The notes beneath the pieces are model-generated. The model was not told the origin of the DNA. It was given only the letters and a program-made list of their open reading frames with translations, and ran no database searches. The position numbers and the translations under genes were made by a program. Positions 1-64,000 of a stretch of 64,000 nt of DNA are shown piece by piece (the stretch's first letter is position 1; the number at the start of each line of letters is the position of its first letter). Source of the stretch: a virus; the IMG/VR virus record IMGVR_UViG_3300048838_001273, positions 14,902 through 78,901 of that record. One strand, 5' to 3'.

Positions 1-1742
1 TTGGCAATTCTGTCCGCAAGATTTCTATCATAGTCTTCAGAAATCTGACTCTCTTCTAATCTAATAATATTATCTCCAATGTTTGGTTCTTCTGCCTTAT
101 AACCACCGATATCGAAATACGTCAATACTCCGTCTTTATATCCAAGATTTCCAATTGTTATATAATCAGTAGACCTTATATCATAATCAAGTAGTTCTTG
201 TCTTATATTTAATATTCCAAGAAGATAATTAAATGCATATTTTCTATCTATTTCATCTACATTTGCTTTCGGGTTTTCCGTTAACACAAGTTTAGCTATC
301 TCCAACGCTTCATCATAATTAAATCTTGTGGCTTTTTTTATATAGATTAATATATCTTCATATGTCATGCCGTTTGGCATTATGTTGGTTATGTCATTCT
401 GATATTTTCTTATTTTTTCAAGAGGCTTGTCTTTTATATTTTCTTGAATTATTGCATAATATGCAACATTTTTTTCGGTATCGACAACCTTATATATTGC
501 AAATGTTTGTGCAAGATATTTAGGATTACCACGCATTAGTTTTAACGAAGAATCTGCTTCACTTATGTCTGAAGTTATTTTTATTATTCTTTCATTATCT
601 AACTCAAACGCAAATCCATATCCACCACCACCCATGTATGTTGGTTTAGGTAATTTTAAATATTCTGCTGCACTATCCGCTAATTCTTGGGCATAGGCTC
701 TATCGTCCAAACTAAATGGTTTAACGTTTGGGTCGGGTTTTTCTTGTTCAACAATACTATATTCATCTAAATCAATTGGGTCTCTATCATAAACTTTTTG
801 TTGAATAAGGTATTCTTGTAATTTTAATAGATTTTTATAGAATTTTTTATTATCATCTACACGATTCAACACTTCCTTTAAGTTATTTACTGTATCGTGG
901 AAATTATCTAAAAGATTCGGAATACCAGAAATCGGTTTTTGTGGATATTTATCCCTGTTTAAGACGAAATTTATAAATTCTTCATTAACCATTCCATCAC
1001 CGTCACCAACACCATAAGGTGTTAATGCCCACATTCCCTGACGAATAACTGTTGTATCTCCTATATCTGAAAGTATGTCATCATTACCATGTAAATTATT
1101 GTAGATTTCATATACTCTATATTTTTCCTTACGTTGTGGATTATAATGTGTATCATATACCTCATCGTTTAATCCATAGTCAGTAAGAACAATAGTGGGT
1201 TGACCATTACGTAAAACTTCACCATATGAACTTGGTCTGCCGAAATCTCCGGGTGATTGATTATAGTTATGCATGAGATTTTGTAAATCTTGTGCAAATT
1301 CATTCTCGTAAAAAAATTCAACGGTTTCAGGTTTTTGTCCAAATATTGCTCTCTTACCTTTATTCTGTTCATAATCATTTCTGAGATAATAGTACAAATC
1401 GTTTAAACTCGGAATTCCGGTTAACTCTTTAATTCTTTTTTCAGTAACCTTTTTACCTTTTTCCGCAACAATCCAAGCACCATCATTATCAAATTCAAAT
1501 ATTTTAGTTACAATATCGTGTGTATCTTGATATCTACCAACATCAGATTCTGCATCATTTTGTGCTGCACCCTTTGTGTTTTTAGCTATTTTAAACACCT
1601 TTTCGCCATCAATGTCATAGACAATTCTACCACTACCACTACCTATTCTCTGTAAATATTGGTCGGCAAATTTAATTTTACCAGCGAAAGATTTGATTTC
1701 TTCGAATTGGTCTAAGAAATTTAAAAACTCATCGTATGTCAT
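1..1742 (-). CDS. Tandem protein-kinase-like domain protein (3' end runs off the window)
   Basis: Not in the ORF track; translated by hand from ATG at 1742 (MTYDEFLNFLDQFEEIK...), open to position 1. Two kinase-like modules: RIGSGSGRIVY..KVFKIAK..QNDAE..GDFGRPSSYG..VLTDYG and YMGGGGYGFAF..RIIKIT..EA..TDYITIGNLG..YFDIGG. Confidence 0.75.
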   Translation of the reverse strand, partial: MTYDEFLNFLDQFEEIKSFAGKIKFADQYLQRIGSGSGRIVYDIDGEKVFKIAKNTKGAAQNDAESDVGRYQDTHDIVTKIFEFDNDGAWIVAEKGKKVTEKRIKELTGIPSLNDLYYYLRNDYEQNKGKRAIFGQKPETVEFFYENEFAQDLQNLMHNYNQSPGDFGRPSSYGEVLRNGQPTIVLTDYGLNDEVYDTHYNPQRKEKYRVYEIYNNLHGNDDILSDIGDTTVIRQGMWALTPYGVGDGDGMVNEEFINFVLNRDKYPQKPISGIPNLLDNFHDTVNNLKEVLNRVDDNKKFYKNLLKLQEYLIQQKVYDRDPIDLDEYSIVEQEKPDPNVKPFSLDDRAYAQELADSAAEYLKLPKPTYMGGGGYGFAFELDNERIIKITSDISEADSSLKLMRGNPKYLAQTFAIYKVVDTEKNVAYYAIIQENIKDKPLEKIRKYQNDITNIMPNGMTYEDILIYIKKATRFNYDEALEIAKLVLTENPKANVDEIDRKYAFNYLLGILNIRQELLDYDIRSTDYITIGNLGYKDGVLTYFDIGGYKAEEPNIGDNIIRLEESQISEDYDRNLADRIA

Positions 1743-1795
1743 GTGTTAAATTATAGTATATCCATAAATACAAACTTAGTAATAAAAACATTAAG

Positions 1796-1824
1796 AAAAA
1801 AAGCGCAATTGTTATTGCGCTTTT
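1796..1824 (-). terminator. Intrinsic terminator
   Basis: AAAAGCGCAAT-AACA-ATTGCGCTTTT followed by a T-tract on the minus strand, overlapping the stop of 1812..2507. Confidence 0.65.
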
Positions 1825-2507
1825 GCTTTGTTTTTTTGCTGTATTTCTCGAATGGTTTCTATAACCACAGTTTTTATCATTTCTCGATTTTCTTTGAGCA
1901 CTTCCTTAATACGCTCAACAGCATACATTTCAATAATAGTGTCTTTAATTGCTTCTTCGAAGATAGGTCCTAAATTTTCACTTAAATAACCATTAACGAT
2001 TTTTTTAACATTCTCAACCAAAACGCCTTCATTGATTGTTGAAAGACCACCAGTAGCTGGAGGTGTGGTTAATAATTTTTGACCATTATAATCAACATAA
2101 TTACCTTGATTTGTTCTTGGCTGTGCACCAGTGAAACCTTCAATAGATTCTGCTAATGTTTGTTTTCTTTTTCTTTCGATATCAACAAATAATTGCTCGT
2201 CTCTTTCCGGTGACATATCAATGGGTTCGGTTCTATGTACTGGTTGTTGCACCGGGGCAACAGGCTTTACATCATGTCTTGCAACCTCACCTTTACGCAA
2301 TGCAGCTTTATTATCAACAGTCTTAACTAAATTGCTTGATGCAGTATCCCTACCAGTATTCAAAGATTCAATCAATCCATTTAAAAATGTATCTCGTGGT
2401 GCAAGATTACCACCAACTTTTTCACCGAATGGTGATTGTACCATATTTTTTTCTCTTTTACGAGATTCAATTTCACTTTTTATTTTACTTAAATCTGGTT
2501 TTGCCAT
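1812..2507 (-). CDS. Hypothetical phage protein (possible head/core-associated)
   Basis: 231 aa ORF with the late-type motif upstream, IxE/LxE motifs and a coiled-coil C-terminus. Confidence 0.6.
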   Translation of the reverse strand: MAKPDLSKIKSEIESRKREKNMVQSPFGEKVGGNLAPRDTFLNGLIESLNTGRDTASSNLVKTVDNKAALRKGEVARHDVKPVAPVQQPVHRTEPIDMSPERDEQLFVDIERKRKQTLAESIEGFTGAQPRTNQGNYVDYNGQKLLTTPPATGGLSTINEGVLVENVKKIVNGYLSENLGPIFEEAIKDTIIEMYAVERIKEVLKENREMIKTVVIETIREIQQKNKAKAQ

Positions 2508-2530
2508 TTTTATAAAATTTTATTGTTTTT

Positions 2531-2540
2531 TATAAATACT
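2531..2540 (-). promoter_or_regulatory. Putative phage late promoter motif (coding strand AGTATTTATA); representative of about 17 copies
   Basis: Same motif 12-105 nt upstream of start codons at 1764, 3713, 5149, 13375, 20041, 20360, 23175, 24726, 29696, 30755, 37578, 40307, 50664, 52160 and 56535, and upstream of the RNA cluster at 44251. Confidence 0.65.
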
Positions 2541-2542
2541 TC

Positions 2543-3442
2543 CTATTTAAAAAAAGGTTTCTTTTCTTCTGAGTTTTTTTCGTTTCTTTCTTGTTCAAGT
2601 TTTTCTCTTGTTTGCCTGATGAATCTATCTTCTTCAGGTTTACTGGATTTTGCAGGTGCAACCAATTTATCGTATAAACTACTCAAATTACCAACAATTG
2701 ATTCGGGTGGTACTTTATGTTTGTTTGTTGCCGGAATTACTTCAAATTCATTTTTCTTATTGATTGCAACAAGATAATTGTTTGGTTTTTTCTTCCACAT
2801 GCCCTTAACAATATTATGCAATTTCTGAATATCTGCTGCAGTTTCTTTTCTATTTGCCTTATTTGCGTTATAAAACCTCTGCCACTTATCTGTTTGTGTG
2901 TCAAATGCCGAAACCTTCCGTGCAACAACATCTGGTTCACCAGCACCACCTGTTTTGGCTTTCAATGGTGGAGTGGTTCTTGAAACATATGCAATTATAC
3001 CACCACCCATTTGTTTGTCAGAACCTTCTTTATATTTCGCTGGAATTATTACATGACCTTCTTCATCCACAAATTTTCTTCCAGTAGGATATACGTTTGA
3101 TATTCTATCTACACGAAATAATCTCCATCCCGGTTTTTCTTTACCATCCAAATCATCTGTCCAGTACTCATGTTCGTTTCTTCCACCTCCCATTCGATAA
3201 GAAACACTTTTATAATTATCTTGCCATGCCCTTAATACCTTATTGCCTTCACTTGTTGTACCCAAAACATAAGGACGTATTGTTCTATTACCTGCTTGTA
3301 TACCATTATCACCAGTATAGTAGATATTTATATACTCGTGGTTCTGAATGGCATCAATAAGGTCATTATCTCCGACACCTTCTTTTAAAAGGTTACGAAA
3401 ATTTTTGATATTATCGAACAATATTTTGGCTTCAGCTAACAT
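2543..3442 (-). CDS. WYL-domain protein
   Basis: INIYY..GNRTIRPYVLG..VLRAWQ..GWRLFRVDRIS is the WYL signature; no N-terminal HTH visible. Confidence 0.75.
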   Translation of the reverse strand: MLAEAKILFDNIKNFRNLLKEGVGDNDLIDAIQNHEYINIYYTGDNGIQAGNRTIRPYVLGTTSEGNKVLRAWQDNYKSVSYRMGGGRNEHEYWTDDLDGKEKPGWRLFRVDRISNVYPTGRKFVDEEGHVIIPAKYKEGSDKQMGGGIIAYVSRTTPPLKAKTGGAGEPDVVARKVSAFDTQTDKWQRFYNANKANRKETAADIQKLHNIVKGMWKKKPNNYLVAINKKNEFEVIPATNKHKVPPESIVGNLSSLYDKLVAPAKSSKPEEDRFIRQTREKLEQERNEKNSEEKKPFFK

Positions 3443-3681
3443 TATGCAGTAGCATCGTTATATTCTCGGTTTTTGTTGTACCTGTTTTTTGTCATCGAAG
3501 TTTCTCTCGACTTAATATCAGTAGTACCACCAACCTGATTTTCTAACTCTCCCTTACCTTTTTCGTCTCCATTTGATAATGCATTTGAGTGACCAACATT
3601 ATATTGGTCATTGTTATCATATGAATTTCTGGCAACATTTTGTTTTCTGAATGCCACGCTTTTTTCTTCTAATCTGCTCAT
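3442..3681 (-). CDS. Hypothetical protein
   Basis: 79 aa ORF with the late motif upstream, translationally coupled to the WYL gene. Confidence 0.6.
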   Translation of the reverse strand: MSRLEEKSVAFRKQNVARNSYDNNDQYNVGHSNALSNGDEKGKGELENQVGGTTDIKSRETSMTKNRYNKNREYNDATA

Positions 3682-3724
3682 TTTTCTGTTTTTAATTGAT
3701 TATTGTTATTTTTATAAATACAAA

Positions 3725-4507
3725 TTAATCGTATTTTTTAAATGTCAAAGTAATATATTCTATAAGATGCGGAACAATATCAAGAAATTCCATTTCACTA
3801 ACATCATACCAGCCATAGTTTGAATTTTCCTCATTTAATGTAATTTCTGTTGACTCACCATCAAATCTGCAAGCAAATATTGTTTCTTCACTATCTTTAT
3901 GTCTTTGAATTGTCAAAATATTTGTGACTTTATTAATTTCCAATCCAGTTTCTTCCATAATCTCACGCTTAACAGCTTCTTCCGGTTTTTCGCCCTTATC
4001 AATCGCACCACCAACAAGTGCCCATTTATTAGGCATCCACTGGTCTTTAAAATCCGAACGCTTTAATAAAAGAATTTTATTGTCATCATTAACTATAACA
4101 GCAACAACATTTTGTTTTAATTCCTTTTTTTTCTCACTCTCATTTAAATCTGGTGCAGCACTATATGGTTTTAGTTCTGAATTTGGATTGGTTTTCACAT
4201 CACGCCTTACCTGTTTTGACCTCCGAACACCTGCTCTATCCTGATTCAATGTGGTTTCAATGAATGCTTTCATCGGTTGACCACCAGCAAGTGCGTATTG
4301 CATCTTGTCGTCAGTTTCCGGGTTGAAATAATCAAAGAAATTCTTCAACCTCTTTAGTGCCTGATAGGTCAAATAACCGTTTTTAAGCATGAATTTGGCT
4401 CGTTTAACGCCTTCTCCATGTGGACTGGATACCAAGGTTGCCTGAATACCTCTTAGTACATCTGAAGGTATCTTATACGTTTTATTATATAGTTCTTGAT
4501 TTGCCAT
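3725..4507 (-). CDS. Nudix hydrolase with N-terminal phage domain
   Basis: Nudix box GGAIDKGEKPEEAVKREIMEETGL and ILLLKRS..PNKWAL in the C-terminal half. Confidence 0.85.
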   Translation of the reverse strand: MANQELYNKTYKIPSDVLRGIQATLVSSPHGEGVKRAKFMLKNGYLTYQALKRLKNFFDYFNPETDDKMQYALAGGQPMKAFIETTLNQDRAGVRRSKQVRRDVKTNPNSELKPYSAAPDLNESEKKKELKQNVVAVIVNDDNKILLLKRSDFKDQWMPNKWALVGGAIDKGEKPEEAVKREIMEETGLEINKVTNILTIQRHKDSEETIFACRFDGESTEITLNEENSNYGWYDVSEMEFLDIVPHLIEYITLTFKKYD

Positions 4508-5133
4508 TACTTTCTTTCCAAAAGATTAATTAGTTTATCAATGTCCTTCTTTTCTAACTTATTAATTAGACCAGCAATTTTTTCAATTTTCTTTTCTCTC
4601 ACCTCATTGCTGTCAGACTTATTTGTAATTTCATCTTCCTTCTTATCAACCAATTTCTCTTCAATCACCTTGGCTTCATCAATATTCTCCGGTTCTTGAA
4701 ACGCATTTTCAAAATGTTTTTCAACTGTTTTTACAACCTTTTTCGCCCAATCAAAATCGATTTTCTTTTTATCTTCCGGTTGAGTATTAAAATCATGTTC
4801 ATTATGTAATCTAAAATCGGATTTTAATTTATTCGGATTTCTGTAATAGTATTCCAAGGTCTCCATGTATTTGTCATACATGAGTTTTGCCAAATCATTT
4901 AATAATTCAGATTGTCCTTGATTTTCCTTACCTTCGAAAAACGGTAATAATGTGAATCCAAAACGACCAAGCATGTCATACCTAAATGGTTGCGCACCAA
5001 CCTTAACATTATAGTCAGTAGTATTATTTGCTTGTGACTCTAAATCACTTCCAGATGTTGGTGTGTCGTCTTTCCCAATTAATTCTCCATTAGCATCAAT
5101 TATTTCGAAAAGTTCCCTCTTTTTTATTTTCAT
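4507..5133 (-). CDS. Hypothetical protein
   Basis: 208 aa ORF with the late motif upstream. Confidence 0.6.
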   Translation of the reverse strand: MKIKKRELFEIIDANGELIGKDDTPTSGSDLESQANNTTDYNVKVGAQPFRYDMLGRFGFTLLPFFEGKENQGQSELLNDLAKLMYDKYMETLEYYYRNPNKLKSDFRLHNEHDFNTQPEDKKKIDFDWAKKVVKTVEKHFENAFQEPENIDEAKVIEEKLVDKKEDEITNKSDSNEVREKKIEKIAGLINKLEKKDIDKLINLLERK

Positions 5134-5167
5134 GACAATATGTTTTCATATAAATACTAATTCGTTA

Positions 5168-8100
5168 TTAATATTCATCACTGTCATCAAAATCAGCATT
5201 TAAATATTCACTGGCTTCGCTTTCAATTTCACCTTCTTGTTCATTGACGTAATCTTCAAACGCTTCATCGGAATGTGGAATTTCGGTAAACATTTGTTCC
5301 ATAGTTAAACCCGCAGGAATGCCATATTGTTTTTTAAATCCAGAAAAATGTTTCTCTCTTTTTTTAGTTTGTGCATCTAAATACAAGTCAGTCTCGGTCT
5401 TTGTAGTTAGTTCAGACATTTCTAATTGCTTGAGTTTATTTTCTTCTTCTTCACGCTTTCTGTCAAGTTCCAATTCAACCTCACTCTTGGGGATTTCTAT
5501 ATTGGCTCTGACAATCTGCATGTACACCCCATTATATGCACCAACATGATATTCGCTACCGTCTTTAATTAAAACTAAATCACCCTCACCATATTCATCA
5601 TTTATTGATTTGATTCTCGGCTTATTGCTTGCAACCATTTTATCGTTAAGGAATTTCAATGCACTATCGTAAATTTCATAGTATATTTTATTATCCTCAG
5701 TCATTTTAAACCCATTCCATATAAGTCTTGGGTCATATCCGGTTTTATTCCAGAAATCTACCTCAAGTTTTTCCAGATGCATTGCTTCATCATAATTATC
5801 CAAATCAAAATTCTTCAACACCAATTCATCATTTAATGGATTAAAATCACTTTTAATTAAATGACCATCTTTACCGATTTTAACTAAAATCTTGGATTGT
5901 ACTTCGGGTGCAAATCCAACCAGTAGTGATTCTACACGCTTATTGAATCCATCAAGATATTTCTCGTAATTATATTCACCAGTCATATTTGGATTTTCCT
6001 GTAAATCTTCATTTGTAATTAAAGATGCACAGAATCTTTCAACACCAGTTTCCTTATCAGTAATTTTACGTGAATCGCCATGAGATTTCTTATAACCAGT
6101 ATTGACATAATATACTACACTATCCAATTCAGGTTCTTGTGGCATGTAATTAGCAACAAGTTTCGTTATTTCTTCAATACTTGGATTCTCTTTTAGTTTT
6201 TCGAGATTAAGACTATCTTTATGTTTTTCAAATAATTCCCTTGCAATATTTTCACGTTTTTCAATAAGAAGTTCCATGTGTGCTTGCATACCCTTGTCTC
6301 TGCCGTTCTTATCCTTACCTCTTTTCTTGTATGCGCTTATTGTGGTTTTTATCTTACTTTTACTCGCAATCTTTTTCAAAGGAATTCTCATGTATCTGAT
6401 GTCATCACAATAATCATGGTAATAACTAACAAATTCTTTTCCTTTACCATGTAGAATTAAATCCAGACCCTTATCAATGAATTCCTCAATGTATTCAGGC
6501 ATTACTTTGGATTTGATTGTGTTTCCAGTAAGTTTAATTTTTTCTTTTTCCTTACCAGTTTTCTTATCCTTCGACATTGAAAGAGTTGCGTAATTTATTC
6601 TCGAAAGATTTAAACAAGAAATAGAAACACCATCATTATCAACTGCCATGAATGGCTTCGACATTTCTTCATCATTAAACTTCTCAATGAGTGCTTCAAT
6701 TCCGGTTTTACCACCGTATTGCCACATTTCTTCAATTGTACCTTCTACCTCACCATGTACCACGCCTTCATTAGTTACTCTGATTGTTGTTTTTTCGGGA
6801 TAATGGAAGTTAACACCATCAGTAACAGCCAACAATGCCACACAACCGAAATCAGTAAACCAACTGATTGCATGTCTTAATTCAACCCTACCACTACAAG
6901 TAATCCTTGCAGCACAAACATTATCAGACCAGTTAAATGAAACACCTGAACCCAAAGCACCAAACAATGAGTTGTTCAGAATCTTAATAGGTAACTGTTT
7001 GATTTTCGCCATCGCACCTTCTTTCCCGGATATCTCACCATTAATATATTTTTGGTGTATTTCATGGTCGATTTCCTTTAGAAGTGTAACTTCCTCATTA
7101 TTAAGTTTACTACCATTTGCCAACTTTTTGTAAATGTTACGTGTTGTTGTCAAATATAAAAGCATTTTTTTCAAAACACCTGTGATATCAAACATCGGGA
7201 AGATATCATGTGTTAATTGAAGCATCGGGTAAAGAGATGCAAAGTCGATTTTTATAATTCTTTCAGTATAGCCTGATTTAAAACACCTTGCCAATCCACC
7301 GGAAAATCTTTCGGGTTTATCGCAATGAGGAATAGCCAAATCATTTTCATAACTCCAAGCAGTCATCAATAAGTTCCAAATACCAGCACTACCCATCGTA
7401 CAAATACGCTGATATGTGGTTGGAACTATTTTTGCCAACATGAATGATGACTGATTATAAAGTTCATCGACTTGTTCGGTTTCCCAAAGGTCATCAAGCA
7501 AGTATTGCTTTACAAGTTTTTTACCGCTAATAAATGTTGTAAGTTTTTTCGGTACTGCGACCTCTCTAAACCAACCAACAAATGATTTATTTTCATCCAA
7601 ATGCCTTTTCTTATATGAACTATATTCCCCATCAGTTAAATTCGATTTACTGGTTTGCAGAATATATAGTTTTTTGGCAACATCCTGATATTCATCAGGT
7701 ATTTGAACATAATTGTTTGTTTCATCAATAAGGAAAATCTTATTTTCGGTGTAAAATCTACCAATTGAATTGTCTTCACCGTCAATATACGTTCTATTGT
7801 CTCTTGCAACCTTTTCAAACTTCGCAATATATTTTAATCCTGTTTCTTTTAAATCAGAGTTTACTGCTGCAGTTCTTTTTGTGGCATGTAATATATCAAT
7901 TACTGAATATCCCCACATTTCGGTTGCGGTATACTTATCAGCAGTGTTACCATATTTAACACTAACATTACCCCTTCTTTTAAGAGGCATTTCCTCTTTT
8001 AATGAGGTGGGTACACCGGATAAATCCATTTTGAGTTCCTTGGCTCTACCCAAAATAAAGTCGAAGTCAAAACCTTCAGAATAATACCCCGAAATAACCG

Positions 8101-8833
8101 CAGGTCTGAGATAATCAATTAAATTAAAAAAGTCTTGAATTAATGCTATTTCTGATTCATCGTCATTAGGTTTTTCTACTTCAAGTATTGTTTCGAAACC
8201 CCTGTTATCCCGAACACCGATTGCAAATACTCTTGCGACCTGAAATCTTAAACCAGTGGTTTCAATGTCAAAAGTTACTTTATGAACATCCTTGTATTCT
8301 TCAAACCCCTTATATAGTCTGGTCTGATTTGAAATAAAGAATTGTTCGGTTGTTCTTGGTGCATAAAATAAATCACGATAAAGATAAATAGAATCACCCT
8401 TTTTATCCTTTACGTCCTTGCCGTATTCATCCTTCAGCTTTTCAAAAGGATTTAAACCACCTTCTCTGAAATAACCAACGATACTATTATATGATTTGCT
8501 ACTTGTTACCTTAAAACAGTAGCCATCGACAAGTCTTTTTTGGTTTCCGGTTTTTAGCTTATGTATTTTAATCCCGAATAGGACTTTCATACTTTCTTTA
8601 AGTTCCTCACTTTTACCGGGATATAAGACACGGTTTAGTTTCTCCAAATCCTTTACATACATGAAAGGTTCGTATTCTATTTTTACAATCTTTTTGTCTT
8701 TGCCGGGTTCATGTATTACACATTCAGCATAATTTGTGTTAGGGTCAGTTTCAACATTTACCAAATACTTTATTTTATCATCGTAGCCTTCAAGAAAACT
8801 CTTAATTTCGCCAAGTACTTTTAATTTATCCAT
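5168..8833 (-). CDS. polB: Family B DNA polymerase with 3'-5' exonuclease domain
   Basis: ExoI FDIETTG, ExoII SEGFDFDFI, ExoIII YLLDD, motif A DFASLYP, motif B KILNNSLFG, motif C VTDG. Confidence 0.92.
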   Translation of the reverse strand: MDKLKVLGEIKSFLEGYDDKIKYLVNVETDPNTNYAECVIHEPGKDKKIVKIEYEPFMYVKDLEKLNRVLYPGKSEELKESMKVLFGIKIHKLKTGNQKRLVDGYCFKVTSSKSYNSIVGYFREGGLNPFEKLKDEYGKDVKDKKGDSIYLYRDLFYAPRTTEQFFISNQTRLYKGFEEYKDVHKVTFDIETTGLRFQVARVFAIGVRDNRGFETILEVEKPNDDESEIALIQDFFNLIDYLRPAVISGYYSEGFDFDFILGRAKELKMDLSGVPTSLKEEMPLKRRGNVSVKYGNTADKYTATEMWGYSVIDILHATKRTAAVNSDLKETGLKYIAKFEKVARDNRTYIDGEDNSIGRFYTENKIFLIDETNNYVQIPDEYQDVAKKLYILQTSKSNLTDGEYSSYKKRHLDENKSFVGWFREVAVPKKLTTFISGKKLVKQYLLDDLWETEQVDELYNQSSFMLAKIVPTTYQRICTMGSAGIWNLLMTAWSYENDLAIPHCDKPERFSGGLARCFKSGYTERIIKIDFASLYPMLQLTHDIFPMFDITGVLKKMLLYLTTTRNIYKKLANGSKLNNEEVTLLKEIDHEIHQKYINGEISGKEGAMAKIKQLPIKILNNSLFGALGSGVSFNWSDNVCAARITCSGRVELRHAISWFTDFGCVALLAVTDGVNFHYPEKTTIRVTNEGVVHGEVEGTIEEMWQYGGKTGIEALIEKFNDEEMSKPFMAVDNDGVSISCLNLSRINYATLSMSKDKKTGKEKEKIKLTGNTIKSKVMPEYIEEFIDKGLDLILHGKGKEFVSYYHDYCDDIRYMRIPLKKIASKSKIKTTISAYKKRGKDKNGRDKGMQAHMELLIEKRENIARELFEKHKDSLNLEKLKENPSIEEITKLVANYMPQEPELDSVVYYVNTGYKKSHGDSRKITDKETGVERFCASLITNEDLQENPNMTGEYNYEKYLDGFNKRVESLLVGFAPEVQSKILVKIGKDGHLIKSDFNPLNDELVLKNFDLDNYDEAMHLEKLEVDFWNKTGYDPRLIWNGFKMTEDNKIYYEIYDSALKFLNDKMVASNKPRIKSINDEYGEGDLVLIKDGSEYHVGAYNGVYMQIVRANIEIPKSEVELELDRKREEEENKLKQLEMSELTTKTETDLYLDAQTKKREKHFSGFKKQYGIPAGLTMEQMFTEIPHSDEAFEDYVNEQEGEIESEASEYLNADFDDSDEY

Positions 8834-8854
8834 TTCCTGTTTTTTATTATAATA

Positions 8855-9676
8855 TTATTTTTCTATTTCCCCTTCATCAGAACTAAAGTTGAACGATAAC
8901 TGATACGGTTCAAATTTTTTTTCTGCAACTCTCCATTTTTCAGCAAAATTTTCACCATTTTTATCAAGAATAGCATATCCGTTTCTCGTTAAATATCTCG
9001 AATGTAATAGTAAGAGGTTTTCATTATATTGTTTAGGGAACTCACCAATCTCATAATAATTACTTGCAAGTATTGTTCTACATGGAGCACATTCGCAACA
9101 AGCCTCATAATCAATAATTTCAACATCTTTCGACCCAACTATTTTGGCATTCTCACAACTAAAAATCAAATCCAGATATTTTTTTGGCAATTCCTCTGCC
9201 ATTTGCCATTTTTTCATTTTAATTATTGGAAACACCAAAGGTTTCACATTATCTAAAATAGGTGTATAGGACTTATATATGTTTTGAATGTCATCGAGAT
9301 ATGAAATTGCATCATCATTCATAACATACCCAATTTGAATTTCATCGACATCCAGACTCTGTAGAAACACAACACTTAAAATCCAAATCGGTATTTGTTT
9401 AAAATGTAGACTATTCTCATTTGCTTTAACACCAACATTTAAAGAATATTGAATGTCCTTGAGATGTGAATCATATGAACACCTATCTACATCGAATTCT
9501 TCTTTAAATAATTCATGTAATTTTAAAATTCGATTTTTTTCAAGTATTGTTTTTATCTCATTATTTGTAATCTCAACATATATTGGTGTCACAATATTTC
9601 CTTCTTTTAAATTTTTCCATATAAGATATGTGGAATCAAGTCCACCGGAGAACAAAACTGCAACTTTTTTTGACAT
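8855..9676 (-). CDS. QueC-like (7-cyano-7-deazaguanine synthase-like) PP-loop ATPase
   Basis: N-terminal VLFSGGLDST PP-loop; C-terminal FSC...CCECAPCR zinc motif. Confidence 0.65.
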   Translation of the reverse strand: MSKKVAVLFSGGLDSTYLIWKNLKEGNIVTPIYVEITNNEIKTILEKNRILKLHELFKEEFDVDRCSYDSHLKDIQYSLNVGVKANENSLHFKQIPIWILSVVFLQSLDVDEIQIGYVMNDDAISYLDDIQNIYKSYTPILDNVKPLVFPIIKMKKWQMAEELPKKYLDLIFSCENAKIVGSKDVEIIDYEACCECAPCRTILASNYYEIGEFPKQYNENLLLLHSRYLTRNGYAILDKNGENFAEKWRVAEKKFEPYQLSFNFSSDEGEIEK

Positions 9677-9685
9677 AAAGCAAGA

Positions 9686-12505
9686 CTATTTTCTATGTTT
9701 TTCCTTAATTTTATTTATTACATCACTAAGTACTGATTCACTGACGTTTGAAGTATAATCTTCGTTATCAATAACCTTTACGATTTCTTTTCTTTTACTC
9801 TCAATCGAAGAAAACACATAATCATCAATGGTATCAGGGAAAATCAACACGTAAATATTAACAGCAGATTTTTGTCCAATTCTATGTAAACGGTCACTAA
9901 CTTGGTCATATTCGCCCACACTATATGGTAGTGTCATTATAAATAACTTACTTGCTGCTGTCAGGGTAAGACCATAATTACAGGTTTGAATTGAACCCAA
10001 AAATCCTTTAATTGTGCTATTAATGTCCTGAAATATTTTAACAATTTCTGCACGTTCTTCAACGCTTTGGTCGCCAGTGTGTAAGGCAGCAACATCTCCA
10101 AGTCGTTCCTTTAATTCATATAGGCTTTCCTTGAAGAAATCTACAACCACCACCTTTTCTCCGGTTTCAAATATGTTTTCAATTAATTCAATAACATGCT
10201 TTATCTTCAATTGTGCCAAGTATTGTCTTAAACGAATCATGGTAGTCAATGGATTACCAGTGGGATGAATTACAAATTCATTTGCAACACCTGCTTCAAT
10301 TTCATTATAAATTTTAGCTTCCTCATCAGTCATTTCCAATATAATACGCTGATATGTTTTATCTGGAAGGTCGGTAAGTACTTCGAATTTTCTTTTTCTA
10401 TGTGTATATGGCGCAATTTTATGATAAAGTTCTTCAAGTTTTTGTTCCATACTATCGGTAATATAACCCCAACCACCATACACATCATATGTCATTCCGC
10501 AATAATATTCGTAAAAATATTTCTTTGTTGCGAAGTCAACGGGCGATATTTGATTTAAAACCGTGTATAATTCGTATGCTCTATTCGGTGCAGGAGTACC
10601 GGATAAGAAAATCTTACTTTCTTTATTGTTCTTAAAAATATCTTTTTTAAAAGTAGATTTGAAGTTTTTAAATGTATTTGCCTTGGTGTTCTTTAATTTC
10701 TGACTTTCATCACAAATAACAGCATCAATCTCACCGATTTTTAACTTTTTCCATTTAGTTAGGAATTTTTCTTTACTTGAGGGATTAAAGAAGTCATAAT
10801 TAAGTATTACATACTTTGCATCTTCAATACCACAAGTATTTTTCTTCCAGTTTACAATATGTGCATTACTATTTGTAAACTTCTGTACCTCATTATAAAA
10901 GTTAAATTTAAGTGAGTTAGGTGTTACTACCACTACTTTCTCAAAACCATTCATTTCAACGTAAAGAATGCTTGAAAGTGTATTGTGTGTTAAAATACAA
11001 TTATTAGTACAATATAAATGGTCATCACTATCAATTAAAATACATTGTGCTTCCATTTTTCCAACATATTTAACATCAACAATTGCTCTGTTCGGTGGAT
11101 ATTTTGTTGTAGCAACAAAGGTTTTAATTTTTCTTTCAAGTTTAAATGGAATAAATTGTGCTGGTAATTTTATATGTAATCTATAATATAATCTATTTTC
11201 ACCTTTATATTTAACCCATTTTTCTGTTAATCTGCCAATACCACCTAACGATTGTACTATAAATTGCACATCATTAATTAATTGTTTTGATGCCAAGGTT
11301 AGTTCAACTATTGAATCTTTTCTTGAATGTCCGTCTGTATCTAAGATACCTTGTAGTATTTCAAGTCTTTGGTGTATTGATGAAAACTTATAATCATTTG
11401 GGATATATTTTGTATGTGAATTACTACCTTTCAATCCATATTTCTTCAATTCTTGATTTATGAGATTATTTTTACCATCGGCAGTTAAATAATAATCTTT
11501 TACTGACTTACCATTAATTACCATATTATGATTTTCAGGTAACCGCAATGACATTTCATTAATTAATTCTACATCCATAGAAGAAAAACCAATACCATTC
11601 AAAACAGTCAGAGACCCATCACCCAATAAACAACCTAAAATATATGGGTCGATTTTCAACTCTCTTTCTTCAAATTCTATTGGCTTAACAATTGGTATAT
11701 ACCACTTATTATTACCATTCTCGAATTGTAAACCTTCATCCATAATTTCTCTGAGAGTTTTCGTCATAAATGGGTTTCCACGCCAATTACGAATATAAGT
11801 ATTCACATTCCAAAGATGCTCATCACATGAACGTGCAGTAACACCATCATTAAATGTGATTTCATAAATATCTTTTAATCCCTGTGGATATACACCTAAA
11901 ACCTTCTTAGGCTTACCATCGCTACCAATCACGAAATCATCAATTTTGATATCACCCATTCTAACCAAACCATTTGGTGTAACCAATTTAGAATCAAGTG
12001 GTTCGGCTTTACCCAATCCCATTTCATGGGAAATCAGCGTGTTACGGGTAACGTTCATGAACATTCCGGCAACAATTTGATGTGGATAGAGTTTTACATC
12101 TTCTCTTAATAAAGCATGACATTTTTCAGAGTACTGAACATATGTTTCTTCGAGTTCTTTTTTATATTGTACCCAATGTTCTTTCTTTATGTTAAGGTCT
12201 GCAATAAATTTGCGTTTTTCTTCTTCCCTGACCTCAATTTTCCTGATTTGCTGAATAAAAACTTTACGACTGTCTTCATTGCCGAAATCAAAATGAATTT
12301 TATTTGAACCCTTGTATTTCTTGATTATTGCAAATAAGGAAGGTGTAGTAACTTCCCATGCCATAGCTGCAGGACTCCATTTACGGGTTTCATCCGGGAG
12401 TTCTTTAATGCGTGCAATTAACTGGTCATTGGGTGAAAAACGAACGTAATACGCTAATCTTCTTGGTATTCTTTCGCAATGCACTACAAAAATTGGTTCA
12501 AGCAT
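9686..12505 (-). CDS. SNF2/SWI2-family (HARP-like) helicase containing an intein
   Basis: LYPHQ, HEMGLGK|T (Walker A split by the intein), ICDESQ, LSGTP..N, GLTLTAAS, QVSDRLHRIGQ. Confidence 0.9.
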   Translation of the reverse strand: MLEPIFVVHCERIPRRLAYYVRFSPNDQLIARIKELPDETRKWSPAAMAWEVTTPSLFAIIKKYKGSNKIHFDFGNEDSRKVFIQQIRKIEVREEEKRKFIADLNIKKEHWVQYKKELEETYVQYSEKCHALLREDVKLYPHQIVAGMFMNVTRNTLISHEMGLGKAEPLDSKLVTPNGLVRMGDIKIDDFVIGSDGKPKKVLGVYPQGLKDIYEITFNDGVTARSCDEHLWNVNTYIRNWRGNPFMTKTLREIMDEGLQFENGNNKWYIPIVKPIEFEERELKIDPYILGCLLGDGSLTVLNGIGFSSMDVELINEMSLRLPENHNMVINGKSVKDYYLTADGKNNLINQELKKYGLKGSNSHTKYIPNDYKFSSIHQRLEILQGILDTDGHSRKDSIVELTLASKQLINDVQFIVQSLGGIGRLTEKWVKYKGENRLYYRLHIKLPAQFIPFKLERKIKTFVATTKYPPNRAIVDVKYVGKMEAQCILIDSDDHLYCTNNCILTHNTLSSILYVEMNGFEKVVVVTPNSLKFNFYNEVQKFTNSNAHIVNWKKNTCGIEDAKYVILNYDFFNPSSKEKFLTKWKKLKIGEIDAVICDESQKLKNTKANTFKNFKSTFKKDIFKNNKESKIFLSGTPAPNRAYELYTVLNQISPVDFATKKYFYEYYCGMTYDVYGGWGYITDSMEQKLEELYHKIAPYTHRKRKFEVLTDLPDKTYQRIILEMTDEEAKIYNEIEAGVANEFVIHPTGNPLTTMIRLRQYLAQLKIKHVIELIENIFETGEKVVVVDFFKESLYELKERLGDVAALHTGDQSVEERAEIVKIFQDINSTIKGFLGSIQTCNYGLTLTAASKLFIMTLPYSVGEYDQVSDRLHRIGQKSAVNIYVLIFPDTIDDYVFSSIESKRKEIVKVIDNEDYTSNVSESVLSDVINKIKEKHRK
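10982..12007 (-). mobile_element. Class 3 intein with LAGLIDADG homing endonuclease (342 aa)
   Basis: Starts with Ala (AEPLDS) after GLGK and ends THN before Thr+1; block B CDEHLW, block F AQCI, block G LTHN; LAGLIDADG motifs LGCLLGDGS and LQGILDTDGH. Confidence 0.88.
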
Positions 12506-12524
12506 AATAAATTACAATATCATG

Positions 12525-12554
12525 CAAAGATAGTTAAAAAAATATGATTGTCAA
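12525..12554 (-). promoter_or_regulatory. Bacteroidota-type sigma-A promoter for the SNF2-QueC-PolB unit
   Basis: TTG-N19-TATCTTTG matches the -33/-7 consensus TTTG...TAnnTTTG. Confidence 0.7.
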
Positions 12555-12557
12555 GGA

Positions 12558-12974
12558 TTATACTACAGTTGTTTTTGTTAAACTGTCAGAAATTATAATA
12601 TCGATATAACCATTGGTGGGTAATGTAATTTTACCACATTTACCATCACCCAAGAAGTCTACCTTAAATTCACCCTGATATCTGCCGTTCTTTTTTGTGT
12701 CTTTTAATTTAAAACGATATACGAGAGTATATTCTATTTCATCCGGGAATTCCGGTCTATTTTTGTTAATAACAAGATTTGCTGGTGCATTGGCTATACG
12801 ATATAACCCATTATCTACATCAACCATTGAAAAAGTCACGGCACAATTTTCAAGCATGTCCTCAGAAATATCATACATCTCCCTTACCTTTTGAATAAGT
12901 GGATATTTCAATTCGGGAAGTGTGCTATCCTTCTTTATGAAAAATTTGTTTATATTAAATGTTGAGTAATTCAT
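12558..12974 (-). CDS. Putative virion protein (BppU N-terminal-like Ig fold)
   Basis: FFIKKDSTLP..VTFSM..YRFK..DT..GRYQGEFKV pattern typical of baseplate-upper-like domains. Confidence 0.45.
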   Translation of the reverse strand: MNYSTFNINKFFIKKDSTLPELKYPLIQKVREMYDISEDMLENCAVTFSMVDVDNGLYRIANAPANLVINKNRPEFPDEIEYTLVYRFKLKDTKKNGRYQGEFKVDFLGDGKCGKITLPTNGYIDIIISDSLTKTTVV

Positions 12975-13360
12975 TATCCCAATTCTTCATTTGGCATGTG
13001 TGACATTAATTTTTCTCTATCAGCTTTGAGTGCATTAACTCTTTTCTTTGCAGTTGCACCAACACCATCCCCAATTAAACCCATCATAAGTGCTTCGAAA
13101 TTCGTAAGTGGATGTCCAACGAATTCAATGTAAAATCTAAAGAAAATATATGTAAATAAAACTGTTGTTAAATATCTTTTCCAGTTATCTCCGAGCCAGA
13201 ATTTCCAACTCCATTTTTTTGGTGTATGTGTACTTTGAACATCACGCCCTGTGGTTTCAGTTAAACCATAAATAACATATCCTATGATTAAAAACCACGC
13301 ATAACCAAATAGTTCAATCCAAGTATATTCACCAAAAATAATTTTAAAAATTTCATCCAT
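12974..13360 (-). CDS. Small membrane protein, holin candidate
   Basis: 128 aa with 2-3 hydrophobic segments and a charged C-terminus. Confidence 0.45.
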   Translation of the reverse strand: MDEIFKIIFGEYTWIELFGYAWFLIIGYVIYGLTETTGRDVQSTHTPKKWSWKFWLGDNWKRYLTTVLFTYIFFRFYIEFVGHPLTNFEALMMGLIGDGVGATAKKRVNALKADREKLMSHMPNEELG

Positions 13361-13385
13361 TGTTTCCGCTTTAATATAAATACAA

Positions 13386-13649
13386 TTATTTTATCTTATT
13401 GCCACCTTTAATTCTTCCTTTATTTGGAATAATTTTATTTCTATCATCCATATTTAATTCAAAATCATAATTTACATCTATTGATAACTTATAACCATTA
13501 CCACCTGATTTAATATAAACTTCTTTAATTATTGGTTGATAATCAATTTCTTCAATTGTTATTTTAGTGCCGTTATCAAGATACATTTCTTGACCTATAA
13601 GTGTTTCTCTTAACAGAAGTTCTATAAAATTTGTTCTAATCTTTGCCAT
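13386..13649 (-). CDS. Hypothetical protein
   Basis: 87 aa ORF in a tightly packed operon. Confidence 0.55.
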   Translation of the reverse strand: MAKIRTNFIELLLRETLIGQEMYLDNGTKITIEEIDYQPIIKEVYIKSGGNGYKLSIDVNYDFELNMDDRNKIIPNKGRIKGGNKIK

Positions 13650-13654
13650 AAAAA

Positions 13655-14380
13655 TTATAATATAAAGTTTTCATACTTATCATAAACACCCCAAACAAAC
13701 ACATTTTTCATTGCAAGAATAAATTCATCCCAAGTTCCTTGTAATAATACATAACTATTTTCCCTTAAACCTTGTCCGGCAAATGCATTTGTCGATTCAA
13801 TATAATCCATGATACCGTCTTTCTTATCACCATAATTAATACCTAATCTACCCATATCATGATATGCGAACACCAGAGGTTCAACAGTATTAAGTAGGTC
13901 TTCCGCATCATCAAAACTCAGGTATTGTGGTACAATGAATTTAACATAAAACCATCTCTGTCTACATGAAGCAGTAATGTTTCCATGATGTTTATGCCAT
14001 TCCAATAATATATAACCCTGTGCTTGTTGCAAAGACATACCTTTGGTTGTCATTAAAAAAATTACTGCACTTGTGGCATCTGGATATGCATAATATTTAA
14101 TACACAAATCTTTTTCTGTGTTTGTTAAACCAGTCCAACCAACTTCCATCGCAATTGTCTTAATTGCACATTTATATGCAAAATAATCGTTGGCGACTAA
14201 ACTCCCATATTTATCCCAATTCGCAATTGAACTAATGTCAACATATCCTGTTGGCATCGTGTCACCACTATAAATCATTCTGAATGGTTCGTTGCCGTTT
14301 AGTTGTTCTGATGTCCAACTATCCAAATCAACCCCAATGATTTCATCACCTATTTTATATGCCAATAAATATCTTTTCAT
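13655..14380 (-). CDS. Hypothetical protein (tail cluster)
   Basis: 241 aa ORF abutting the fibre genes. Confidence 0.6.
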   Translation of the reverse strand: MKRYLLAYKIGDEIIGVDLDSWTSEQLNGNEPFRMIYSGDTMPTGYVDISSIANWDKYGSLVANDYFAYKCAIKTIAMEVGWTGLTNTEKDLCIKYYAYPDATSAVIFLMTTKGMSLQQAQGYILLEWHKHHGNITASCRQRWFYVKFIVPQYLSFDDAEDLLNTVEPLVFAYHDMGRLGINYGDKKDGIMDYIESTNAFAGQGLRENSYVLLQGTWDEFILAMKNVFVWGVYDKYENFIL

Positions 14381-14381
14381 G

Positions 14382-15707
14382 TTATATTAATGAACTTGTT
14401 TTTAATAATGTTAAATATCTATTTGTTGATGTTGCAGTACCAGTAGAAGTTCTCCATCTGATTTCAACGGTTGCTGTTGTTCCTAATGTTATTGGATAAC
14501 CAGCAATAACGTGAGTGGCTGCAACATTACCTTGTGTTGCACCTCTTCTAAACATCATTTCACTATTGGTTTGAGCAACACCACCAATATAAATTGTTGT
14601 ATAAATTTGAGCATTTGAACTACCATGCTGCACCCAATTACCATAATTAAGTAAATAAGTACCTGCTGGTACATTTGTTATTTGCATGCCGGTTTGTAAT
14701 GTATCTGTTGTGCTTGTTGTTGTTGCTGCACCAGCACTTGTAGCATTTAAAACTACCATTGGGTGTGTATCAACAAATTGTTTATCAACAAGTGTTCTGT
14801 CATCATAACTACCACTTAAATCTGTTGAATATTTCGCCAGTCCTGCCATATTGGTTGCGCCAGCAATACCCACACCACCAGCAACAGTTAAAGCACCTGT
14901 TGTCGGTGATACAGATGCTGTTGTCATTGGTACGATTGCTGTGGTGTCCGTTATTCTTAATTTTTCAACAGTATCAACAGTTCTTCTTCTGATTGAAAAT
15001 GCATCATTTGGTGTTGTATCTCCATCCAAATACATGTCCCACCAAGCATTACCTGCGGTAGTTGGTGTATTACCTGTGCCCCAAACGAATTCAACAGCAG
15101 GGTCTCCACCAACACCACCAACTCTCCAAACACGAATGACGGCATTTGTATCAATTAGCGATAATGTGCGAGGTACGTTCCCCGGTGTGTTTCCCCTTAA
15201 TCTATCTACATTAACTGAATCACCAAAAGCAACTTTACCAAGACCCAACAATCCCAAATTATCGTTCGAAACTAAACCAGTTAATCCGCTTGTATTGAAG
15301 TAAAGAATATTATCAACAGTATTAACAATAAAAACTGGATTAATGCCGTCAACTACATTAAAATTACCTGTCATAGTATCACCACTCCGATTAACCTTAG
15401 TGTTTTCTAAATTAATTATTGCTGTTGTTGTGTTTCCACTGAAATCAGTAAAAATATCATAAGTAACACTATCTTCAGATGTTGGTGGTGGCGAAATTTC
15501 CTTAACATATTCATTAACTGTTTGTTCTGTATTAAAAACAATAGTTCCACCACTCTCTCTATATAAATAAAGAGGTTGAATATCTGGAATAAAGAAATCG
15601 ATTAAAATCTCACCAGTATCTGGTGGCAAAGGAGCAAAACTATTATTGCTCCTTGCTACCAAAGTATTATTATATTCAGTATTATATAGAAAATATTCTA
15701 ACGCCAT
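14382..15707 (-). CDS. Tail fibre-like structural protein
   Basis: Thr/Gly-rich; KVNRSGDTMTG and TTGALTVAGGVGI fibre motifs; N-terminus paralogous to 15715..18876. Confidence 0.65.
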   Translation of the reverse strand: MALEYFLYNTEYNNTLVARSNNSFAPLPPDTGEILIDFFIPDIQPLYLYRESGGTIVFNTEQTVNEYVKEISPPPTSEDSVTYDIFTDFSGNTTTAIINLENTKVNRSGDTMTGNFNVVDGINPVFIVNTVDNILYFNTSGLTGLVSNDNLGLLGLGKVAFGDSVNVDRLRGNTPGNVPRTLSLIDTNAVIRVWRVGGVGGDPAVEFVWGTGNTPTTAGNAWWDMYLDGDTTPNDAFSIRRRTVDTVEKLRITDTTAIVPMTTASVSPTTGALTVAGGVGIAGATNMAGLAKYSTDLSGSYDDRTLVDKQFVDTHPMVVLNATSAGAATTTSTTDTLQTGMQITNVPAGTYLLNYGNWVQHGSSNAQIYTTIYIGGVAQTNSEMMFRRGATQGNVAATHVIAGYPITLGTTATVEIRWRTSTGTATSTNRYLTLLKTSSLI

Positions 15708-15714
15708 TCATTAA

Positions 15715-18700
15715 TTATTGTAATGTATTTTTCTTTTTAATTGAAATACTACCACTTAATTGTGTTGTTGCCGTACCAGTTTGAGCGGTTCTAAATCCAC
15801 TCAACACAATAATATCATTTGCAGTCAACGTTACAACTGCAGACGCTAAGTTTACACTACCAGCAGCACCAGTTCTATTTGCCATACCCGCAGCAGCAGT
15901 CACATTAAGTGTTGTCGCACCGTTTAATGTGACATTTCCACCAATACTAATATTACTATTAGAATTAATAACAAACGGTATATTGTAACTAATCTCATAA
16001 CTGCCTGTTTCAAGAACTTTTATATTAGTTCCACCTGTCCATTCATATAACGAACCGCTAAGTGTTTGAGAATGCCATATAATTCCTGTTGGAGCGACAG
16101 TATTAATATTTGTTCCACCTGTGTGAACCAAGAATATCTCATTTGCACTTGTGCTTGCTGTGTAACCAGTAAATATTGTTGTATCGAGTTTTGTATCGGT
16201 TACACCTGAAATATAGTCAATATCATCTTCAATACCAGATAATCTTGTTTCGGTATCTCCAGTATAAGTATTAAAATCCGTTATTAATAACCTATTATCT
16301 GTTTCACCACTAATATAATCGATATCATCTTCAATACCGGATAATCTGGTTTCAGTATCTCCAGTATATGTGTTGAATACAGAAACATCAAGTTTTGTTG
16401 CGGTTAAACCAGTAACATCGCTTTCAAGGTTACTAATATCGGTTTCAATACCCTGTAATCTGGTTTCTGTAGTACCCGTATATGAATTGAAAACACTTGC
16501 ATTGAGTTTACTATTTAATGCAGTTGCAAGTGTACCACTTGTGATATCAACATTGAATGTATTACCAGTCCAAACAATCGAATTACCAGCAAGACTTGCA
16601 CCATCAACCGCAATTGTCTGACCAGTAATTCCAATACCAACACCTGCCTGTAAATCAAGAGGTGAACTAAATAAGGTAAATGTTAATGGAGTTGTCCCAA
16701 CAATAATTGGATTTGGTGTTACCAGTACCCAAATTGTGTTCTCGTACTCAGTACCATATAAAACAGGTATTAAATTACCATCAGTTACTTCACCATCAGG
16801 ATTGCCATTAAAGTCATCTGAACGCACAAAATCATTTGTTGCTAACGTATAAACATATATACCGTTCTCACTTGCAAGTGTTTGCTGTGTAATTAAAACT
16901 CTATCACCATCAAGTAAAGTGTAACCATCAATGCTACCAGTAAATGTTGCACCTGTAAGGTCAATATTACCATCAACAGTTGTAGTTGCTGCCTTAACAT
17001 TTGCTTTTGGAATCAAACCACTTGCAACACTATCAACATATGCTTTATCAACTAAGGAACGATTTTGGAATGTTCCACTATAATCATCAGCATATTGAAT
17101 ACCACGTGGTGTTGCACGGTCATCGGTAATTAATAGTGTAGTTTCGCCAACCTCAATTTTTGTAACAGGTGTTGAAGTACTGTCATTACCCTGTATTTTA
17201 ACAACACCACCATCGCTTTCGATATTTATCCCACCCACACCGTTAGCATCAATAAGGTTAATTGCACCTACCGATTGTAAGGTGATATTATCAACATTAA
17301 TTGTAAAATCATGAGTTAAACCACTAATTACAGTATCTTCAGTAAGTGTACCACCAAGTTTAACATCTTTACTTCCAGACTTGCTTAAACCATTGGTTGC
17401 ACCTGTAATATTTATAAGACTTTCATTAAATAGTTCAGTAACATCATCTTCAAGGTCACCAATTCTGGTTTCAGTTGCACCAGTATAGATATTAAATGTA
17501 CTTATATCGAGTTTATTTGCTATTTGTGCACTTAAACCCGATGTTAAACCTGTTACATAAGCAGCATCAACAAGCGAACGAGCAACAAAATTTGGACTGT
17601 AATTCGCAAGATATTCAATACCAGCAAATCCACTATCACCATTAGCAATTATTCTACCGTTATTACATATTTGAAGTTGTGCATTATCACCACCAGCAAT
17701 ATTGTATGCACATAAACTAATTGTCAGATTAGTTTGAGTAATTAAAGTACCACAAGAATTATTAACAGTGTTTTGATTTAAAGTTAACACACTTGGTTGT
17801 ATGTCAATTGAACTATTACCAAATGCATCATTACCCAATGTATATAAACCATCTGAATGTATTACTGTGCTAAAAGTAGTACCAGTATCTTTAAATGTAA
17901 GACTTCTGCTTGGATTTAATGTTATTGTCGTATTTGTATCAATATTTCCACCTAAACCAATATCTGCACCATAAACACTTAAACCACGTGTAGCACCAGT
18001 AATTGTTCCAGCACCACCTGTTTGTCCACTAATAATCAGATTATCAGCATCACCACTAAGACTTAATCCACCTAAAACACTAATTGATTTAAGCGTTATG
18101 TTTCTTCCCGAAGTACTACCTAAAGTAGTTCCAGTTCCCAAATTGGTTACTCCTGTAAGAGCAGCATCGAGAATTGGCTGAGTATTACCAGTATATGTAT
18201 TGAATACTGATACATCGAGTTTACTTGTAGTTAAACCGGAAGTAACACCACTTAAATAATCAATATCTTCATCAATTGCTTCTAACCATTGTTCAGTACT
18301 TGCTGTATATCCAGTGAAAACGCTTTCATCGAGTTTGGCATTTAGAGCATTCTGTAAATCTGTTTGATTTGAAAGTGTTCCTGTAATATCACCCCAATTA
18401 ACTGTTGTTCCTGATGGAACTACCGAATAAATTGTTATTGTGTTACCGTCTTCAAAAACCTGAGTACCACCACTACCAACAAATGTGAGGTCTGTACCAC
18501 CAGTTAATTGTGCAATGCTGAATCCACTGTCTTCAATATTACCGTCAGCAGTGAAAATAGGTACTTGACCTGTTGCACCAGTAACAGTATCAATTTTAGT
18601 TTCAGTTATACCAGTTACCTGACCATATGTTACCAAATCATCAGGTGATGGTGGTGGTGCAATGTGTTGACTATACGCACTAATGTTTGAATCGGTGTTT

Positions 18701-18876
18701 GGTACTACATCTGTGCCACCAGTTACTCTCCAAAGAAACACTGGTTGAATCTCAGGGATTACGAAATTCGAAAATAATGATGCTTCATTAACTCCGGGAT
18801 TGTTTGTAGCACTTTCTCTTACAATTGTTTCTGCGTAAGTTGTGCCCGTGCTGTAAATTAAATATCTAAATGCCAT
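15715..18876 (-). CDS. Long tail fibre-like protein with C1q/BclA-like C-terminal head
   Basis: 1053 aa; FNTYTG/IEDDIDY heptad-like repeats, TGATNGL..KLGG modules and a YVDSVASGL..GDRVL..ENGIYV fibre domain. Confidence 0.7.
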   Translation of the reverse strand: MAFRYLIYSTGTTYAETIVRESATNNPGVNEASLFSNFVIPEIQPVFLWRVTGGTDVVPNTDSNISAYSQHIAPPPSPDDLVTYGQVTGITETKIDTVTGATGQVPIFTADGNIEDSGFSIAQLTGGTDLTFVGSGGTQVFEDGNTITIYSVVPSGTTVNWGDITGTLSNQTDLQNALNAKLDESVFTGYTASTEQWLEAIDEDIDYLSGVTSGLTTSKLDVSVFNTYTGNTQPILDAALTGVTNLGTGTTLGSTSGRNITLKSISVLGGLSLSGDADNLIISGQTGGAGTITGATRGLSVYGADIGLGGNIDTNTTITLNPSRSLTFKDTGTTFSTVIHSDGLYTLGNDAFGNSSIDIQPSVLTLNQNTVNNSCGTLITQTNLTISLCAYNIAGGDNAQLQICNNGRIIANGDSGFAGIEYLANYSPNFVARSLVDAAYVTGLTSGLSAQIANKLDISTFNIYTGATETRIGDLEDDVTELFNESLINITGATNGLSKSGSKDVKLGGTLTEDTVISGLTHDFTINVDNITLQSVGAINLIDANGVGGINIESDGGVVKIQGNDSTSTPVTKIEVGETTLLITDDRATPRGIQYADDYSGTFQNRSLVDKAYVDSVASGLIPKANVKAATTTVDGNIDLTGATFTGSIDGYTLLDGDRVLITQQTLASENGIYVYTLATNDFVRSDDFNGNPDGEVTDGNLIPVLYGTEYENTIWVLVTPNPIIVGTTPLTFTLFSSPLDLQAGVGIGITGQTIAVDGASLAGNSIVWTGNTFNVDITSGTLATALNSKLNASVFNSYTGTTETRLQGIETDISNLESDVTGLTATKLDVSVFNTYTGDTETRLSGIEDDIDYISGETDNRLLITDFNTYTGDTETRLSGIEDDIDYISGVTDTKLDTTIFTGYTASTSANEIFLVHTGGTNINTVAPTGIIWHSQTLSGSLYEWTGGTNIKVLETGSYEISYNIPFVINSNSNISIGGNVTLNGATTLNVTAAAGMANRTGAAGSVNLASAVVTLTANDIIVLSGFRTAQTGTATTQLSGSISIKKKNTLQ
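16190..16510 (-). repeat. Intragenic ~102-bp (34 aa) tandem repeats
   Basis: FN(S/T)YTG(D/T)TETRL(S/Q)GIE unit three times; two copies are nearly identical at DNA level. Confidence 0.75.
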
Positions 18877-18891
18877 TTTTTTGTGTTTTTC

Positions 18892-20025
18892 TTATATTAT
18901 TCTGTTTATTTTTATCCATGTTCCATTTCCTAAAGTATATACAGCACCCGAATTTCCAATTCTGAATGCCATTAATTCAAGATAATCACCACTTAATAGT
19001 GCTTCCATATATTCTGGCATTACATTGGTACTTGAATCATTGATATTATTCAAATTGAATGATGCCATACTCATTGGAGTTATATCTGTATTTCCGTTTT
19101 TTCTGATAACAGTACCAATATTTTTTGCACTGCTTGTATCATTATTAACATTTAAAACATATGAAATACCATATAAACCATCTTCTTGTATATAAATACG
19201 AGAACCACCCGTAAAACTCAAAGAAGTTCCAGTTGTACCCGTTGTCCAGATAATTGCACTTGCCACAATGTTATTTACGTTTACACCACCAACAGTATCA
19301 AGTAATCTTATTGCCTTTGGTAGTTTTACATTGATAGTATTTCCTGTTGTAATTTCAATACCTGTTCCCGGAATCAATAAATCCTGTTTTGCTTGAATTA
19401 AAAGCAAAGTTTGTCCACTATATGTATTAAAATTAGATTTTGCTAAATACGTATTAGGAATTGTTGTGCCAGAAAACGTATTAAAATCAGATTTTGCTAA
19501 ATACGTATTAGGTGCAGTTATTCCGGTATATGTATTGAATGCAATTTTTGATGCAAATTGGTTTGGTGCTGTATTGCCCGTATAGTCAGCAAATGCAGAT
19601 ATGTCAACTTTAGCACCAATATCACTTAAATAAGCTATTGTGCCATTAGAATTTTGAATCGTTAATTTCCTAAAAGTGTTTGTACTAATACCGGATGTTG
19701 TGAACATCACACCTTTTGTGCTGTCAACACTATCATATATTTGAAAATTATCTGATTTGAAATAATCGGGCGTATCACCAAGAAACCTCCACACACTGCC
19801 TGTTGAGAAGTAAAATCCAGAAGATTTTCTATTTAAAACATAATTACCACTTCCAGAGCGAACAACATAAATTTGACCACTGGCTGAACCTGCTGCTGGT
19901 AATTCCGAAAAAGTATTAACTTGAGGATATGTTGAACCGCTTGTGGGTGTGCTACCACTTCCAGAGAAATCCCCGTTAAATAAATATATGTTACCAGTTA
20001 ATAAATCTACTGTAAAGGTTGCCAT
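18892..20025 (-). CDS. Fibre-like protein with C1q/BclA-like C-terminal domain
   Basis: 18-aa repeats (PNTYLAKSxFNTxSG); C-terminus similar to that of 15715..18876. Confidence 0.6.
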   Translation of the reverse strand: MATFTVDLLTGNIYLFNGDFSGSGSTPTSGSTYPQVNTFSELPAAGSASGQIYVVRSGSGNYVLNRKSSGFYFSTGSVWRFLGDTPDYFKSDNFQIYDSVDSTKGVMFTTSGISTNTFRKLTIQNSNGTIAYLSDIGAKVDISAFADYTGNTAPNQFASKIAFNTYTGITAPNTYLAKSDFNTFSGTTIPNTYLAKSNFNTYSGQTLLLIQAKQDLLIPGTGIEITTGNTINVKLPKAIRLLDTVGGVNVNNIVASAIIWTTGTTGTSLSFTGGSRIYIQEDGLYGISYVLNVNNDTSSAKNIGTVIRKNGNTDITPMSMASFNLNNINDSSTNVMPEYMEALLSGDYLELMAFRIGNSGAVYTLGNGTWIKINRII

Positions 20026-20084
20026 TAAATATACTTTTTAATAAATACTTACGAGAAACGTTTTATCGGAAAGCAGATAAAAAT

Positions 20085-20110
20085 AAAAAGGGGAATTTTT
20101 ATCCCCCTTA
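20085..20110 (-). terminator. Intrinsic terminator
   Basis: AAGGGGGAT-AAAA-ATTCCCCTT followed by a T-tract after the 79 aa gene. Confidence 0.6.
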
Positions 20111-20347
20111 CATTTTATATGTGTACGATAATCGGTCGTCCCAGACATATTTAAAGTCTTGTTTACCGTCTGGATATCCGAAATGCCAAACACTTCCAAT
20201 TTTCCAAATTCTCCTTATTCTCCAATGTGGTTTGCTTGGGTCTTTGAAATTATTTGAAATTCCAATATAATATTCAGTTGCCGATAATTCGTCAATTAGC
20301 ATTATTGGGTCTCTAACCCTATCTTGTACATTAAAATCGTTTAACAT
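20108..20347 (-). CDS. Small hypothetical virion-associated protein
   Basis: 79 aa with YYIG..PHWRIRRI..YVWDDRLSYTY; own late motif and terminator. Confidence 0.6.
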   Translation of the reverse strand: MLNDFNVQDRVRDPIMLIDELSATEYYIGISNNFKDPSKPHWRIRRIWKIGSVWHFGYPDGKQDFKYVWDDRLSYTYKM

Positions 20348-20379
20348 TTTTTGTTTTACTATAAATACTGAAAATTTTC

Positions 20380-21303
20380 TTATGTATTATAATTTTCATA
20401 TAATTTATATGCAAGTAATCCACTTGGTTTAACGGCATAAATATATGTACCATCCCCCGTGATTTTATTAATTCCATTATCAACACTCCAAAGATTTGTA
20501 TCTTGTGGCACAACATTAGAATCCTGAGTATAATTCGCTAATCCAAATGTATCTTGAGCAACATATACGTATTTACCATCACCCCAGATACCTAATGGGT
20601 CGCTTGGTGTTGTTCCTTGTGCTCGATTCATAACCAAAGATAATGTCGAACCATTAAAACTAAATACACCAATACCCCTTTCTCCAGTAGCTACATAAAT
20701 ATATGAACCACCACTCCACACACCGTTTGAAGGAACACTTGAAGTAATATTAGCTATCTGAGTCCATGTTGTACCATCGAATGTGTGAACATATAAACCA
20801 TTATTTTCTTTTGCACCCAATATATATGTATCATTACACCATATACCAACAAAATAATTACCACTAATAAATCTTACTTTCGCTGTTGAAAACGTAGTTC
20901 CATTAAATGTATATCCAATTATACTTGCTGTCTCAACACCAAAAACTTGCCCAACATTATTAGCAGTAACTAATTGATATGCTTCGCTCCATTGTTGTTT
21001 TAAGGTAATATGTGTTAATACACTACCATTAAAACTATATGCTCTAAGTCCTTCCTGACACGCAGCAAATATATACGTACCATTACCACCAACACCATTA
21101 TATGTTCCACCTTGATAATCAGTATCTATTAACGTAAAAGAAGTTCCATTGAAACTATACACCCTTAATCCAGATGTACCACATGCAACAAAAATATATG
21201 TACCATCACAATATATATCACTATACACCCCACCTGCCCATGTTTCAGTAAGATATTTTATTTTACCAATGACATTATTTTGTACTGTGAATATTTTAGA
21301 CAT
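20380..21303 (-). CDS. LVIVD-like beta-propeller repeat protein
   Basis: Repeated (G/D)GxYI(F/Y)VA..xGL..YxFNG units; likely start is the ATG at 21303 overlapping the upstream stop. Confidence 0.65.
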   Translation of the reverse strand: MSKIFTVQNNVIGKIKYLTETWAGGVYSDIYCDGTYIFVACGTSGLRVYSFNGTSFTLIDTDYQGGTYNGVGGNGTYIFAACQEGLRAYSFNGSVLTHITLKQQWSEAYQLVTANNVGQVFGVETASIIGYTFNGTTFSTAKVRFISGNYFVGIWCNDTYILGAKENNGLYVHTFDGTTWTQIANITSSVPSNGVWSGGSYIYVATGERGIGVFSFNGSTLSLVMNRAQGTTPSDPLGIWGDGKYVYVAQDTFGLANYTQDSNVVPQDTNLWSVDNGINKITGDGTYIYAVKPSGLLAYKLYENYNT

Positions 21304-23161
21304 ATGTTGCAATATTAAAATCTGTATTAGTTCCGTCAAAAATCCACGTTAAATGATATGTTCCTGTTGGTATTGCAGTTACACTTCCATTAAGTTTTGA
21401 TGTGGGAAGTGTTATTGTTATAGGTCCTGATGTAACAACAAGTCGTAAATCCCCGGACATGCCATTAACTCGATTAGTTAATGATAAGGTAAAATTACCA
21501 GACGCACTTAATGTTTTATTTAATCCAGTACTTGTATCCCATGTAACAGTTGAACCATATGTTAATGCTGCATATGCATCATATCCACCACCAGCAGCAC
21601 CACAACTTAGATTTCCGGTTGCATCAATATAAACAACATTTGTTTCGCTTGATTTTGCGGGTAATTCTTTTAACATAATTCTACCAGCAGTTCCTGAAGT
21701 AGAAGCACCCGCCTGAATACAAACATCACCACCAGTACCAGTACTTGAATTGCTACCACCACAAATTCTAACTGCTCCCGCTCCCGTTGAAGACGAAGAA
21801 AGTCCTGCCCTTAATGCCACACTACAACAATTACCAGCAGCATAAGAAATAATTCCCCCAATTGTTGTATCAATAATGCCCTTTGAACCAAGACCACCAA
21901 TGGTTAAATATCCACCCGTTGATGCATATGTGTTATTAAGAAGTAGATAGTTAGTATTTGCACATAATCTAACACCAGTTGTTGAATTAAATATACTCTC
22001 ACCAGCACTACTACATATACATGTTGAGTCAGACCATTTCAATTTATCACCAGCAGGTAGATAGATATCTTCACCTTCTGCTGGAGATAAACCCGTTGCA
22101 CCACTTGACCAATATGAATCGCCACCACTCGTTGCACCAGAATATAATTTACCAGCACTATCAATATATAGTACATCTGTTTGTGTTGTGCATGTCGGTA
22201 AATTTTTCATATGAATATATGAATTATTACCACCACAAATGTCTATACCCTGACCAACACTAATGATATTTCCATCACAACCACACAGAACCACTTTTCC
22301 CGCAGCAGCATCAACATTAAAATCACTTAATTGGTGAAATGACATTGAGTGTGTATACGAATCACCAGATATTGTTGTACTTTCACTTAAATTACCGCCT
22401 AATTTAACTGTTGTCGTATTTGCACTCAAACCATTACAAGCAACAGTAAATCCACCACCACTACCACCACTTATAAGACCAGCACTTAATTTACCGTTTG
22501 CATCAACATAAATTCCACATGTTTCTGTTGTTTTTGCTGGTAAACTTTTTAAATAAACATCATCGCTTTCAATATACATGTCATCATTATGCATATATAG
22601 GTGTCTGCAACCATTATCACTTAAAAAAGTTATTGTATCAGAATATGTGCCGTCATATCTTCTACCCAGACCAGAATTCGGTTCATCAACAAATCCATAA
22701 CTTACATTACAAGTACCAGTTTGAAATGGGTAAACATTTAATTTAAAATCACCACTAACATTTCTCGTAAAAGAATATTTACTAAATATCCATTCATATG
22801 AATTATCGTTAGTTCTCATGGCAATTTCACCAGTAGCATCACTACCAAATGCTCTCATATAAAGATTATTATTCCAATATATGCAGCCACTATTTAAATC
22901 AATATTTTCACCATTAGATGGATATAAACCAGTCGTACCACTTGACCAATAAGCATCTCCACCACCGCCAGTAGCACCACTAATTAATATTTCATTATCG
23001 GTTTGAATTATTTGAATTGATGTTCCGGTTGCAGAAATACTTCTAAATTCCAGATTATTTCCACCAGCTTTACCTTTAAAAACGCAAGCATCACCACCAC
23101 CAAGATTCTGACCCTGTGTTGTATTACCAACTAAACTTATGTTTGACCTATTTCCGCTCAT
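21296..23161 (-). CDS. Cys/Gly-rich tail fibre-like protein
   Basis: 621 aa; duplicated GGDxYWSSGxTGL.P..GE.I.L and LPAK..ET..VYID..GKL modules. Confidence 0.65.
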   Translation of the reverse strand: MSGNRSNISLVGNTTQGQNLGGGDACVFKGKAGGNNLEFRSISATGTSIQIIQTDNEILISGATGGGGDAYWSSGTTGLYPSNGENIDLNSGCIYWNNNLYMRAFGSDATGEIAMRTNDNSYEWIFSKYSFTRNVSGDFKLNVYPFQTGTCNVSYGFVDEPNSGLGRRYDGTYSDTITFLSDNGCRHLYMHNDDMYIESDDVYLKSLPAKTTETCGIYVDANGKLSAGLISGGSGGGFTVACNGLSANTTTVKLGGNLSESTTISGDSYTHSMSFHQLSDFNVDAAAGKVVLCGCDGNIISVGQGIDICGGNNSYIHMKNLPTCTTQTDVLYIDSAGKLYSGATSGGDSYWSSGATGLSPAEGEDIYLPAGDKLKWSDSTCICSSAGESIFNSTTGVRLCANTNYLLLNNTYASTGGYLTIGGLGSKGIIDTTIGGIISYAAGNCCSVALRAGLSSSSTGAGAVRICGGSNSSTGTGGDVCIQAGASTSGTAGRIMLKELPAKSSETNVVYIDATGNLSCGAAGGGYDAYAALTYGSTVTWDTSTGLNKTLSASGNFTLSLTNRVNGMSGDLRLVVTSGPITITLPTSKLNGSVTAIPTGTYHLTWIFDGTNTDFNIATYV

Positions 23162-23187
23162 TTTATTATTTTATTATAAATACTGGT

Positions 23188-23741
23188 TTAATTTCTTATT
23201 TTCTTCCAAATCTTATTATGAAATTTATCATCATCAAGACTAATAAACCTTTCATCTTTTCCAGTATTTTGATTTTCTTCCTCACCGAGAATAATATACC
23301 CACCTACCTTAATTTCGTCTTCAATTCTTTTTTTCAGCAATTCTTTTAACTCTGGTTTATAAAAAGGTAGCCAATAATAAATAATATCATAATTACAATA
23401 ATTTTTAAAATCCAGACAATCCATTTCGTTAAACTTGATTTCAGGAAACATTTGTTTAGATATTAAAAATAGTGTTGGATTCTTTTCAATACCTTCAGCA
23501 ATCATTCCCATCTGTTCGGCAATTCCACACATGTATCCAACACCACTACCAATTTCTAAAAATCTTTTATTGTTAAAATCAAATCCGGTTTTTTTATTAA
23601 TTCCATTAACCCCAAAAAAAAATCAAGATTCAACATAAAATATCTATAACTATCAGTTCCGAGTATCTCATCATGTTTTTCTAACGCAAGATTAAAAAAA
23701 TAATGATTAATTTGTTTCAATAAATATTCACTATAATTCAT
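23188..23741 (-). pseudogene. Class I SAM-dependent methyltransferase split by a frameshift
   Basis: ORF 23556..23741 and ORF 23188..23532 join by a -1 shift at the T9 run (23614-23622) or the A7 run (23589-23595), restoring FLEIGSGVG motif I. Confidence 0.65.
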
Positions 23742-23743
23742 AA

Positions 23744-24352
23744 TTATTCAGGTAAAAACCCCGTTCCAGATACTTGACTTGTTGGTGACCCTTTACAATA
23801 TGTACCAACACATTGTGTTATTGAATCTAAACTAACTCGTGCTGTTGCAATACTCTCACCAAAAATACTAACACATGTCACAATATGTATTAAATCATTA
23901 TAATCCACTTTACGTGCAATTGTTGTCCAAGTACCACTACAATTATATGCTTTTGAACTAACACTACATTGATAAATTCCGACTCCATTACATATAACAC
24001 AAACCAATGCTTGCGATACGTTAATATTATTGGCAGTCATTGCCCACGAATAATTCGGATAATAACAATCGCCAACAGGAACTACACCACTTGGTTGTAA
24101 ACATCCACACGTACAACAAACAGTTAATGTAGATTGAGTTGATATTGGTAATATGCTTAATGTTTTTGTCGTTACTGGTGCATATCCATAAAATTCTAAC
24201 ATACTATGTGGTGCTGATTTACCTGCACTAACACTTAGTGCAGATAAACTCTTCGGTGGTGTTACATTACCATCAACTGCTTGTGCAATTGATGTACAAG
24301 TACCACCGGGACACGAAATTATCCCTAAACAACCACTTAAAGGCATTGCCAT
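23744..24352 (-). CDS. Cys-rich putative fibre-tip/adhesin protein
   Basis: N-terminal MAMPLSG..SLSALS..APHSMLEFYGY resembles fibre-attachment domains found after S74-chaperone fibres; 15 Cys in 202 aa. Confidence 0.5.
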   Translation of the reverse strand: MAMPLSGCLGIISCPGGTCTSIAQAVDGNVTPPKSLSALSVSAGKSAPHSMLEFYGYAPVTTKTLSILPISTQSTLTVCCTCGCLQPSGVVPVGDCYYPNYSWAMTANNINVSQALVCVICNGVGIYQCSVSSKAYNCSGTWTTIARKVDYNDLIHIVTCVSIFGESIATARVSLDSITQCVGTYCKGSPTSQVSGTGFLPE

Positions 24353-24365
24353 AATTCTTAATTTT

Positions 24366-24704
24366 TTAGTCTACAATTATTTGTAATTCGATAATTTCTT
24401 CACCATAATGTTCATTTAAAACATCTCTGACCTTTTCATATAACATTTGTGGTGTTAATGTATAAAATTCTTCTTCATCAATGTTATTTAATGTAATATC
24501 GTCAGGAAGAACTTCATTAGTAACTTGAATATTAGTATATCCACCTTCAAAAAGTTCTCTGTTTCTCCAAATTTTTGGATAAACCTTTACAACAGTAGTC
24601 CCTATTTTGAATACCGACTCAAACTTAATTGTTGCGCCACTTGCAATAAGACTTCCGTCACTTGCTGTTAACCCTGAAAGGGTTATTAAATCAATTTTTG
24701 CCAT
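24366..24704 (-). CDS. Hypothetical protein
   Basis: 112 aa ORF with the late motif upstream. Confidence 0.6.
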   Translation of the reverse strand: MAKIDLITLSGLTASDGSLIASGATIKFESVFKIGTTVVKVYPKIWRNRELFEGGYTNIQVTNEVLPDDITLNNIDEEEFYTLTPQMLYEKVRDVLNEHYGEEIIELQIIVD

Positions 24705-24741
24705 ATTTTTTATTTAAATTTTTTATTAAATACTTTAATTA

Positions 24742-25491
24742 TTATCCATAAACATAACTACTTTGATAATATGGGTCTCCAAGTCTATATGAACCAGAAA
24801 CCTGTGTTATTTCACCAATATACATTGATGCATCAGCATATCCGTAAGGACCGTCAATAGAGGCATTTGTACAAAAACATACATTATCTGTTGATTTTAC
24901 AGTAAATGAATAATCTCCTGAATCACTGTTTTCATAAACACTACATCCTAAAATTTGAATGGAATTACATAATATACACATCTCAGCACCTGACATTGAG
25001 TCCCCATATAAATCATAATAAACACAAATAGTTGTACAAGTACTTGGAACACAAACGCCACATAATTTTGAAAGACAATAACTATAATAGCCAGAATCAT
25101 AACTATTTATTGAACTCAAATAAACGGGGTCGGCAGCAAGTTGTGAAATACTAACACATTTGGTTGTTCCAACATTTGGTATAAATTGTATTGTTGCACT
25201 TCTTGCTGTATCACAATTTTGAGCAATTTCAAGATTTACTGTAGTTCCCGGTGCGGGTGCTGGATATTGTGGAGACGATACTGTAATCCAAGAAACATTC
25301 GGGACTTTTGCCAATGTTGTTTTATTATAAACGTGACCACATAGGCTCACAGAACACGTTCTGCCAGTATTACTGATATTCGTAAATGAAGTTGGTGATA
25401 TGGTTATATCTGCTGGGTCAATGCATGTAAGATTAATTGCACCAGCACCAAAACTAAGAAGTCTACCATTAACACTTATTGCCTGTCCCAT
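24742..25491 (-). CDS. Cys-rich protein with BACON-like Ig domain
   Basis: SWITVS..V..IAQN..ARSATI..VSISQ BACON-like pattern; C-terminal domain paralogous to 23744..24352. Confidence 0.55.
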   Translation of the reverse strand: MGQAISVNGRLLSFGAGAINLTCIDPADITISPTSFTNISNTGRTCSVSLCGHVYNKTTLAKVPNVSWITVSSPQYPAPAPGTTVNLEIAQNCDTARSATIQFIPNVGTTKCVSISQLAADPVYLSSINSYDSGYYSYCLSKLCGVCVPSTCTTICVYYDLYGDSMSGAEMCILCNSIQILGCSVYENSDSGDYSFTVKSTDNVCFCTNASIDGPYGYADASMYIGEITQVSGSYRLGDPYYQSSYVYG

Positions 25492-25498
25492 GTTATAA

Positions 25499-28276
25499 TT
25501 ATCCTTTTAATTTACAGATTTCTGCTTCTAATTTATTAATTTGTAACTGTTGTTCTTTAATTGCTTCAATTAATACCGCAGTTAATTTTCCATATTTAAG
25601 ACCTAATTTATCGTCACATATACCATATTCGAAATCATCTTCATTTGGTTGACTATGTGATACAATCTCCGGTAATATTTTTTCAACATCCTGTGCAATA
25701 AGACCCATATTTCTTTCACGTTTTTCGTCACAGCAAAGATTATAATAAACACCACATAATTGATTTATCTTTGATAAAGCATTCGATATTGGTATTATAT
25801 TTTCTTTTAATCTACAGTCAGAAGTTGCTACCCAATCAGGTGCACTACCACAAGTACTTGCATACACGATACCTGTTACACATACACCATTGGTTAGTGT
25901 TCTAATTTTCTCACTACCGTCATATCTTAATGATACACAGCTATTTGGTGCAACGTATACCTGTAAATCAGTACCTGCATAAAGACGAACATCTCCCGTA
26001 CTAACACCTGCATATGAGCAAATCCATACACTGCCACCACCATATGCACTACCACCACAAATATACACATTACCACCAGTTGCAGTACCAAATGCATCAC
26101 CACCACAAATATATGTGTGTCCACCAGTACCACTGGAACTACCACCACTGCCACCACGAATAGTGACAGCACCACCAGCAGAAGTACTTGCACCCTGATT
26201 ACCATCAATGCTTAATGCAGAGCCAGTAGTTGTTGAAGCCTGATTGAAATATATACATCTTGCTGCACCTGTTTTTAACCTAATATCAGTTGCACCAGTA
26301 ATTGTTGAACCATTATAACATAATATATCGTATTGTGCAAGATTTGTTGTAACATCAATAGGTGCACACCATTCGCCAACTCCAGTTGATGTTGAAGTCA
26401 AAACAGAACCTGTTGCTGCACCAGTTGTTAATTGTATTACGGGTGTGATTACACAAGTCGTTACACACGAAATTCCATTTGTATATGTATTACCATAAAA
26501 CACACCCCCCCAACAACCCACAGGTAATGTCGTAGTCCAACCACAACTTGGTGCTATACCAACAATACCTGCACCATCGTTTGTACCTAATAATTGACCT
26601 ATTACACCATAATTATATCGGCTGGTTTTACCACCAGCTAATGCCCAAACACCGTGCGAACGACCACTTGAAGAACCAGCAGTATAATATGCATCAATAT
26701 GTGCACCATAGTTTCCACCACCCGTAGTACCACCTTTATTTAAAATTCTTAATCCATAATTTGTTGTAGTGCTACCAGACCAACCATAAATTCTAACCGC
26801 CTCACAGTCGTTTGTTGATTCGAAATGAGCATCGATATTTACATCAGAAACATAATTGGTTTCATTTACTCTTATTTTTGGTGTTTTAACACATGTTGTT
26901 CCACAAGTAATTGGTGCTGCTGCGCAAGTTACCCCACAAACAATAGGACTACAAACATATGTTGTGACATAATGAACACCACTTGTAATTGTTCCTATTG
27001 ATGTTGTACTAAATCTAAGGGTCGTACCATAATGTAATGCAACACAACCACAGTCATCATCTCCGACACCACCATATATATTAACAACACCACCACAAAC
27101 TTCATTATAAAATCCGTCACAATAAGAAGCATTTCCACCATAAATATTAACATTACCACCACATGCGGTATCTGCAAAACAAACAATACCAGTTCCTGCA
27201 CAAATATTGACATGACCTCCACAACCACAACCAACCCCACTATCATCTTCATTATATCCAGTACCTGCAATAATGTTAACTGCACCACCAGCAACATATC
27301 CACTATCATCACAATAATAACTAATATCAGTGCCCCTTAAAGTAATTGGATTTGTTATTGGGGTTGTTAATGCTGCCATACATATCGTTCTTGCAGCAGT
27401 ACTTTGAAATACAATATTTCCAGCAACACCCAATACGCTACCATCAAACGTTAAATTAGGCTCTGCACAAATATCACCACTTGCGTTTATATATGTTGTT
27501 ATGGCATTATCAGTTGTTCCACTTACAGCAATTCCTCCACCTGCGGGAGTTTGCCATGTTGCATTACCACTTGCATCTGATACTAAAACACAACCAGCAG
27601 CAGCACCTGTTTGAACTTGTAAGGTATCAGTAACTAAATTACCAGTTACATCCACACCAGTTGTGGTTGTTATTAATTTTGGAGAACCATTATATCTCAA
27701 TGATGTTGTACCACTCCTTGTCATTAAAAGTGGTGTTTGATGTGATGAAAAATTGCCTTGAACAGCACCTGTATCAAAATCATATCTTATATCATCGCCA
27801 TCGTAAACGAGTCTAAAATATGTTCCAGCATCACTTTGATGAAATACCATTGGAACAGCAGCACTCGATATTCTCACACAACCACTTGAACAAATAATTG
27901 GCGAACAAACACAAGTACTTGCACAAATATCACCAGTTGCTTTTAATGAAGAACCATTAAAGGTTAGATTTGGTTGTGCACAAATACCACTAACACTCAT
28001 ATAAGTACCAATAGCATTAGATGTACTACCACTCCAATTAAGCATACCACTTCCACCACCACTTGTTTTTTCAACAAGACAACCATCAGCAATACCATCC
28101 TTAAACCAGTATTCGACAACACTACCACCAACATTAACACCAACAGTTAAACCAGTTACACGTGTACCTGCTGTATTTGTAAGAGCATCTGCGCAAGATG
28201 CCCACGGACCGTACCTTGCATCTACATTCGATAATGCATTTATAGGTTGTATTCCAAAAGGAAGATTTAAACTCAT
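25499..28276 (-). CDS. Tail fibre/spike with C-terminal peptidase S74 intramolecular chaperone
   Basis: TSDCRLKENI..ALSKI..L.GVYY..GLIAQDVEKILPEIV..Y.KLTAVLIEAIKEQQ; Gly/Cys-rich body. Confidence 0.8.
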   Translation of the reverse strand: MSLNLPFGIQPINALSNVDARYGPWASCADALTNTAGTRVTGLTVGVNVGGSVVEYWFKDGIADGCLVEKTSGGGSGMLNWSGSTSNAIGTYMSVSGICAQPNLTFNGSSLKATGDICASTCVCSPIICSSGCVRISSAAVPMVFHQSDAGTYFRLVYDGDDIRYDFDTGAVQGNFSSHQTPLLMTRSGTTSLRYNGSPKLITTTTGVDVTGNLVTDTLQVQTGAAAGCVLVSDASGNATWQTPAGGGIAVSGTTDNAITTYINASGDICAEPNLTFDGSVLGVAGNIVFQSTAARTICMAALTTPITNPITLRGTDISYYCDDSGYVAGGAVNIIAGTGYNEDDSGVGCGCGGHVNICAGTGIVCFADTACGGNVNIYGGNASYCDGFYNEVCGGVVNIYGGVGDDDCGCVALHYGTTLRFSTTSIGTITSGVHYVTTYVCSPIVCGVTCAAAPITCGTTCVKTPKIRVNETNYVSDVNIDAHFESTNDCEAVRIYGWSGSTTTNYGLRILNKGGTTGGGNYGAHIDAYYTAGSSSGRSHGVWALAGGKTSRYNYGVIGQLLGTNDGAGIVGIAPSCGWTTTLPVGCWGGVFYGNTYTNGISCVTTCVITPVIQLTTGAATGSVLTSTSTGVGEWCAPIDVTTNLAQYDILCYNGSTITGATDIRLKTGAARCIYFNQASTTTGSALSIDGNQGASTSAGGAVTIRGGSGGSSSGTGGHTYICGGDAFGTATGGNVYICGGSAYGGGSVWICSYAGVSTGDVRLYAGTDLQVYVAPNSCVSLRYDGSEKIRTLTNGVCVTGIVYASTCGSAPDWVATSDCRLKENIIPISNALSKINQLCGVYYNLCCDEKRERNMGLIAQDVEKILPEIVSHSQPNEDDFEYGICDDKLGLKYGKLTAVLIEAIKEQQLQINKLEAEICKLKG

Positions 28277-28288
28277 ATTATCTATTTT

Positions 28289-29653
28289 TTAACTAACAGT
28301 TATTGCATGCGTTGTTGATGTTGGGTACGGTGTATCGGCTTGCATTGCATATAATTTATATGTTCTATCATTATTTCCAGCATCCTTAACAGTAAAAGAA
28401 CCATTAATTAACGCATATTCACTCGTAATATTTAAATTCAAGTTACCTGTATCTATTACAGATGTTATTGATTTCGTACTTGGTATAGCAACAGCAAAAA
28501 TCTTATTTACAGTACCAGTTGTGAGGTTAAAACTATTTACAGTTGCAAAGTTATTATTACTTAAACTCCTTACATCTGTTGAGGTAGTTGGTACAGCAGT
28601 AGTACTACCCCAGAATTGTTTTAATACTGGTGTGATTGTTCTTGTTGGGGAACTAACAGTACCTGCAACAATTTTACCTGTTGGGTCTGGAATACCAAGA
28701 TTATTATCTTTAGTTACACCACATGCATAACTCACTTTTCCAACATATGATATTGCAGATGTAATGTTGGTATCAGTAACTAAATTATTCATATTATTTG
28801 AATAATTACTACCATTACGACATAATTCATATCCGGTTGCAGTACCTGCATCGTTTTGGGTGAAACTTATGTTTGCAGTCGCATTGGTTACAGTAGCACC
28901 CATTTCAACTGTCTGAGTTAATCCGGCAGTTAAATTAGCTGTTGGTGCTGTATATACAGGAGGTTCTGCAATAACACCTAATATTTGATTTATAACAATT
29001 GCAATGGCTTGATTTTGAACTGGATTAGTACTACCAGTATTTAATTCAGTATCAACTACAATGCTTGCAGTATCGCCTGTGGTAATTATGTACCCGGCAT
29101 AAGGTAAAACCCAACCACTTGTGGTTGAATCTGCCAATAACATCGCTTTACTTATGTGAGTATCACCAGTAGGTTCTGTTGCAGTCAATAAACCCGGAGT
29201 ACTGTCACTCAAGAAATATGTTGTACTTTGAACCAATGAAGTTAAACCAGTTATATAACCAGCCTGTGTTAATTCGAACGCATTGATATTTGGAACACTA
29301 CTGACTATACCCAGAACTTCACCATCATATGTTCCATCAGCGATTGCTTTATTATATGTGCCACCTGACCAACCTATAACATCCTGAACACTAAACCCAT
29401 GTGAAGATTGGCTAATTTGTTTTTTTATTGCATCACCGGAAGCCGAAACATTTATTTCTTGCCATGTTGCAACACCAGATGCATCGGAAACCAAAACTTT
29501 TCCAACACCAGCACCACCACATATACTTAATGTAGCACCGTTTTCAATATCAAGTTGTCCGTAAATTTGAGTACAACCTGATAAATTCATCACATCACTA
29601 ACACATTGCTCAAATTTACAACTATTTAGATTCGGTTTTGTATCTATTGCCAT
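28289..29653 (-). CDS. Tail-associated structural protein (paralogue of 36483..37532 and 39046..40203)
   Basis: Shared N-terminal motif; QSSHGF..DVI..KA.AD..EVLGIV..T..GYITGL..YFLS..PG domain. Confidence 0.6.
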   Translation of the reverse strand: MAIDTKPNLNSCKFEQCVSDVMNLSGCTQIYGQLDIENGATLSICGGAGVGKVLVSDASGVATWQEINVSASGDAIKKQISQSSHGFSVQDVIGWSGGTYNKAIADGTYDGEVLGIVSSVPNINAFELTQAGYITGLTSLVQSTTYFLSDSTPGLLTATEPTGDTHISKAMLLADSTTSGWVLPYAGYIITTGDTASIVVDTELNTGSTNPVQNQAIAIVINQILGVIAEPPVYTAPTANLTAGLTQTVEMGATVTNATANISFTQNDAGTATGYELCRNGSNYSNNMNNLVTDTNITSAISYVGKVSYACGVTKDNNLGIPDPTGKIVAGTVSSPTRTITPVLKQFWGSTTAVPTTSTDVRSLSNNNFATVNSFNLTTGTVNKIFAVAIPSTKSITSVIDTGNLNLNITSEYALINGSFTVKDAGNNDRTYKLYAMQADTPYPTSTTHAITVS

Positions 29654-29734
29654 TACATTAAAATATTATTTTTGAATTAACATTATTACTTAAAGATAAA
29701 TACTCAAAAACTAATACTTAGTTCGGGTTTACGG

Positions 29735-29771
29735 AAAAAAAATAAACCCGTTGGTATCAATGGGTTTATTT
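29735..29771 (-). terminator. Intrinsic terminator
   Basis: AATAAACCCATTG-ATAC-CAACGGGTTTATT followed by a T-tract. Confidence 0.7.
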
Positions 29772-29799
29772 AAACTATAAAAATGGCTTTTTATTTGTT

Positions 29800-30711
29800 C
29801 TACTTTTGTTTGTTCACGGCTTCAATGATTTTATTAATATCAAATACGTTAACTGTATCGTAGGGGAACTGCTGTATCTGTCCACTAATGTCGAATTGGT
29901 CTAAATAACTGAACTTATTTAACTCCCGGACATAATTTGCATTGGGTTGAACATTAATATGGTCTGGATATCCAAACACTTCGGGTTTATTTCCAATCCA
30001 AACAACGGTGCTTTGTAAATCCAGTGCAGCAGCAACATGCTGTGCAAAACTATCAATAAATAATCTCTTTGTACTTAATGGGAATACTGCATAAAGTTCC
30101 CTATAAGGAAGCGTTAATTGTTCCACTCCCTGTAACACGGGTTGCTCCGGTGACTTTATATGTAAAATTCTATACGATTTTGCAAAATAACTCACGAGTT
30201 TTTGTGCAATTTCAATTGGCATATCCCTATACCATGATTTCTTTGAATATTGCCCCGTAGGAGACCCACCATGCGTTTGTAATAACATAATTGGTCTGTT
30301 ATCCGGTTTTATCTTATCCCTCGCTATTTCGAGTTCTCTGGGGTTTAAATAGATTTTTGGTTTTATGCCATCATGAGGGATACCATACATATCACACCAA
30401 GATTGTGTAAGATGCTTTCTTTGTAAAATATGGTCTTCGGTATGATAAACTTCTTGTCTTAAAATTATTGTATCCTCTTTTACATAATCATCAAAAAAAT
30501 ACTGCATTTGACCAAATGTGTAAAATCTATATACATCTGGATTATAAAAGAACGGACCGTCCCATGCCGTTACAACAATCAATTTTCTATCTGGATATTT
30601 TTTCTTTATTGCCCTACAAACTGCAGTAGCCATCACTTGTTTACCATGTCCACCCTCTGTATGAAATATAACAAATTTATCTTCTTTTTTTATTGAACCA
30701 TCATTTTTCAT
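29800..30711 (-). CDS. GT9-like (heptosyltransferase-like) glycosyltransferase
   Basis: EGGHGKQVMAT..RAIKKKYPD..; KPKIYL; FIDSFAQHVAAALDL.STVVW..P..FGY. Confidence 0.7.
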   Translation of the reverse strand: MKNDGSIKKEDKFVIFHTEGGHGKQVMATAVCRAIKKKYPDRKLIVVTAWDGPFFYNPDVYRFYTFGQMQYFFDDYVKEDTIILRQEVYHTEDHILQRKHLTQSWCDMYGIPHDGIKPKIYLNPRELEIARDKIKPDNRPIMLLQTHGGSPTGQYSKKSWYRDMPIEIAQKLVSYFAKSYRILHIKSPEQPVLQGVEQLTLPYRELYAVFPLSTKRLFIDSFAQHVAAALDLQSTVVWIGNKPEVFGYPDHINVQPNANYVRELNKFSYLDQFDISGQIQQFPYDTVNVFDINKIIEAVNKQK

Positions 30712-30794
30712 GAACAAAATATTTATTTTATAATTATAATTTTTTATACTTTTTTATAAATACGAAACTAATTCAAAAAATCCCGATTTACAAG

Positions 30795-30830
30795 AAAAAA
30801 AAATGGGAAACTTTTGATTTCCCATTTTTT
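30795..30830 (-). terminator. Intrinsic terminator
   Basis: AAAAAATGGGAAA-loop-TTTCCCATTTTTT followed by further Ts. Confidence 0.7.
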
Positions 30831-30846
30831 GTAAAAATTGTCGTTA

Positions 30847-33800
30847 TTAGTTAACGAAAGAGAAGACGTACCATGAACCCAAAGCAGCATTCCAAACAAT
30901 TTCAAGTGCACCACCATCTGTGTTGATTAAAGCTGAGTTTGTGCTATTATCAATCTCATCACCAACAGCAGGTGCAATCTCAATAGGATAACTCATTGCA
31001 GCACTTGCAGCATCTTTAATTCTGAACACCTGTCCATCAGTTATTGTTGAACCGGAAGGTAAGGTAATTGTTATACCACTTGTTGGTGAATTAACTAACT
31101 GTACGTATGTACTACCAGATGTTAAAGTAACATTGGTAGTTACGACTGTCATTGCGTAGATGTTATTCTTATCACCAAGTTCTGAACCACTAACGGTTCT
31201 TACTTCACCACCACTTGTTCTTACAAGAACACTATCGCTTGTTGAACCAGCAGCAGGTGTTGTTGCTAAACAAACAGAACCATAAATTGTTGTATTTGAA
31301 CCACTTAATGTGATAACACCAGTATCAAATGTTGCGCAAGTATCACTATTAGTAAGTTTAAGAGCACTACCTTGCATATCAACACATGAACTACCGTTTT
31401 CGATTTGAACGCAGTCACTTGCAGGTGTTAATCTAATAAAGTTCGTTGAACAAGCATCTAATGAAATGACATTTGTTGAACCATTGACACTTATAGAAGA
31501 GTTGCTTGCCGAAACATCACCAAGGGTAACGTTTCCACTTGTTGAAATATCCAAACCAAATCCACCTGCACTTTCACAAACTCTAAAGGATTTATCAGCA
31601 ACATTAATTGTTGTGTTTTCAGTTAATGTACCACCAAGACAAACAACACCACTGGTATTTGTTAAACCATTTGTGAATGTAACAGCACTCACTGAAATTT
31701 GAGAATCAACATATTCTTTATCAACAAGTGAACGGTCAGTAAATGTTCCATGATAACAAGTAGCATATTCAATACCTGCTTCAGAACCACTTCTACCATC
31801 AGTCCAAACAGCATTACCACTACCATCAATAGTTAAATTACCAATTGCAGTACCTAATAAGATTTTACATATGCTTGATTGAATATTAATATCACCACTA
31901 TTTGCTGCTGGTGGTGTTGCACCTGCTGTATAAATATTAACATCGGTATTATAACCATACAAACAAATACCATCCATTGGATGGAAAACAATATTTTTAT
32001 CGTTTGTACCAGTATTTTCACCAATAATTACAGTACCATTAGAGCAAACATGTAAACCAGTGTCAACCATACCACCACCAGTGGTTACGTTAAAACTATA
32101 TGTAGTATCAGTACTAATACCAGTATTTTCAGTTAAATTACCACCAAGACAAACAGCACCACTGGTTAATGTTAAACCATTTGTGAATGTTGCAGCACTC
32201 GCTGAAATTTGTGAATCAACATAACACTTAGAAACGAGCGAATCATCTTGGAAAGTCAAACTATAATCAGCAGCGTATTGAATACCATAACCATTTCCAC
32301 TGTTATCAGTGAAGATATTACCAGCAGCAGTAAGACAAAGCACACCACTATCGCTTGCACCTATTTCAACTTCCTCGCTTGAATTAGCAAAAATGTGTAT
32401 ACCATTACCTGCCGTTATATTTGTATTATTTGTTACTATATTAAGAGGATTTGCATTGAATATACCGCCATTCATCGGTCCTAAACAAATATAACCAGAA
32501 CTTTCATCAATATTACCTAAAATCGGCTGACCATCAGCATCAATACATAAACCAGTACCACTACCATTATCAATAGTGAAACCATAAATTCCAGTCATAT
32601 CAATATAGGTATTTTCAGTTAATTGACCACCAAGACAAACAACACCACTGGTATTTGTTAAACCATTTGTGAATGTAACAGCACTCGCTGAAATTTGTGA
32701 ATCAACATAACATTTAGAAACAAGTGAATTGCCAACAAATGTTAAGCTATAATCGGCAGCATATTCAATACCCGTAGTACCAAGACTTGTAAATACTGTA
32801 CAGCTACCATCCATAAGTAAAGTATCAGCACCTGATTTAAGTGTAATACATTGGTCATTCTCCAATCTAATACATGTATTGGTTTGACAAAATTCTTGTA
32901 CACCCGAACTGACAAAATTTGATGTGCAACCACTTGTCAATTTAAACGAATTATTACACATGCTTATATTTACACAAGTATTATCAACATCAATCTCAGA
33001 ATTACCATTATATAAACTAATTAATTTTGTTGCTGGGTCAATGTATACCTCAGTTGTTCCATCACCAATTGTCAAATTAAATGTACTTGGATTGATTGTT
33101 GTGTTACCTGTTAATGTACCACCAAGTTTAACATCATGTGCACCTGATTTACTTAAACCGTTTGTTGCACCAGTCACATAATCAGCTTCGATTGTATCGA
33201 GTCTTGAATCCAAACCACTCGTTAAACCAGTTACATAACCAGCGTCTACAAGTGAACGTGCAACAAAACTTCCACTATAATTATCACCATAAATAACACC
33301 TTGTTTTACTGTGGTACTACTATCGATAATTCTTAAATTAGTACCTTCCACAATTGTTATATCTGTTGCTTGACATAATGAACCACCAAGACCAACAACA
33401 CCTGTGGTATATTCAGTTAAACCATTTGTTACACCTGAAAGTACACCACCTAATTGTGTGTTAATATCACTAACATTTACGTCAATAACACCTGCACTCC
33501 AATCTAAAGCGTTACCTGCAATTGCTGAATTTACTGTTAATCCGGTTGACAATAATTGTAAACCTGAATTATCTGCTAAATCAATTTTTAAATCGCCACT
33601 ACTAAATTCAAGACCTGAGTTACTTGCCAATTCAACATTAATTTCTTTGGTCTCTCCTGTGGTATCAATTCTAATACCATCACCAGCACTTACATCAAGT
33701 AATTGTGAGAATTTAGTAAACACTAAATCTGTTAAACCTAAAGTAATTGGGTCTTTTGAAATAAGTATCCAAGAACTATTAATATTTGTACTACCACTTA

Positions 33801-36450
33801 ATACTGGTATTAATGCACCCTCACTTACTTCACCATCAGGACTATCATCAAAATCTGATGAACGTGTCCAAGTACCACCAGAATTAACAATATAAATACC
33901 GTTTTCAGTTTCATCTGTTTGGTCTTTTACAAGAACCCTTTCACCACCAAGAAGCGATATACCATCAATTGTTTCTGTTCCACTTAAATCTAAGTTAGAA
34001 CCTGTTGTTGCTACCAATACTGCTGATTTTGGGTCTAAACCTGCTGCAACAGTATCTACATATAATTTTGTCACAAGTGAACTATCTTGGAAAGTTGTAC
34101 TATAATCTGTAGTATAACGTAAACCTCTTAAATCACTTGTGGTTATTGTACCACCAGAAAGTGACATTACTAAATTAGCGTCACTTGTAATTTCAACATT
34201 TCCTGATGTATGAACATCAAGTAAATCTAATTTACTACCTGAAGTACCTAATGATAAGTCAAATGCACCAGTAATTTCAGTATCTTCAGTTAATGCACCA
34301 CCAAGAATAGCATTTTGTCCATCAGTACTTAAACCGTTTGTAGCACCAGTAAGACCACCAAGTGAACTTAAAGTAGTTTTTGAAATCGAACCATCAGACG
34401 GGTCAAAAGTAAGTACATCACCAGCAAAGTTTGCGGGAGTTGTTTTTAATCTAACCTCACCAGTTAAATTAACGCCTGTACTACCAGTTAAATTAGCCTG
34501 ATTAACATTAATATTTAATGTTTGTGAACCGTATATTGTTGTGGTTTCAGTTAAAGCACCACCAAGTTGAACATCAACACCATCAACATTTAAACCATTA
34601 CTTGCGGTTACACCACTTGCAGCAACTAAATCATCAACATATTGCTTTGTAACAAGAGTACGGTCAAGGAAAGTACTTTCATAATCTCCACCATATGTTA
34701 AACCGGAATTGGTTATATTAACACATTTTCCCTGACGATGAACTAATTTAAAATCGTTTCCACTGTTGGTTAAATAAATACAAGAACCATTGAAATTCAA
34801 TATTGTACCTAATGAACTAAATTGACTTGTTGCTGTTCCAGAGTTAAAATTAAGACTTCCAGAATCCAAGCAAATAGTTGTATTAGCAGCTAAAGAACCA
34901 CCAAGACACACATTTCTACCTGTTTTACCTAAACCACTTGTTGCCCCCGTAACTGCAATATCTGTAACTTCTTCAATATCATCAAGTCTTGTATCAGTTG
35001 CACCACTCCATGTTTGAAGGTCATCAATTTCACCTTCAATACCAATCAATCTCGTATTTGTAGTACCTGTATATGAATTGAAAGTAGTTATTGCTAATTT
35101 AGTATCGGTTTGACCACTTAAATAGTCGATGTCATCCTCAATACCTTCAAGTCTTGTATCGGTTGTTGCAGTATATCCAGTGAAAACATCTGCATCGAGT
35201 TTATCATCAATATTTTCAACCTGAATTACTTGTGCATCGGTCAAGTGATTATATTCACCTGCAGTACCACCCTGAATTCCACCTAAATCATTGTGAGTTG
35301 CAACACTCTGTGTTACAAAAACCTGTTCATATGCAGAGTCTACTTCAACAATTGTTGAATTACCTTCTTGTACAATAACTCTTGCACTAAGAGTTGCATA
35401 ACCTGAAACAACTGGAGGTAATGCTGCAGGTGGTGTTGCAAGTTGCGCTTGAGTTAAGCCTGAATACTGATTTGTATCATAAACAACATGAATACTACCA
35501 TCATGAACCACATATACCCAACGAATTGTATAATATCCGGTACTTAAAGAAGTAACAGAAGTACTATTTTGGTTATAATTTGTATTATTTATATTACCAC
35601 TTGTAATATTTGGAGCATTCCAAGTACCTGCAATTCTATACCATTCTCTGAAATCATCGGTTATACTATCAAAATCTTCTGTGGTAAATCTATTAAGAAC
35701 TTCTGCCCATAATACACCTGCACTAACTTGAATAGTTAAACCTGAAACACTTGTTGTAACCAAACCGCTTGCTCTCTGAACACCATAAACTTGGTCACCA
35801 TATAGGTGAAGTCTACGATTAAGATTCCAAAGATTTTGTCCACAAAGTCTAATGATTGTAAGATTCAACGTATCGTCATGAAAAACTCTACCTAAGTTGA
35901 AATTGTCATTACGTTGAATTTGTGCTTCATTTGTACTTGCTTTAATTTGCTTATCAACTGCATCATAATAAATATATGAATATCCATCTGCAATTGCTAA
36001 GTTTGATACAGCATTCCAAGTAACATATCTGTTTTGTGCAGTATCACCAGTACCATCTTTAATCAAACCTGTACCTGCTGCTACGTTTACACTTGCACCC
36101 ACTCCTTGTGTTATCGTTCCACCACTGATACGACCTGCTGATTCAACGGTATCATACCATGTTTTTAAATTTAAACCTGTTTCAGTTGTACCTGACATCC
36201 AGACTTTATCATATGTTGCTGTAGCATCAGTTGAATTATCTTTAGGTACGAGGTCACCATTACCTATACCGTCTTTGTACCAGTATTCCTCACCAGCAAT
36301 ATTTACTGTTAAGCCAGTATATCTCAAGTTACTTGCTATTGCAGCATTTGCTGTTGAAACATCAGCATATGGTGTTAAATTATTAAGATATCTTGCATCG
36401 GTTGGTTTCCCAGCAAGTACTTGTATGTTATCATTTAAATTAATTGCCAT
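30847..36450 (-). CDS. Giant modular tail fibre protein (1867 aa)
   Basis: Repeated TNGL..V.LGG.L...T.I and GI.Y..DYS..F...SLV.K.YVD modules; fibre domains shared with neighbouring genes. Confidence 0.75.
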   Translation of the reverse strand: MAINLNDNIQVLAGKPTDARYLNNLTPYADVSTANAAIASNLRYTGLTVNIAGEEYWYKDGIGNGDLVPKDNSTDATATYDKVWMSGTTETGLNLKTWYDTVESAGRISGGTITQGVGASVNVAAGTGLIKDGTGDTAQNRYVTWNAVSNLAIADGYSYIYYDAVDKQIKASTNEAQIQRNDNFNLGRVFHDDTLNLTIIRLCGQNLWNLNRRLHLYGDQVYGVQRASGLVTTSVSGLTIQVSAGVLWAEVLNRFTTEDFDSITDDFREWYRIAGTWNAPNITSGNINNTNYNQNSTSVTSLSTGYYTIRWVYVVHDGSIHVVYDTNQYSGLTQAQLATPPAALPPVVSGYATLSARVIVQEGNSTIVEVDSAYEQVFVTQSVATHNDLGGIQGGTAGEYNHLTDAQVIQVENIDDKLDADVFTGYTATTDTRLEGIEDDIDYLSGQTDTKLAITTFNSYTGTTNTRLIGIEGEIDDLQTWSGATDTRLDDIEEVTDIAVTGATSGLGKTGRNVCLGGSLAANTTICLDSGSLNFNSGTATSQFSSLGTILNFNGSCIYLTNSGNDFKLVHRQGKCVNITNSGLTYGGDYESTFLDRTLVTKQYVDDLVAASGVTASNGLNVDGVDVQLGGALTETTTIYGSQTLNINVNQANLTGSTGVNLTGEVRLKTTPANFAGDVLTFDPSDGSISKTTLSSLGGLTGATNGLSTDGQNAILGGALTEDTEITGAFDLSLGTSGSKLDLLDVHTSGNVEITSDANLVMSLSGGTITTSDLRGLRYTTDYSTTFQDSSLVTKLYVDTVAAGLDPKSAVLVATTGSNLDLSGTETIDGISLLGGERVLVKDQTDETENGIYIVNSGGTWTRSSDFDDSPDGEVSEGALIPVLSGSTNINSSWILISKDPITLGLTDLVFTKFSQLLDVSAGDGIRIDTTGETKEINVELASNSGLEFSSGDLKIDLADNSGLQLLSTGLTVNSAIAGNALDWSAGVIDVNVSDINTQLGGVLSGVTNGLTEYTTGVVGLGGSLCQATDITIVEGTNLRIIDSSTTVKQGVIYGDNYSGSFVARSLVDAGYVTGLTSGLDSRLDTIEADYVTGATNGLSKSGAHDVKLGGTLTGNTTINPSTFNLTIGDGTTEVYIDPATKLISLYNGNSEIDVDNTCVNISMCNNSFKLTSGCTSNFVSSGVQEFCQTNTCIRLENDQCITLKSGADTLLMDGSCTVFTSLGTTGIEYAADYSLTFVGNSLVSKCYVDSQISASAVTFTNGLTNTSGVVCLGGQLTENTYIDMTGIYGFTIDNGSGTGLCIDADGQPILGNIDESSGYICLGPMNGGIFNANPLNIVTNNTNITAGNGIHIFANSSEEVEIGASDSGVLCLTAAGNIFTDNSGNGYGIQYAADYSLTFQDDSLVSKCYVDSQISASAATFTNGLTLTSGAVCLGGNLTENTGISTDTTYSFNVTTGGGMVDTGLHVCSNGTVIIGENTGTNDKNIVFHPMDGICLYGYNTDVNIYTAGATPPAANSGDINIQSSICKILLGTAIGNLTIDGSGNAVWTDGRSGSEAGIEYATCYHGTFTDRSLVDKEYVDSQISVSAVTFTNGLTNTSGVVCLGGTLTENTTINVADKSFRVCESAGGFGLDISTSGNVTLGDVSASNSSISVNGSTNVISLDACSTNFIRLTPASDCVQIENGSSCVDMQGSALKLTNSDTCATFDTGVITLSGSNTTIYGSVCLATTPAAGSTSDSVLVRTSGGEVRTVSGSELGDKNNIYAMTVVTTNVTLTSGSTYVQLVNSPTSGITITLPSGSTITDGQVFRIKDAASAAMSYPIEIAPAVGDEIDNSTNSALINTDGGALEIVWNAALGSWYVFSFVN
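31600..32770 (-). repeat. Three dispersed near-identical intragenic repeats
   Basis: YVDSQIS(A/V)SA(V/A)TFTNGLT(N/L)TSG(V/A)VCLGG.LTENT at ~31620-31715, ~32125-32225 and ~32612-32710, nearly identical in DNA. Confidence 0.75.
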
Positions 36451-36482
36451 TTTTTCTTGTTTTTATATTTTCCGTTTTATTA

Positions 36483-37532
36483 TTATTGTTGTGCTGTGTT
36501 TGTCATACAATATGCATTTGCACTGGTATCAGTCGGATAGTTACTTATATATATCTTATAACTCTGACCACTCCAACATGACTCAGGCGAGTTAACGCTT
36601 ACAGTACTTGGCGCATCAAATAAATCTGCAGGACTGCCAATGTTACCTTTATTGGTAGGACCTTCATACCAACCTAATTTAGTTGTACTTGCAGCAGGTG
36701 TTGCGAACCATAAATATTTATTAGTTTGTGAACCATATGTGATATTTATTTGTGCTGTACTTGTTGCAACAACCTTACTACCTGTAGCAAGCAATGCTGA
36801 ATCTGCTGTTGGTTCGCTTGCGCTCACACCATAAAAATATGGGTATAATCCGGTTAACGAAGCATTACTTGCTGTTGTATTTCCAGCACCCAATGGTGAA
36901 CTAAAATCATTATCTTTATTTGATTTTGGTTGAACACCAGCATCATAGAATGTACATGAACCCCAAGTATTTGCACCAGCACCTACAGTATAACCTGTTA
37001 CTTCTTTAATTACGGGCGATGTTGTACATGAATATGTGCCAGCAACCTGTGTACCACTAAAAACATAACTATTTGCTGCACCACTTCTAAATGGTGAAGC
37101 ACTACAACCTTGTGGGTTAATACTACCCCTACTAAATGTACTTGTTACATTAATTGATGGTAATACACAACCAACTTCACGTGTACCAGTTTGAGACAAC
37201 GATGTTGATGTTGAGGGAGCAGTAAGTGTTCCACAAATTTCAGGAAACAATAAATCCTGAATAATTTCATTACTTGTTTTTCCGGTTAACACATAACCAA
37301 CATCAATTCCACCAACAGCAACTGCAGCAGGTGATAATAATGGTGGTAAATATACTGTACTACCAGTAGCTGTAACGATATTATCATCAACATATTTTTT
37401 GTCAACGATTTGTGTATCACCAGTAAATGTTGGATGAGAACCGTATCTTGTATTACCGCTAAGAGTTAGGGTAGTACCAACGCTTTGTTCAACATGTTGG
37501 TCATCTATTTTAATTTTTGTATTAAAAGCCAT
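36483..37532 (-). CDS. Tail-associated structural protein
   Basis: 349 aa, closely paralogous to 39046..40203 (VGG...G, F.RG.INPQ.CSAS..RSGAA, YPYF.G, WFA.P, WSGQ.Y..YISNY). Confidence 0.65.
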   Translation of the reverse strand: MAFNTKIKIDDQHVEQSVGTTLTLSGNTRYGSHPTFTGDTQIVDKKYVDDNIVTATGSTVYLPPLLSPAAVAVGGIDVGYVLTGKTSNEIIQDLLFPEICGTLTAPSTSTSLSQTGTREVGCVLPSINVTSTFSRGSINPQGCSASPFRSGAANSYVFSGTQVAGTYSCTTSPVIKEVTGYTVGAGANTWGSCTFYDAGVQPKSNKDNDFSSPLGAGNTTASNASLTGLYPYFYGVSASEPTADSALLATGSKVVATSTAQINITYGSQTNKYLWFATPAASTTKLGWYEGPTNKGNIGSPADLFDAPSTVSVNSPESCWSGQSYKIYISNYPTDTSANAYCMTNTAQQ

Positions 37533-37626
37533 AGTTTTTGTTTTTATTTAATCTCTTATTATTATTTTTCTGTTTCTAATAAATAGTTTCAAAACGCATT
37601 AAGTCTTTTCACAACTGAAAATTTTT

Positions 37627-39033
37627 TTAATTTATAAATGCTGCAGTACTCCAAAAACATTTACTGTTGAAAATAAAGGTAATTGAGCCGTATTCTGTAT
37701 TAATTGTTGCCGTTGAGCCACCTACAATATGTTGTGATGGTACAGTAGAACATATACATATTGAATTACTTAAAGCATTTCCCGCAATATCTGAAACCAC
37801 AATTCTCTGTCCATCTTTTGGAGAAGCGGGTAAAAATATTGTAGTACCACCACTTGCACCAATAAAATCACTTTCAGTTGTTGCCGTATATCCCGTAGTT
37901 GTGAAATCAGCAACATTTAAAGTATTTCCACCCTGACTCTGAATAATTACAGTACTGCCAGATAGTGAAACCGATGTACTTCCACTACCAACAATATTTC
38001 TAAACTCTAATGTTTTATTATTTTTATTATCAAAAATACCAGTACCACCAGTAAATCCAATATTTGTTGCACCAGTTAACTCAACACCGCTACCACCACT
38101 TGAAGTAGAAAAGAATACCAAAGTATCACCGACTTGAGTGATATTTGTGTCTCCACTTCCAACAAGTGTACGGAATTGTAATGTAGTTCCGGTTCTTTGT
38201 TTAAAAACCTCATTACCTATACCAACGTTCTGTCCAGTTAAAACACTTGAAACACCAGAAAAATGAATGAAATTATCATCAAAAGTAATTCCCATTGTGT
38301 CTGGAGTATCATTAATTATTGTTCTTAAATGTAAATCCTGATTAGTTTTATTTCTATAAATTGGATTTCCTATTGTTAGTGTAGTACCAGTTGTAAGACT
38401 ACCAGTTGGAGTGACTGAATTACTACCATTTGTCGTAAATCCTGTCCACTGTGTATTGGTATATCCAACACCTGCGTAAGATACTGGTACAACTAAATCA
38501 CCAACACTTTCGGCAACATTACCATCCATGAGTGTCCAAGCAGAAGTGTCTTGATAAAATACCCATGACTTATTCTGTAATGGATTATAATAACCACGTC
38601 TTTGTGCTCCATTATATACAGGAGTTCCTATTCTTACTATATCTGAAGAATCTATGTAGTAATTATTATATTGTGAATAGTAAAATCCATCATATCCTGA
38701 AGGAAATGCACTTAATGCAAGTCTCTGCACACCAGTAAATCCACTAAAAAAACCTAAATTTGTTGCACCAGTAATAAAGTCACCAACAATTTGTTCCGAA
38801 GCATACTTCTTTTCAATTAAATCAATGTCAGCTACACCCGCATAATACCAGTATTCGGTATTACTGCTACCAGTATTAATAAGTACAGTTAAACCAATAT
38901 GTCTTTCAGGAATACTTATTGCTGCATTTACTGCTGCAACAGAAACATAAGCGGTATTTCCACTGCTTAAATATTTTGCATTAACAGGTTTACCCGCATT
39001 TATTCTAATATTATCATTTAAAATTATTGCCAT
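37627..39033 (-). CDS. Tail fibre-like protein
   Basis: N-terminus MAIILNDNI..GKP..A.YL and C-terminal LP..DGQ..D..A..I.I..INT..G domain, both shared with 30847..36450. Confidence 0.65.
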   Translation of the reverse strand: MAIILNDNIRINAGKPVNAKYLSSGNTAYVSVAAVNAAISIPERHIGLTVLINTGSSNTEYWYYAGVADIDLIEKKYASEQIVGDFITGATNLGFFSGFTGVQRLALSAFPSGYDGFYYSQYNNYYIDSSDIVRIGTPVYNGAQRRGYYNPLQNKSWVFYQDTSAWTLMDGNVAESVGDLVVPVSYAGVGYTNTQWTGFTTNGSNSVTPTGSLTTGTTLTIGNPIYRNKTNQDLHLRTIINDTPDTMGITFDDNFIHFSGVSSVLTGQNVGIGNEVFKQRTGTTLQFRTLVGSGDTNITQVGDTLVFFSTSSGGSGVELTGATNIGFTGGTGIFDNKNNKTLEFRNIVGSGSTSVSLSGSTVIIQSQGGNTLNVADFTTTGYTATTESDFIGASGGTTIFLPASPKDGQRIVVSDIAGNALSNSICICSTVPSQHIVGGSTATINTEYGSITFIFNSKCFWSTAAFIN

Positions 39034-39045
39034 TTTTATATGTTT

Positions 39046-40203
39046 TTAAATATTCCTTAATTGCATTACCGCAGTTGAACATGTTTGATAATTACTAATA
39101 TATGCTTGATATGTTTGACCACTCCAACATATTGTTGTTATGTCTGTAATATTTGAAGCAGCAGGAAATAAATTACCACCCGGACTCACAGCACCACCAA
39201 TACTTCCTTTATTTGTTGCGTCAACATACCAACAAGTTTTTGGTGTAGATGCGACTGGTATTGCAAACCATATATAATCATCTGGGGTACTACAAAAATT
39301 AATATTAATGGTGCTATTACTAAATCCCACATTTATGACAGGACCACTATTGACGTTTGAATTTCTACTTAAATCGGCAGCTATTATACAACTACATATT
39401 GTCGTATCTGTCGGTCTATTAACACCAGCAGGACAACCACCACTTGCAATTTTTCCGAAAAAGTATGGATATATACCACAAACACTTACAACTTGTGGAG
39501 CAGTTACACCCGAAGAAAGTGGTGTATTATACGCAGTACCTTCACTACCTAAAGGTTGAACGCCAGCAGCATATGTTACACATGCAAACGCACTTCTATT
39601 ACCAGCAGCCACAGTATATGAAGGAAACGGTGATACTGATATACTTGATGAACTGGTTACACATGAATGACCACTAAAATAAAAATCATTCCAAGTATAA
39701 CATGTTGCTGCTCCACTTCTTTTATCACTCGCACTACAATATTGAGGATTAATACAACCTCGATTAAATGAAAGTGTTGCAGATAATGAGTTTAAAACAC
39801 ATCCAACTTCATATGGATTTGTTACAGGCATTAAGAATGATGGCGAAGGTGCTGTAAGCGTACCAAATAATTCCGGTACTAATATACTTTGAAGTATATT
39901 TTGGATTGAAGTTCCACTTATTGAAGTTCCGGCAGGTAATCCACCAACAGTACATGTTGTAGGAGAAGCACCATAATAAAATCCACTACCACTACCACCA
40001 GATATTGGTGTTAATTTAATTTTAGTCCCATCGAACACCAACGCATCACCAGCAGCAGTTGTACCGCCAGAAGTAGCATCTATTTCAATACCTTTTGATT
40101 TTAAAACACCTGTAAAATCAGTCGTACCAGATAACGTCAACGTACTTCCAGTTAACTGCTTAAATTGTTCATCACTTAAATCAGGTCTTGCGAAGAATGG
40201 CAT
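39046..40203 (-). CDS. Tail-associated structural protein
   Basis: 385 aa paralogue of 36483..37532; first gene of the fibre cluster. Confidence 0.65.
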   Translation of the reverse strand: MPFFARPDLSDEQFKQLTGSTLTLSGTTDFTGVLKSKGIEIDATSGGTTAAGDALVFDGTKIKLTPISGGSGSGFYYGASPTTCTVGGLPAGTSISGTSIQNILQSILVPELFGTLTAPSPSFLMPVTNPYEVGCVLNSLSATLSFNRGCINPQYCSASDKRSGAATCYTWNDFYFSGHSCVTSSSSISVSPFPSYTVAAGNRSAFACVTYAAGVQPLGSEGTAYNTPLSSGVTAPQVVSVCGIYPYFFGKIASGGCPAGVNRPTDTTICSCIIAADLSRNSNVNSGPVINVGFSNSTININFCSTPDDYIWFAIPVASTPKTCWYVDATNKGSIGGAVSPGGNLFPAASNITDITTICWSGQTYQAYISNYQTCSTAVMQLRNI

Positions 40204-40344
40204 ATTTTTTAATTTAAATCTTTTATATTATTTTTCAAATTAAGCTAACTTAATGACCGTTCAGTAAGTTACCTAAACCGAAGTTTTCGCTTCGGTTTTA
40301 TTTATAATAAATACAAAAGAAAAGATTAAAAATTGCCGGAAATA

Positions 40345-40376
40345 AAAAAACCCCGAAAGATTTTTCTTCCGGGGTT
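40345..40376 (-). terminator. Intrinsic terminator closing the vWA-ARPP unit
   Basis: AACCCCGGAAGA-AAAA-TCTTTCGGGGTT followed by a T-tract. Confidence 0.7.
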
Positions 40377-40394
40377 GCTATATTAAAGATTGTC

Positions 40395-41492
40395 TTAAAG
40401 ACTAAATCTTTCTTGTTTTCTTGCTTTCTTCCTGAGTTCATTTACCTCACGAAGTGCATTTGGGTCGAACCTGTCACGTTTAACAACACTTACTAAGTGG
40501 TTAAATTCGTTTTCAGTAATTACCTGACCAACGTACCCTTCTGTTTTAAGAACAAAAGACTTTGGTGCAGTTCTTGAAGTTGACTGTCCTTCAGTATCTG
40601 CAGTTGCATTGAATGTAAGTTCAAGAAGTTCCTGAATCTTTTCATGCACGCTTGCGGTCATGGTCTGCTTTACTTTCTTCAAAGATTTTTCAAGCAAATC
40701 AATGATATTATCCTGATGACTTTTCTTCATTTCATTGTATGTTTCGGTGAAAACATTCATTGAAGTCCTATTCTTTAACTCGCTGATAATTGCAAGTGCA
40801 CCGTAACAATCACGAATCATCAAATCCCAAACCTGTTCAGCGTATGTGAATGAAGGAAATTTATCGACTGCGACAATTTCACCATCAATCAACACAACAA
40901 TACCGATAAGATTTTTTGGACGTTCGAAGTGTGCAATGAACTGTTCGAGTTTCTTGTCATACTTATTAAAGTAAACGTCCAAGTAATTACCGGAATTACA
41001 CTGAGTATCCTGTCCCAACTTCTGAATAGCAGGATAGATGTTACCGTGACCTGATGTTTGACCAACGGCATCGAATAACATTTCACGCATGGTTACTGGA
41101 ATCATACGGAATTCCTGAGTACCACGGAAGTGTCCAGTCTGTCCACCCTGTACACAACCAGCATCATGATATGTAGTTTGTGCTTTAGGTTCAACATAAC
41201 CTGCCTTCACCATACCGTGGTTCTGAGCACTCTGTTTTGTCATAACAGCCATCTGAGCAGGAAGAATAACTTCCTTATTCTCTTTATTGGTGAAACTGAT
41301 TTGACCATATGAACTGTTACCAGCAGTCAATGAAGTCAAAGGATTAGCAAAACGCTCGTCCAATGAGAATTCTTTGTCAGTTGTTAAACACACGATTTGC
41401 ATGTTCATAATTGACTGAACGATAATGTTACCTTCACTATCCTTGACAGGACGGCAACCTTTAAGTAATTCTGTGAAATCTCTTGTATTCAT
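40395..41492 (-). CDS. ARPP-like (DUF6569-like) domain protein
   Basis: Pattern Y..I.F.N....VILP......AQNH........CVQ..Q.G and GIVVLIDGEIVAVDKFPS..Y...W..LI..Y recalls ARPP-type domains; recognised by eye only. Confidence 0.55.
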   Translation of the reverse strand: MNTRDFTELLKGCRPVKDSEGNIIVQSIMNMQIVCLTTDKEFSLDERFANPLTSLTAGNSSYGQISFTNKENKEVILPAQMAVMTKQSAQNHGMVKAGYVEPKAQTTYHDAGCVQGGQTGHFRGTQEFRMIPVTMREMLFDAVGQTSGHGNIYPAIQKLGQDTQCNSGNYLDVYFNKYDKKLEQFIAHFERPKNLIGIVVLIDGEIVAVDKFPSFTYAEQVWDLMIRDCYGALAIISELKNRTSMNVFTETYNEMKKSHQDNIIDLLEKSLKKVKQTMTASVHEKIQELLELTFNATADTEGQSTSRTAPKSFVLKTEGYVGQVITENEFNHLVSVVKRDRFDPNALREVNELRKKARKQERFSL

Positions 41493-41503
41493 GTTTTTAA
41501 TTT

Positions 41504-43138
41504 TTAAGCGTTAACACTAATTTTATTTGACCTCTTAACAGGTGCAGCTTCTAAAGCACGAACCTGATTTTCAAGCCACCTTGGGGTATCGATTTCCAAT
41601 AACCTTGCGTTAATCTGTGGCTGAAGTGCAACTGGATTATTGATTGCCATTGTGACAACACCCGAACCCAATTTACGAACATTAGCACCCATTTCAGCAC
41701 TGGTGATTGGTGAAATCTGGAAAATCGGAATGCTCCTACCAGATTCTGCTTGCCAGATTGAAATAACTTCGTTGGTTAGACCATCGTAAGCATTTTCATA
41801 ACCATCAGTTAAGATGAAAATCGCATCATAAGGACGTGCAGTATTTTCTGATTTAAGCAATTCAATGAATGAACTTGCCAAGTCAGTAATTTCGTCACGA
41901 GTCTTAACAAATGTTGCAACATCTGCTGACCTACCCAATACCTTTGCAGTGAAATCAGCAATTGCCCTTGGAGTGTTCTTTGACTCAGCCTTATGACCAG
42001 TCATTGAAGCACTGTCATCGACAACAATACCAATACTCTGGTAGAAGAAACCTGCAATCTTTTTCTTTTCAGCAAGTTTACTAATTGCAACATTCAATTC
42101 AGGTGTGAAACCATTTTCATAACCTGTCTTGTAAAGTGCCATGAAGTCAGTTGCTTTTTCAAGTTCAACATGCTTTTCAACACCCAACTTCGCAGTACTT
42201 TTGGTCTGACGAACCTGCTGGTTAACCGAAGTTACCTTAACATTCTTACGAACCAAAGCCTTTGTTGCTTCTCTCTGAACAGCAGTTGCCCACATACTGT
42301 GGTACTGTGGGTGAGTTACAGAAGAAATTAAACCGAGCAATACTTCTTCCGGTACATTCTGAACATTGGTGATGTCAGTTTTTGCCTTCTGATATTCATT
42401 TAAAATACTGAATTCACTGTAGTCAATACCAGTATCTCTTTTGAAGATGAATAACAATAACTTAAATGCACGAGTTGTGTCACCGTTAAAGTATTTCAAA
42501 AGCAAATCATTTGCAATACCCATTTCCTTTTCAGTTCCAATAAGAAGGTTGTTACCATAAGTAACGTACTTCTGTGCAATTGAAAGCAGAATTGAAGTTC
42601 TTTTTGTTCCATAGGTGTGCTTCAAAATATTTGCAAGTTTGTTACGGTACTTCAATGAATAGAATTCAAGGTTTGACTGACCCCAAATGAAGCCGAGTAC
42701 AATTTTCCTTGACCTTTCGTTGTTAATCCTTGATTTTTTCAAATCAATGAAAAGACGTAACGCATAGGTAATACCATTATCAGAACCTGCAAGGTTATTC
42801 AACGCACTAAGAACTGCCTTATCAGATAATCCATTATCATACCAGTCAATTGGATTAACTATATTACAAGCACCACCCCTATAGGTTTCTTTGAATTCGT
42901 TAAGCAATACCTCAGACACAAATCTTCCGGTAGCACCTTTTTGGCTTGCAATAATTAATGGAAGTTCCTTTGAAAGTTTATACATACTCCTAATCTGAGT
43001 CTGTAATGCCTTCATCTGTTCATCCTTTTTGTGGTAGTAAGTTGCTGAACTTTTGCTACCTGATGCAATTGTTAAACCTTCAATTAATGACTGCTTAACG
43101 CTTGTAAGCATCTTCTGTGTTAATACCAATTTTTCCAT
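41504..43138 (-). CDS. Helical N-terminal + vWA-domain protein (Ro60/TROVE-like architecture)
   Basis: C-terminal vWA MIDAS elements IVVDDSASM, T-D-L and FILTDGYEN; long basic, likely helical N-terminal region (RINNERSR, LKYRNKL); 544 aa, similar in length to Ro60. Confidence 0.6.
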   Translation of the reverse strand: MEKLVLTQKMLTSVKQSLIEGLTIASGSKSSATYYHKKDEQMKALQTQIRSMYKLSKELPLIIASQKGATGRFVSEVLLNEFKETYRGGACNIVNPIDWYDNGLSDKAVLSALNNLAGSDNGITYALRLFIDLKKSRINNERSRKIVLGFIWGQSNLEFYSLKYRNKLANILKHTYGTKRTSILLSIAQKYVTYGNNLLIGTEKEMGIANDLLLKYFNGDTTRAFKLLLFIFKRDTGIDYSEFSILNEYQKAKTDITNVQNVPEEVLLGLISSVTHPQYHSMWATAVQREATKALVRKNVKVTSVNQQVRQTKSTAKLGVEKHVELEKATDFMALYKTGYENGFTPELNVAISKLAEKKKIAGFFYQSIGIVVDDSASMTGHKAESKNTPRAIADFTAKVLGRSADVATFVKTRDEITDLASSFIELLKSENTARPYDAIFILTDGYENAYDGLTNEVISIWQAESGRSIPIFQISPITSAEMGANVRKLGSGVVTMAINNPVALQPQINARLLEIDTPRWLENQVRALEAAPVKRSNKISVNA

Positions 43139-43167
43139 AATCTATATGTGTTTAAAATTTCGTTCTG

Positions 43168-43198
43168 CAATAATAACAATTATAATTCAATTTACAAA
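43168..43198 (-). promoter_or_regulatory. Possible Bacteroidota-type promoter for the vWA-ARPP pair
   Basis: TTTG-N19-TATTATTG (one mismatch to TAnnTTTG). Confidence 0.4.
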
Positions 43199-43259
43199 AA
43201 AAATCAAAAAAAAAATGGGTGAGATGAAACATTTCTGCTCCAAGTCCCCACCCATTTTT
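43196..43259 (-). terminator. Terminator closing the RNA cluster
   Basis: AAAAATGGGTGGGG..GGAGCA-GAAA-TGTTTC..TCTCACCCATTTTTTTTTT. Confidence 0.6.
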
Positions 43260-43292
43260 CATTTTGGAATACTCTTCTTCTAAAAAAAAAGA

Positions 43293-43383
43293 GAAGAAGT
43301 TCGGTTGTATTTTGGTAAGTTTGTCCCGCCTCTCATGAGCGGGATTACATTTTTCAATTTACTGTAAACACAGCCAGTTCTTC
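43293..43383 (-). ncRNA. Structured repeat RNA unit 4 (Y-RNA-like stem with internal hairpin)
   Basis: GAAGAA-CT-GGCTGTGTTT-ACAGTAAA...AAATACAACC-GAAC-TTCTTC; internal TCCCGC/GCGGGA hairpin; followed by T9. Confidence 0.65.
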
Positions 43384-43593
43384 CACCAAATTTCTTGTTT
43401 TTGAAAAACTCAGTACTTCTACTTAGAAAACCATTCTTAACCTCTCGTGCGTTTAAAACGCAAATTCAAATGTTAGGTGGTATGCCCCTTTTTTGTTAAA
43501 AAATTCTGATACCAACAGCCAAAAACTTTAAGCAGTGGGGTTTGCTTAATATTAAATAAATCTTATTTGCTAACCGTCACCACTTAATAACTT

Positions 43594-43733
43594 AGGGAAC
43601 ATTTTAAAAGTATTTGTTGTTTTTAATGCAAGTTTAACCGACTTGTGACTTAACCGCTTGTCTAATTTTCAATTTTGGCTGAAAATGAAGGATTCGAACC
43701 TCCGTATTACTGTAAACACTTTTCGTTTTCCCT
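43594..43733 (-). ncRNA. Structured repeat RNA unit 3 with a circularly permuted tRNA-Asn-like body
   Basis: Motif stem AAAAGTGTTT/AAATACTTTT encloses T-arm GGAGG-TTCGAAT-CCTTC, ATTTTCA-G-CCA, linker, TGAAAAT, D-arm and anticodon arm CAAGT-CGGTTAA-ACTTG. Confidence 0.75.
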
Positions 43734-43799
43734 TTGTACTTTAAAGAACGTTACCCCGAAGTTTGTGTTGCCACAGGGACAACGGGGAATTATAATTTT

Positions 43800-43875
43800 A
43801 GAAGAAATTCGTTAGTCTTGTGTTGTAAGTGTCTGATTTACCGTCAAATTTACTGTAAAAACTATCAGTTCTTCT
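43800..43875 (-). ncRNA. Structured repeat RNA unit 2 with an anticodon-like hairpin
   Basis: AGAAGAA-CT-GATAGTTTTT-ACAGTAAA...AAGACTAAC-GAAT-TTCTTCT; internal TTTGA-CGGTAAA-TCAGA. Confidence 0.65.
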
Positions 43876-43880
43876 TTTTG

Positions 43881-43953
43881 TAGCGGGAGAGGGATTCGAA
43901 CCCCCGACCTCTTGGTTATGAGCCAAGCGAGATACCACTTCTACCATCCCGCA
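43881..43953 (-). tRNA. tRNA-Met(CAT), probably initiator-like
   Basis: Complete cloverleaf TGCGGGA..CTTGG-CTCATAA-CCAAG..GGGGG-TTCGAAT-CCCTC-TCCCGCT-A; 1:72 mismatch; CCA not encoded. Confidence 0.88.
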
Positions 43954-43991
43954 ATATAAAGGGTTTTTGTGAAAAACCCTTAAAAACTTTG

Positions 43992-44127
43992 TGGGGAGAA
44001 CAGGACTCGAACCTGTAATCTATTGATTTCAACTCAATTGCTTTACCTTTACTGAAAACACTACGAGTTCTCTCTGTGAAGAGAGCAGTGAGATAGTATT
44101 TCTTGTTTTTGTTTTTGCTATCTCCCC
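43992..44127 (-). ncRNA. Structured repeat RNA unit 1: tRNA-like molecule with a ~69-nt motif insertion in the D-loop
   Basis: Acceptor GGGGAGA/TCTCCCC-A, anticodon arm ATTGA-GTTGAAA-TCAAT, T-arm ACAGG-TTCGAGT-CCTGT; the insertion carries the repeat motif with its halves swapped. Confidence 0.72.
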
Positions 44128-44173
44128 ATGTAAAAAAATTCATTTCTTAAAAGAACGTTGTCCAAAGACTCTG

Positions 44174-44204
44174 CAAATATAAAACACCTTTTTTTAATAT
44201 GCAA
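44174..44204 (-). promoter_or_regulatory. Bacteroidota-type sigma-A promoter of the RNA cluster
   Basis: TTG-N20-TATATTTG, followed ~15 nt downstream by a boxA-like AACGTTCTTT. Confidence 0.72.
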
Positions 44205-44298
44205 GTGTTTTTGAAAAAAAATAAAAATATTTTTATAGACCTCTGGAAAAATAAATACTTGATGTTTTACAAAAAGTTACATTTTTTTATAAAAATTT

Positions 44299-46344
44299 TC
44301 ACTCTTTTTTTATAACATTCTGTCTTTTACGTAATTGCGCCAACTTTTCTTTTATAAATTTTTCATTATCTTGTGGTGCATCCGGGTCAATTAACCTGTC
44401 ATTAACATCTATTTCAGTATTAATATTTTTTTGAACTGGTGGTAAAATTTCTTTTCTTTCTTGAATTTCGGGTAGTGTTTCAACTGATTCTTGCACAATA
44501 TTAGGTACGTCTTTTAACTCGACTTCCTTTTCAATGACATTAGTATAAAAGGTTTCACCAGTCCAACTATCCATTATAAAATCAGTATCTGTTGTGTTTA
44601 TTCCCTCATTTACTCCCTCACTTACTCCCTCATTTACACCATCACTTACACCATCAGGTTCGTCAGTAGCTTCTTCATCTATTTCTAATATACTTCCAGT
44701 ACTCGGCACTACAATATCTTCTACAGTCTCAGGCACATTATTTCCAGTTTTACCGGACATCAAATCTTCTAAACTATCTTTATACGATTGAATTTTACCG
44801 GGTTTTACAGCATCATTTGGAGTATCATTTACGGCATCATCTTTCAGTTTTCCCTCAATTATATTTCCATAATACTCACTAACAGGTATATGAATAGCAG
44901 TACCTGTCTTATTTGTCTTATCTTCCAATTTGTCAATATCTGGAGTATCGTGGTGCTTGATGTTTTTACTCATCTTGCTATACTTATACCTGTCATCTTC
45001 GATTTTGATTTCCATTGTATCATTATTGAAGATACAGTTCGTAAAAGTCTGACCGTCTTGTGCAAACCTTGCTTTAATAATTCTGATATTAGCAAGATGT
45101 GCTTCTTTTTGTTCAGGAGTTTTTGCCACACTCATGAAAAAGTGTGCTTTTTGTACTCTCTTTATATTACCACCAGTTTGATGAACCTCAACGAATTCAG
45201 AATCGAAACCACTACGGTTTGACTGAATTGCAGTCCATGCAGGAATATTCAAATCTCCGGCAAGTGCTTCGAATGATTTAACAATTACAAGTTCAGCTTC
45301 ATTTCTATCTGCAGTTTTTTTATGAGATTCCAAACAATCCAGATAATCCAAAACAATTTCATCAAAAACATATCCATATTTTTTCTGATGCCTTGTAATC
45401 CAGTTACGAATATCCATCATAGTGGTGTTCTCCTGACTAAATTTCTTAATCATGAGTTTACCTCTACCCCTTTTTCTTAATTCATCGGCTTTTTCATGTG
45501 AAAGTTTAGTTACTCTCTCATTTTCATCATCTTCATTTAACTGGCTCAACTTAGATTTTGTCCAAATTGTAAAGTGCTTTCTCTGAATCTGTTCTACAGT
45601 ATCTTCGAAGACGATTTGAAGTACGTTTTTACCAACTTCAAGTCCGGTATTTGCTATTTTTGTTAGTAATGTTGTTTTACCAACACCCGATGGTGTTAAT
45701 ATTACACCAATTTCTCCCTTACCTAACCCACCACCAGTAAGTACGTCAATAACTTCAACACCAGTGGGTATTGTTTCTCTGAATTCTTTTCTTAATGCCT
45801 TTTCAATGTTATCTGTAACTTCAGTACCATAATCTTCTTCTTCACCAATATGTGAGATTTTCAAGAATTTTTCTTCAATATAACCAAGAGTGTGTTTATG
45901 TTTTATTTCACCACTTTTGGTTTTAGCTAAAATATATTCACCTATCTTCCTGTATTCCTGTTGTTTAATGAAATTATTGGTTGCCTTTTGTACAACAATA
46001 CCGTCATAAAGCATTTCTTTATTTAAAACCCTTTCATTCCATAATTCAACACGTTTAATTACAGCAAATAAGGATTCTTCCTCGATTATGTTGTTCGGAG
46101 TTTTATAAGAATTAATTGCAAGATGTATACTTTTATTTTGAAGATTTGGTACTTTTTCATACTCTTTATAATACTCCAAAATGATGAGAAACAGCCTTTT
46201 TAAATAAGGGTCATCAAAGTATTCTACTTCTAAATTTGGTATTGTTTTTTCTGCAAACTCCGGTTCTACAAGCAATTGCCACATTAGGCTTTGTTGAAAA
46301 TCAGGACCGAGATATGCAGAAAATGTATTTGTACTATCACTCAT
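44299..46344 (-). CDS. DnaB-like replicative helicase (T4 gp41-like) with acidic C-terminal extension
   Basis: TIPTG..GGLGKGE..TPSGVGKTT (Walker A), VLDYLD (Walker B), WTAIQSNR, IKARF. Confidence 0.88.
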   Translation of the reverse strand: MSDSTNTFSAYLGPDFQQSLMWQLLVEPEFAEKTIPNLEVEYFDDPYLKRLFLIILEYYKEYEKVPNLQNKSIHLAINSYKTPNNIIEEESLFAVIKRVELWNERVLNKEMLYDGIVVQKATNNFIKQQEYRKIGEYILAKTKSGEIKHKHTLGYIEEKFLKISHIGEEEDYGTEVTDNIEKALRKEFRETIPTGVEVIDVLTGGGLGKGEIGVILTPSGVGKTTLLTKIANTGLEVGKNVLQIVFEDTVEQIQRKHFTIWTKSKLSQLNEDDENERVTKLSHEKADELRKRGRGKLMIKKFSQENTTMMDIRNWITRHQKKYGYVFDEIVLDYLDCLESHKKTADRNEAELVIVKSFEALAGDLNIPAWTAIQSNRSGFDSEFVEVHQTGGNIKRVQKAHFFMSVAKTPEQKEAHLANIRIIKARFAQDGQTFTNCIFNNDTMEIKIEDDRYKYSKMSKNIKHHDTPDIDKLEDKTNKTGTAIHIPVSEYYGNIIEGKLKDDAVNDTPNDAVKPGKIQSYKDSLEDLMSGKTGNNVPETVEDIVVPSTGSILEIDEEATDEPDGVSDGVNEGVSEGVNEGINTTDTDFIMDSWTGETFYTNVIEKEVELKDVPNIVQESVETLPEIQERKEILPPVQKNINTEIDVNDRLIDPDAPQDNEKFIKEKLAQLRKRQNVIKKE

Positions 46345-46438
46345 TATTAATATGTGTCAAAAAAAGGGAATAGTTGCAGAAGAAAGAAGAAAACTTATGA
46401 AAAAATATGAAATAGCAACTATTCCCCAATACAGTTAT

Positions 46439-47086
46439 TTAATTTCTGTTGAGTTTCCTCAACATCTCTCCCCTTTTAGCAGGAGAAAGTTCACGAATCT
46501 GATTGATTGACAATCCCCTGATGTTAATCAAATCATAATCGTCCCACATATTACAAATGTCGTTTCTTTTAATTTTATTCTGTATAATATCTGCAGCCTC
46601 AACGATTGCGTCAATTAAATCCACTGACCATCTGGCAACCGGATTAAATCCATCAACGTAAAATAATCTCTCAACAATTGGTTTATCATTAATGTAAAAA
46701 CCCATTTTACATTCAACCCCTCTTATTACCTTTTCTTCAATCTGTTGAGTAATGGAGTTTGGTGAATATCTCATATCCTCTCTCCATTCTTTGGGGTAGA
46801 GACTAATCATTTTTTGGTGATACTGGAATAAATCGTATACTTTGTTTTCAGAATCGGGTGTGGTAGTATCAATTCTACCGACATCTGCAATAACATCATA
46901 ATTTCTTTTAGAAAGTGTCTTTTGTAGTTTAGTGATTGTTTTTGGTAAAACTTCCCGGATATCAATTGAATGTCTGGTGAAGGGATTAAATTGATTTGCA
47001 TCAAAAACTTTCTCTCCCAATAAAACATCTTCTTGGTATACTGAGAATCTAAACTGGTTGGAATAATCCTTCTCTTTCTCGTTCAT
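46439..47086 (-). CDS. Hypothetical protein of the replication block
   Basis: 215 aa ORF; TATATTTG -7 box at 47121-47128. Confidence 0.65.
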   Translation of the reverse strand: MNEKEKDYSNQFRFSVYQEDVLLGEKVFDANQFNPFTRHSIDIREVLPKTITKLQKTLSKRNYDVIADVGRIDTTTPDSENKVYDLFQYHQKMISLYPKEWREDMRYSPNSITQQIEEKVIRGVECKMGFYINDKPIVERLFYVDGFNPVARWSVDLIDAIVEAADIIQNKIKRNDICNMWDDYDLINIRGLSINQIRELSPAKRGEMLRKLNRN

Positions 47087-47158
47087 TTTAATTTATATTA
47101 AAAGGTTAATACTATAGGGACAAATATAACTACAAAACATCAAAAGTAAAAGACTTTT

Positions 47159-48211
47159 TTATAAAGTTCTTGATTTATTTTTTTGATATTCTGTAAGTAG
47201 CTGTTTCTCATTCATGATGACTGAATAAAAAGGTTCGACATAATTCGGAAATGTGCTTGTGTAGACAGTGAGAAACTCATCTTCAAGCATCATTTTATAT
47301 AAATTTTTGCTTCCACGGTCTTCCGGTGAGAGGGGAGCATCTAACTGCAACAACTCTTCTTTGGCATTTTCTGTAAGCATTGGTTGTCTTAAATTAACTA
47401 ATTGAAAATTGGTCTTTAGTCTTTCTATATTATTAATTAGGTTTTCCAGTGCTTTTAATGGTTTCTTTTTCTCCAATGCTCGTTGTTTATTTATTTCATC
47501 GGCTTTGGCACAAATTTCACGAACCGTCAAATGCTTAAAACTCAATTCGGGAAAATATTTTAATAACGTGTCTTCCTTTACACCACCAACACCTTTGATG
47601 TTGTCAGCAGGGTCACCACAAATAATTTTCAATGCAAGTGCATTTGAATAGTGGTGATTAAAATGCATCATATAATTTATTTTGGTAACTGGTTGTTCTA
47701 TGTTTGCGAACAGGATTGTTATATTTAAATCGAGTAATTGTGCGAAATCCCTATCATTACTATATAAAAAAATCTCTTCTTTATTATTATAATGTAAGCA
47801 ATATGCAGCAATTAAATCATCGGCTTCGACATCATCGACCTCAATCTGTCTTATAAATAATTCTTCTGCATATGCTTGAATTCTTTTTCTTTGATTTAAA
47901 ATGGATTCCTCTTTTTCTTTCTCCCTGCGAATTTCAGAAGCAGTCATCTCAATTTTTTTGTACCATTCTTTGGTTTTACGGTTTGCTTTATATTCTCTAT
48001 CAATCCGGTGACGCATAACGCCCCCACCTTCACCGTCCCAAACAAGAACAACCTTATTGATTTTATGTTCTTTAATAAGTTTTCGAACCGTAGTCATAAA
48101 TGAATAAAGTCCACCTATATGTCCAAATTTAGACGTATAGGTGTCCTTTGCACCATGAAACGAGCGTTTCAAAAGGAAAGAGGAATCCACTAACAAAGTT
48201 CTGATTTTCAT
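47159..48211 (-). CDS. 5'-3' exonuclease / flap endonuclease (T4 RNase H-like)
   Basis: LLVD..LLKR.F, WDG..R..YKANR, EADDLIA, SNDRDF.QL, GDPADNIKGV.GV (H3TH). Confidence 0.9.
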   Translation of the reverse strand: MKIRTLLVDSSFLLKRSFHGAKDTYTSKFGHIGGLYSFMTTVRKLIKEHKINKVVLVWDGEGGGVMRHRIDREYKANRKTKEWYKKIEMTASEIRREKEKEESILNQRKRIQAYAEELFIRQIEVDDVEADDLIAAYCLHYNNKEEIFLYSNDRDFAQLLDLNITILFANIEQPVTKINYMMHFNHHYSNALALKIICGDPADNIKGVGGVKEDTLLKYFPELSFKHLTVREICAKADEINKQRALEKKKPLKALENLINNIERLKTNFQLVNLRQPMLTENAKEELLQLDAPLSPEDRGSKNLYKMMLEDEFLTVYTSTFPNYVEPFYSVIMNEKQLLTEYQKNKSRTL

Positions 48212-49296
48212 CCTATTTCTAAGATTTCCCCAGCTTTTATTTCGGTAAATTTATCTTCGATGTCTTCAACATTAACATCTGAACCAAGTGCATTTCTGAA
48301 ATACAATAAATTATCTTTTTTGTATTCATCAATGCCTTCAGGTACAATAAATCCATGCGGTGTTGATATGATTTTACCTTCGAATGAAACACCACCAAGT
48401 TCACAGTCAATCTGGTTCTTAGCAACGCTTACGTTGGTTTCAATACCGTATGTAACACTACGTTTTTTACTTGTAGCTTCTACCTTTTTAGTTCCGTGTG
48501 CTGCAACACCACCGAAATGATAAATAAGACGTGAACCATAATAAAATGTCTCACCACCTTTATGTTTTACAACACCCATACCCATGTTATCAATCCAGAT
48601 TTTCTGAACTCCAATAACAGTATTGGTATATGGTTTATTTTCTTTTCTGCTGCTTGGAATTGTATTATTGAGCAGGTATTTGAATTGTTTTTCAAATGCT
48701 CCGGCATTCCACATGTTGTTATCACTTGTGTTATTTTCCTGTGCCATGATTGTTCTGTTGCAATCAAGTGTTCCAAGTGAATCAATTGCAAATAATAAAT
48801 CAAATGGTAGATTTCCGGCATCCTGCTCATCAATAAAATAATCAATAGCATCTTTCAAGTCTTCAATACTTGCTTCTTTTCTTTTGGGGTCTCTTTTCTT
48901 TCCGAAATTATTAAGAAGATAATCATTATTTACCTCATAATAAAAACCACTTTCCCAATCAAATCCCATCTTTGATAAACGTTCTCTACCTAAGTTATTT
49001 TCGGTATCGATTATAATTGGAAGTACGCCCATTTTCTGAGCATTAACAATACCTTCACATATTGCAGTTGATTTACCAGTATTACTGAAACCACGTGCAA
49101 GTGATACATATCCCATTGGGAAACCCGGTAATCCTGTTGATGCTTGTAATGCTTCTGATGCAGATATCCACCTTAATGGTTTGTCTGGAACATCAACTCC
49201 ACCGCTTTTCTTTTTAAAATCCTCTAAAGAAAAATTCTTTTTAGGTGTTGGTTTTCTAACCCTATCGTTTGTAGGAACTTCAATTTCTTTTGCCAT
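48208..49296 (-). CDS. uvsX: RecA/UvsX-like recombinase
   Basis: GFPMG..GFSNTGKST, IIDTE, AIDSLG, GGE..Y, VAKN. Confidence 0.85.
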   Translation of the reverse strand: MAKEIEVPTNDRVRKPTPKKNFSLEDFKKKSGGVDVPDKPLRWISASEALQASTGLPGFPMGYVSLARGFSNTGKSTAICEGIVNAQKMGVLPIIIDTENNLGRERLSKMGFDWESGFYYEVNNDYLLNNFGKKRDPKRKEASIEDLKDAIDYFIDEQDAGNLPFDLLFAIDSLGTLDCNRTIMAQENNTSDNNMWNAGAFEKQFKYLLNNTIPSSRKENKPYTNTVIGVQKIWIDNMGMGVVKHKGGETFYYGSRLIYHFGGVAAHGTKKVEATSKKRSVTYGIETNVSVAKNQIDCELGGVSFEGKIISTPHGFIVPEGIDEYKKDNLLYFRNALGSDVNVEDIEDKFTEIKAGEILEIG

Positions 49297-49316
49297 GAAT
49301 TAAATTAATTTAGTGT

Positions 49317-49344
49317 AAAAAGGGGACAGAATTTGTCCCCTTTT
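49317..49344 (-). terminator. Intrinsic terminator after the SSB gene
   Basis: AAAAGGGGACA-AATTC-TGTCCCCTTTTT. Confidence 0.7.
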
Positions 49345-49358
49345 AGTTTGTGTAATTT

Positions 49359-50591
49359 TTAGAAGGGCAAGTCATCATAACTTTCTTCTCCACCGTCAAG
49401 AACATCTTCAGCATCAAGGTTTTCATCTGCTTCTTCATCAGTTGAAGCACCAACTGCACTTGCTGTTAGGTCAACAACATCATCCTTGTATGTCCCAACC
49501 TTTGATTCTGTAATGTTACCGATTGTGATACGTGCACCATCTTCATCCAAATCCGAAGCCTGTTCGAATTCTTGTTCATCATCCGCATCAAGGTTACGTG
49601 TACGAGTGTTTGCTGCCAGTTCTAAGTCTGGACGACCCGGAAATACCCAACGCTTGTTATTTGAATCGGTGTCATCCCAATAAGGATTAGTGCCGTTTGC
49701 AACCATTTCAAGAAATTCATATGGTTCAATTCCCGGTGCTTTCTTTGGAAGGAAAACATCTCTCCAACTAATGTCATCATCAAGCCACTGTTTTACAACA
49801 ATTGGGTCTTCATGTAATTTTGACTTACCATCATACATGATAGCAGAGATTGCCTTATAAGTACGACCATTGAATTCGCTATCGACCATAAGGATGGTTA
49901 AATCAGTACCTTCTACGGTGTCTGAATAGTCAGCACCGAATTTTGAAACATACTGGTCTAAAATAGGAAGTAATTTATCAAGAGTACCTTGATTTTTGAA
50001 GTTGTGTTTAAATCTCCAGAACTTCACTCCGTCTTTTTCAACGCCTTTATCAATTCCACGAATAATGTAGAATTTTTTGGCTTCCCATTTATTGGCATCC
50101 ATGAAAATCTTCTTATTTTTCTCGAAAACAAGTTTTTGCGCTTCATTCATGTTTTCCTTCTTAACACCTTTCAATGAAGGGTCTTGGGTCGAAAGAATTT
50201 TTTTGGCTTTAGCACACAAAGGACATGGTGCAGGAATCATCACAGGATTGCCATTCTGGTCTAAAATAGGATTGCCATTGCCATCCAATTTTTTTACCTT
50301 GGGGTCATTGTGAGCAGGACAATAAATGATTGTTCCGTGCTTTGTTTTTCCACCAGCAATAGTGGTAGGAACTGCATGGAAGAATGCTTCTTCAATACGT
50401 TTTTTACCGGGTTTTGGGGGTAGAATCCTAAATGTTTCTCTGGTTTTTCGAGGAACGAAGTACTTCGCTAATAAATCTTCACGTGATTTCCTCTTTGTGG
50501 GTTGTGATTTTTTCTGATAATCAGCAAACATTTGCTTCAAATCTGACAGGTTGTTGTTTTCAACACCTGACGTGTTTTTTTCATTTTCCAT
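49359..50591 (-). CDS. Single-stranded DNA-binding protein (T4 gp32-like)
   Basis: FRILPP..FFH..C...CPLC, RG..E.GVKFWRF, G.DL.I; acidic tail ending DDLPF; adjacent to uvsX. Confidence 0.8.
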   Translation of the reverse strand: MENEKNTSGVENNNLSDLKQMFADYQKKSQPTKRKSREDLLAKYFVPRKTRETFRILPPKPGKKRIEEAFFHAVPTTIAGGKTKHGTIIYCPAHNDPKVKKLDGNGNPILDQNGNPVMIPAPCPLCAKAKKILSTQDPSLKGVKKENMNEAQKLVFEKNKKIFMDANKWEAKKFYIIRGIDKGVEKDGVKFWRFKHNFKNQGTLDKLLPILDQYVSKFGADYSDTVEGTDLTILMVDSEFNGRTYKAISAIMYDGKSKLHEDPIVVKQWLDDDISWRDVFLPKKAPGIEPYEFLEMVANGTNPYWDDTDSNNKRWVFPGRPDLELAANTRTRNLDADDEQEFEQASDLDEDGARITIGNITESKVGTYKDDVVDLTASAVGASTDEEADENLDAEDVLDGGEESYDDLPF

Positions 50592-50643
50592 TTCAATAAA
50601 ATTTACAATAATTGTTATTTTTCAATTTGTTAAAATTGCAGTA

Positions 50644-50674
50644 CAAATATATCTTGCATTTTGTATAAATACAA
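50644..50674 (-). promoter_or_regulatory. Bacteroidota-type sigma-A promoter overlapping a late motif
   Basis: TTG-N20-TATATTTG with GTATTTATA inside the spacer. Confidence 0.7.
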
Positions 50675-50710
50675 GGATTTTTAAAAATAAACTTGGGTTT
50701 TTATAAAATT

Positions 50711-52147
50711 TTATGGTTTTATTTTACCATCGGATACCACAGTAAAAGAAAGTGTTTGCTTGTTTTCATAGTAACTACCATTCCTCATTTTGATTTGTAA
50801 AAAATAATCTTGAGGTACTAACCAAGAAGTATCAAGATTAAACTCATAACCGCTATTTGTTCTATTAACAGCAGTAAAGGGAATCACATCAATCTCATAT
50901 TTCTTCCCCAAGGTAGTATATAATCTATACTCAATGTCCAAAGGTATGAAATTATTCTGATTTGCATACAATTCCTTTATAGTTAATTTAATTTTCTTTA
51001 CTACACCGGGTCTAACGTTTTCTTTTTCACCAATTCCCCAGAAATAAAAGAAATAATTATCAAAATTAATTGTATTTGATTGATTGAACGTGAAATACTT
51101 GTCTGGTGAAATTAAATAAAATTCTCCAGAGTAAGTTGTTTCTTTACCATTAATGGTTATATGCCATTCATCTTTAAATAAAACGGCATCTGGATATGTG
51201 TCAGAATCAATGTTTAAAGTGATTTTATAAATTCCTTTACTCACGTGTGTAACAGAATCCGCACTCAGAGTAAGTATTAGGTTATCTTCGTAATCAAAAA
51301 TGTTAACTTCATTCACCTCAATGTTTTGCTGGAAATTGCCGATATTAACATATAAATAAAGGTCATTATCTTTATCAAGATAAAAATAATTCCTGTCATC
51401 GGCTATAGTATCGTCAATAATGGTTTCGATATATGGTTCATACCAAGTGTTGGTATTCTTTGCATGAAAAGCAACTGCTTGTCTGAATTCAGTCTCAATT
51501 TCCTCATAGATTTCAGCAAACTTAATTCCCAATCCAAACGATGCACCAGTAAATGCAGATGTTCCTGTATATCCAGTACCAAATAATCTCTGGTTCACAT
51601 AATCAGTAATATCAATTTCAATATCCTCATTTCCTTTATTAAAACTCTGCGATGCAATTATTTGAGTTTCTCCGGTTAAATATGCGCCCTCATTTGTCCA
51701 TTCGGTATTTGTTTTTCTATAAACCCAATTCGATGCCTGATTATACACTACGGGGTCTAAAGTGTCAACATAAGGATATTGAGTGTCGTTATAAATGAAA
51801 TTATATCCACTGCCTTCATCCCAATCTTCATCAACATTAAAAACATCTAATTCAAAACTACTTGCTCTATCAATTGTTAGAGAATAAGATTTCTTACCAA
51901 GATATTGTGGAGCATAGCTAATAGTGTTGGTCATATGTAATACGTGCTTAACAATTCTTTCGGGATTGATAAGTCCTTCAGCAATTTTTGCCTGTAAATT
52001 GGATAAATCTACATCAAATATAAACCTACTCGGTTGTTTGTCGAAAGTACCATAAGATATTTCGGTAACCGGGTTTTGAGAATTGTTACTCAGATTGTTT
52101 CCAATCAATGTATTGTTCTTTAAAAAATATGACCTGAAAACTGACAT
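50711..52147 (-). CDS. Putative virion structural protein
   Basis: 478 aa, beta-rich (SRFIF.., WDEG.G, IDITDYV); late motif upstream. Confidence 0.55.
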   Translation of the reverse strand: MSVFRSYFLKNNTLIGNNLSNNSQNPVTEISYGTFDKQPSRFIFDVDLSNLQAKIAEGLINPERIVKHVLHMTNTISYAPQYLGKKSYSLTIDRASSFELDVFNVDEDWDEGSGYNFIYNDTQYPYVDTLDPVVYNQASNWVYRKTNTEWTNEGAYLTGETQIIASQSFNKGNEDIEIDITDYVNQRLFGTGYTGTSAFTGASFGLGIKFAEIYEEIETEFRQAVAFHAKNTNTWYEPYIETIIDDTIADDRNYFYLDKDNDLYLYVNIGNFQQNIEVNEVNIFDYEDNLILTLSADSVTHVSKGIYKITLNIDSDTYPDAVLFKDEWHITINGKETTYSGEFYLISPDKYFTFNQSNTINFDNYFFYFWGIGEKENVRPGVVKKIKLTIKELYANQNNFIPLDIEYRLYTTLGKKYEIDVIPFTAVNRTNSGYEFNLDTSWLVPQDYFLQIKMRNGSYYENKQTLSFTVVSDGKIKP

Positions 52148-52177
52148 TATGTATTTTCTTATAAATACCTCACAAAC

Positions 52178-52204
52178 AAAAAAGACTACAAGAAGTAGTC
52201 TTTA
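52178..52204 (-). terminator. Intrinsic terminator
   Basis: AAAAGACTAC-TTCTT-GTAGTCTTTTTT. Confidence 0.65.
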
Positions 52205-52228
52205 TTGCTGAAATATTTCCAATTATTT

Positions 52229-55135
52229 TTAATGTTTGATGTTGTGTTTAATTAAAAGCTGAACTGCTTCCTTTTTTGACATCCCTTCAGTAAGTCCTCT
52301 TTTATTTAAAGCCTGTCTTGCAGTTTTAATTTGCTGTTCAGTGATAACGGGTTTTGCTTCTTTAGATTCCCTAAATGCTTTTAAACCACTTACTGCTTCT
52401 TCCCTACTATTAACAAAATGTAATTCACGGTTTGCACTATCTCTCATCTCCCAATTATTCAAACCTTCTTTAGTTTCAATACCCTGTCCATCAGGAAATG
52501 CAAACAAATGTGTCATACCATATACAGTTTTTTCAACTGTTGAGTATTTTTCAGCACCGGATTCAGCTTCATTCATGTCTTCAACACCTTTAAATTGTTG
52601 CCACAATCCAAAATATTCTTCTTTTTCATCATCTCTCAATGAATCAAAATCTTTTTCCGAATATTCTTTATACTTATTTAAATTATCTTTATCTGTATAT
52701 TCTCTTTCTGCTGCTGCAAAATCATAATCTTCATCAACATCACCAACATTCTTTGGTTTAAAGCCAAGTAATTCATCAGTCATGTCTTTATCTGAGTTTG
52801 AAAAATGTGTTCCCATTAATGCCCAATTAGGGTCAATTGAAGGTATTGGATGTCCATTTCTATCCATTTCCCCCGGCATACCGTCTTGAGTATATGCACC
52901 ACTTTCATGTGGAACATCTTCTTCAGCTTCCTGACTTGCATTTGCTTGTGCACTGGCTTCCGGGTCATCCTTAACTGTATAATACTCAGGGTCTTCACTT
53001 AAATGGTCTAATGCGATTTCCAATGCAACCATTGGGTCATCAGTGTGTTCCATTTCAACCTTCATTCCTAATTTAATTTGTTCTGGTGCAAATTCAAGCG
53101 GAGACTTGTCGTCACCCAATCCACCTTCAATTTGGTCGCCAGTTTCCTCACGTTTTGTTGCGAGTTGTTCAATTTCATCAGTTTCTGGTTCAAGTTCCAT
53201 ACCTTCTTCATCGGGTTTTTCATCAGAAAAATCAGCACCACCGTCTTCATTCATTACTGGTTCGTTCATTTTCGATAAATCGTATTGTAAACCAATGTAA
53301 TCAAGACTTGGATTCCAAGACATTATATAGCCATCCTTTTCATAGGTTTTATCTGAACTTCCATGTCCTAATGATTGCGAACCCTCATGTTCACCGGGAT
53401 AATGCCATTGTTTTAAGTATTCCAATGCAGCATCGACACCTTCTCTATCGAGTCTTTCAAGTGCATCATATGCTTCATCGCCCTGTAAGAAAACCACGTT
53501 TTCATATTTATCACGGTCTGTTGATTCTCCCAAGTCTTCACTAAGTTTTACAACATCCTGAGTTTTTTTCTTTTTCTTTGGCATTTGATTCTTTGGTTTG
53601 AATTTCTTTCCAATTGGGTCGGGATATTCACCCTTTTCCGCTTCTTCATTAATGCCAGAACCCATATTACCAACAGCACTACCTCTAACATATAACTCAA
53701 TTGCTTTCTTTTTAACCAACTGAATATATTCTTCTCTTGGCATCTGGAATTTCTTAATTCCGAGTTCCATATCAAGAATTTCGTCTGCTGTTCTTATAAT
53801 TGTTGCCTTCACTTCTGGAGTAAGTGTATTTTCATAACTCTGTGCCATTACATCATCACCACCCATATCAGTAACAACATGTTTATTTTCCCAAAATGCT
53901 TCTGCACCTTTAGGTATTGTTCTGGTTTTTGGTGCTGGTTGCTTTCCCTGTATTTTATCAACTTCTGCCATTATTTGATGCATTGTAGGAGCACTATTGC
54001 CAGTAGCAATAAGATTATCATATGCTTGATTAATAATGGCTGCTTTCTCAGGACTTACTTCTTCGGCAGGTTCATCGCCACCCATATAGTCTTGAATTTC
54101 CTGTTCCCAAGGGTCAATTCCCTTCGTACCGTCATCATCACTTTTCTTTTTAAATGCTTTCTCAGCATCCTCAACACCATACTCAGGTGGAAGTTCCGTT
54201 GGGTCTTCCATTTGACTATCCTGTGTGTAATCATCCTCATATTCTTCAGTTTCCTGAAGACCTAATTTCTTCTTAAATAATTGTACTACTTTTGATGCAC
54301 TACCATAATTCTTCTTGAGTTTAGCTGCACTTGTTTTTCCATTGAATTCAAACATTATTTCGTATTTGTCTCCAACATCGACAATATTTTTAATAGTAAC
54401 ACCTACTCTTTTTAATGCATCGGTTAATATATATTGGTTAGTAACACCCATGCTCTTTGCTTGTGGGTATAAATGACTTGCACCTGCACTACCGGGAGTA
54501 TGAAGTATTGAATTAATATCTTCGCTCACGAACTTATTGAGTTCATCAGCATCAACTCTTACTTTAGAATTTGTAGGCTTTTGGTCGGCATATGCTTTAT
54601 GAGTTTGCATTGCTTCACTACCCTTTTTATATGGTACTTTATCAATTAACTTAATTGCATCTTCATAGAGACTGTCTTCTGCTTCCGGTTGTTCTTCACC
54701 AACATCAATATAGTTCTCGATAACATCGAATAATTCACTACCATGACGTGCATTAAATTGTTTTAATGCTGTTTCATCCATATCAACAGTACTTTCATCA
54801 CCAGCATCATCAAAGCTAAAATTAATTAACGATACTTCGTCAACATTGAAAACACCTTCTTGGTCGCCCTGACTTGAAGTAGTTTTGAAAACAAAAGTAA
54901 AACTGTTATTTCTACTATCAGTACAAACTAATTCAACGAATGTTTCTTCACCAGTAACCTGTGTATTGCTGTGTTTTACTTCAAGTGTATTATTTTTTAG
55001 TCCACTAAAGGCAGCTTCAAGAGTAGAATTTCCATCTAAAGTCTGTCCATAGTTCTCATTTAATTTGACTTTATTGACTTTTTCAACCATTTCGAAAAGT
55101 CTGTCTTTACTGCCCTTATCTTTAAAAATTTTCAT
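52229..55135 (-). CDS. Large acidic putative internal head protein with DUF5661-like domain
   Basis: QIKLGMKVEMEHTDD..ALEIALDHLSEDPEYYT motif; many (L/I/M)xE sites. Confidence 0.6.
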   Translation of the reverse strand: MKIFKDKGSKDRLFEMVEKVNKVKLNENYGQTLDGNSTLEAAFSGLKNNTLEVKHSNTQVTGEETFVELVCTDSRNNSFTFVFKTTSSQGDQEGVFNVDEVSLINFSFDDAGDESTVDMDETALKQFNARHGSELFDVIENYIDVGEEQPEAEDSLYEDAIKLIDKVPYKKGSEAMQTHKAYADQKPTNSKVRVDADELNKFVSEDINSILHTPGSAGASHLYPQAKSMGVTNQYILTDALKRVGVTIKNIVDVGDKYEIMFEFNGKTSAAKLKKNYGSASKVVQLFKKKLGLQETEEYEDDYTQDSQMEDPTELPPEYGVEDAEKAFKKKSDDDGTKGIDPWEQEIQDYMGGDEPAEEVSPEKAAIINQAYDNLIATGNSAPTMHQIMAEVDKIQGKQPAPKTRTIPKGAEAFWENKHVVTDMGGDDVMAQSYENTLTPEVKATIIRTADEILDMELGIKKFQMPREEYIQLVKKKAIELYVRGSAVGNMGSGINEEAEKGEYPDPIGKKFKPKNQMPKKKKKTQDVVKLSEDLGESTDRDKYENVVFLQGDEAYDALERLDREGVDAALEYLKQWHYPGEHEGSQSLGHGSSDKTYEKDGYIMSWNPSLDYIGLQYDLSKMNEPVMNEDGGADFSDEKPDEEGMELEPETDEIEQLATKREETGDQIEGGLGDDKSPLEFAPEQIKLGMKVEMEHTDDPMVALEIALDHLSEDPEYYTVKDDPEASAQANASQEAEEDVPHESGAYTQDGMPGEMDRNGHPIPSIDPNWALMGTHFSNSDKDMTDELLGFKPKNVGDVDEDYDFAAAEREYTDKDNLNKYKEYSEKDFDSLRDDEKEEYFGLWQQFKGVEDMNEAESGAEKYSTVEKTVYGMTHLFAFPDGQGIETKEGLNNWEMRDSANRELHFVNSREEAVSGLKAFRESKEAKPVITEQQIKTARQALNKRGLTEGMSKKEAVQLLIKHNIKH

Positions 55136-55147
55136 TTTATATTAATA

Positions 55148-55594
55148 TTATTCAAAAATTATTGGGTTATTTTTCGCAAATTCTCTCATAAACACACCAG
55201 CAAGTGCATTGGCTTCATTTTCAATGTCGCTACCTGTATTATTTGAATCATTTTGTAATTTTCCACTTTTATTTTGTTTGTGATGTATTATTTCATGTGC
55301 AATTGTTCTCAAAACGTCAGCAAGATTTCTATTTGCTGCTACAACAAGTAGTTCATTGGTATCTGGAGTATATTTCCCAAATGATTTCATGGTTTGAGCC
55401 ACGCTACTATCATAAGATATTTTTACTTCCGGTAAATCACCACTTAAACTAAGTTGTTCATCAATATATTTAAGGAAATCATTAATAATCACCAACTTTT
55501 CTTCTTTTGAAAGAATTTCTTCATTGAGACGATTAACTCTTCCCATCATTTCAAAGAGTCGTGCTTTTGAACCATATGGATGAAAAACCTTCAT
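55148..55594 (-). CDS. Zincin-like metallopeptidase
   Basis: LRTIAHEIIHHKQ (HExxH) plus downstream ENEANA. Confidence 0.7.
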   Translation of the reverse strand: MKVFHPYGSKARLFEMMGRVNRLNEEILSKEEKLVIINDFLKYIDEQLSLSGDLPEVKISYDSSVAQTMKSFGKYTPDTNELLVVAANRNLADVLRTIAHEIIHHKQNKSGKLQNDSNNTGSDIENEANALAGVFMREFAKNNPIIFE

Positions 55595-56320
55595 CTACAC
55601 AATTTCATTAAAACTATTCTGTATGTCTATTTTTGAGGGATGTGGTAAATCATCAAAATCTGCAACATATGTTCCGTCAGGCAATTTTTTTATTCCCTTA
55701 TCACCACTTTCCTTACGTTTTTCGTTGAACCAGTTATCTGACCACAAATCATTTAAATTAAAATAATAAGGATAGCTAACCTGTCCTTTATTCATAAGTT
55801 TTTCGGTATTTGTGGGTTCTCTGACTTCTTCAACATCAGCATTTAATTCTGCCATTTTGCTGTTCAATCCCTGAACACTATTATTAAGCATTTCCAATTG
55901 AGAATGAATACTTTTCATTGCTTCAATATTATGTTTAATAATGTCGTTTTGTATATCATCAACCTGTGGTTCAGGTTCTGCTTCCATAGGGTCTACAGGT
56001 GGCATACCAGCTTCAGCACCCATAGGGTCTGCTGGTGGCATTCCTTGTTCTTCACCACCTTTATCAAATGCAGGTTCTGGTGGCATTCCGGTTTCCAGAG
56101 GTTCGTCATTAGACGGTGCTGGTGGTACTTGTCCACCACCCGGTTTTTCTGCATCCTCTTGGTCACCCGCTTCGTTAGTTATAACAGGCATTTCATCAAA
56201 TTCCTCACCATCATTTACTAATGGACGGTATTTTGGTGATTCACTTATACGATAACCAGTACGATACTTAATCTTCCTAAGATGTTCCTCAGAAAGAATG
56301 CTTTTATTTTCACTTTTCAT
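55595..56320 (-). CDS. Acidic Pro-rich coiled-coil protein (possible head scaffold/core)
   Basis: GMPP repeats, heptad region, LSEE/ISE/TNE motifs. Confidence 0.55.
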   Translation of the reverse strand: MKSENKSILSEEHLRKIKYRTGYRISESPKYRPLVNDGEEFDEMPVITNEAGDQEDAEKPGGGQVPPAPSNDEPLETGMPPEPAFDKGGEEQGMPPADPMGAEAGMPPVDPMEAEPEPQVDDIQNDIIKHNIEAMKSIHSQLEMLNNSVQGLNSKMAELNADVEEVREPTNTEKLMNKGQVSYPYYFNLNDLWSDNWFNEKRKESGDKGIKKLPDGTYVADFDDLPHPSKIDIQNSFNEIV

Positions 56321-56332
56321 TGAATGAATGTA

Positions 56333-56515
56333 TTAGTATCTTTCTCTTAATAATTGTTTACCGTCCTTGGTTACAAAAACCTTATCAACACGCTCAATAA
56401 GTCCTTCTCTCTCATCGAGAACTACTTTTTTAGCAGCATCAATTTTTGATTTTTCTTCCTGAACTTCAGGTTCTTCAACAAAATCACTAAGTGCTTTTTC
56501 TAATTTGTCTTTCAT
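56333..56515 (-). CDS. Small hypothetical protein
   Basis: 60 aa with the late motif upstream; ends DGKQLLRE. Confidence 0.6.
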   Translation of the reverse strand: MKDKLEKALSDFVEEPEVQEEKSKIDAAKKVVLDEREGLIERVDKVFVTKDGKQLLRERY

Positions 56516-56553
56516 AGTACTTATAATTATTTAATATAAATACTATGTTACAC

Positions 56554-57189
56554 TCATTTTGTCAGAATGACAACCATATATCTTTTAAGATACTGGAAAT
56601 TTGGAAAGATTTTATATTGATTAACATACATTAGACCGTCCATGTCATTGGAATAAACTGCAGCACGTGTCGAAACATATTCGTTTATTTCTGAAATTTT
56701 AAACTTAAAAAAATCGTACATTTTTAAGTTAACACCCCATATTTTATTGTCTTTTAGTACATATAACATCTCATTTTTGAAGTTATAAACAGCATCAATC
56801 TCTTTTGGTAAAACCGCCATCAGGTCTTCAATTTCTACAACTTGAAAAAATACCGGGTCTAAATTTACATATTGATACTTTGGTGCGAAATAAAATTGTG
56901 GTGCTATATTTACAAAACTCTCTATGCCTTTAACATGAGATGCTTTGCTTTCATCAAAGCTGAATTCCCAATATAATTCATTTGTAATGATTTTCTTTTT
57001 AAGAATATCAGCATTTTGAATGATTTCGTTACCGGGATTACAGGCTTTCATAAACGACCAACCCACATATAATGTAGGTAGTGTTTTGTCAAGTTTTTCA
57101 TACTCAATTGGTTTATCGTAGTAGTTAACAAACTTAACATTTGTGTGATTCACCAATTCCTTTTCATAAATAATGTTAGCGATTTTCAT
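56554..57189 (-). CDS. Hypothetical protein
   Basis: 211 aa, contains LPTLYVGW; overlaps the hldD stop. Confidence 0.6.
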   Translation of the reverse strand: MKIANIIYEKELVNHTNVKFVNYYDKPIEYEKLDKTLPTLYVGWSFMKACNPGNEIIQNADILKKKIITNELYWEFSFDESKASHVKGIESFVNIAPQFYFAPKYQYVNLDPVFFQVVEIEDLMAVLPKEIDAVYNFKNEMLYVLKDNKIWGVNLKMYDFFKFKISEINEYVSTRAAVYSNDMDGLMYVNQYKIFPNFQYLKRYMVVILTK

Positions 57190-58132
57190 ATCTTAGTTTA
57201 TTTATATATTTTTCAATACCATCTTCTAACTCATGAAACTCAACATTATACCCTGTGCTTCGCAATTTACTAATTTTTGCTTCGGTAAAATACTGATAAT
57301 TATCTCTGATTTTCTTTGGGATGTCAATATATGAAATATTTTGTTTTGTACCAAGACTTTTAAAAACTGCTTTTACTAAATCGTTGAAAGTACGTGCTTT
57401 GCCAGTACCCACATTATAGATACCGGAAATCGGTTTTTCTTGCATCAGATATATGCAGATATTAACAACATCATCCACATATATAAAATCACGCATTTGT
57501 TCACCATCTTTATAGTTGGGGTTATGTGATTTAAATAATTCTACATATAAACTACCAAAAAAGCTACCATTTTCTTTTACTTCCCTCTTAACATCTTTCT
57601 CATTTGCCTTAATTTCCAGATATTTTTGATACACAACTGATGCCATTTTACCTTTATTCGCCTCACCGTGACCATAAACATTGAAAAACTTTAATCCATA
57701 CCAATGCGGTGGTTTTACTTCACTCCGCATTACAAATTCATCAAACTGCTGTTTTGACCATCCGTAAGGATTTAATGGTTTTAATCCAAATATCTTATCA
57801 TCATCAAAACCAAGTTCTCCATCACCGTAGGTTGCAGCACTACTGGCATAAATCAAAGGAATTCCATATGTTACACATAAGTTCCAGATAAAAATGGATG
57901 ACATTACATTATATGTATCAAATAAATCGATATTCATTTCGGTTGTATCGGTAATCGCACCCAAATGAAAAATACAATCAATATTTTCGACATTTTCCAT
58001 TAACCACTTATGAATTGTGTCGAGATTTTCAGTTTTCGTATCGACAACCAAAACACCAACATATCCCCGTCTTTCCAATTCTTTGACGAGATTTCTACCA
58101 ATAAAACCAAAACCACCAGTTACTACTATCAT
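57176..58132 (-). CDS. hldD: ADP-L-glycero-D-manno-heptose 6-epimerase
   Basis: VTGGFGFIG, FHLGAITDTT, YASSAATYG, PLNPYGWSK, FFNVYG..E.NKGKMASV, QMRDFIYVDD, YQYFTEA. Confidence 0.9.
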   Translation of the reverse strand: MIVVTGGFGFIGRNLVKELERRGYVGVLVVDTKTENLDTIHKWLMENVENIDCIFHLGAITDTTEMNIDLFDTYNVMSSIFIWNLCVTYGIPLIYASSAATYGDGELGFDDDKIFGLKPLNPYGWSKQQFDEFVMRSEVKPPHWYGLKFFNVYGHGEANKGKMASVVYQKYLEIKANEKDVKREVKENGSFFGSLYVELFKSHNPNYKDGEQMRDFIYVDDVVNICIYLMQEKPISGIYNVGTGKARTFNDLVKAVFKSLGTKQNISYIDIPKKIRDNYQYFTEAKISKLRSTGYNVEFHELEDGIEKYINKLRYENR

Positions 58133-58560
58133 AAATTTTTAATTTTTTCAATAATACTTGTACTTGACCTTTCATCTGTTGGATAATAAATAACCCCGGA
58201 CTTTGCACATTCAGCACCAATTACCAGCTTATCTTTATATTGGTCACCAATTACCATATAATCAATATTAAATATCTTGATGAAATATCGTAATTCATCA
58301 TCATCATGAAAAATCACAACACTATCAACCATTTTGAGATTTGACATTATCTTGACTCTGGTATCTATATCATTTATCGGTCTCTTATCTCCCTTTAAGA
58401 ACTTAACTCTTTCATCAGCATCAAGACCAACATATAATGTATTTACACGCATGGCTTCTTGATATCCTAATCCTTCGATACCATAAAGTTTTGCATACCA
58501 TAGCAAATCTATGTGCCCACTGTGAATTATATCAAAACAACCGTTTACCCAGATATTCAT
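58129..58560 (-). CDS. Heptose-1-phosphate adenylyltransferase (RfaE/HldE domain II, HldC-like)
   Basis: NGCFDIIHSGH, VGLD.D..V..LKG..RPIN, SSTSII. Confidence 0.85.
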   Translation of the reverse strand: MNIWVNGCFDIIHSGHIDLLWYAKLYGIEGLGYQEAMRVNTLYVGLDADERVKFLKGDKRPINDIDTRVKIMSNLKMVDSVVIFHDDDELRYFIKIFNIDYMVIGDQYKDKLVIGAECAKSGVIYYPTDERSSTSIIEKIKNL

Positions 58561-58562
58561 AA

Positions 58563-58868
58563 TTAAATATTAATTGTTTCAAACAGTTCCTCAATTCGTA
58601 AGGACTTATCATCAATAAGATAATCCCAACTTGGTTTTTGTCTCATAATAACATCGTGAAATTTACAACCCCACGCAACCAATTGTTGTCCAGTAAGTTC
58701 TGTCCAATCCTTACCACTTTCCTGTCCTCTTGCTGTCCAATATATAATTATATGTCCATCATCATACAATCTATTAATTTTTGCAATATTTTCGGGAATT
58801 GGTTTGGCGTTATCGTAACCACCCTCTGTATGACAAATTGTGCCGTCTATATCAACGTAAATCAGCAT
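58563..58868 (-). CDS. Small HAD-superfamily phosphatase
   Basis: VDIDGTIC, WTARG, KP..D..IDDK. Confidence 0.75.
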   Translation of the reverse strand: MLIYVDIDGTICHTEGGYDNAKPIPENIAKINRLYDDGHIIIYWTARGQESGKDWTELTGQQLVAWGCKFHDVIMRQKPSWDYLIDDKSLRIEELFETINI

Positions 58869-59161
58869 TAATTTAAAGTATTTTTAGCAATCATAATTAT
58901 TCTATCACCATTTTTCAAGCCAGAACCGTCTTCTTCATATTTCACAACTCTCATCATATCACCATCGTTAAAAATCACAACGTTTTTGGCATCTGGATTA
59001 ATTTTCAACGCATCCCCACGCAATTCAACAAAAATTCCATGACCATCCGGTAACATTTCGCTTAATGCTCTTCCAAAAGCCATTACAAGAAAAAGATAAT
59101 CTTCAGGTTTATCTTTGTAATCATCATTATTTGGCTTTGTGTAATTCTTTCCTAAATTCAT
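58868..59161 (-). CDS. Hypothetical protein
   Basis: 97 aa ORF overlapping both neighbours. Confidence 0.55.
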   Translation of the reverse strand: MNLGKNYTKPNNDDYKDKPEDYLFLVMAFGRALSEMLPDGHGIFVELRGDALKINPDAKNVVIFNDGDMMRVVKYEEDGSGLKNGDRIIMIAKNTLN

Positions 59162-59535
59162 TTCTGACTATCTCCTTTCTCAATTCTATAACTATCATCG
59201 TCAAAATGTGGTGTACTAACCTCAAATATCTCACTTTCCTCAAACGCATATAGTTTATGTGGAGTATTGGGTTCAATATGTATGATATCTCCTTCAGTAA
59301 TATTTATTTTCTGTCTGGCAGCAATTCTTGTATCAATTGTAATTAATTCAAGTCTACCTTTGTTCACATACCAAGTCTCGGTTTTTTTGCTATGAAAATG
59401 CATACTAAACATTCCACCTTCCCTAAAACGCAAAAGTTTTCCACAATAATCACTACCATTGTGAATAATTACTTCTTCTCCCCACGCTTTAGGTACACGT
59501 ATTGTTTTGTTACTACTATGTATTACTTGTATCAC
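59158..59535 (-). CDS. Cupin (sugar-phosphate isomerase-like)
   Basis: PKAWGEE..YCGKLL..SMHFH..KTETWYV..G..PH..EVST. Confidence 0.75.
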   Translation of the reverse strand: MIQVIHSSNKTIRVPKAWGEEVIIHNGSDYCGKLLRFREGGMFSMHFHSKKTETWYVNKGRLELITIDTRIAARQKINITEGDIIHIEPNTPHKLYAFEESEIFEVSTPHFDDDSYRIEKGDSQK

Positions 59536-60302
59536 AACCTAACCTTATTTAAATCAACAACAACCACGCCCTTTTGTGTAACAACCCATGCTGAACACTT
59601 ATTGGCAAATTTGATTGCACTGCGAATATCGTTATTTTTTATATAATCTGCAACTAATCCGGCAAGAAAAGTATCACCAGCACCACTTAGGTCTCTTACA
59701 TCATGTTCTTCTTCAATTGGAAATACTTCATCGTGATTTAAAATAGCACCCTCTTTGCCTTTAGTTACTATAAGATTGCCGTTATAATAATTTCTTAAAT
59801 AATCTTCGTTCGCTTTAAATTCCTTATTATTAATCTTTATGAATTTAATATCATCACACCAGCCACCAAGTTCCTTTTTCGTATCAATAAATGTCAAAGG
59901 ATGATTATCGACTATCCACATAATATCATGCACATCCAAATAACCTTTATTATAATCACTGATTACAACAGCAGCATAATCATTAAAATTAATTTTTTCA
60001 CATTCCTCTTGGGTTATTTGATTAATACTATCATTTTCATCTATCCTTAATAACATCTGATTTGAGACCTCATCAACATACCGGGTCTTTGTAATACCAC
60101 TATTGGTTATAATATCACAATCAACACCAAGTGCAATGAGATTATTGTAAACATTCACTGCCATTCCACCATTATTAGTTGCTTTAATTGGTTTAAAAAC
60201 TGGAACTGGTGCTTCTGGACTTAACCTTTCACACTTACCGTATTGAAATACGTCCTTACAACCATCACCTATTACCAGAACCTTTGTCTTCCCTTGTGTC
60301 AT
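59532..60302 (-). CDS. PfkB-family heptose-7-phosphate kinase (RfaE/HldE domain I, HldA-like)
   Basis: LVIGD..D..YG..RLSPEAPVPV, GGMA.NV, ISDYNKG, DLSGAGDTF. Confidence 0.85.
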   Translation of the reverse strand: MTQGKTKVLVIGDGCKDVFQYGKCERLSPEAPVPVFKPIKATNNGGMAVNVYNNLIALGVDCDIITNSGITKTRYVDEVSNQMLLRIDENDSINQITQEECEKINFNDYAAVVISDYNKGYLDVHDIMWIVDNHPLTFIDTKKELGGWCDDIKFIKINNKEFKANEDYLRNYYNGNLIVTKGKEGAILNHDEVFPIEEEHDVRDLSGAGDTFLAGLVADYIKNNDIRSAIKFANKCSAWVVTQKGVVVVDLNKVRL

Positions 60303-60441
60303 AAATCATTAAATAACAGCCGTCACATAACTGACCTGCGCCTTCCACGTAATTTTTTCTTTCATCAATATGTAAATCGATGGGTACATTTGTTTCTTTT
60401 CCACAATTAATACATTTTTCGGTTTTAATTTCCCTTTCCAT
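60265..60441 (-). CDS. Small zinc-ribbon protein (58 aa)
   Basis: Translated by hand: MEREIKTEKCINCGKET..YVEGAGQLCDGCY..; fills the gap between wecB and the kinase gene. Confidence 0.65.
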   Translation of the reverse strand: MEREIKTEKCINCGKETNVPIDLHIDERKNYVEGAGQLCDGCYLMIYDTREDKGSGNR

Positions 60442-61449
60442 TTAAATTTTTTTTAAAATTTCTATTATTTTTTCTGCCGAATGCCCATCACCGAATGGAC
60501 ATTCATAATTAATCTCAGAATTCAATATATTTTTATTAAATAATTCAAATAAATCATTTGGGTTTTCAACCATAATCGTACTTTGTCCAATTGCTTCAGG
60601 TCTTTCGGTTACTTTTCGACATGTTAAACATTTTTTATTAAAAAAACTACATTCTTCTTGTAAACCACCACTATCAGTAATTACCATTTTTGTTTTAATT
60701 AATAAATTCAAAAGTTCCTCATGTGACATGGGTTCAACAATTTTCACATTTTTTAACAAATCTCTGTGCTTTTGTACATTAGGATTTGGGTGAAGCGGTA
60801 TTATAAAATCTAAATCCATGTGAAGTTCAGCAAGTCTGTCTATTTCCTTAAACCACCTATCCATCCAATAATGATTTTCCCTACGATGCATCGTCACTAA
60901 TACTTTATTTGTATATTCACACTTATCTTTATATTGTAAGAGATTATCCAAAACAGTATTTCCAACAACATACTTATCGCCCAATATTTTTTCGTTTATT
61001 AGGTTTTGCATGGATAATTCAGTGGGACATAAATGAATATCTGTGATTTGAGAAACAAGTCTTCGGTTTTGTTCTTCAGGATATGGATTTTGATTATCAT
61101 ATGTGCGTAATCCTGCTTCTAAATGAATTACCTTGATTCCGTGATGAAATGCAGATAATGCAACCGCAAGTACTGATGTGGTATCACCTTGAACCAATAC
61201 ATGTGTTATTTCATCCCACATCGTTGTTCTATCACATGTGTTTAGTATTGCAGAAACAATATTATTCAATCTATTTCCATTGCCAAACTCTAATAAATTA
61301 ATGCCATAATCTGCTTGTTTCTCCTTTACCAAATCCATATGTTGACCAGTAAATAAAGTTCTATATGGAAAACCTTCCTTATTAAAAACATCAATAAGGG
61401 GTTTAATTTTAATCCATTCTGGTCGTGTGCCGTATGCTAATAGTATCAT
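60442..61449 (-). CDS. wecB: UDP-N-acetylglucosamine 2-epimerase
   Basis: GTRPE.IK, TGQH, VQGDT, HLEAGLRT, PEE.NR, HRREN, TDSGGLQEE, TERPE, PFGDG. Confidence 0.92.
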   Translation of the reverse strand: MILLAYGTRPEWIKIKPLIDVFNKEGFPYRTLFTGQHMDLVKEKQADYGINLLEFGNGNRLNNIVSAILNTCDRTTMWDEITHVLVQGDTTSVLAVALSAFHHGIKVIHLEAGLRTYDNQNPYPEEQNRRLVSQITDIHLCPTELSMQNLINEKILGDKYVVGNTVLDNLLQYKDKCEYTNKVLVTMHRRENHYWMDRWFKEIDRLAELHMDLDFIIPLHPNPNVQKHRDLLKNVKIVEPMSHEELLNLLIKTKMVITDSGGLQEECSFFNKKCLTCRKVTERPEAIGQSTIMVENPNDLFELFNKNILNSEINYECPFGDGHSAEKIIEILKKI

Positions 61450-62015
61450 TATTCTACGTTCCTTTCATATAAATAAAATTTGGCTGAAGTTTCCAAATCA
61501 TTATCAATTACTTCAACCAATTTAAAATCAACATTTTCATTAATCCATTCAGTAAATTTTCTATGTTTAATATAGTTACCTGCATCGTGGTTGTTATTTT
61601 TATGATTAGATGAAAATATTAATACAAATTTTTTTGATTTTTCAAATAAACACAATAAATATTTTTCAAATTCCTTTTCATCAATAATATGATATAAAAC
61701 ATCAAGCGAAAGACACAAATCTGCTTTAGGTAAGTCTGACATTAAAGAACAAAAGTGCATTTTTGTATTTCCGCTAAATTTTTTTTGACATAAAAATAAG
61801 GCATATGATGCAACATCATAACCCATATATGATTCATATCCATTTAAAAGACTAATTTGATTACCATCACCGCACCCAAAATCTGATATTGTTTTAATGT
61901 CGTACTTACTAACGTAATTATTAATTACTTCTGCTTTATGTATGGCGTATTCACCATATGAACCAGCACCGGAATTGCCACCCGCAATATATCTTTCTTC
62001 CCAAAAATTATTCAT
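61449..62015 (-). CDS. Class I SAM-dependent methyltransferase
   Basis: WEERY..GGNSG.GS, DFGCGDG, SLDVLYH. Confidence 0.8.
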   Translation of the reverse strand: MNNFWEERYIAGGNSGAGSYGEYAIHKAEVINNYVSKYDIKTISDFGCGDGNQISLLNGYESYMGYDVASYALFLCQKKFSGNTKMHFCSLMSDLPKADLCLSLDVLYHIIDEKEFEKYLLCLFEKSKKFVLIFSSNHKNNNHDAGNYIKHRKFTEWINENVDFKLVEVIDNDLETSAKFYLYERNVE

Positions 62016-62601
62016 CTTTTTTTAATATTAAATAAATAATATTTAAATTTTCATAGTTCTTATTGGGGTATATTGAATTTTTTCCATTTAATGTGTTGAT
62101 TGCTGATTTACATTCTACACCAACAATTTTTTCGATTTCTTTCATGTTAACTCTTGGGTAATCAAATGTAAGTATAAAATAACCACCATTTTTAACTTGT
62201 TTAAATAAATTTTCGATTGATTGTATTCTTTTTGTTTCATCACTCAAGTGTTCAATTACTGAAACATTTAAAACAAAATCAAATGAATTTTCAAATTCTT
62301 TATTTTCTGTTGTGATATCATAATAAAATGTTGGTCTTTCTATTGAATGAATTATATCTGAATGTACACAATCACCAATCAAATCTAATTCATCTCTAAA
62401 TATGATATGAACACCCTCAAATCCCCACGATGAATTATGTATTTTTGGTTTTATTTCGTTTTTAAGTGTATTCTCTTTTATAAAATTTAAAACATATGTA
62501 TATTCATAAATTCTCGACCAAGCATTATTTTTTGCAAATTTTAAATCATATATATCGCTAACGTCCGTAAATCTAAAATCGATTACTTTAAAATTCTTCA
62601 T
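62008..62601 (-). CDS. Methyltransferase-like protein
   Basis: WSR.YEY, FDFV..VSVIEHL, VK.GG..ILTFD; motif I degenerate. Confidence 0.6.
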   Translation of the reverse strand: MKNFKVIDFRFTDVSDIYDLKFAKNNAWSRIYEYTYVLNFIKENTLKNEIKPKIHNSSWGFEGVHIIFRDELDLIGDCVHSDIIHSIERPTFYYDITTENKEFENSFDFVLNVSVIEHLSDETKRIQSIENLFKQVKNGGYFILTFDYPRVNMKEIEKIVGVECKSAINTLNGKNSIYPNKNYENLNIIYLILKKDE

Positions 62602-62608
62602 AACTGTT

Positions 62609-63289
62609 TTATTTAAATGTACTTAAATATATTTTATCTATTTCAATAAAGGGGTTGTTGCCGTATATTGTTTTACTATTTGTTTCAATTGCTTTCAGCC
62701 ATAAACTATTCCTCATTATTGAATATGTTAAAATTTTTTGCTCAAATAACAAACAACCTATGTACGGGTCTACCATATTTTTTATTTTAAGACTACTTAA
62801 CTCTAAATTAAAGGTTTTTTTAAAAAAACAAGATGTACCTGTTCCGGGTATCATTACCAATTTATTTTCTTTTAATTCTGATGTGAAATGATATGATTTT
62901 CTACCAAAAACTCCACGTGTTGAGTGAATTTCTTCTTTTTTTCTTAAATCAATGTTTGACCCATGAACACAGCAGACAGCATTATTATCGTAAATCAACA
63001 TATTTTCAATTAATTTATCCGAATAATCTTCAGGGTAAATTATATCATCATCGATAGTGAAAAAATAATCATCATCATTAATGTCATTATAGTTGGTAAA
63101 CTTAACTTCAGCACCAGCATTATCGAACCTATTTATTATTATTTTTTCATTTTTTAATATATTAGGTATTTCATCGTAATTAACTAAATTTACATATAAA
63201 ATGTCTGCCTGATTTAATATTATTGGTAATATTAAATTTAAATTATTTCTTCGTTCAAATAATGTAGCTAAACTAAAAATTTTTCTCAT
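62609..63289 (-). CDS. GT-A fold glycosyltransferase
   Basis: SLAT..R, FTIDDDIIYP.DY, PGTG. Confidence 0.7.
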   Translation of the reverse strand: MRKIFSLATLFERRNNLNLILPIILNQADILYVNLVNYDEIPNILKNEKIIINRFDNAGAEVKFTNYNDINDDDYFFTIDDDIIYPEDYSDKLIENMLIYDNNAVCCVHGSNIDLRKKEEIHSTRGVFGRKSYHFTSELKENKLVMIPGTGTSCFFKKTFNLELSSLKIKNMVDPYIGCLLFEQKILTYSIMRNSLWLKAIETNSKTIYGNNPFIEIDKIYLSTFK

Positions 63290-63999
63290 TTTCTTATATT
63301 ATTTACTGTTTGCCAACCATTATCGATACAATGAATACATATTTTGTCTCTATCCTCTGTATGTCCTCCTTTTAACCAAGAAGCACTTGGGTCATTTCCA
63401 TATTCGAATCCTAATTTAAAATCCGAACTCCATAAATTTTTATTATTTTCAGGATGTGGTGGAACAAACGTATTTATGTTGCCATATTTCTGAGCCAAAT
63501 ATGAAAACATAATATCCTCACCATTATCCCAACTATACGGTTTTTCAAACCACAAATATTTTGCCCATTCTTGTCTAAAAAACCAAGCATGTCCAACCAA
63601 ATCAACACGTTGTGTTTGATTCAAATGTAAACCATTCCATCCAACCTTAGTAAATGGCTTATACGATTTACCATGTAAAACTACACCACTTCCACCAAGA
63701 ATGCCATTTGTTTCTCGTGTTTCTATAGTTTCAAGACAATTTTTTAACCAATCTTTTTGAGGTATTGTGTCGTCATCAAACATTGCAATATATTCTGTTT
63801 TCAATAAAAGTGGAACGGTAAATCTACCAAAAAATTTAGTGTTCCAACTACATTCATAAGTATTAATATTATCATCATCCGGTAAAAATTGTTCAACCTC
63901 TGAACTATTATACCATATATGAATATCTTCACTATTGATTTTAATTGATTGATTCTTTATTGCATCAATTTGTTTTTCAAGAGTATATGGTCTTTTATA
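63286..63999 (-). CDS. GT2-like glycosyltransferase (5' end outside the window)
   Basis: Frame stays open to the window end (YKRPYTLEKQIDAIKNQS); MFDDDTIP DxD motif, GEDI..S. Confidence 0.72.
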   Translation of the reverse strand, partial: YKRPYTLEKQIDAIKNQSIKINSEDIHIWYNSSEVEQFLPDDDNINTYECSWNTKFFGRFTVPLLLKTEYIAMFDDDTIPQKDWLKNCLETIETRETNGILGGSGVVLHGKSYKPFTKVGWNGLHLNQTQRVDLVGHAWFFRQEWAKYLWFEKPYSWDNGEDIMFSYLAQKYGNINTFVPPHPENNKNLWSSDFKLGFEYGNDPSASWLKGGHTEDRDKICIHCIDNGWQTVNNIRK

Positions 64000-64000
64000 T

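What the first reader, a model, noticed from the sequence alone, without database searches (positions are those of the whole stretch)
40395..44204. Candidate new RNP system: array of motif-tagged tRNA-mimic RNAs upstream of a Ro60-like vWA protein and an ARPP-like protein
Seen: four RNA units (43293-43383, 43594-43733, 43800-43875, 43992-44127) share 5' RRARAAC-N5/6-GTKTTTWCAGTAA and 3' AARWAC...YTCY halves. They form a two-part stem with compensatory changes: GGCTGTGTTT/AAATACAACC, AAAAGTGTTT/AAATACTTTT, TAGTTTT/AAGACTA, TAGTGTTT/AAATACTA. Each unit carries different tRNA-derived cargo, and a real tRNA-Met sits among them. The next two genes encode a 544 aa helical+vWA protein and an ARPP-like protein, closed by a terminator. 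Known: Ro60/Rsr (TROVE+vWA) binds the terminal stem of adjacently encoded Y RNAs, and bacterial YrlA RNAs carry a tRNA-like module. Inference: a divergent Ro-like protein binds the shared stem and displays interchangeable tRNA mimics, for example as decoys or repair scaffolds against host tRNA-targeting defences, with the ARPP-like protein as partner. The motif does not look like the canonical Y-RNA stem to me.
Basis: partly seen in the sequence, partly recalled or inferred. Interest (0 to 1): 0.93.

Follow-up and report, generated by a model that had tools for sequence, protein, structure and literature searches.

The report
Phage Ro60-like particle with tRNA-mimic RNAs
A fragment of a huge uncultured phage encodes a very diverged cousin of the ring-shaped RNA-surveillance protein Ro60, a tightly coupled enzyme-like partner (ARPP-1), and just upstream a row of small RNAs that mount tRNAs or tRNA look-alikes on one shared stem "handle"; it looks like an undescribed branch of the known Ro60/Y-RNA machines, tied to tRNA gene arrays in phages and bacteria.

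Summary
Four units on the minus strand share the exact GTKTTTWCAGTAA core, and related phages show compensatory changes in the shared stems.

- **The 544-aa protein.** It has no Pfam, NCBIfam, PHROG or PADLOC match. A confident model (pLDDT 92.8) is nevertheless a Ro60: Z 18 to Xenopus Ro. The helical ring alone picks the three Ro60 representatives as the top three of 48,161 chains. The vWA domain has a DxSxS MIDAS site.
- **The partner.** The next gene is ARPP-1 (PF20208). The two genes are adjacent in nearly every locus found, phage and bacterial, down to about 25% identity. A controlled complex prediction docks ARPP-1 on the MIDAS face (0.63; best control 0.00).
- **The handle.** In complete relatives it occurs only at this locus, although they carry 36-55 ordinary tRNA genes elsewhere. 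A handle descriptor also hits upstream of 30 of 59 distant gene pairs, against 1-2 in controls.
- **The cargoes.** They are a tRNA with the handle in its D arm, a circularly permuted tRNA with an encoded CCA, and two hairpins.
- **Classification.** This is a new variant of the Ro60/Y-RNA kind (closest: Rsr with YrlA). It fails the YrlA model and lacks the GNCGAA motif.
- **Not tested.** RNA binding, expression and function.

This scan has noted the same trio on other phage DNA.

The parts
43992..44127 (-). Unit A: a tRNA-like RNA with a 7-bp acceptor stem, anticodon arm (loop GUUGAAA) and T arm. The handle, with P1 capped by a hairpin, replaces the D arm.
   Evidence: Rfam tRNA partial match at 44000-44053, 29.4 bits, model positions 9-63. 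Fold. In the 23-sequence alignment A6, 15 of 30 pairs show compensatory changes.
43880..43953 (-). Standard tRNA-Met (CAU). Its 3' trailer runs directly into unit C.
   Evidence: ARAGORN. Rfam tRNA 52.3 bits, full length.
43798..43876 (-). Unit C: handle carrying a 5-bp hairpin with an anticodon-like loop, CGGUAAA (GUA with G33).
   Evidence: Fold. In the 26-sequence alignment A2, P1, P1.5 and P2 are kept with compensatory changes.
43594..43733 (-). Unit B: circularly permuted tRNA on the handle. Order: 5' handle, T arm, acceptor 3' strand, G-CCA, linker, acceptor 5' strand, D arm, anticodon arm (loop CGGUUAA), 3' handle.
   Evidence: Fold. In the 15-sequence alignment A5, 15 of 36 pairs are compensatory, including acceptor, T, D and anticodon stems.
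43395..43530 (-). Further conserved small RNA between units B and D. It lacks the exact handle core. It has the conserved blocks CCUAACAUUUGA and GGUUAAGAAUGGUUUU and its own terminator-like hairpin.
   Evidence: Alignment A9. In A10, 9 of 17 pairs are compensatory. No Rfam match.
43290..43385 (-). Unit D: handle carrying a G+C-rich hairpin (CCCGC...GCGGG), last in the array.
   Evidence: Fold. In the 19-sequence alignment A3, 7 of 25 pairs are compensatory.
43207..43297 (-). Two hairpins followed by U runs that end the RNA array. The second is GGGUGGGG...CUCACCC plus U10.
   Evidence: Read from the sequence. The simple scan did not list them.
41504..43138 (-). 544-aa divergent Ro60-like protein: helical TROVE-type ring (about residues 1-360) plus a vWA domain with MIDAS D374-x-S376-x-S378.
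   Evidence: AF2 model with pLDDT 92.8. The top 11 Foldseek hits are all Ro60. Z 18.0, rmsd 4.3, 408 residues aligned to 1yvr. The ring alone gives Z 11.9, 10.8 and 10.3 to the three Ro60 representatives; the next hit is 7.3. No Pfam, NCBIfam, PHROG or PADLOC match.
40395..41492 (-). 365-aa ARPP-1 protein, the predicted partner of the vWA domain.
   Evidence: PF20208, E 1.6e-15. Invariant Y62, Q90, H92, C113 and E190 in 72 sequences. Adjacent to the Ro-like gene in phage and bacterial loci. Complex score 0.63 against 0.00 for the best control.
40349..40376 (-). Intrinsic terminator closing the two-gene operon.
   Evidence: 12-bp stem plus T run.
44146..44156 (-). GTTCTTTWAAR box about 20 nt upstream of unit A. 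A second copy at 43739-43749 lies 6 nt upstream of unit B. It may be a unit promoter or a processing signal.
   Evidence: Three matches in the window against 0.46 expected; two of them lie before units. The same box precedes units in related loci.

Best explanation
The locus encodes a diverged Ro60/Y-RNA-type ribonucleoprotein.

**Proposed mechanism**
- The 544-aa protein is a Ro60-like ring (TROVE-type helical toroid plus vWA).
- I infer that it binds the conserved handle shared by the four, possibly five, small RNAs encoded just upstream.
- The handle reads: purine-rich P1, unpaired AAC, short P1.5, P2 ending in GUKUUU, then the WCAGUAA junction opposite an A/C-rich strand.
- The handle works as a universal adaptor. 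It carries a tRNA body through the D-loop (unit A), a circularly permuted tRNA with an encoded CCA through the variable-loop position (unit B), or a bare anticodon-like hairpin (units C and D).
- ARPP-1, a protein with an invariant Cys/His/Gln set, docks on the metal-binding (MIDAS) face of the vWA domain.
- The particle would therefore hold an enzyme next to displayed tRNA mimics.
- The most likely purpose is to act on, or interfere with, factors that recognise tRNA anticodon loops. That could mean baiting or decoying nucleases or modification enzymes, or surveillance and repair of the tRNA pool.

**Shown here**
- The protein fold.
- The RNA structures, by covariation.
- The gene-pair linkage and the handle linkage.
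- The predicted protein-protein interface.

**Inferred**
- Handle binding by the ring.
- Transcription and processing of the RNAs.
- The biochemical activity of ARPP-1.
- The biological purpose.
For: **Fold**
- Model pLDDT is 92.8.
- The top 11 Foldseek hits are all Ro60, full length, E down to 2.7e-7.
- Z is 18.0 over 408 residues; below the Ro60 rows the best hits are vWA domains at Z under 10.
- The ring alone, searched against 48,161 chains without Foldseek, returns the three Ro60 representatives as ranks 1-3 (Z 11.9, 10.8, 10.3). The next hit has Z 7.3 over 90 residues.

**Gene linkage**
- ARPP-1 follows the Ro-like gene in 78 of the 80 phage loci. The two without it are cut at the contig end inside the Ro-like gene.
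- ARPP-1 also follows it in 55 of 62 genome loci, from Planctomycetota, Myxococcota, Bacteroidota and others, at 24-32% identity.

**Complex prediction**
- Score 0.63 against a best control of 0.00. That mark was reached by 58 of 80 solved complexes and 2 of 110 mismatched pairs.
- The runs agree in at least 86% of contacts, and partner pLDDT is at least 85.
- The interface is MIDAS residues 376-378 and 445-452 against ARPP residues 184-193, which include the invariant E190.

**RNA**
- Covariation in every unit type.
- The core motif lies upstream of the gene, on its strand, in about 70 of 80 related loci.
- A descriptor for the handle hits 30 of 59 distant loci, against 1 on the opposite strand, 2 in shuffles and 2 inside the ORF.
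- In five complete 330-365 kb relatives the true handles occur only at the Ro locus. Two relatives checked carry 36 and 55 tRNA matches, nearly all in arrays more than 90 kb from the Ro locus, where no handle was found.

**Context**
- The bacterial gene pairs sit inside same-strand tRNA arrays.
- Some of these arrays also hold a canonical TROVE gene.

**Precedent**
- Ro60 genes with adjacent tRNA-mimicking Y RNAs in bacteria and phages (PMC4201824, PMC12135203).
Against: - No sequence method links the ring to TROVE. Pfam finds nothing even at E up to 10. PDB sequence and profile searches find no Ro60. hhalign against four canonical TROVE proteins aligns only the vWA part, at 73.6%.
- Z values of 10-12 for a helical repeat domain alone are not decisive in themselves.
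- The RNAs match no Rfam Y RNA or YrlA model and lack GNCGAAN0-1G.
- Nothing shows that the ring binds the handle. Close synteny among related phages is weak evidence, and my descriptor misses half of the distant loci.
- Some cargoes in related phages (type E) look like fully usable tRNAs, so the handle could instead serve maturation.
Confidence: 0.65

Rival explanations
1. The handle is a maturation signal for unconventional tRNA genes (interrupted, permuted or extended). It would be removed or nicked to release working tRNAs. The Ro-like protein would act, at most, as a chaperone or quality-control factor for these precursors.
For: - Unit A keeps a 7-bp acceptor stem, an anticodon arm and a T arm.
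- Unit B encodes N-CCA after the acceptor 3' strand in most relatives. M. smegmatis YrlA is cut by RNase P and receives CCA (PMC4201824).
- Type E units in related phages are whole tRNA bodies with normal U33/R37 loops.
Against: - Units C and D carry no tRNA body.
- Removing the handle from unit A leaves no 4-bp D stem, as read from the sequence.
- All 20 GUN-type loops lack U33, which decoding needs.
- Two complete relatives carry 36 and 55 tRNA matches, and the arrays that hold nearly all of them have no handle.
- No RtcB was found in complete relatives, and the Rnl2-type ligase genes are not at the locus.
Confidence: 0.17
2. The RNAs and the two genes are only neighbours inside a phage tRNA region, with no physical complex. 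The shared motif would be a promoter, terminator or recombination feature at the DNA level.
For: - Most phage loci are close relatives (57-79% identity), so shared order could be inherited.
- tRNA arrays attract mobile genes, such as HNH endonucleases in 9 bacterial loci.
Against: - Compensatory base changes point to an RNA structure, not a DNA signal.
- The motif is strand-specific and lies upstream of gene pairs that share only 24-32% identity, across phyla.
- It is absent from the rest of five complete genomes.
Confidence: 0.08
3. The particle works like the canonical Ro60-Y RNA-PNPase machine. The Y-like RNAs would tether the ring to a host exoribonuclease for degradation of structured RNA, and ARPP-1 would have an unrelated role.
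For: Deinococcus Rsr and Thermus phage Ro60 form such complexes with PNPase (PMC4201824, PMC12135203).
Against: - The universal coupling with ARPP-1 and the predicted MIDAS-face interface argue that ARPP-1 is the effector.
- Anticodon loops differ between close relatives while the RNA bodies stay constant. That pattern points to anticodon-directed partners.
Confidence: 0.1

Closest known systems
Bacterial and phage Rsr (Ro60) with YrlA/YrlB or Yrn1 Y RNAs (Salmonella rsr-yrlBA-rtcBA, M. smegmatis, D. radiodurans, mycobacteriophages; Chen et al. 2014, PMC4201824)
   Same: - A ring protein (helical toroid plus vWA) encoded next to several small RNAs on the same strand.
- The RNA 5' and 3' ends pair into a stem with an internal bulge.
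- At least one RNA (unit B) carries a T arm, an acceptor hairpin and a D arm in the same permuted order as YrlA, with a CCA at the acceptor end.
   Different: - The protein is invisible to the TROVE HMM.
- The stem motif (RRARAAC...GUKUUUWCAGUAA) replaces GNCGAAN0-1G.
- There is no Rfam YrlA or Y RNA match.
- Cargoes include complete anticodon arms and attach to the handle at three or four different points of the cloverleaf.
- The partner is ARPP-1, not RtcB/RtcA or PNPase.
- The bacterial copies sit inside large tRNA arrays.
Thermus phage phiLo Ro60 with Yrl1/Yrl2 (PMC12135203; PDB 9L5Y)
   Same: A phage-encoded Ro60 with Y-like RNAs upstream of the gene. It is a structural match to the model here (Z 15.2 full length; Z 10.3 for the ring).
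   Different: phiLo Ro60 was found as a sequence homologue, and its Yrl RNAs carry the CGAA motif. No ARPP-1 partner and no tRNA-body cargo are reported for it.
ARPP-1 (PF20208), as defined in ARG/rhodanese-phosphatase conflict systems (Iyer et al. 2022, PMC9503650)
   Same: Same domain (E 1.6e-15), with the conserved Cys and Gln that suggested an enzyme acting on ribose-containing substrates.
   Different: That paper lists partners ARG, rhodanese-phosphatase, HIRAN, WYL and a deacetylase. A Ro60/TROVE-like partner is not mentioned in its text.
Circularly permuted tRNA genes of Cyanidioschyzon merolae and other algae (my own knowledge; not read here)
   Same: In unit B the 3' half of the tRNA is encoded before the 5' half, and the two are joined through the acceptor end.
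   Different: - No bulge-helix-bulge motif or splicing endonuclease/ligase is evident.
- The termini pair into a conserved protein-handle-like stem.
- Loops with G33 argue against a decoding role.

Membership tests
Ro60 / TROVE (Rsr) | Match to the TROVE domain model (Pfam PF05731) | tested here: not met
   No Pfam hit even at E up to 10. Ten homologues give only weak vWA hits. hhalign against canonical TROVE proteins aligns the vWA part only.
Ro60 / TROVE (Rsr) | Helical (HEAT-like) ring fold N-terminal to the vWA domain | tested here: met
   Full-length Z 18.0, rmsd 4.3, 408 residues aligned to 1yvr. Residues 1-362 alone give Ro60 chains at ranks 1-3 of 48,161 (Z 11.9 with 279 aligned, 10.8 with 265, 10.3 with 251); the next hit has Z 7.3. 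These are predicted models, not solved structures.
Ro60 / TROVE (Rsr) | C-terminal vWA domain with a MIDAS motif | tested here: met
   D374-x-S376-x-S378 and D445 are invariant or nearly so in 102 homologues. vWA structural hits have Z 8-10.
Ro60 / TROVE (Rsr) | Binds Y RNAs on the outer surface and misfolded RNA in the cavity | not testable with these tools
   Only co-occurrence of the handle RNAs with the gene was shown.
YrlA / bacterial Y RNA | Match to the Rfam Y RNA or YrlA covariance models | tested here: not met
   No such match at E up to 10 over 43100-44350, and none at gathering score over the whole window.
YrlA / bacterial Y RNA | GNCGAAN0-1G motif near the 5' end | tested here: not met
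   No GNCGAA anywhere in the RNA array on either strand.
YrlA / bacterial Y RNA | Terminal 5'/3' stem plus a tRNA-like module (T arm, acceptor hairpin, D arm), encoded next to the Ro gene | tested here: met
   In unit B, 15 of 36 pairs are compensatory across all arms. It lies about 450 nt upstream of the gene on the same strand.
YrlA / bacterial Y RNA | RNase P cleavage, CCA end and tRNA-type modifications | not testable with these tools
   N-CCA is encoded after the acceptor 3' strand in the window and in most type B relatives. That is only suggestive.
ARPP-1 (PF20208) | Domain match above the curated cut-off, with a conserved Cys and Gln | tested here: met
   57.6 bits against a cut-off of 27. 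C113, Q90 and H92 are invariant in 72 sequences.
ARPP-1 (PF20208) | Neighbourhood with ARG or rhodanese-phosphatase genes | tested here: not met
   The only neighbour tested on the downstream side, the 385-aa ORF next to ARPP-1, has no Pfam match; the upstream neighbour of the RNA array is a DnaB-like helicase. The constant neighbour is the Ro-like gene.
Canonical tRNA | Full cloverleaf recognised by tRNA finders | tested here: not met
   ARAGORN finds only tRNA-Met. Unit A matches Rfam tRNA over positions 9-63 only, at 29.4 bits, and unit B is below threshold.

The most novel reading that the evidence does not exclude
The Ro60-like ring, ARPP-1 and the handle RNAs form a programmable tRNA-guarding particle.

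- The handle would let the phage, or a bacterial tRNA array, swap anticodon-loop baits quickly.
- The baits would capture or neutralise enzymes that attack or modify particular tRNAs. Examples are nucleases or transglycosylases specific for the GUN (Tyr/Asn/His/Asp) family.
- ARPP-1 would be the catalytic arm that disarms the captured factor or reverses ribose-linked damage on tRNA.
- The strict loss of U33 in every GUN-type loop would then mark uncleavable or unmodifiable decoys.
Probability: 0.25. Interest if true: 0.9.

Novelty: new variant of a known kind. Interest (0 to 1): 0.78.

Why it matters
Ro60 is a conserved RNA-surveillance ring and a human autoantigen. Its bacterial and phage forms are still poorly understood.

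- **A hidden branch of the family.** This branch is invisible to the family models tried (Pfam, NCBIfam, PHROGs, PADLOC). It occurs in huge phages and in several bacterial phyla, always with a partner of unknown activity, ARPP-1. In bacteria it usually sits inside tRNA arrays.
- **An adaptor RNA.** One conserved handle displays tRNA bodies attached at different points of the cloverleaf. This is an unusual example of natural RNA circular permutation.
- **Testable leads.** It gives direct handles on three open questions: what ARPP-1 does, why tRNA arrays exist, and how phages protect or manipulate the tRNA pool.

Tried and rejected
**Protein identification that found nothing**
- Sequence identification of the 544-aa protein failed in Pfam, PHROGs, NCBIfam and PADLOC.
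- PDB search by sequence and by profile found no Ro60.
- hhalign against four canonical TROVE proteins aligned only the vWA part.
- No names are attached to cluster members.
- GenBank phages hold a single unannotated distant homologue, LR756500.1.

**RNA searches**
- Known self-cleaving ribozymes were considered as a reading of the two-part motif (hairpin, hammerhead, twister, pistol, hatchet). No Rfam match at E up to 10, so this was dropped.
- An integron attC-like reading was dropped because the sequences do not fit it and the covariation is RNA-like.
- My first own-versus-foreign pairing control did not discriminate, because the stems are A/U-rich and partly invariant. Alignment-based counts and a stricter descriptor with controls replaced it.
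- A strict sequence regex for the phage handle found few bacterial copies.
- An alternative helix in unit A, between tRNA positions 4-10 and the handle junction, is 96% paired but nearly invariant, with one compensatory change. It is left open.

**Expression**
- No RNA holder was listed among public runs; only small-share DNA holders were. I did not lay reads.

**Context**
- RtcB was not found in the record or in three complete relatives.
- The Bacteroidota-type TAnnTTTG box upstream of unit A is not enriched in the window: 87 matches against 105 expected. I make no host claim from it.

**Literature**
- Burroughs & Aravind 2016 (NAR), on RNA repair systems, could not be read. I cannot exclude that it mentions this family.
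- Literature searches for tRNA array with TROVE, Ro60 or vWA, and for permuted tRNA with phage, found no description.

Full report
**What is there**

The window is part of a 78.9-kb IMG/VR virus record that CheckV rates 22% complete. Its close relatives are complete phage genomes of 330-365 kb.

Everything in the finding lies on the minus strand. Reading 5' to 3':
- a possible promoter region;
- unit A (44127-43992);
- a hairpin;
- a standard tRNA-Met (43953-43880);
- unit C (43876-43798);
- a conserved hairpin (about 43787-43753);
- unit B (43733-43594);
- a further conserved small RNA (43530-43395);
- unit D (43385-43290);
- two hairpin/U-run terminators;
- a 544-aa ORF (43138-41504) and a 365-aa ORF (41492-40395), followed by a terminator at 40376-40349.

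The core GTKTTTWCAGTAA has four exact copies in 64 kb, all within about 700 nt on one strand. With one mismatch allowed, 1.3 matches are expected by chance.

Related phages supply the covariation:
- Type C (26 sequences): the outermost P1 pair alternates AU and UA, and one P2 pair is GC in 13 and AU in 12.
- Type D (19 sequences): UA/GC and UA/AU exchanges in the handle, and many in the cargo hairpin.
- Type B (15 sequences): 15 of 36 pairs show double changes.
- Type A (23 sequences): 15 of 30 pairs.

**What the cargoes are**

- *Unit A* is a tRNA-like molecule with a 7-bp acceptor stem, an anticodon arm and a T arm. The handle, capped by a hairpin at its P1 end, sits where the D arm should be.
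- *Unit B* is a circularly permuted tRNA. The order is handle 5' half, T arm, acceptor 3' strand, G-CCA, a short linker, acceptor 5' strand, D arm, a complete anticodon arm, handle 3' half. All four arms are supported by compensatory changes.
- *Units C and D* carry only hairpins. The loop in C is anticodon-like (CGGUAAA).
- *Related phages* add two more arrangements. In type E a whole tRNA body joins the handle through its acceptor stem. In a distant phage and in Myxococcota a permuted tRNA is broken between the D and anticodon arms.

The same handle is thus attached to the cloverleaf at three or four different places.

**The 544-aa protein**

No family library recognises it, and neither does a PDB sequence or profile search. 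An exhaustive HMMER search found 306 relatives, most of them 510-550 aa.

With 102 of these as alignment, AlphaFold2 gave a confident model (pLDDT 92.8, pTM 0.91).
- The 11 best Foldseek matches in the PDB are all Ro60, aligned end to end: Xenopus, human, Deinococcus Rsr and Thermus phage phiLo.
- VIA-align gives Z 18.0, rmsd 4.3 A, 408 residues aligned to 1yvr. Below the Ro60 rows the best hits are vWA domains at Z under 10.
- Because a vWA domain could carry that match, I folded residues 1-362 alone (pLDDT 80.8) and compared them with all 48,161 representative chains without Foldseek. The three Ro60 representatives are ranks 1-3 (Z 11.9 with 279 aligned, 10.8 with 265, 10.3 with 251). Rank 4 has Z 7.3 over 90 residues.
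- The vWA domain keeps the MIDAS residues D374, S376, S378 and D445.

By fold and architecture this is a Ro60. By sequence it is not a detectable TROVE member: hhalign against canonical TROVE proteins aligns only the vWA part, at 73.6%. Canonical TROVE genes coexist with it in the same genomes, and even in the same tRNA arrays: Minicystis, and L101, L127, L128 and L141. It is therefore a separate paralogous family, not a fast-evolving orthologue.

**The partner**

The 365-aa protein is ARPP-1 (PF20208, E 1.6e-15). Iyer et al. defined this domain from ADP-ribosylglycohydrolase systems and predicted it to be an enzyme acting on ribose-containing substrates (PMC9503650). That paper does not mention a TROVE or Ro60 partner.
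- ARPP-1 follows the Ro-like gene in 78 of the 80 phage loci. The two without it are cut at the contig end inside the Ro-like gene.
- It also follows it in 55 of 62 genome loci from Planctomycetota, Myxococcota, Bacteroidota and others, at 24-32% identity.
- In 72 sequences Y62, Q90, H92, C113 and E190 are invariant.
- A controlled complex prediction supports binding but does not show it. The score is 0.63 against 0.00 for the best of three controls. That mark was reached by 58 of 80 solved complexes and 2 of 110 mismatched pairs; the counts hold only roughly because my own alignments were used.
- The runs agree in at least 86% of contacts, and partner pLDDT is at least 85.
- The interface is the MIDAS face of the vWA domain (376-378, 445-452) against ARPP residues 16-29, 184-193 (including E190) and 244-271.
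- An invariant acidic residue facing a MIDAS site is the usual way vWA domains hold a ligand. That point rests on established knowledge of integrin I domains.

**Is the handle tied to the protein?**

- The core motif lies upstream of the gene, on its strand, in about 70 of 80 related loci.
- In five complete relatives the genuine handles occur only in the 1-2 kb block next to the Ro-like gene. The other pattern matches look like chance and are as frequent as reversed-pattern controls.
- Two relatives checked carry 36 and 55 tRNA matches, nearly all in arrays more than 90 kb from the Ro locus, where no handle was found. This argues against a general pre-tRNA processing signal.
- In bacteria the gene pair sits inside same-strand tRNA arrays.
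- The tRNA-like element nearest the gene is embedded in a long stem with the same layout, for example ...GAGGAC-ua-GCACGUCAUU-ACAG-tRNA body... in Pirellulaceae and GGGGAAC...UUCAG in Myxococcota.
- A descriptor (RRRAC, 9-16 nt, [ACU]CAG, with complementary P2' and P1' downstream) hits 30 of 59 distant loci within 600 nt upstream. Controls give 1 on the opposite strand, 2 in shuffles and 2 inside the ORF.

**Signs that the anticodon loop is what matters**

Between close relatives the bodies of the cargo tRNAs stay nearly constant while the anticodon changes.
- Type E loops read UCU, GUC, UAA, CAA, UUC, CGU, UGA, UCA, UUA, CGC, CCU and UAU.
- In Pirellulaceae the same element reads CUU, AUG, UUU or UAG.
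- Among 70 loops from four unit types, all 20 with G34-U35 (Tyr, Asn, His and Asp type) lack U33, whereas 41 of the other 50 have it (Fisher p = 6e-11, not corrected for relatedness).

U33 is needed for the anticodon U-turn. U33-G34-U35 is, from my own knowledge, the recognition element of bacterial tRNA-guanine transglycosylase, and G34-U35 is the colicin E5 cleavage site. These loops are therefore unlikely to decode. They look selected either to escape or to trap an enzyme of that tRNA family.

**Most likely mechanism**

The locus most likely encodes a Ro60-type particle.
- The ring binds the handle. This is inferred by analogy with Ro60 and Y RNA, and from co-occurrence.
- The handle displays tRNA mimics.
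- ARPP-1 docks on the vWA domain (predicted).

I put 0.65 on this. Within it I cannot separate a decoy or bait role from a repair or surveillance role.

Rivals:
- The handle marks unconventional tRNA precursors for maturation (0.17).
- A canonical PNPase-tethering role with ARPP-1 incidental (0.10).
- Mere neighbourhood with no complex (0.08).

**Comparison with what is known**

Ro60 genes with adjacent Y RNAs that mimic tRNA are established in more than 250 bacteria and 22 phages (PMC4201824) and in Thermus phage phiLo (PMC12135203). TROVE proteins have also been noted in jumbo phages (PMC7824862).

Unit B has the YrlA layout. What differs:
- the protein family, which sequence models do not see;
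- the handle sequence, with no GNCGAA and no Rfam match;
- the range of attachment points and complete anticodon arms;
- the ARPP-1 partner;
- the tRNA-array setting.

I found no paper describing this, but I could not read Burroughs & Aravind 2016.

Earlier agents of this scan reached the same reading on other phage DNA. I repeated the key tests independently on this window.

**Limits**

- No RNA-seq holder was available.
- All structures are predictions.
- The covariation counts are not corrected for phylogeny.
- The host is unknown.

Noticed in passing
window 43395-43530 (-): A fifth conserved small RNA lies between units B and D, without the exact handle core. It has the invariant blocks CCUAACAUUUGA and GGUUAAGAAUGGUUUU, a covarying stem (UGGUAU/AUACCA changing to UGACAU/AUGUCA) and its own terminator hairpin. 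It has no Rfam match.
   Followed up: partly
window 43594-43875 (-) and units in L010-L082: Anticodon-like loops never combine U33 with G34-U35. All 20 GUN-type loops have G, A or C at position 33, against 41 of 50 other loops with U33. In the window these loops are CGGUUAA (unit B) and CGGUAAA (unit C).
   Followed up: yes
L110 / G007 (Minicystis rosea) and L101, L127, L128, L141: A canonical TROVE (Pfam PF05731) gene lies a few kb from the divergent Ro-like/ARPP-1 pair, inside the same tRNA array. Both Ro paralogues therefore coexist there.
   Followed up: partly
L091-L141 (bacterial loci): The Ro-like/ARPP-1 pair is embedded in dense same-strand tRNA arrays, with up to about 38 T arms in 9 kb. 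Small HNH endonuclease genes occur in 9 loci.
   Followed up: partly
window 44146-44156 and 43739-43749 (-): A GTTCTTTWAAR box sits 6-20 nt upstream of units A and B and recurs before units in related phages. It may be a unit promoter or a processing signal.
   Followed up: partly
window 43753-43787 (-): A nested hairpin, CCCCGUUGUCCCUGUGGCAACACAAACUUCGGGG, follows unit C. Nearly the same sequence follows type C units in several related loci (L022, L025, L038, L043, L045). Its role is unknown.
   Followed up: no
window 43992-44127 (-), alignment A6 columns 4-10 with 33-39: In unit A, tRNA positions 4-10 (GAGAUAG) can pair with the handle junction (CUAUCUC). This competes with both the acceptor stem and P2. 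It is 96% paired in 23 sequences but has only one compensatory change.
   Followed up: yes
window 43880-43953 (-): The one standard tRNA (CAU anticodon) has a U1-U72 mismatch at the top of its acceptor stem and no encoded CCA. Its trailer runs straight into unit C. Whether it is an initiator, elongator or Ile2-type tRNA was not resolved.
   Followed up: no
G001, G002, G003 (complete relatives): These phages carry 2-4 Rnl2-type RNA ligase genes (PF09414), some inside their large tRNA arrays, and no RtcB.
   Followed up: no

What the first reader, a model, noticed from the sequence alone, without database searches (positions are those of the whole stretch)
43992..44127. tRNA body with the repeat motif inserted in its D-loop, halves swapped
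Seen: perfect acceptor, anticodon and T stems, but the D-loop holds ~69 extra nt: AAATACTATCTCACTG-CTCTCT-TCAC-AGAGAG-AACTCG-TAGTGTTTTCAGTAAA. This is the same motif closed by a tetraloop rather than by the RNA ends. The motif is therefore a portable structural tag joined to tRNA scaffolds at two different positions and in two topologies, which argues for selection on structure rather than decay. The loop GTTGAAA (nominal TGA, without a Ser-type long variable arm) suggests it does not decode.
Basis: seen in the sequence. Interest (0 to 1): 0.75.

Follow-up and report, generated by a model that had tools for sequence, protein, structure and literature searches.

The report
tRNA look-alike with built-in protein handle
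A giant phage encodes a conserved tRNA-shaped RNA whose D loop carries an extra two-helix arm; the arm recurs on neighbouring small RNAs, and the cluster sits just upstream of a Ro60-like gene, so it is most likely a new form of Y RNA rather than a broken or ordinary tRNA.

Summary
On the minus strand, 44127-43992 is a 136-nt RNA with a perfect 7-bp acceptor stem, anticodon arm (loop GUUGAAA) and T arm. About 70 nt sit where the D loop should be.

The insert folds as helix A, an internal loop and helix B, followed by the tail CAGUAA. I found 43 distinct homologues in related ~300-kb phages, plus two in a distant 462-kb phage. Helices A and B, the anticodon stem and the T stem all show compensatory changes.

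The same arm recurs three more times in this intergenic block, there closed by the RNA ends, and in relatives at further positions on tRNA bodies.

In four near-complete relatives the only strong matches lie 0.5-1.3 kb upstream of one gene, on the same strand. That gene has no Pfam hit but its model matches Ro60 over its whole length.

A complete relative also has an ordinary long-arm tRNA-Ser(UGA), and 11 of 43 family members lack U33 or a 7-nt loop. Decoding is therefore unlikely.

Best reading (about 0.5): a Y-RNA-like tRNA mimic with an internal docking arm. The main rival is an excised, intron-like element.

This scan noted the same kind of RNA before on other phage DNA. I found no paper or Rfam family for it.

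The parts
43992..44127 (-). The tRNA-shaped RNA ('E1'), 136 nt including discriminator A
   Evidence: The covariance model R1 scores it 156 bits, and it is the only strong match in the 78.9-kb record.
44121..44127 (-). Acceptor 5' strand GGGGAGA (nt 1-7)
   Evidence: Pairs 7/7 with 43993-43999. 6 of the 7 pairs show changes on both sides across homologues. Note that 7/7 pairing was a selection criterion for the homologue set.
44117..44120 (-). U8 A9 G10 C11, the tRNA core nucleotides; G10-C11 can pair with G87-C88 as a 2-bp D-stem remnant
   Evidence: U8 and A9 are invariant in 43/43. G10 is G in 38/43 and C11 is C in 37/43. The pairing is inferred.
44103..44116 (-). A/C-rich linker AAAAACAAAAACAA (nt 12-25)
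   Evidence: It stays A/C-rich in all homologues. A similar run precedes helix A in the other copies of the arm.
44093..44102 (-). Helix A 5' strand GAAAUACUAU (nt 26-35)
   Evidence: 90.9% of cells are paired and 3 pairs show changes on both sides (for example C-G to U-A in the UAUGCGA subfamily).
44086..44092 (-). Internal-loop strand CUCACUG (nt 36-42). Nt 32-38 (CUAUCUC) are complementary to nt 4-10 (GAGAUAG), here called 'helix D'
   Evidence: In the 38 main-family members, nt 4-7 against nt 35-38 give 141/152 pairs, versus 134.4 +/- 1.3 in shuffles; 4 of 20000 shuffles reach the observed value. The whole-set statistics are weak.
44070..44085 (-). Helix B CUCUCU/AGAGAG with loop UCAC (nt 43-58)
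   Evidence: All 4 scored pairs show changes on both sides and 98.8% of cells are paired. The loop varies in length and sequence.
44065..44069 (-). Internal-loop strand AACUC (nt 59-63), with invariant A59 A60 C61
   Evidence: Invariant columns. (G)AAC-U is shared by all copies of the arm.
44055..44064 (-). Helix A 3' strand GUAGUGUUUU (nt 64-73)
44039..44054 (-). Tail CAGUAA (invariant C74 A75 G76 U77) followed by the D-loop/D-stem remnant AGGUAAAGC-A (G81 G82 correspond to tRNA G18 G19)
   Evidence: G81 is G in 42/43 and G82 in 40/43. Rfam aligns this stretch to the tRNA D arm.
44022..44038 (-). Anticodon arm AUUGA-GUUGAAA-UCAAU
   Evidence: 3 of 5 stem pairs show changes on both sides. The loop is GUUGAAA in 22/43 members and in the distant L117:365-501.
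44000..44016 (-). T arm ACAGG-UUCGAGU-CCUGU
   Evidence: GUUC.A..C is invariant, and 4 of 5 stem pairs show changes on both sides.
43992..43999 (-). Acceptor 3' strand UCUCCCC plus discriminator A. CCA is not encoded here (CAA follows)
   Evidence: 7 of 43 homologues encode CCA.
43880..43953 (-). Ordinary tRNA-Met(CAU) in the same block
43799..43877 (-). Stand-alone copy of the arm ('E2'), closed by its ends, carrying a 5-bp hairpin with loop CGGUAAA
   Evidence: A 74-78-nt homologue family exists in relatives.
43594..43733 (-). Circularly permuted tRNA-like gene ('E3') whose two ends form the arm. Its acceptor stem is closed by a GCCA-containing loop
   Evidence: Contigs of about 150 nt covering it are present in three RNA libraries from different studies.
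43293..43385 (-). Stand-alone copy of the arm ('E4') carrying a G+C-rich hairpin
41504..43138 (-). 544-aa Ro60-like protein (helical repeat ring plus C-terminal vWA), the proposed partner of the arm
40395..41492 (-). 365-aa ARPP-1 domain protein, always paired with the Ro60-like gene
   Evidence: Pfam PF20208, E 1.6e-15. Synteny.

Best explanation
E1 is a non-decoding, tRNA-shaped partner RNA of the phage's Ro60-like protein, that is, a Y-RNA-like RNA built in an unusual topology.

Proposed mechanism:
1. It is transcribed with tRNA-Met and three sibling RNAs from the promoter region upstream of 44127.
2. Its true acceptor/T-arm stack would let RNase P and the 3'-end enzymes cut it out like a tRNA.
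3. The conserved arm in its D loop (helix A, an internal loop with GAAC-U, helix B, and the tail CAGUAA) is retained and serves as the docking site for the Ro60-like ring, or for the Ro60-like/ARPP pair.
4. The rest of the molecule presents a tRNA elbow and an anticodon stem-loop that copies tRNA-Ser(UGA) (UUGAAA, but with G32). This ties the protein to something that handles tRNAs, or baits it: a tRNA-cleaving host defence nuclease, a repair or modification enzyme, or an exonuclease as in Ro60-Y RNA-PNPase particles.

Shown here: the structure, its conservation, the portability of the arm, and the exclusive linkage to the Ro60-like gene.

Inferred: retention of the arm, binding to the Ro60-like protein, processing by RNase P, and the bait or tether role.
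For: 1. Structure under selection. 43 distinct homologues show compensatory changes in helices A and B, the anticodon stem and the T stem. Model R1 also finds two members in LR756500.1 (69.8 and 64.4 bits), a phage whose Ro60-like protein is only 27% identical.

2. The arm is a module in its own right. It recurs on RNAs that hold no tRNA to release (E2, E4) and at five or more attachment points on tRNA bodies.

3. Linkage. In four 91-100% complete relatives (299-328 kb), the only strong R1 matches (94-148 bits) lie 495-1304 nt upstream of the single Ro60-like gene, on the same strand. All other matches score 46 bits or less; the ones I inspected, in G001's 120-160 kb arrays, are ordinary tRNAs. 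In 27 of 28 informative loci the Ro60-like gene follows the RNA block. Relatives that lost the Ro60-like gene (L003, L011, L012) have no copies of the arm, and L008/L010 a single core-pattern match.

4. The protein model matches Ro60 over its whole length. Ro60 proteins are known to bind adjacent-encoded, tRNA-like Y RNAs, in phages too (PMC4201824, PMC12135203, PMC7824862).

5. Decoding is not needed. Complete relative G001 carries about 45 tRNAs, including a canonical class II tRNA-Ser(UGA) with loop CUUGAAA. 11 of 43 family members lack U33 or have 6-nt loops. The D stem is reduced to 2 bp.

6. No RtcB and no archaeal-type splicing endonuclease in the four near-complete (91-100%) relatives; a fifth record (61% complete) has only a weak sub-threshold RtcB match.
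Against: - No binding or expression data exist for this RNA. The RNA-library contigs I could lay do not span the insert junctions.
- The arm lacks the GNCGAAN0-1G motif of known bacterial Y RNAs, and no Rfam Y RNA family matches at E <= 10.
- The Ro60 assignment rests on a mediocre model (pLDDT 63.5, TM about 0.4).
- One relative (L114) keeps E1, E2 and E3 although the Ro60-like and ARPP genes are gone.
- GUUGAAA, U33, A37, the 7-bp acceptor stem, the G18 G19 equivalents and, in some members, an encoded CCA are what a working tRNA would keep.
- The copy in L117, once the arm is deleted, is called a tRNA with anticodon UGA by ARAGORN, which looks like an intron-bearing tRNA.
Confidence: 0.5

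Rival explanations
1. The arm is a processing or splicing signal, functionally like the archaeal bulge-helix-bulge motif. An endonuclease cuts both strands at the internal loop and a ligase joins the ends. In E1 this removes the insert and yields a class I tRNA(UGA). In the permuted gene it gives a circular intermediate that RNase P and 3'-end processing open into a normal tRNA. Around complete tRNAs it trims the leader and trailer.
For: - The spread of one motif over internal positions, permuted genes and leader/trailer pairs mirrors how BHB motifs are distributed in archaeal and red-algal tRNA genes (PMC3978253, PMC4033280).
- Deleting the arm gives ARAGORN tRNAs for E1, L117:365-501 and L082.
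- The permuted gene has an encoded CCA followed by a short linker, as permuted tRNA genes do.
- ARPP is a predicted enzyme of unknown activity (PMC9503650).
Against: - By inspection there is no bulge-helix-bulge geometry.
- No splicing endonuclease or RtcB in the four near-complete (91-100%) relatives.
- In this clade the body left after excision has only a 2-bp D stem.
- E2 and E4 would leave only a 17-nt hairpin.
- Many cargo loops lack U33.
- The phages already carry full ordinary tRNA sets.
Confidence: 0.2
2. E1 is a working, aminoacylated tRNA that keeps the extra arm. The arm could serve as a substitute for the long variable arm that seryl-tRNA synthetase needs, or as a shield against host anticodon nucleases. 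The RNA would read UCA/UCN codons.
For: - Intact acceptor stem, T loop and G18 G19 equivalents, U33, A37 and a 7-nt loop in this copy.
- UGA or CGA (both Ser) in 30 of 43 loops read in the standard register, and in the distant clade.
- Some members encode CCA.
- The loop differs from the phage's own tRNA-Ser(UGA) only at position 32. Loop changes are a known way for phage tRNAs to escape nucleases (my own knowledge, not checked here).
Against: - The arm leaves the D loop, not the variable region.
- The same arm sits on RNAs that cannot be tRNAs (E2, E4).
- A quarter of the family has loops that could not make a U-turn.
- A canonical tRNA-Ser(UGA) already exists.
- The gene lies outside the tRNA arrays and only beside the Ro60-like gene.
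Confidence: 0.12
3. The arm is retained and functional, but its partner is not the Ro60-like protein. It could dock ARPP, a host factor, or another RNA. Alternatively it could be an RNase III-type site that separates the units of the polycistronic transcript.
For: - Linkage alone cannot tell Ro60-like from ARPP, because the two genes always travel together.
- L114 keeps the RNAs without either gene.
- A stem with an asymmetric internal loop resembles phage RNase III sites (my own knowledge).
Against: - Strong primary-sequence conservation (GAAC-U, GUGUUU-N-CAGUAA) suggests specific protein recognition rather than RNase III.
- Ro60 is the one protein family known to use adjacent tRNA-like RNAs.
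Confidence: 0.15
4. E1 is a decaying tRNA pseudogene with a chance insertion.
For: ARAGORN does not call it, and Rfam scores it only at threshold.
Against: It is conserved in 43 distinct homologues and a distant clade, with compensatory changes in every helix and invariant loop nucleotides.
Confidence: 0.01

Closest known systems
YrlA-type bacterial and phage Y RNAs with Rsr/Ro60 (Chen et al. 2014, PMC4201824; structure preprint 10.1101/312249)
   Same: A small RNA encoded next to, and on the same strand as, a Ro60-type gene. It combines a tRNA-like domain (T arm, elbow nucleotides) with a separate stem module. Several different RNAs occur per locus. The M. smegmatis YrlA has a 7-bp acceptor stem that is cut by RNase P and receives CCA, which parallels the permuted sibling E3.
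   Different: - In YrlA the Ro-binding stem is made by the RNA's 5' and 3' ends, and the acceptor-like stem is closed by a loop. In E1 it is the reverse: free acceptor ends, with the arm internal to the D loop and capped by a loop.
- E1 keeps a full anticodon arm.
- The arm has no GNCGAAN0-1G motif.
- No Rfam Y RNA model matches.
- The protein escapes the Pfam TROVE model.
Thermus phage phiLo Ro60 with Yrl1/Yrl2 (PMC12135203)
   Same: A phage-encoded Ro60 with more than one partner RNA encoded directly upstream. The RNAs have a stem, internal loop, stem architecture.
   Different: The phiLo RNAs are simple end-closed stems with a CGAA bulge and no tRNA body. CGAA occurs in three of this window's four arms, but not in E1, and it is not conserved in homologues.
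Archaeal and red-algal intron-containing, split and circularly permuted tRNA genes with bulge-helix-bulge motifs (PMC3978253, PMC4033280)
   Same: One portable RNA motif found inside tRNA bodies at non-canonical positions (including the D arm), at the ends of permuted tRNA genes, and in leader/trailer pairs.
   Different: There is no BHB geometry and no splicing endonuclease in the phages. The host is bacterial, judged from a Bacteroidota-type promoter (inference). The motif also occurs without any tRNA.
Class II tRNAs (Ser, Leu, Tyr) and tmRNA
   Same: A tRNA core with an additional long helical arm or domain. The anticodon loop matches tRNA-Ser(UGA) in six of seven positions.
   Different: The arm leaves the D loop instead of the variable region, is about 60 nt long, and carries conserved sequence. 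There is no mRNA-like part. The phage relative has its own tmRNA and class II tRNA-Ser elsewhere.

Membership tests
Canonical decoding tRNA | 7-bp acceptor stem, 5-bp T stem with GUUCRANYC loop, 5-bp anticodon stem with 7-nt loop and U33 | tested here: met
   The loop is GUUGAAA with U33 in this copy. Across the family, 32/43 members have U33 in a 7-nt loop.
Canonical decoding tRNA | D arm with a 3-4-bp stem and a 7-11-nt loop; recognised full-length by tRNA finders | tested here: not met
   Only G10-C88 and C11-G87 can pair, enclosing a loop of about 75 nt. ARAGORN finds 0 genes on the full RNA. Rfam's tRNA model matches only positions 9-63, at 29.4 bits.
Class II tRNA-Ser | Long variable arm between the anticodon and T arms | tested here: not met
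   The variable region is 5 nt (AGAUU). The relative's true tRNA-Ser(UGA) has the long arm.
Canonical decoding tRNA | Aminoacylation and use on the ribosome | not testable with these tools
   This needs charging assays or polysome RNA.
YrlA-type Y RNA (Rfam RF02553) | Encoded within a few kb of a Ro60 orthologue, on the same strand | tested here: met
   E1 lies 854 nt upstream of the Ro60-like ORF in the window. In four near-complete relatives the distance is 495-1304 nt and there are no strong matches elsewhere. The Ro60 identity of the protein rests on fold only.
YrlA-type Y RNA (Rfam RF02553) | tRNA-like domain with a T arm and D-loop elbow nucleotides | tested here: met
   The T loop is invariant and the G18 G19 equivalents are conserved in 40-42 of 43 members.
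YrlA-type Y RNA (Rfam RF02553) | Ro-binding stem formed by pairing of the RNA's 5' and 3' ends | tested here: not met
   In E1 the ends form a tRNA acceptor stem, and the candidate binding arm is internal and loop-capped. The feature is met by siblings E2, E3 and E4.
YrlA-type Y RNA (Rfam RF02553) | GNCGAAN0-1G motif in the stem, and a match to the family covariance model | tested here: not met
   The motif does not occur in E1. No Y RNA family appears among the Rfam matches at E <= 10 over 43000-44400.
YrlA-type Y RNA (Rfam RF02553) | Physical association with the Ro60 protein | not testable with these tools
   This needs co-immunoprecipitation or gel shift.
Ro60/TROVE protein (for ORF 41504-43138) | HEAT-like helical ring followed by a vWA domain with a MIDAS motif | tested here: inconclusive
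Intron-containing tRNA (archaeal BHB type) | Bulge-helix-bulge (3-nt bulge, 4-bp helix, 3-nt bulge) at the exon-intron junctions | tested here: not met
   By inspection of the fold, the junctions flank a 10-bp helix and a 7/5-nt internal loop, with no 3-4-3 motif.
Intron-containing tRNA (archaeal BHB type) | A splicing endonuclease and an RNA ligase are available | tested here: not met
   PF01974 is absent in all five relatives searched (four of them 91-100% complete). PF01139 has no match in four, and one weak sub-threshold match (15.5 bits, E 5.7e-4) in the 61%-complete record. Controls were positive. A host RtcB cannot be excluded.
Intron-containing tRNA (any type) | The insert is absent from the mature RNA | not testable with these tools
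   The RNA-library contigs laid here do not span the junctions.
Group I / group II self-splicing intron | Conserved catalytic core | tested here: not met
   There is no Rfam intron match. The insert is only about 70 nt.

The most novel reading that the evidence does not exclude
E1 and its siblings define an undescribed class of Ro60-associated RNAs of huge phages. One conserved docking arm (GAAC-U ... GUGUUU-N-CAGUAA) is grafted onto tRNA bodies at interchangeable points. In E1 it sits on a complete, end-processed tRNA. The Ro60-like/ARPP pair would then be carried by a molecule that tRNA-handling machines accept: RNase P, CCA-adding enzyme, anticodon nucleases, perhaps a synthetase. The anticodon-loop mimics would serve as baits for host tRNA-targeting defences. 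The pairing of acceptor nt 4-10 with the arm's internal loop would act as a switch that frees the 3' end.
Probability: 0.3. Interest if true: 0.85.

Novelty: new variant of a known kind. Interest (0 to 1): 0.7.

Why it matters
Ro60 and its Y RNAs are known from animals, some bacteria and a few phages, and what they do in phages is open. Until now the Ro-binding stem has always been described as formed by the RNA's own ends.

Here a much more divergent Ro60-like protein, invisible to Pfam, is tied to a family of RNAs that mount one conserved arm on tRNA bodies in at least five arrangements. One of those is a normal-order tRNA with free acceptor ends.

If the arm is the docking site, this would show three things:
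- Y RNAs can be true tRNA chimeras.
- The work supplies a covariance model (built here, R1) for finding them in metagenomes, where tRNA finders and Rfam miss them.
- It makes testable the idea that huge phages use Ro60 particles against host tRNA-cleaving defences.

If instead the arm is excised, it would be a bacterial-virus analogue of archaeal tRNA intron and permuted-gene processing, which would be at least as surprising.

Tried and rejected
- **Rfam.** At gathering and at E <= 10 over 43000-44400 there is no Y RNA, YrlA, tmRNA, intron, ribozyme, GOLLD or ROOL match. Only tRNA-Met and a partial tRNA hit appear.
- **blastn of the block against 50,697 phage records.** Only tRNA-Met matched, so no cultured phage in that set carries E1.
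- **Sequence searches with the 544-aa ORF.** PHROGs, Pfam and PDB sequence searches gave nothing. Only the fold comparison and the protein-atlas lead point to Ro60.
- **Sequencing runs.** No run holds more than 14% of the block's sampled words. I laid the contigs of four RNA libraries. They cover E3, part of the RNA between E3 and E4, tRNA-Met, and (one run) the 3' 71 nt of E1 running on into a relative's neighbouring sequence. None bridges the insert junctions, so they say nothing on excision. Because these are contigs in RNA libraries, transcription itself is not proven.
- **Promoter and terminator scan.** Sigma-70 promoter hits are not above chance, and no terminator was called.
- **Hammerhead core.** I checked the arm by eye. 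CUGAUAG in E2 deviates at two core positions, and Rfam gives no ribozyme hit, so I rejected this.
- **Two-piece tmRNA reading of E3.** Rejected, because E3 has complete D and anticodon arms.
- **Single-sequence MFE folds of the distant homologues (L117).** These were unreliable. Their membership rests on the covariance model and on ARAGORN after deleting the arm.
- **Helix D on the whole alignment.** The statistics are weak. Only the main-family test is significant, and it ignores phylogeny.
Full report
**What is there.**
The window is part of a 78.9-kb viral record that CheckV rates 22% complete. Its relatives are 299-328-kb phage genomes. All genes run on the minus strand.

A 1.16-kb non-coding block lies between a DnaB-like helicase gene (44299-46344) and a 544-aa ORF (41504-43138). 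The finding is the first RNA of that block.

Read on the minus strand from 44127 to 43992, the RNA runs as follows:
- GGGGAGA (acceptor 5' strand), then UAGC.
- An A/C-rich linker of 14 nt.
- Helix A 5' strand.
- A 7-nt loop strand.
- Helix B capped by UCAC.
- AACUC.
- Helix A 3' strand.
- CAGUAA, then AGGUAAAGC-A.
- A perfect anticodon arm with loop GUUGAAA.
- AGAUU.
- A perfect T arm.
- UCUCCCC-A (acceptor 3' strand and discriminator).

The minimum-energy fold is exactly this cloverleaf-with-arm: -36.6 kcal/mol, z = -3.5. ARAGORN sees only the neighbouring tRNA-Met. Rfam's tRNA model matches positions 9-63 at 29.4 bits, just above its threshold. When the insert is cut out in silico, 81 of 128 junction choices are called a tRNA with anticodon UGA.

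**It is a conserved family.**
Loci found through the helicase, and through an exact pattern of the arm in IMG/VR, gave 43 distinct full-length homologues.

On their alignment the proposed structure has 96.7% of cells paired. The control values are 86.3% in column shuffles and about 50% when the partners are slid. 20 of 31 pairs show changes on both sides, in 147 cells; no shuffle out of 500 reached this.

Acceptor and T-stem pairing were my selection criteria, so those two helices are partly circular evidence. Helix A, helix B and the anticodon stem were not selected for, and all three covary.

Invariant or nearly invariant nucleotides include U8, A9, the G18 G19 equivalents and the T loop. 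In the arm they include A29, A31, A59 A60 C61, U68, U70-72 and C74 A75 G76 U77.

A covariance model built from this alignment (R1) finds a single copy in the window's own record. It also finds two clear members (69.8 and 64.4 bits) in LR756500.1, a 462-kb uncultured phage whose homologue of the 544-aa ORF is only 27% identical. One of these has the loop GUUGAAA again, with the arm placed between nt 9 and a D-arm-like stretch (GCUU-AAUUGGUA-GAGC, read by eye; the single-sequence fold did not reproduce it). With the arm removed, ARAGORN calls it a tRNA with anticodon UGA.

**The arm is portable.**
A profile of the arm's 3' half hits only four places in the 64-kb window, all in this block and on this strand. 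In the other three copies the arm is closed by the RNA's ends:
- E2 (43799-43877) and E4 (43293-43385) carry a small hairpin with a 7-nt loop.
- E3 (43594-43733) is a complete, circularly permuted tRNA-like gene. Its order is T arm, acceptor 3' strand, G-CCA, short loop, acceptor 5' strand, D arm, anticodon arm.

Each type is a conserved family in the relatives. Relatives add two more arrangements:
- A normal-order tRNA with the loop-capped arm in its variable region (L082:4965-5108). With the arm deleted, ARAGORN calls it a tRNA with anticodon UUA.
- Complete canonical tRNAs whose leader and trailer form the arm (L104:4296-4424, L002 near 6380-6510, L117:1843-1988).

**Context.**

The order helicase, RNA block, Ro60-like, ARPP holds in 27 of the 28 loci that extend far enough. 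The exception is L114, which keeps E1, E2 and E3 but has lost both genes and the interior of E4. Relatives without the Ro60-like gene (L003, L011, L012) have no copy of the arm; L008 and L010 have a single core-pattern match.

In four 91-100% complete genomes, the only strong R1 matches (94-148 bits) lie 495-1304 nt upstream of the single Ro60-like gene, on its strand. Every other match scores 46 bits or less; those I inspected, in one genome's distant arrays, are ordinary tRNAs. This is the same criterion that defined bacterial and phage YrlA RNAs (PMC4201824).

**Does it decode?**
Probably not, but this is not settled.

Against decoding:
- Complete relative G001 carries about 45 tRNAs and a tmRNA in its arrays. 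These include a canonical 90-nt class II tRNA-Ser(UGA) with loop CUUGAAA, so E1 copies that loop except for G32.
- In the family, 22 of 43 loops are GUUGAAA, but 11 of 43 have no U33 or only 6 nt. The sibling RNAs show similar G33 loops (CGGUAAA, CGGUUAA).
- The D stem is reduced to two G-C pairs.

For decoding:
- The deep conservation of GUUGAAA.
- The intact acceptor, elbow and T loop.
- An encoded CCA in 7 of 43 members.

**An unexpected extra pairing.**
Nt 4-10 (GAGAUAG) are complementary to CUAUCUC, which spans the end of helix A and the arm's internal loop. Three lineages changed both sides together:
- GAGUUAG/CUAACUC
- GAAGUAG/CUACUUC
- GGAAUAG/CUAUUCC

Two lineages did not. Within the main family, nt 4-7 against nt 35-38 pair in 141 of 152 cells, versus 134.4 +/- 1.3 after shuffling; 4 of 20000 shuffles reached the observed value. 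This test ignores phylogeny.

In a five-member subfamily the same internal strand pairs instead with nt 9-14 (AUGCGA/UCGCAU). That pairing is compatible with the acceptor stem and makes a pseudoknot with helix A. In the main family the pairing competes with acceptor pairs 4-7. It may be a folding intermediate or a switch; I cannot tell which.

**Expression.**
Only weak data exist. In RNA libraries from three different studies, a contig of about 150 nt covers E3 almost end to end. One library has a contig identical to the last 71 nt of E1 that continues into a relative's neighbouring sequence. Nothing spans the insert junctions.

**Mechanism and rivals.**
The best-supported reading is a Y-RNA-like RNA. 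The arm is retained and docks the Ro60-like protein. The tRNA body supplies processing signals and a tRNA-Ser-like bait or tether surface.

What is shown: the structure, its conservation, modularity, and exclusive linkage to the Ro60-like gene. What is inferred: binding, retention and function.

The main rival is that the arm is an excised processing signal, by analogy with archaeal BHB motifs, which have the same odd distribution over introns, permuted genes and flanks (PMC3978253). Against it:
- There is no BHB geometry.
- The four near-complete relatives contain no splicing endonuclease or RtcB; a fifth, 61%-complete record has only a weak sub-threshold RtcB match.
- The arm sits on units with nothing to release.
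- The body left in this clade would make a poor tRNA.

A working tRNA with an extra arm, or a partner other than Ro60, remain possible. A pseudogene is excluded.

**Comparison with what is known.**
Phage Ro60 genes with adjacent Y-like RNAs are known (PMC4201824, PMC12135203), and a few jumbo phages were noted to carry TROVE proteins with a tRNA-like partner (PMC7824862). E1 works like a YrlA in context and in its tRNA mimicry. It fails three defining features of that family: the stem is not made by the RNA ends, there is no GNCGAA motif, and there is no covariance-model match. My four literature searches found no description of a normal-order tRNA carrying such an arm.

Earlier notes of this scan describe the same kind of handle-tagged tRNA mimics beside Ro60-like genes on other phage DNA, including one D-arm-insert RNA of this type. 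They are unchecked AI notes. I used them as leads only, and everything above was tested on this DNA.

Noticed in passing
window 43400-43590 (-): Another conserved non-coding stretch lies between E3 and E4 (GGCUGUUGGUAUCAG ... GGGGCAUACCACCUAACAUUUGA ... GCGUUUUAAACGCACGAGAGGUUAAGAAUGGUUUU). It recurs in L004, L011, L014 and L114, even in L011, which lacks the Ro60-like gene. It is partly covered by RNA-library contigs (43446-43529). There is no Rfam match.
   Followed up: partly
L004:6530-6680, L007:4040-4170, L011:5900-6020, L014:6105-6230, L096: A further conserved RNA-like element (GACCUAAGAAUCC ... GAUGAACAUGAAAAUGCUGG ... AUUACAUUCCAAGUAGUGC(C/A)UCACAUAA) sits in the same block in relatives but is absent from this window.
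   Followed up: no
G001 (relative of L004), L121:2564-2659, 2817-2902, 3267-3351, 10867-10950; L122:6751-6834, 7846-7932; also tRNA-Met in L003, L004, L008, L012: The relatives' tRNA arrays hold pairs of the same isoacceptor, one of normal length and one elongated to 84-96 nt (Pro, His, Gln, Trp, Cys, Asn). tRNA-Met is 87-92 nt with a long variable arm. These are class I tRNAs with extra arms.
   Followed up: no
L122:19544-19617; L001:4465-4539; L082:4965-5108; E3 homologues in L025, L071: Suppressor-type anticodons occur in this phage clade: CUA (amber), UCA (opal, on a tRNA flanked by the arm) and UUA (ochre, loop CUUUAGA, on arm-bearing RNAs). I did not test whether any stop codon is recoded.
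   Followed up: no
L012:7207-7411: In one relative, tRNA-Met is followed at once by the last 40 codons of ARPP (88% identical). This looks like a clean deletion that removed the RNA block, the Ro60-like gene and most of ARPP together.
   Followed up: partly
L114:1-2200 (-): A relative keeps E2, E1 (acceptor now with a G1-U72 wobble) and E3, but has lost the Ro60-like and ARPP genes and the interior of E4. The tail-fibre-like gene follows directly.
   Followed up: partly
window 44598-44655 (+ coordinates; inside helicase ORF 44299-46344): 12-nt tandem repeats (TTACTCCCTCAT-type) lie in the 3' part of the helicase gene. Relatives carry different numbers of similar repeats (ACTGAGGGAACA in L005, L006), so this linker region varies in length.
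   Followed up: no
window 43962-43987 (-): A 10-bp hairpin (AAGGGUUUUU-CAC-AAAAACCCUU) lies between E1 and tRNA-Met. I saw no counterpart in the relatives whose blocks I read by eye (no systematic check). It could be a processing site or a weak terminator.
   Followed up: no
window 44174-44181 (-) and 43205-43255 (-): Upstream of E1 there is a TAtaTTTG box that resembles the Bacteroidota -7 promoter element (my own knowledge). After E4 there is a GGGUGGGG...CUCACCC hairpin followed by U10. Together they would bound one transcription unit. The consensus scan tool called neither.
   Followed up: partly
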